A program made the translations under genes and the position numbers. Under the pieces are notes generated by a model that made no database searches, was not told where the DNA came from, and saw only the letters and a list, made by a program, of their open reading frames with translations. A DNA stretch of 1,179 nucleotides from Escherichia coli (lineage in GTDB: Bacteria; Pseudomonadota; Gammaproteobacteria; Enterobacterales; Enterobacteriaceae): assembly GCF_003334385.1 (NCBI RefSeq), contig NZ_QOWN01000123.1; one strand, 5' to 3'. Positions 1 to 1,179 of this stretch are shown here, piece after piece. Positions within the stretch are counted from its first letter, which is position 1, and the number at the start of each line of letters is the position of its first letter.

Positions 1-40
1 CTGCGATCAGCAGGATCAGCGCGCCGACTATCTGTAACAT
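1..40 (-). CDS. 5' end (first 13 codons) of a downstream gene encoding a protein with a hydrophobic N-terminus (probable inner-membrane protein or signal/anchor segment); possibly the yeeR-like gene that follows flu in the E. coli CP4-44 prophage. Continues beyond the left edge.
   Basis: Seen in sequence: ATG at 40-38 (minus) followed in frame by MLQIVGALILLIA with no stop to the window edge. GGAG lies 5 nt upstream of the ATG (plus-strand CTCC at 46-49). The gene is on the same strand as, and 120 bp downstream of, the autotransporter stop. It is too short to appear in the ORF track, and the yeeR identity is recollection only. Confidence 0.45.
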   Translation of the reverse strand, partial: MLQIVGALILLIA

Positions 41-45
41 AGTCA

Positions 46-49
46 CTCC
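46..49 (-). promoter_or_regulatory. Shine-Dalgarno (GGAG) for the downstream minus-strand start codon at 40-38
   Basis: Minus-strand reading is ...CACGGAGTGACTATG; GGAG with a 5-nt spacer to ATG is standard ribosome-binding geometry. Confidence 0.4.
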
Positions 50-109
50 GTGATGAATATCATGTTATTGTTAATGCCAGCGAATGTGGCGTTGAATATC
101 CGTTGCGCC

Positions 110-140
110 GGTCCGGGTCCCGATCATGATGACCGGGACC
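110..140. other. GC-rich imperfect inverted repeat (potential stem-loop) in the 3' intergenic region of the autotransporter gene; not a canonical intrinsic terminator
   Basis: Seen in sequence: 116-122 GGTCCCG pairs perfectly with 134-140 CGGGACC (7 bp, 11-nt loop). An alternative register, 110-119 against 131-140, gives a 10-bp stem with one mismatch. The loop contains the short palindrome ATCATGAT. No T/U-run follows on either strand. Confidence 0.3.
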
Positions 141-160
141 ACAGAGAGGCGATGGTTCTG

Positions 161-1179
161 TCAGAAGGTCACATTCAGCGTGGCCTGACCGTTATAGCCT
201 TCAGCGCTGCTGCCGCTGACGCTGTGGACATAACCTGCCTGAACGCCCAGGGTGATATTTTCCCGGACACGGGCTTCCAGTCCGGCCTGCAGGTCCAGTG
301 ACGTACCATTCTGTGACGGTGAGAACGTCATGTTACTGCCGGCTGCGGCTGTACCCATGCTCATGTCCCCCCGGGAGCTGAAGGTGCGGATAACAGAAGG
401 CTGTACCCACCAGTTCACCGGCAGTTCACGCACACTGTGTTTGGCACTGCCGCGCAGGGTGTCACGGGATGAGGTGCCTTTACCAAAGTTCATATCGTGG
501 TGGCTGCCCAGACGGAAGCCGGCACGCACATGTTGTGCACTGCCATGCCCGAACTTCACATAACTGGCGTTATCCTGGCCGTCATCCAGGGAGAGTCCCT
601 GCCAGGTGTACTGCAGTTGCGGCTCCAGCATCAGATTGTCAGTGATACTGAAGGGCAGACCGGTTTCCAGCGAACCCAGCCAGCCCCAGCCCCGGACGCG
701 GAAGTCGTTATTGTCCGATGAGGCTTTCATGCTGTGGCGGGTTCCCTGGGCCACAATGTCAGCCCACAGGCCGGAGGCGTTGTGTATCAGATTCAGGTAT
801 CCGCCCAGGCTGCCGGCATCATCCCGGACCGTGCCGGCACGGGAGCCGTCATCATCCTTAACATCAACGGAAGAATGGCCAGCAGCACCATATACCCCCG
901 CGGTCACAGACATACCGGCAACCTCTGTTCTGAGCAGGTCACCCTCCAGACGGACGAAGCCATAGCTGCCGCTGCTTTCCGGCGTGGCTCCACGGGCAAT
1001 ACCGCCGTTGTTATCGTGACCGAGATGACCGCCCTGAATGCTGAGACGGACGCTGTTATTTTCACCGCTTACACCGGTCTGATGGCTGCGGGAGCCTGCC
1101 AGAATCCGGTCATAGTCCATTGCCTGTGTCAGCATGGAGGCATACAGGGGGACTTCTGCACGATAAGCATTTTCACTGC
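161..1179 (-). CDS. flu: Type Va autotransporter, C-terminal translocator (beta-barrel) domain plus preceding linker; antigen 43 (Ag43)-like. Partial: 5' end and passenger domain lie beyond the window's right edge. Stop codon at 161-163.
   Basis: Seen in sequence: a 324-aa minus-strand ORF in the track, and my manual translation of 1136-1178 continues in frame with no stop (...SENAYRAEVPLYASMLTQAMDYDR...), so the Met at 1135-1133 is internal. The C-terminus ends in an aromatic residue (NVTF), the usual outer-membrane beta-signal. Repeated amphipathic segments with alternating hydrophobic/aromatic residues (YGFVRLEGDLL, FRVRGWGWLGSL, LQYTWQGLSL, WWVQPSVIRTF, ITLGVQAGYVHSV) and Gly/Ser/Asp-rich connectors fit a 12-strand barrel. 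Established knowledge/recollection: the sequence closely matches what I remember of the E. coli Ag43 beta-domain; not verified by search. Confidence 0.85.
   Translation of the reverse strand, partial: SENAYRAEVPLYASMLTQAMDYDRILAGSRSHQTGVSGENNSVRLSIQGGHLGHDNNGGIARGATPESSGSYGFVRLEGDLLRTEVAGMSVTAGVYGAAGHSSVDVKDDDGSRAGTVRDDAGSLGGYLNLIHNASGLWADIVAQGTRHSMKASSDNNDFRVRGWGWLGSLETGLPFSITDNLMLEPQLQYTWQGLSLDDGQDNASYVKFGHGSAQHVRAGFRLGSHHDMNFGKGTSSRDTLRGSAKHSVRELPVNWWVQPSVIRTFSSRGDMSMGTAAAGSNMTFSPSQNGTSLDLQAGLEARVRENITLGVQAGYVHSVSGSSAEGYNGQATLNVTF

Follow-up and report, generated by a model that had tools for sequence, protein, structure and literature searches.

Because antigen 43 (Ag43) is among the best-studied autotransporters of E. 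coli, the locus described here has little discovery value, and its practical use lies in annotation. The translocator of Ag43 has been defined as a 330-amino-acid unit composed of an alpha-helical linker and a beta-barrel (Ageorges et al. 2023, PMC10058404). Ag43 translocators are monophyletic across all Ag43 classes and group with the translocator of AIDA-I in cluster G13, and modules are shuffled among Ag43 proteins (PMC10058404). The Ag43 barrel has no solved structure; roles for its L4 and L5 loops and cleavage at D552/P553 have been described (bioRxiv 10.1101/2025.04.08.647479). Solved type Va translocators are those of AIDA-I (PDB entry 4MEE), EspP (3SLJ), EstA (3KVN), Hbp (3AEH), BrkA (3QQ2) and NalP (1UYN).

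The DNA analysed is a stretch of 1179 nt from E. coli, which in its full length is referred to as the window. It is almost certainly the 3' end of an agn43 (flu) allele, with the Ag43 translocator, the spacer behind it and the start of a yeeR-like gene. When the window segment is compared with Flu of E. coli K-12, the length is the same without any gap, the stop is in the same position and the yeeR start is identical; the 22 amino-acid replacements in the segment are an allelic difference only. The Ag43/Cah alleles of 948 amino acids include that of SK1144 (WP_061089395.1) and Cah of EHEC, and in SK1144 the 1179 nt of the window are base-for-base identical. With the solved type Va translocators the segment shares its predicted fold, a 12-stranded barrel after a pore-filling helix, but the sequence identity to them is only 12-17%, and in the hmmsearch alignment AIDA-I and BrkA are without the long insertion that Ag43 carries between strands 8 and 9.

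Reading frame and sequence identity

The agn43 frame is read on the minus strand and is open at the window's right edge, with 338 codons at 164-1177 and a TGA stop at 161-163 (TCA on the plus strand). The in-frame stretch, 161-1177, thus has 339 codons, of which the last is the stop; the codon before this stretch is split by the window edge and contributes only its final two bases, 1178-1179. The preliminary description had placed the coding region at 161-1179, and the frame is found there, uninterrupted for 338 codons. The 339 amino acids that it gave for the translation include the stop, the protein segment being of 338 amino acids, and the limits 161-1179 are out of frame when taken literally. 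Over the whole window, the minus-strand frame of agn43 contains 3 stops, versus 19 and 23 in the remaining two. Given these counts, the NCBIfam and Pfam matches detailed below and a DNA sequence that is 100% identical to genes annotated as agn43, the open reading frame is real and not due to chance.

When 5,426 complete E. coli genomes were searched by megablast with all of the window as query, matches were obtained in 4145 of them, about three-quarters, often in several copies (median of 2 places per genome, maximum of 7). Identity is at least 99% in 199 matching records, and among the best 30 matches listed it is 100% across all 1179 nt, so the exact sequence is present in 30 or more complete chromosomes of E. 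coli. The annotation beneath the matches reads 'agn43: autotransporter adhesin Ag43' or 'Ag43/Cah family autotransporter adhesin', together with a downstream hypothetical protein. The translation aligns gapless to residues 702-1039 of K-12 Flu (b2000, YP_026164.1, which we take to be UniProt entry P39180), with 316 of the 338 residues identical (93%); over the same segment, the nucleotide identity to K-12 flu is 93.9%.

The family membership of the C-terminal module can be read directly from the profile searches. The sole NCBIfam match is the equivalog NF033177 (auto_Ag43), with an E-value of 4.7e-242 and 806 bits over profile positions 611-948 of 948. The whole-protein cut-off of this profile is 1200 bits, which the fragment does not reach only because the window lacks two-thirds of the protein; the full protein of GE3, which contains the identical segment, scores 1902 bits and is above the cut-off. 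The Pfam autotransporter beta-domain (PF03797) matches residues 63-314 over model positions 16-254 of 255, with an E-value of 2.8e-21 and 76.9 bits. The preliminary description had recognised an antigen 43-like type Va autotransporter, and the NF033177 and PF03797 matches and the DNA identity to agn43 bear this out. Its expectations of near-identity to K-12 Ag43 over the C-terminal third and of a PF03797 match in the last 260-280 residues agree with the alignment to Flu and with a match lying within the last 276 or so. It had also called the family well characterised and its content nothing new, and indeed the allele is an ordinary one, and the gene segment is well characterised, already known and carried by most E. 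coli.

An alternative is that the copy of agn43 in the source genome is decayed or truncated, so that the segment is the remnant of a pseudogene and yields no functional adhesin. E. coli genomes hold up to seven matching places, some of them have truncated autotransporter pseudogene copies beside a related spacer, among which one or more loci are annotated as incomplete and adjoin an incomplete yeeR-like gene, and the 5' two-thirds of the gene are beyond the window, which by itself cannot prove the source gene intact. The frame, however, is uninterrupted for all its 338 codons and finishes with the native stop after the carboxy-terminal residues NVTF, a named product is annotated in each of the 30 records listed at 100% identity, and both genes that were examined are intact, encoding 1039 amino acids in GE3 and 948 amino acids in SK1144. 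We regard a decayed copy as quite improbable.

Predicted structure of the translocator

For structure prediction, an alignment of ten sequences was used, which contains the window protein, that of K-12 and homologues encoded on plasmids of Citrobacter, Pantoea, Ralstonia, Tardiphaga, Rhizobium, Pandoraea and Caballeronia, with identities as low as 25%. The fold is thus a predicted one: the AlphaFold2 model based on this alignment has a mean pLDDT of 82.8 and a pTM of 0.81 and consists of an alpha-helix, formed by residues 8-28 (1094-1156, minus strand), followed by twelve beta-strands. In the linker region, residues 11-30, the two 10-residue blocks have mean pLDDT values of 91 and 88. The predicted 12-stranded barrel is made up of residues 42-338 (164-1054, minus strand) and is indicated by the Pfam match, the model and the profile and fold matches alike. 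The 338 residues of the window almost exactly match the described unit of linker and barrel, and 'barrel and linker', as the segment had been named in the preliminary description, is an apt name for the predicted helix and strands, given their matches to translocator folds and the 330-residue unit.

When the model was compared to the PDB with Foldseek, ranks 1-18 were all autotransporter translocators (EspP before cleavage, EstA, AIDA-I, Hbp, BrkA, AaaA and NalP), with TM-scores normalised to the target (TMt) of up to 0.77. For AIDA-I, EspP, EstA, Hbp, BrkA and NalP, the E-values are from 4e-14 to 4e-9 and the TMt 0.68-0.77, apart from EstA (3KVN), whose TMt is only 0.40 because that chain is twice as long. 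By analogy with the structures of EspP (3slj) and AIDA-I (4mee), which are among the fold matches, the linker helix would be located inside the barrel pore. The segment ends in GQATLNVTF, with phenylalanine as its final, aromatic residue. A carboxy-terminal aromatic residue acts as the beta-signal for recognition by BAM. At the level of sequence, a single-sequence phmmer search against the PDB gave no match at E <= 0.01, AIDA-I included, which is consistent with the absence of a solved Ag43 barrel (bioRxiv 10.1101/2025.04.08.647479). The ten-sequence profile was required to reach the PDB beta-domains, and with it those of BrkA, AIDA-I, EspP and Hbp were matched significantly.

Another alternative is that the segment is the translocator of a different self-associating autotransporter, such as AIDA-I, TibA or another protein with AIDA repeats. 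The AIDA-I and Ag43 translocators fall in one phylogenetic cluster (G13, PMC10058404), the ten-sequence profile matches the AIDA-I transport unit 4mee with an E-value of 1.6e-19, and a Citrobacter 'AIDA repeat-containing protein' is 65.7% identical over the segment. Yet the profile for AIDA-I (NF033176, auto_AIDA-I) does not match the window protein, for which auto_Ag43 is the only NCBIfam hit; AIDA-I is one of the PDB chains that the single sequence fails to find at the above threshold, and the identity in the structural alignment with 4mee is 17%, versus 93-100% to Ag43 alleles. Even with the full GE3 protein, the best stretch for NF033176 is in the passenger (residues 208-376) and reaches 235 bits where the cut-off demands 1200. 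DNA identity to agn43, the NCBIfam result and the identity to K-12 Flu effectively refute this origin, to which we assign a negligible probability.

The L4, T4 and L5 region

The allelic differences are unevenly distributed. Relative to K-12, the segment has 22 amino-acid replacements and 32 synonymous codon differences, and 14 of the 22 replacements are located within residues 198-290 (binomial P about 4e-4). This region (308-586, minus strand) comprises the loops L4 (residues 198-211) and L5 (267-290) and, between them, the disordered turn T4 (about 226-253) and is delimited by the Ag43a loop numbering, the pLDDT values and the substitution counts; the limits of L4 and L5 were carried over from the Ag43a numbering by residue count (bioRxiv 10.1101/2025.04.08.647479). 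Seven of the 22 replacements are concentrated in the disordered residues 226-253 (window positions 419-502; P about 0.0015), and in the AlphaFold2 model residues 228-250 have pLDDT values below 50, indicative of disorder.

The T4 segment corresponds roughly to an insertion of about 20-28 residues between the predicted strands 8 and 9. In the ten-sequence alignment this insertion is common to Ag43, Cah and the Citrobacter homologue and is absent in Pantoea and the more distant relatives. From the order of the strands and the topology of the barrel, the T4 insertion would be on the periplasmic side. The replacements in T4 are most simply read as those of a disordered loop whose constraint is relaxed. 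That T4 is a functional periplasmic element, for instance one that contacts BAM or a chaperone or serves as a protease-sensitive handle, is conceivable, and we consider it unlikely.

Proposed mechanism of export

The steps of Ag43 export outlined here are drawn from established knowledge of type Va systems together with PMC10058404 and bioRxiv 10.1101/2025.04.08.647479, and for the window segment we infer every functional step. Export by Sec would come first, after which BAM would fold the carboxy-terminal 300 or so residues and insert them into the outer membrane as a 12-stranded barrel. The passenger would then be threaded outwards, from its carboxy-terminal end to its amino-terminal end, while the alpha-helical linker (window residues about 8-28) would remain in the pore. 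L4 and L5, both long hairpins, are expected to template the folding of the autochaperone and of the passenger beta-helix. The passenger, alpha43, would be cut autocatalytically from the translocator part, beta43, at D551/P552, a site that the window does not reach because it is located further upstream, and would stay non-covalently bound to it. On the cell surface, alpha43 may pair head-to-tail with Ag43 on neighbouring cells, leading to autoaggregation and biofilm formation.

Passenger architectures upstream of the window

The AC1 autochaperone, the D551/P552 processing site, the extended signal peptide and the self-associating, L-shaped beta-helical passenger, which defines the function of Ag43, are all located upstream of the window. 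GE3 has all of them: over its full length its protein shares 95% identity with K-12 Flu, and it has kept the DPTNVT site. The same 1179 nt are found behind the 1039-residue protein of GE3 and behind the 948-residue protein of SK1144. When these two proteins are compared, residues 1-277 are identical, as are the last 338 or so, while the central part of the passenger and the autochaperone (about 278-610) is divergent, SK1144 being 91 amino acids shorter. The difference between GE3 and SK1144 fits the module shuffling described for Ag43 proteins (PMC10058404). Because identical DNA is shared by at least two architectures, the translocator module alone does not tell the passenger class of an Ag43 protein, and hence not its aggregation phenotype. 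The genes of GE3 (8161-11280 of locus L001) and SK1144 (3661-6507 of locus L015) form a clear mosaic, whose 3' breakpoint closely precedes the start of the window.

The preliminary description had rightly placed the passenger and the promoter controlled by Dam and OxyR outside the window; in GE3 they are 2.1-2.5 kb past its right edge. About 150-240 nt upstream of the GE3 agn43 start codon (at 11280), three GATC sites are present in a block resembling the Dam/OxyR region of K-12. Between the first two of these sites there is an insertion of 12 nt, and the spacing differs from that in K-12. The leader downstream of the GATC block is largely divergent, but the terminator-like hairpin that immediately precedes the start codon has been kept.

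Spacer and downstream gene

Downstream of agn43, annotation and alignment with K-12 delimit an intergenic spacer of 120 nt (41-160, minus strand), which differs in 2 positions from the agn43-yeeR spacer of K-12. Twenty nt past the agn43 stop, in the direction of the minus-strand transcript, the spacer contains a 25-nt palindrome of 12+12 nt at 116-140, with the arms GGTCCCGATCAT and ATGACCGGGACC. The RNA fold of the spacer has a z-score of -3.1 and the palindrome is predicted to form a stable hairpin. The palindrome is not followed by a T-run, and the consensus scan, which covered both strands, gave no intrinsic terminator; nor did any RNA family match when all of the window was compared with Rfam at E <= 1. 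In four other alleles with differing flanks the palindrome is perfect and invariant, so that it provides no covariation support for the hairpin, and in the allele of the window a single C has changed to T, which keeps the pair as G-U. Possible roles of the palindrome are those of a hairpin for processing or stabilisation, of a weak attenuator and of a site for a protein. That it is a processing or attenuation site setting the read-through from agn43 into yeeR is a speculative proposal, which we find doubtful.

Apart from this palindrome, the repeat search found short repeats at chance level only. The spacer was also considered as a dispersed repeat, and it was found in 3275 places, versus 7364 for the coding segment, adjoining agn43 or yeeR-like genes in the loci examined. 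Since it is rarer than the coding segment and in those loci always next to such genes, nothing points to a dispersed mobile element. On the plus strand, the consensus scan gave one promoter-like site, at 34-63, which is within chance (0.5 ± 0.9 expected). Open reading frames antisense to agn43, such as those at 606-965 (119 amino acids) and 252-563 (103 amino acids), do exist mechanically on the plus strand, but no listed genome has a plus-strand feature annotated under the match and long antisense frames are expected by chance in coding DNA with 59% G+C, so that they are probably chance frames and the likelihood of a real overlapping gene is minimal.

The yeeR-like gene, again placed by annotation and alignment with K-12, starts on the minus strand within bases 1-40, which cover 13 codons plus one base and are identical to the start of K-12 yeeR. 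Its ATG is at 38-40, with a GGAG Shine-Dalgarno sequence 7 nt upstream, and the first 13 codons encode MLQIVGALILLIA. The preliminary description had attributed the whole coding content of the window to the autotransporter; this is nearly so, these 13 codons being the exception. In GE3 and SK1144 the product is a 'hypothetical protein' of 838 amino acids (5524-8040 of locus L001), for which no NCBIfam family was matched; the inner membrane protein YeeR of K-12 has 510 amino acids. K-12 appears to carry a shortened version of the yeeR part of the island.

In GE3, the order of genes is GTPase, agn43 (1039 amino acids), the 838-residue protein, IrmA, DUF905, DUF932, antirestriction protein, JAB/YeeS, YeeT, YeeU and CbtA. 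The CP4-44 region of K-12, flu-yeeR-yeeS-yeeT-cbeA-cbtA, has the same order in a shorter form, and the GE3 neighbourhood is a CP4-44-type island. For annotation, the window therefore marks an island of this type with a phase-variable aggregation and biofilm factor. In K-12, yeeR runs straight into yeeS.

Follow-up and report, generated by a model that had tools for sequence, protein, structure and literature searches.

A predicted lumenal linker helix in the translocator of Escherichia coli Antigen 43

The window, which is the whole 1,179 base stretch of Escherichia coli DNA analysed here, has at its high end a segment (1088–1179) that a preliminary description of the sequence took to be a pore-spanning alpha-helical linker preceding an autotransporter beta-barrel. 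This raises the question of which protein the segment belongs to, whether it is helical, and whether the helix passes through the barrel that follows it.

The protein encoded in the window

The window carries the 3' end of agn43 (flu) as a single long reading frame on its minus strand. In translation its 338 codons (1177 to 164) run from SENAYRAEV... to ...GQATLNVTF, and the stop codon follows at 161–163. Megablast searches of complete E. coli genomes matched the window to annotated agn43 ('autotransporter adhesin Ag43') at 100% nucleotide identity and found window-like sequence in 4145 of the 5426 genomes. The agn43 product of the 100% identical locus in strain GE3 (locus L001) has 1039 residues, of which the window encodes 702–1039; the N-terminal extended signal region and the beta-helix repeats are part of the same polypeptide outside the window. 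Against NCBIfam model NF033177 (auto_Ag43, the Ag43/Cah equivalog, with a curated cut-off of 1200 bits) this full-length protein reaches 1902 bits. By itself the window fragment reaches 806 bits and aligns end to end with profile positions 611–948 of 948. Pfam PF03797 (Autotransporter beta-domain) matches fragment residues 63–314 (E 2.8e-21). The C-terminus, ...ATLNVTF followed by the stop, ends the last strand with an aromatic last residue (beta-signal), and the consensus of the relatives is ...LxVxF. The window protein is a classical (type Va) autotransporter translocator of an Ag43/Cah family adhesin. Plus-strand open reading frames, such as that at 606–965 (119 aa), were rejected as antisense shadows inside the conserved gene, and none of at least 30 aa overlaps 1088–1179. 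A search of Rfam with the whole window, on both strands, found no match (E <= 1).

Many strains carry more than one copy of the window sequence: the median number of places per E. coli genome is 2 and the maximum 7, and the best-place identities across genomes are mostly 90–99%. This is consistent with the presence of several agn43 alleles per strain. A few percent separate the window allele from other alleles of Ag43.

Between the agn43 stop codon and the start of the next gene (40) there is a near-perfect palindrome at 116–140, GGTCCCGATCAT-G-ATGACCGGGACC, with 12-nt arms that are 92% complementary. On the minus-strand RNA it is predicted to be the core of a stable hairpin, the 123-nt intergenic RNA having a folding energy of -38.3 kcal/mol (z = -2.35). 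Because it is not followed by a T-run, the palindrome is not called an intrinsic terminator. It has no Rfam match, and a promoter and terminator scan of the window found no terminator-like site. The same scan returned one promoter-like site (plus strand, 34–63), no more than in shuffled sequences. The next gene (L001 1524–4040) begins on the minus strand within window positions 1–40, with its ATG at 40–38 and a GGAG at 49–46, reading MLQIVGALILLIA... The GE3 annotation lists it as an 838-aa 'hypothetical protein', with IrmA-family, DUF905 and DUF932 genes after it; the 838-aa product has no NCBIfam match at E <= 1e-5.

Predicted structure of the segment and barrel

The segment encodes the 29-residue peptide SENAYRAEVPLYASMLTQAMDYDRILAGS, which is Ag43 702–730 (window 1091–1177); the range 1088–1179 additionally takes in the codon of R731 and two bases of the codon of R701. 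The peptide is therefore real, although it is encoded on the minus strand, which the preliminary description left unstated. It had been described as rich in helix-favouring residues, and this is borne out: A/L/E/M/Q/R account for 52% of the segment, while the 29-residue stretches of the fragment average 33%, and it ranks 2nd of the 310. The accompanying statement that the segment has no alternating strand pattern is correct from about residue 712 onward and fails for 702–711, which has strong beta-type periodicity. The 170-degree hydrophobic moment is 1.4–1.8 for 702–711 and 0.2–0.9 for 711–730.

Relatives were collected by an exhaustive HMMER search, which gave 1257 matches at E <= 0.001 and 84 at E <= 1e-30. 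One alignment was made of 49 diverse relatives with Ag43 620–1039 (A1), and another of the window's 338 residues only (A2). Template-free AlphaFold2 was used to model Ag43 620–1039 (model 1; mean pLDDT 91.2, pTM 0.88) and the 338 residues of the window (model 2; pLDDT 91.0, pTM 0.87). Both models place a high-confidence helix within the segment, at Ag43 709–728, as the preliminary description had anticipated. The pLDDT of the helix is 96–97 in the 10-residue blocks covering 710–729 of model 1 and about 92–97 across both models. In model 2 the helix occupies fragment residues 8–27, equivalent to the same Ag43 residues, and the 12 strands are as in model 1. The coordinates of these features are given in Table 1.

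Table 1. Features of the agn43 3' end in the window
Feature	Window position	Strand	Remarks
agn43/flu (Antigen 43), 3' part	161..1179	-	Ag43 residues 702–1039 + stop; gene extends past the high end of the window
Junction S702–R707	1160..1177	-	Tail of cap strand, cut by window edge, with near-invariant Tyr706-Arg707; non-helical
Alpha-helical linker E709–A728 (EVPLYASMLTQAMDYDRILA)	1097..1156	-	20 residues; predicted pore-spanning segment
Connector G729–N742	1055..1096	-	Low confidence; 3-residue helical turn at 731–733
12-stranded beta-barrel, Ag43 743–1039	164..1054	-	C-terminal ...NVTF

The first seven residues of the segment, SENAYRA (S702–A708), are not helical. DSSP assignment of model 1 identifies 698–706 (the SWYLRSENAY region) as the last strand of the autochaperone cap, separated from the helix by a two-residue break, and the window edge cuts the middle of this strand. 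In the window-only model the seven residues are coil, which is to be expected since their strand partners are absent from the window. These residues are thus the junction between autochaperone and barrel, and lie outside the helix.

In model 1, twelve long strands spanning 743–1038 follow the helix. The placement of the segment directly N-terminal of the first strands was therefore approximate, as a 14-residue connector of low confidence separates the end of the helix (728) from the start of strand 1 (743). The connector has a mean pLDDT of 60 in model 1 (730–739 block) and of 64 in model 2 (732–741 block). It is also where conservation is lowest, the relatives averaging 20% identity to Ag43 there. 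By the topology of the modelled barrel, it is on the periplasmic side.

Elsewhere in the barrel, the 28 residues between strands 8 and 9 (Ag43 927–954; window 419–502, minus strand) are the lowest-confidence part of both models, with pLDDT of about 48–61. Strand parity would make this an unusually long periplasmic turn; most of the modelled periplasmic turns are of 2–8 residues. The modelled loops at about 899–906 and 977–991, each lying between long strands, agree with the published L4 (900–913) and L5 (969–992).

Position of the helix and site of cleavage

There is no solved structure of the Ag43 barrel (bioRxiv 10.1101/2025.04.08.647479), and its fold was compared with those of other autotransporters. 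The matches, with their score, distance and number of residues aligned, were the AIDA-I transport unit (4MEE; 31.0, 2.5 Å, 288/303), EstA (3KVN; 30.6, 2.3 Å, 293), Hbp (3AEH; 28.8, 2.4 Å, 264/277), NalP (1UYO; 28.2, 2.1 Å, 265/277), AaaA (9OQA; 25.9, 2.6 Å, 288), BrkA (3QQ2; 25.2, 2.1 Å, 236/245) and EspP (8QP5; 24.5, 3.1 Å, 280/299). Foldseek with the longer model returned the same families, with pre-cleavage EspP (3SLJ) at TM 0.81 among the best fold matches. A profile built from the homologue alignment matches 4MEE at E 1.9e-54. A phmmer search of PDB sequences with the fragment as single query gave no match at E <= 0.01, and the profile was therefore needed to reach this structure. The model is not independent of the NalP, EspP and AIDA-I structures, since AlphaFold2 was trained on them.

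The closest relative of Ag43 by both sequence and fold, and the closest that has been solved, is AIDA-I, another self-associating autotransporter of E. coli. The two differ in their passenger repeats and glycosylation, in their locus and in their family model (NF033176 for AIDA-I, NF033177 for Ag43), and their structure-based identity is only 17–19%. The identity to the NalP translocator of Neisseria meningitidis (1UYN/1UYO) is 14%. NalP carries a subtilisin-like protease passenger, has shorter extracellular loops and does not have the AIDA-type WYL...YR junction.

Superposition coverage, pLDDT and topology all point to a location of helix 709–728 in the lumen of the barrel. The target residues left unaligned, 12 in NalP and 15 in AIDA-I, are fewer than those in their helices, so that the lumenal helices of these two proteins should at least partly superpose on that of Ag43. 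As the barrel is 12-stranded and has a periplasmic C-terminus, strand 1 must start in the periplasm. The autochaperone is extracellular, and the 20-residue (~30 Å) helix must therefore cross the membrane, for which the topology would leave the barrel lumen as the sole route. It is very likely that the segment is the Ag43 translocator linker, made up of the junction S702–A708 and a helix, 709–728, that traverses the 12-stranded outer-membrane barrel (743–1039) within its lumen.

Alternatively, the helix could sit at the periplasmic or the extracellular face of the barrel and leave the membrane crossing to a different part of the chain. No other part qualifies for the crossing, as 698–706 is an extracellular cap strand and 729–742 is a poorly conserved connector of 14 residues. 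Every solved classical autotransporter among the fold matches is known to carry a lumenal helix (general knowledge; PMC9289746), and the small number of NalP and AIDA-I residues left unaligned is against a different arrangement in Ag43. A free helix, packed against nothing, would also not normally be expected to reach pLDDT 96–97. A helix that does not span the pore is for these reasons very unlikely.

The SPATE proteins EspP and Hbp (2QOM, 3SLJ, 3AEH) cleave their own helix at an Asn within it, inside the barrel; the EspP entries 3SLJ, 3SLO and 3SLT are N1023 mutants according to their entry names. Were the Ag43 segment an intra-barrel autocleavage site of this type, it would release the upstream domain and would not be a permanent tether. 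The fold match to pre-cleavage EspP is compatible with such a site, as are the minor 35 and 31 kDa forms of Ag43-beta, for which loss of the AC domain, or of the AC domain plus linker, has been speculated (PMC11451606). However, the translated sequence of helix 709–728 contains no asparagine, and both sequence and fold place Ag43 closest to AIDA-I rather than to the SPATEs. In addition, the documented cleavage of Ag43 is at the Asp-Pro within AIDPTNVT, approximately 150 residues upstream (bioRxiv 10.1101/2025.04.08.647479). This motif, at which alpha43 is separated from beta43, is present upstream of the window sequence in the GE3 locus. Autocleavage within the helix is thus just as improbable as a helix outside the pore. 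Least likely of all is that the helix call is an accident of composition and that the true state of the segment is strand or disorder, since the beta-type periodicity of 702–711 and the strand at 702–706 in model 1 are set against a helix at 709–728 that both models agree on with very high confidence, published PSIPRED predictions that also give a helix (PMC5802855), and a segment length that is invariant in the relatives.

As a linker through the lumen, the helix would connect the cell-surface autochaperone and beta-helix to the periplasmic start of strand 1. By analogy with NalP, EspP and the BAM-EspP complex (general knowledge; PMC9289746), the segment would be enclosed by the barrel during BAM/TAM-assisted assembly and the passenger threaded out C-terminus first. 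After export, the segment would come to rest in helical form, plugging and stabilising the pore and tethering the surface domain. Unlike those of EspP and Hbp, the Ag43 helix would not itself be a cleavage site, the protein being cut at its Asp-Pro site. With cleavage so far upstream, the helix and the autochaperone remain one covalent chain in beta43, and in this Ag43 is like AIDA-I.

The translocation unit and the Ag43 family

Ag43 is among the best-studied autotransporters of E. coli, and its translocator has been predicted, modelled and used for display for more than a decade. A helix has already been predicted from residue 710, and constructs of 710–1039 (beta-core) and 700–1039 (translocation unit) have been used for display with variable efficiency, the latter being the standard display unit (PMC5802855). 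In another account the Ag43 translocator is 330 aa long and consists of an alpha-linker and a barrel (PMC10058404), and an AlphaFold3 topology model of beta43 contains an alpha-helical segment (bioRxiv 10.1101/2025.04.08.647479). Ag43beta(700), Ag43beta(710) and the beta43 model are of the same protein with the same boundaries, and nothing of substance differs from the assignment made here; published Ag43 numbering may be offset by one residue. The linker-helix assignment is correct, and it is an already known and ordinary feature.

The suggestion that the window holds a complete translocation unit depends on the definition used. A translocation unit is usually defined as the linker plus barrel (PMC4347601; PMC10058404), and the translocator as the alpha-helical linker plus barrel (PMC9289746). 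Residues 702–1039 are complete in this sense, although they start two residues short of the 700–1039 construct. They are not complete with respect to native beta43 (552–1039), as the whole autochaperone and the remainder of that fragment are absent. The window can thus be annotated as the minus-strand 3' end of agn43 with exact helix, connector and barrel boundaries, and the fragment is confirmed as a self-contained helix-plus-barrel unit.

The helix columns of the alignment are gap-free across the 49 relatives, with the exception of one N-terminally truncated fragment. Such constancy of length would be expected of a membrane-spanning element. Residues W698, L700, Y706, R707, Y713 and Y723 are 86–100% conserved, with Y706, R707, Y713 and Y723 in the range 86–94%; of the 49 aligned sequences, 92% have the Tyr at 706 and 94% the Arg at 707. 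Between the WYL motif and the Tyr-Arg pair, the 49 relatives have a spacer of 0 to 62 residues, typically about 20, that is often Pro/Gly/Ser-rich. In the Ag43 clade this spacer (Ag43 701–706; window 1163–1179, minus strand) is 5 residues long, which means that the Ag43 autochaperone must sit directly on top of the barrel.

A mid-helix proline is present in 29 of the 49 relatives at the column of Ag43 L717 (window 1130–1132, minus strand). The Ag43 proline is instead in the first helical turn (P711; window 1148–1150, minus strand), where most relatives have Ser. Given this placement of proline in the sequences, the geometry of the helix may differ between subfamilies. The near absence of the spacer and the lack of the mid-helix proline in the Ag43 clade have suggested a further reading, in which the helix is a tie-rod of unusual rigidity, clamping the autochaperone to barrel loops L4 and L5. 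This is speculative and rather unlikely. If true, such a tie-rod could be part of the reason why beta43 is unusually resistant to heat and why alpha43 is retained at the cell surface.

Follow-up and report, generated by a model that had tools for sequence, protein, structure and literature searches.

The window, a stretch of 1,179 nucleotides of Escherichia coli DNA analysed here at its full length, holds on its minus strand the 3′ part of an autotransporter gene. Positions 164-196 almost certainly encode strand 12, the last strand of the outer-membrane barrel, of Antigen 43 (Ag43; agn43/flu), a self-associating type Va autotransporter adhesin whose gene ends at the TGA codon at 161-163. Translation places the codons of YNGQATLNVTF at 164-196 on the minus strand with the TGA directly behind them, and the minus-strand translation of 199..161 reads GYNGQATLNVTF followed by the stop. 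The present analysis shows the sequence and where the gene ends, its family, its conservation and, as a prediction, the strand; the contacts with TamA and BamA come from published experiments on K-12 Ag43. The feature belongs to already described biology: Ag43 itself, its 12-stranded translocator and the way in which its last strand contacts TamA and BamA have all been published. Self-association (autoaggregation) through the passenger domain and Dam/OxyR phase variation are further traits by which the Ag43/Cah family is recognised; both the passenger and the promoter lie outside the window.

The minus-strand frame is open over 338 codons, from 1177 down to 164. All 1,179 bases are 100% identical to many E. 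coli chromosomes, in which the region is annotated as the 3′ part of the Ag43 gene, and at lower identity the window matches 4145 of the 5426 complete E. coli genomes, with agn43 at 7364 places in all and a median copy number of two per genome. In strain SK1144, one of the genomes 100% identical to the window, the annotated CDS encodes 948 aa and ends at window base 161, and the window translation corresponds to the last 338 residues (611-948) of that protein. The full SK1144 CDS, of which the window holds residues 611-948 only, scored 1986.3 bits (curated cut-off 1200 bits) against the NCBIfam equivalog NF033177 (auto_Ag43, Ag43/Cah family autotransporter adhesin), with residues 1-948 aligned to profile positions 1-948 of 948. 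As this match reaches profile position 948 of 948, nothing is missing at the protein end. Pfam PF03797 (Autotransporter beta-domain) was matched over residues 63-314 (E 2.8e-21, model positions 16-254 of 255) and PF13505 (OMP beta-barrel) over residues 188-335. Over the last 338 residues, identity is 316/338 to K-12 Flu, 320/338 to O157 Cah and 309/338 to CFT073 Ag43. K-12 Flu is of the same family and has the same C-terminus: its last 22 residues are identical to those of the window protein and are followed by the same TGA stop. One substitution near the end distinguishes the protein from Antigen 43 of K-12/Cah (GYVHS vs GYAHS). The identical genomes carry the 948-aa short form of the allele (Cah-length) and not the 1039-aa form of K-12; the two forms differ in length in the passenger domain, which the window does not cover. 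The coordinates of the features are collected in the table.

Table. Features of the 1,179-nucleotide window, with the evidence for each
Feature	Position	Strand	Evidence
Beta-signal strand 12, YNGQATLNVTF (last 11 Ag43 residues)	164..196	-	Translation, AlphaFold, conservation in 63 tails, AIDA-I 4MEE alignment
TGA stop of agn43	161..163	-	Translation; same stop annotated in RefSeq genomes; TGA also in K-12, O157 and CFT073
12-stranded translocator beta-barrel, window residues 42-338	164..1054	-	AlphaFold, Foldseek, PF03797
Barrel strand 1, residues 42-54, expected seam partner of strand 12	1016..1054	-	AlphaFold strand call
Alpha-helical linker, residues 8-27	1097..1156	-	AlphaFold helix; profile aligns from here on to AIDA-I 4MEE
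Open frame, upstream end	1055..1179	-	From residue 611 of the 948-aa protein; gene runs on beyond the window
GC-rich hairpin, GGUCCCGGUCAU-C-AUGAUCGGGACC	116..140	-	21 nt past the agn43 stop; RNA fold
yeeR-like downstream gene, first 13 codons (MLQIVGALILLIA)	1..40	-	ATG 38-40, GGAG 47-50

An AlphaFold model built with an alignment of 29 sequences (A1) reached pLDDT 87.3 and pTM 0.86, compared with a pLDDT of only 31 from single-sequence input. It has a helix at residues 8-27 and then 12 long strands within residues 42-337. The last of these strands spans residues 326-337 of 338, and thus the stretch at 164-196 corresponds to strand 12. In type Va autotransporters the linker helix sits inside the barrel pore. 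From the topology of a closed barrel, strand 12 would be expected to pair with strand 1, and the directions of its side chains are predicted from the same topology. The folds nearest to the model in a Foldseek search were EspP, AIDA-I, EstA, Hbp, BrkA and NalP (E 2.5e-15 to 2.8e-8). The A1 profile recovered AIDA-I, BrkA, EspP and Hbp from the PDB sequences, and a single-sequence search of the same PDB sequences returned nothing at E ≤ 0.01. The protein thus has the C-terminal PF03797 domain and the 12-stranded barrel behind an alpha-helical linker that characterize type Va autotransporters. The assignment to this class in the sequence-only reading is borne out by PF03797, by the NF033177 equivalog and by the resemblance of the 12-strand model to EspP, AIDA-I, Hbp, BrkA and NalP.

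The sole long part of the model with low confidence (pLDDT < 50) is a 23-residue segment between strands 8 and 9, at residues 228-250 (428-496, minus strand; FGKGTSSRDTLRGSAKHSVREL...), which is shorter in many relatives. By strand parity this segment should be a periplasmic turn, and as such it would be unusually long for an autotransporter barrel.

By sequence profile, the closest solved structure is the AIDA-I transport unit 4MEE (E 3.6e-22), aligned from the linker helix through its last residue (...GIKYSF). The two folds match with TM 0.69-0.76 at about 18% identity in the structural alignment, and both proteins end in hydrophobic-x-F. AIDA-I ends in ISGALGIKYSF, in which position -6 (counting from the C-terminus) is the canonical Gly and position -3 is aromatic, whereas Ag43 has Thr at -6 and Val at -3. 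A published phylogeny puts the Ag43 translocator into one cluster with AIDA-I (G13; PMC10058404). The best structural match is the beta-domain of EspP (3SLJ, and the BAM-EspP structures 8BO2/8BNZ; E 2.5e-15, TM 0.71-0.78). EspP is a SPATE protease autotransporter with 14% identity to Ag43, and its passenger is cleaved inside the barrel. Its signal, NFRYSF, has aromatic residues at -1, -3 and -5, unlike that of Ag43.

Counted from the C-terminus, the residues of the terminal strand are F(-1) T V(-3) N L(-5) T A(-7) Q G(-9) N Y(-11). The F, V, L and A at -1, -3, -5 and -7, with T, N and T between them, give an alternation of hydrophobic and polar residues from -1 to -7, and the Phe is the very last residue before the TGA. 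We searched the 338 residues for the corresponding 7-residue pattern (F or W last; hydrophobic at -3, -5 and -7; non-hydrophobic at -2, -4 and -6). Given this protein's own composition, it is expected by chance at 5.4e-4 per position, and it was seen once, at the extreme end. This agrees with the alternating hydrophobics and terminal Phe that had been read from the sequence. By itself such a terminal pattern is weak evidence; it gains weight because it lies at the end of an autotransporter beta-domain and because it is conserved in relatives.

Outer-membrane proteins are said, after Struyve et al. 1991 and Robert et al. 2006, to carry a C-terminal signature of a final Phe or Trp with alternating hydrophobic residues. 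Ag43 shares with this general signature the terminal Phe, the hydrophobic residues at -3, -5 and -7 and the polar residues at -2, -4, -6 and -8. It departs from the older rule (hydrophobic at -3, -5, -7 and -9) in having Gly rather than a hydrophobic residue at -9, and from the canonical consensus (polar-x-G-x-x-hydrophobic-x-hydrophobic) in having Thr rather than Gly at -6. Gly at -6 and a hydrophobic residue at -9 are each common in the motif without being universal, so the departures make the Ag43 strand a variant and do not exclude it.

Conservation was assessed by scanning 1.84 billion cluster representatives, which yielded 674 relatives at E ≤ 0.001. We examined the best 150 of the 674, and in 86 of these the alignment reaches the end of the query. 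Among the 86, 74 end exactly at the aligned last residue, seven continue past the Phe by a single Arg or His, three show two residues of alignment slack and end in F or W, and two (P0044 and P0132) run 31-34 residues further. F is the final residue of 55 and W that of 22 of the 86, and in seven more F is second to last; thus the earlier expectation that aligned autotransporter C-termini would conserve the terminal aromatic holds among these best 150 of 674 relatives. In the 63 distinct homologue tails from the same best 150 of 674, positions -1, -5, -7 and -11 are hydrophobic in 100% and position -3 in 98%, and Gly occurs at -9 in 86% and at -6 in 48%. The window residues agree with every strongly conserved column, and at -6 the window has Thr.

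The relatives with an extra residue form a subfamily (P0035, P0036, P0038, P0040, P0047, P0048 and P0061), with barrels about 37-41% identical to the one described here and ends of ...GVSFR or ...LSFH. They place one basic residue past the ‘terminal’ Phe, an unusual arrangement if recognition depends on the aromatic residue having a free carboxylate.

The sequence-only reading had taken the terminal Phe and the alternating residues as the hallmark recognised by the BAM complex. Published work on Ag43 itself supports part of this and widens the rest. In a 2026 TamAB structure paper, a hydrophobic-X-hydrophobic-X-hydrophobic-X-F motif was described in the last strand of Ag43, and disulfide cross-links in K-12 Ag43 joined strand 12 to strand 1 of TamA and to strand 1 of BamA (PMC12800296). 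The BamA contact thus stands, but BAM is not the only partner, as TamA strand 1 is contacted too. In the 1039-aa K-12 translation we find Q1032, T1038 and F1039, and the paper names its strand-12 cysteine mutants Q1033C and T1039C, with numbers one higher. Its residue numbering appears to be offset by one, so the exact cross-linked residues are slightly uncertain. From the identity of the last 22 residues we infer, safely, that the window allele would behave like K-12 Ag43 toward TamA and BamA. While EspP is being assembled, its strand 12 (the beta-signal) and BamA strand 1 are joined in a rigid antiparallel seam (Doyle and Bernstein; PMC6659671). Mutations at -1 and -3 of the beta-signal slow the assembly of OmpA and EspP by both TAM and BAM (PMC11341756). 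As such mutations in other outer-membrane proteins slow assembly and do not abolish it, the strand is not an all-or-none signal.

Set in this framework, the C-terminal strand of Ag43 would, after Sec export, pair edge-on with strand 1 of an Omp85 insertase (TamA and/or BamA), with Ala, Leu, Val and the terminal Phe as its outward-facing residues. A hybrid barrel would form, and the remaining eleven strands would fold onto it. Strand 12 would then swap its partner for Ag43's own strand 1, which would close the barrel around the linker helix and allow the passenger to reach the surface.

Ag43 was reportedly identified as a TAM substrate by Selkrig et al. in 2012. It is a serious possibility, though one we consider somewhat less than probable, that the signal is read mainly by TAM (TamA) with BAM as a mere backup, in which case the BAM complex would be the wrong primary machine. 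The TamAB structure paper concludes that TamAB is the main route for Ag43 and that BAM contributes partially (PMC12800296). However, the same study obtained the BamA-Ag43 cross-link, and in the in vitro experiments of Wang et al. TAM as well as BAM was able to fold the Ag43 beta-domain, BAM proteoliposomes doing so without TAM (PMC11341756). A predominance of TAM would in any case alter the partner of the strand and not the nature of the feature.

A second alternative is that the strand is conserved solely for the folded barrel, in closing the seam with strand 1 and placing the terminal aromatic in the aromatic girdle on the periplasmic side, and that no insertase reads it as a signal. Any transmembrane beta-strand has hydrophobic residues alternating with polar ones, and the computed results here do not separate structural need from recognition. 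We nevertheless consider this alternative unlikely, given the direct cross-links of Ag43 strand 12 to strand 1 of TamA and of BamA (PMC12800296), the cross-links and cryo-EM structures that join EspP strand 12 to BamA strand 1 (PMC6659671; 8BO2 and 8BNZ, both among the Foldseek matches), and the block of assembly by both machines with darobactin, a competitor for beta-signal binding (PMC11341756). Structural and signal roles are, moreover, not mutually exclusive for strand 12.

The stop codon at 161-163 had been proposed as the true 3′ end of the gene, and several lines of evidence agree on it. It is where the RefSeq CDS of a 100%-identical genome stops, and K-12 Flu (1039 aa, ending in ...GYNGQATLNVTF), CFT073 Ag43 (1039 aa, ending in ...GYNSQATLNVTF) and O157:H7 Cah (949 aa, ending in ...GYNGQATLNMTF) all have TGA at the same codon. 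In O157, similarity to the window breaks off exactly at base 161. The ungapped identity with O157 Cah is 114/120 over the last 120 nt of the CDS and 29/120 over the first 120 nt past the stop; the corresponding values for CFT073 Ag43 are 113/120 and 65/120. Given this drop in similarity after the stop in O157 and CFT073, the stop is also the boundary of a conserved module. The agn43 module occurs in different islands, with a 3′ recombination boundary exactly at the stop codon.

We see next to no chance that this stop is premature and that the window holds the remnant of a C-terminally damaged autotransporter pseudogene. Genuine C-terminal truncations of agn43 do exist (a copy in strain YJ1 is annotated as a pseudogene missing its C-terminus), and two short database fragments, P0044 and P0132, run beyond the normal end. 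However, none of the 12 predicted strands is missing from the window, the terminal Phe is present, the match to the NCBIfam profile runs to its last position, and 84 of the 86 distant relatives among the best 150 of 674 end at this point with F or W, followed by one further residue at most. Extension of homologues past the stop, which had been named as the finding that would speak against this gene end, is therefore not what the relatives display. We rejected P0044 and P0132 as extended homologues: they are short fragments with frameshifts within or just before the last codons, and their tails are translated intergenic DNA that is not conserved. For the C-terminus, the premature-stop reading is already refuted. 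The earlier claim that the gene is intact and not a pseudogene remnant holds for the C-terminus as read from the window. The 5′ two-thirds of the gene lie outside it, so that the window proves an intact C-terminus and not an intact gene; that the whole gene is intact is seen from the identical full-length 948-aa CDS in public genomes.

The YJ1 copy of agn43 (3274-6157 of the YJ1 locus) breaks at about window residue 275, where it is fused to a 5′-truncated antirestriction gene, and thus strands 10-12 are absent. The deletion also took out yeeR and neighbouring genes along with the end of agn43.

Two plus-strand ORFs that overlap the stretch at 164-196 (50-301, 83 aa with a GTG start, and 126-188) are both present in the mechanical ORF list, but they are unannotated in the SK1144, K-12, O157 and CFT073 genomes, the strong family matches sit on the minus-strand frame, and the O157 similarity breaks off at the minus-strand stop, which lies midway through ORF 50-301; with no annotation and no conservation break that fits them, we rejected both, and the idea that the signal belongs to a plus-strand gene can be practically dismissed.

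Past the stop, the hairpin is a near-perfect palindrome, GGTCCCGGTCAT-C-ATGATCGGGACC. The RNA fold of the region containing it (106-151) has an energy of -38.3 kcal/mol (z = -2.35). A terminator scan after the agn43 stop found no intrinsic-terminator-like site, and as the hairpin has no U-tract, it is not a canonical intrinsic terminator. An Rfam scan of the whole window on both strands gave nothing at E ≤ 1. The hairpin is kept in K-12 and CFT073 and is absent downstream of O157 cah. In one arm, a C in K-12 corresponds to T (U) in the window, which preserves a G-U pair. Between agn43 and yeeR, the hairpin may act as a stem that stabilises the transcript or takes part in its processing, or it may be a palindrome bound by a protein.

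The downstream gene is annotated as yeeR (510 aa) in K-12 and as a hypothetical protein of 838 aa in SK1144 (locus 3524-6040) and CFT073. Given these lengths, the K-12 yeeR looks shortened. The 838-aa protein matched no NCBIfam family. In SK1144, K-12 and CFT073, agn43 lies in a CP4-44-like island with yeeR, yeeS, yeeT and cbeA-cbtA toxin-antitoxin genes, and the setting in K-12, a CP4-44-type island with yeeR/yeeS/yeeT/cbeA-like genes downstream, is like that of the window allele. In O157, cah is followed by genes of the dynamin family (and not yeeR), the RdcB family and a patatin-like type. A GTPase-family gene lies upstream in SK1144, CFT073 and O157, and its counterpart in K-12 is the yeeP pseudogene.

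For annotation, the value of identifying strand 12 and the TGA behind it is that the agn43 copy in the window has a complete translocator and a proper stop, unlike other copies in circulation in E. coli that have lost the C-terminus. An Ag43 lacking strand 12 could not enter the outer membrane or display the adhesin. About half of the relatives lack Gly at -6 and Ag43 is reported to be TAM-dependent (PMC12800296), and on these grounds one may speculate, at long odds, that the Ag43-type last strand (Gly at -9, Thr or Asn at -6 where the canonical signal has Gly, and an aliphatic Val rather than an aromatic residue at -3) is a distinct flavour of beta-signal that biases these adhesins to TamA over BamA. 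If true, such a TamA-biased strand would explain why Ag43 is a preferred client of TAM.
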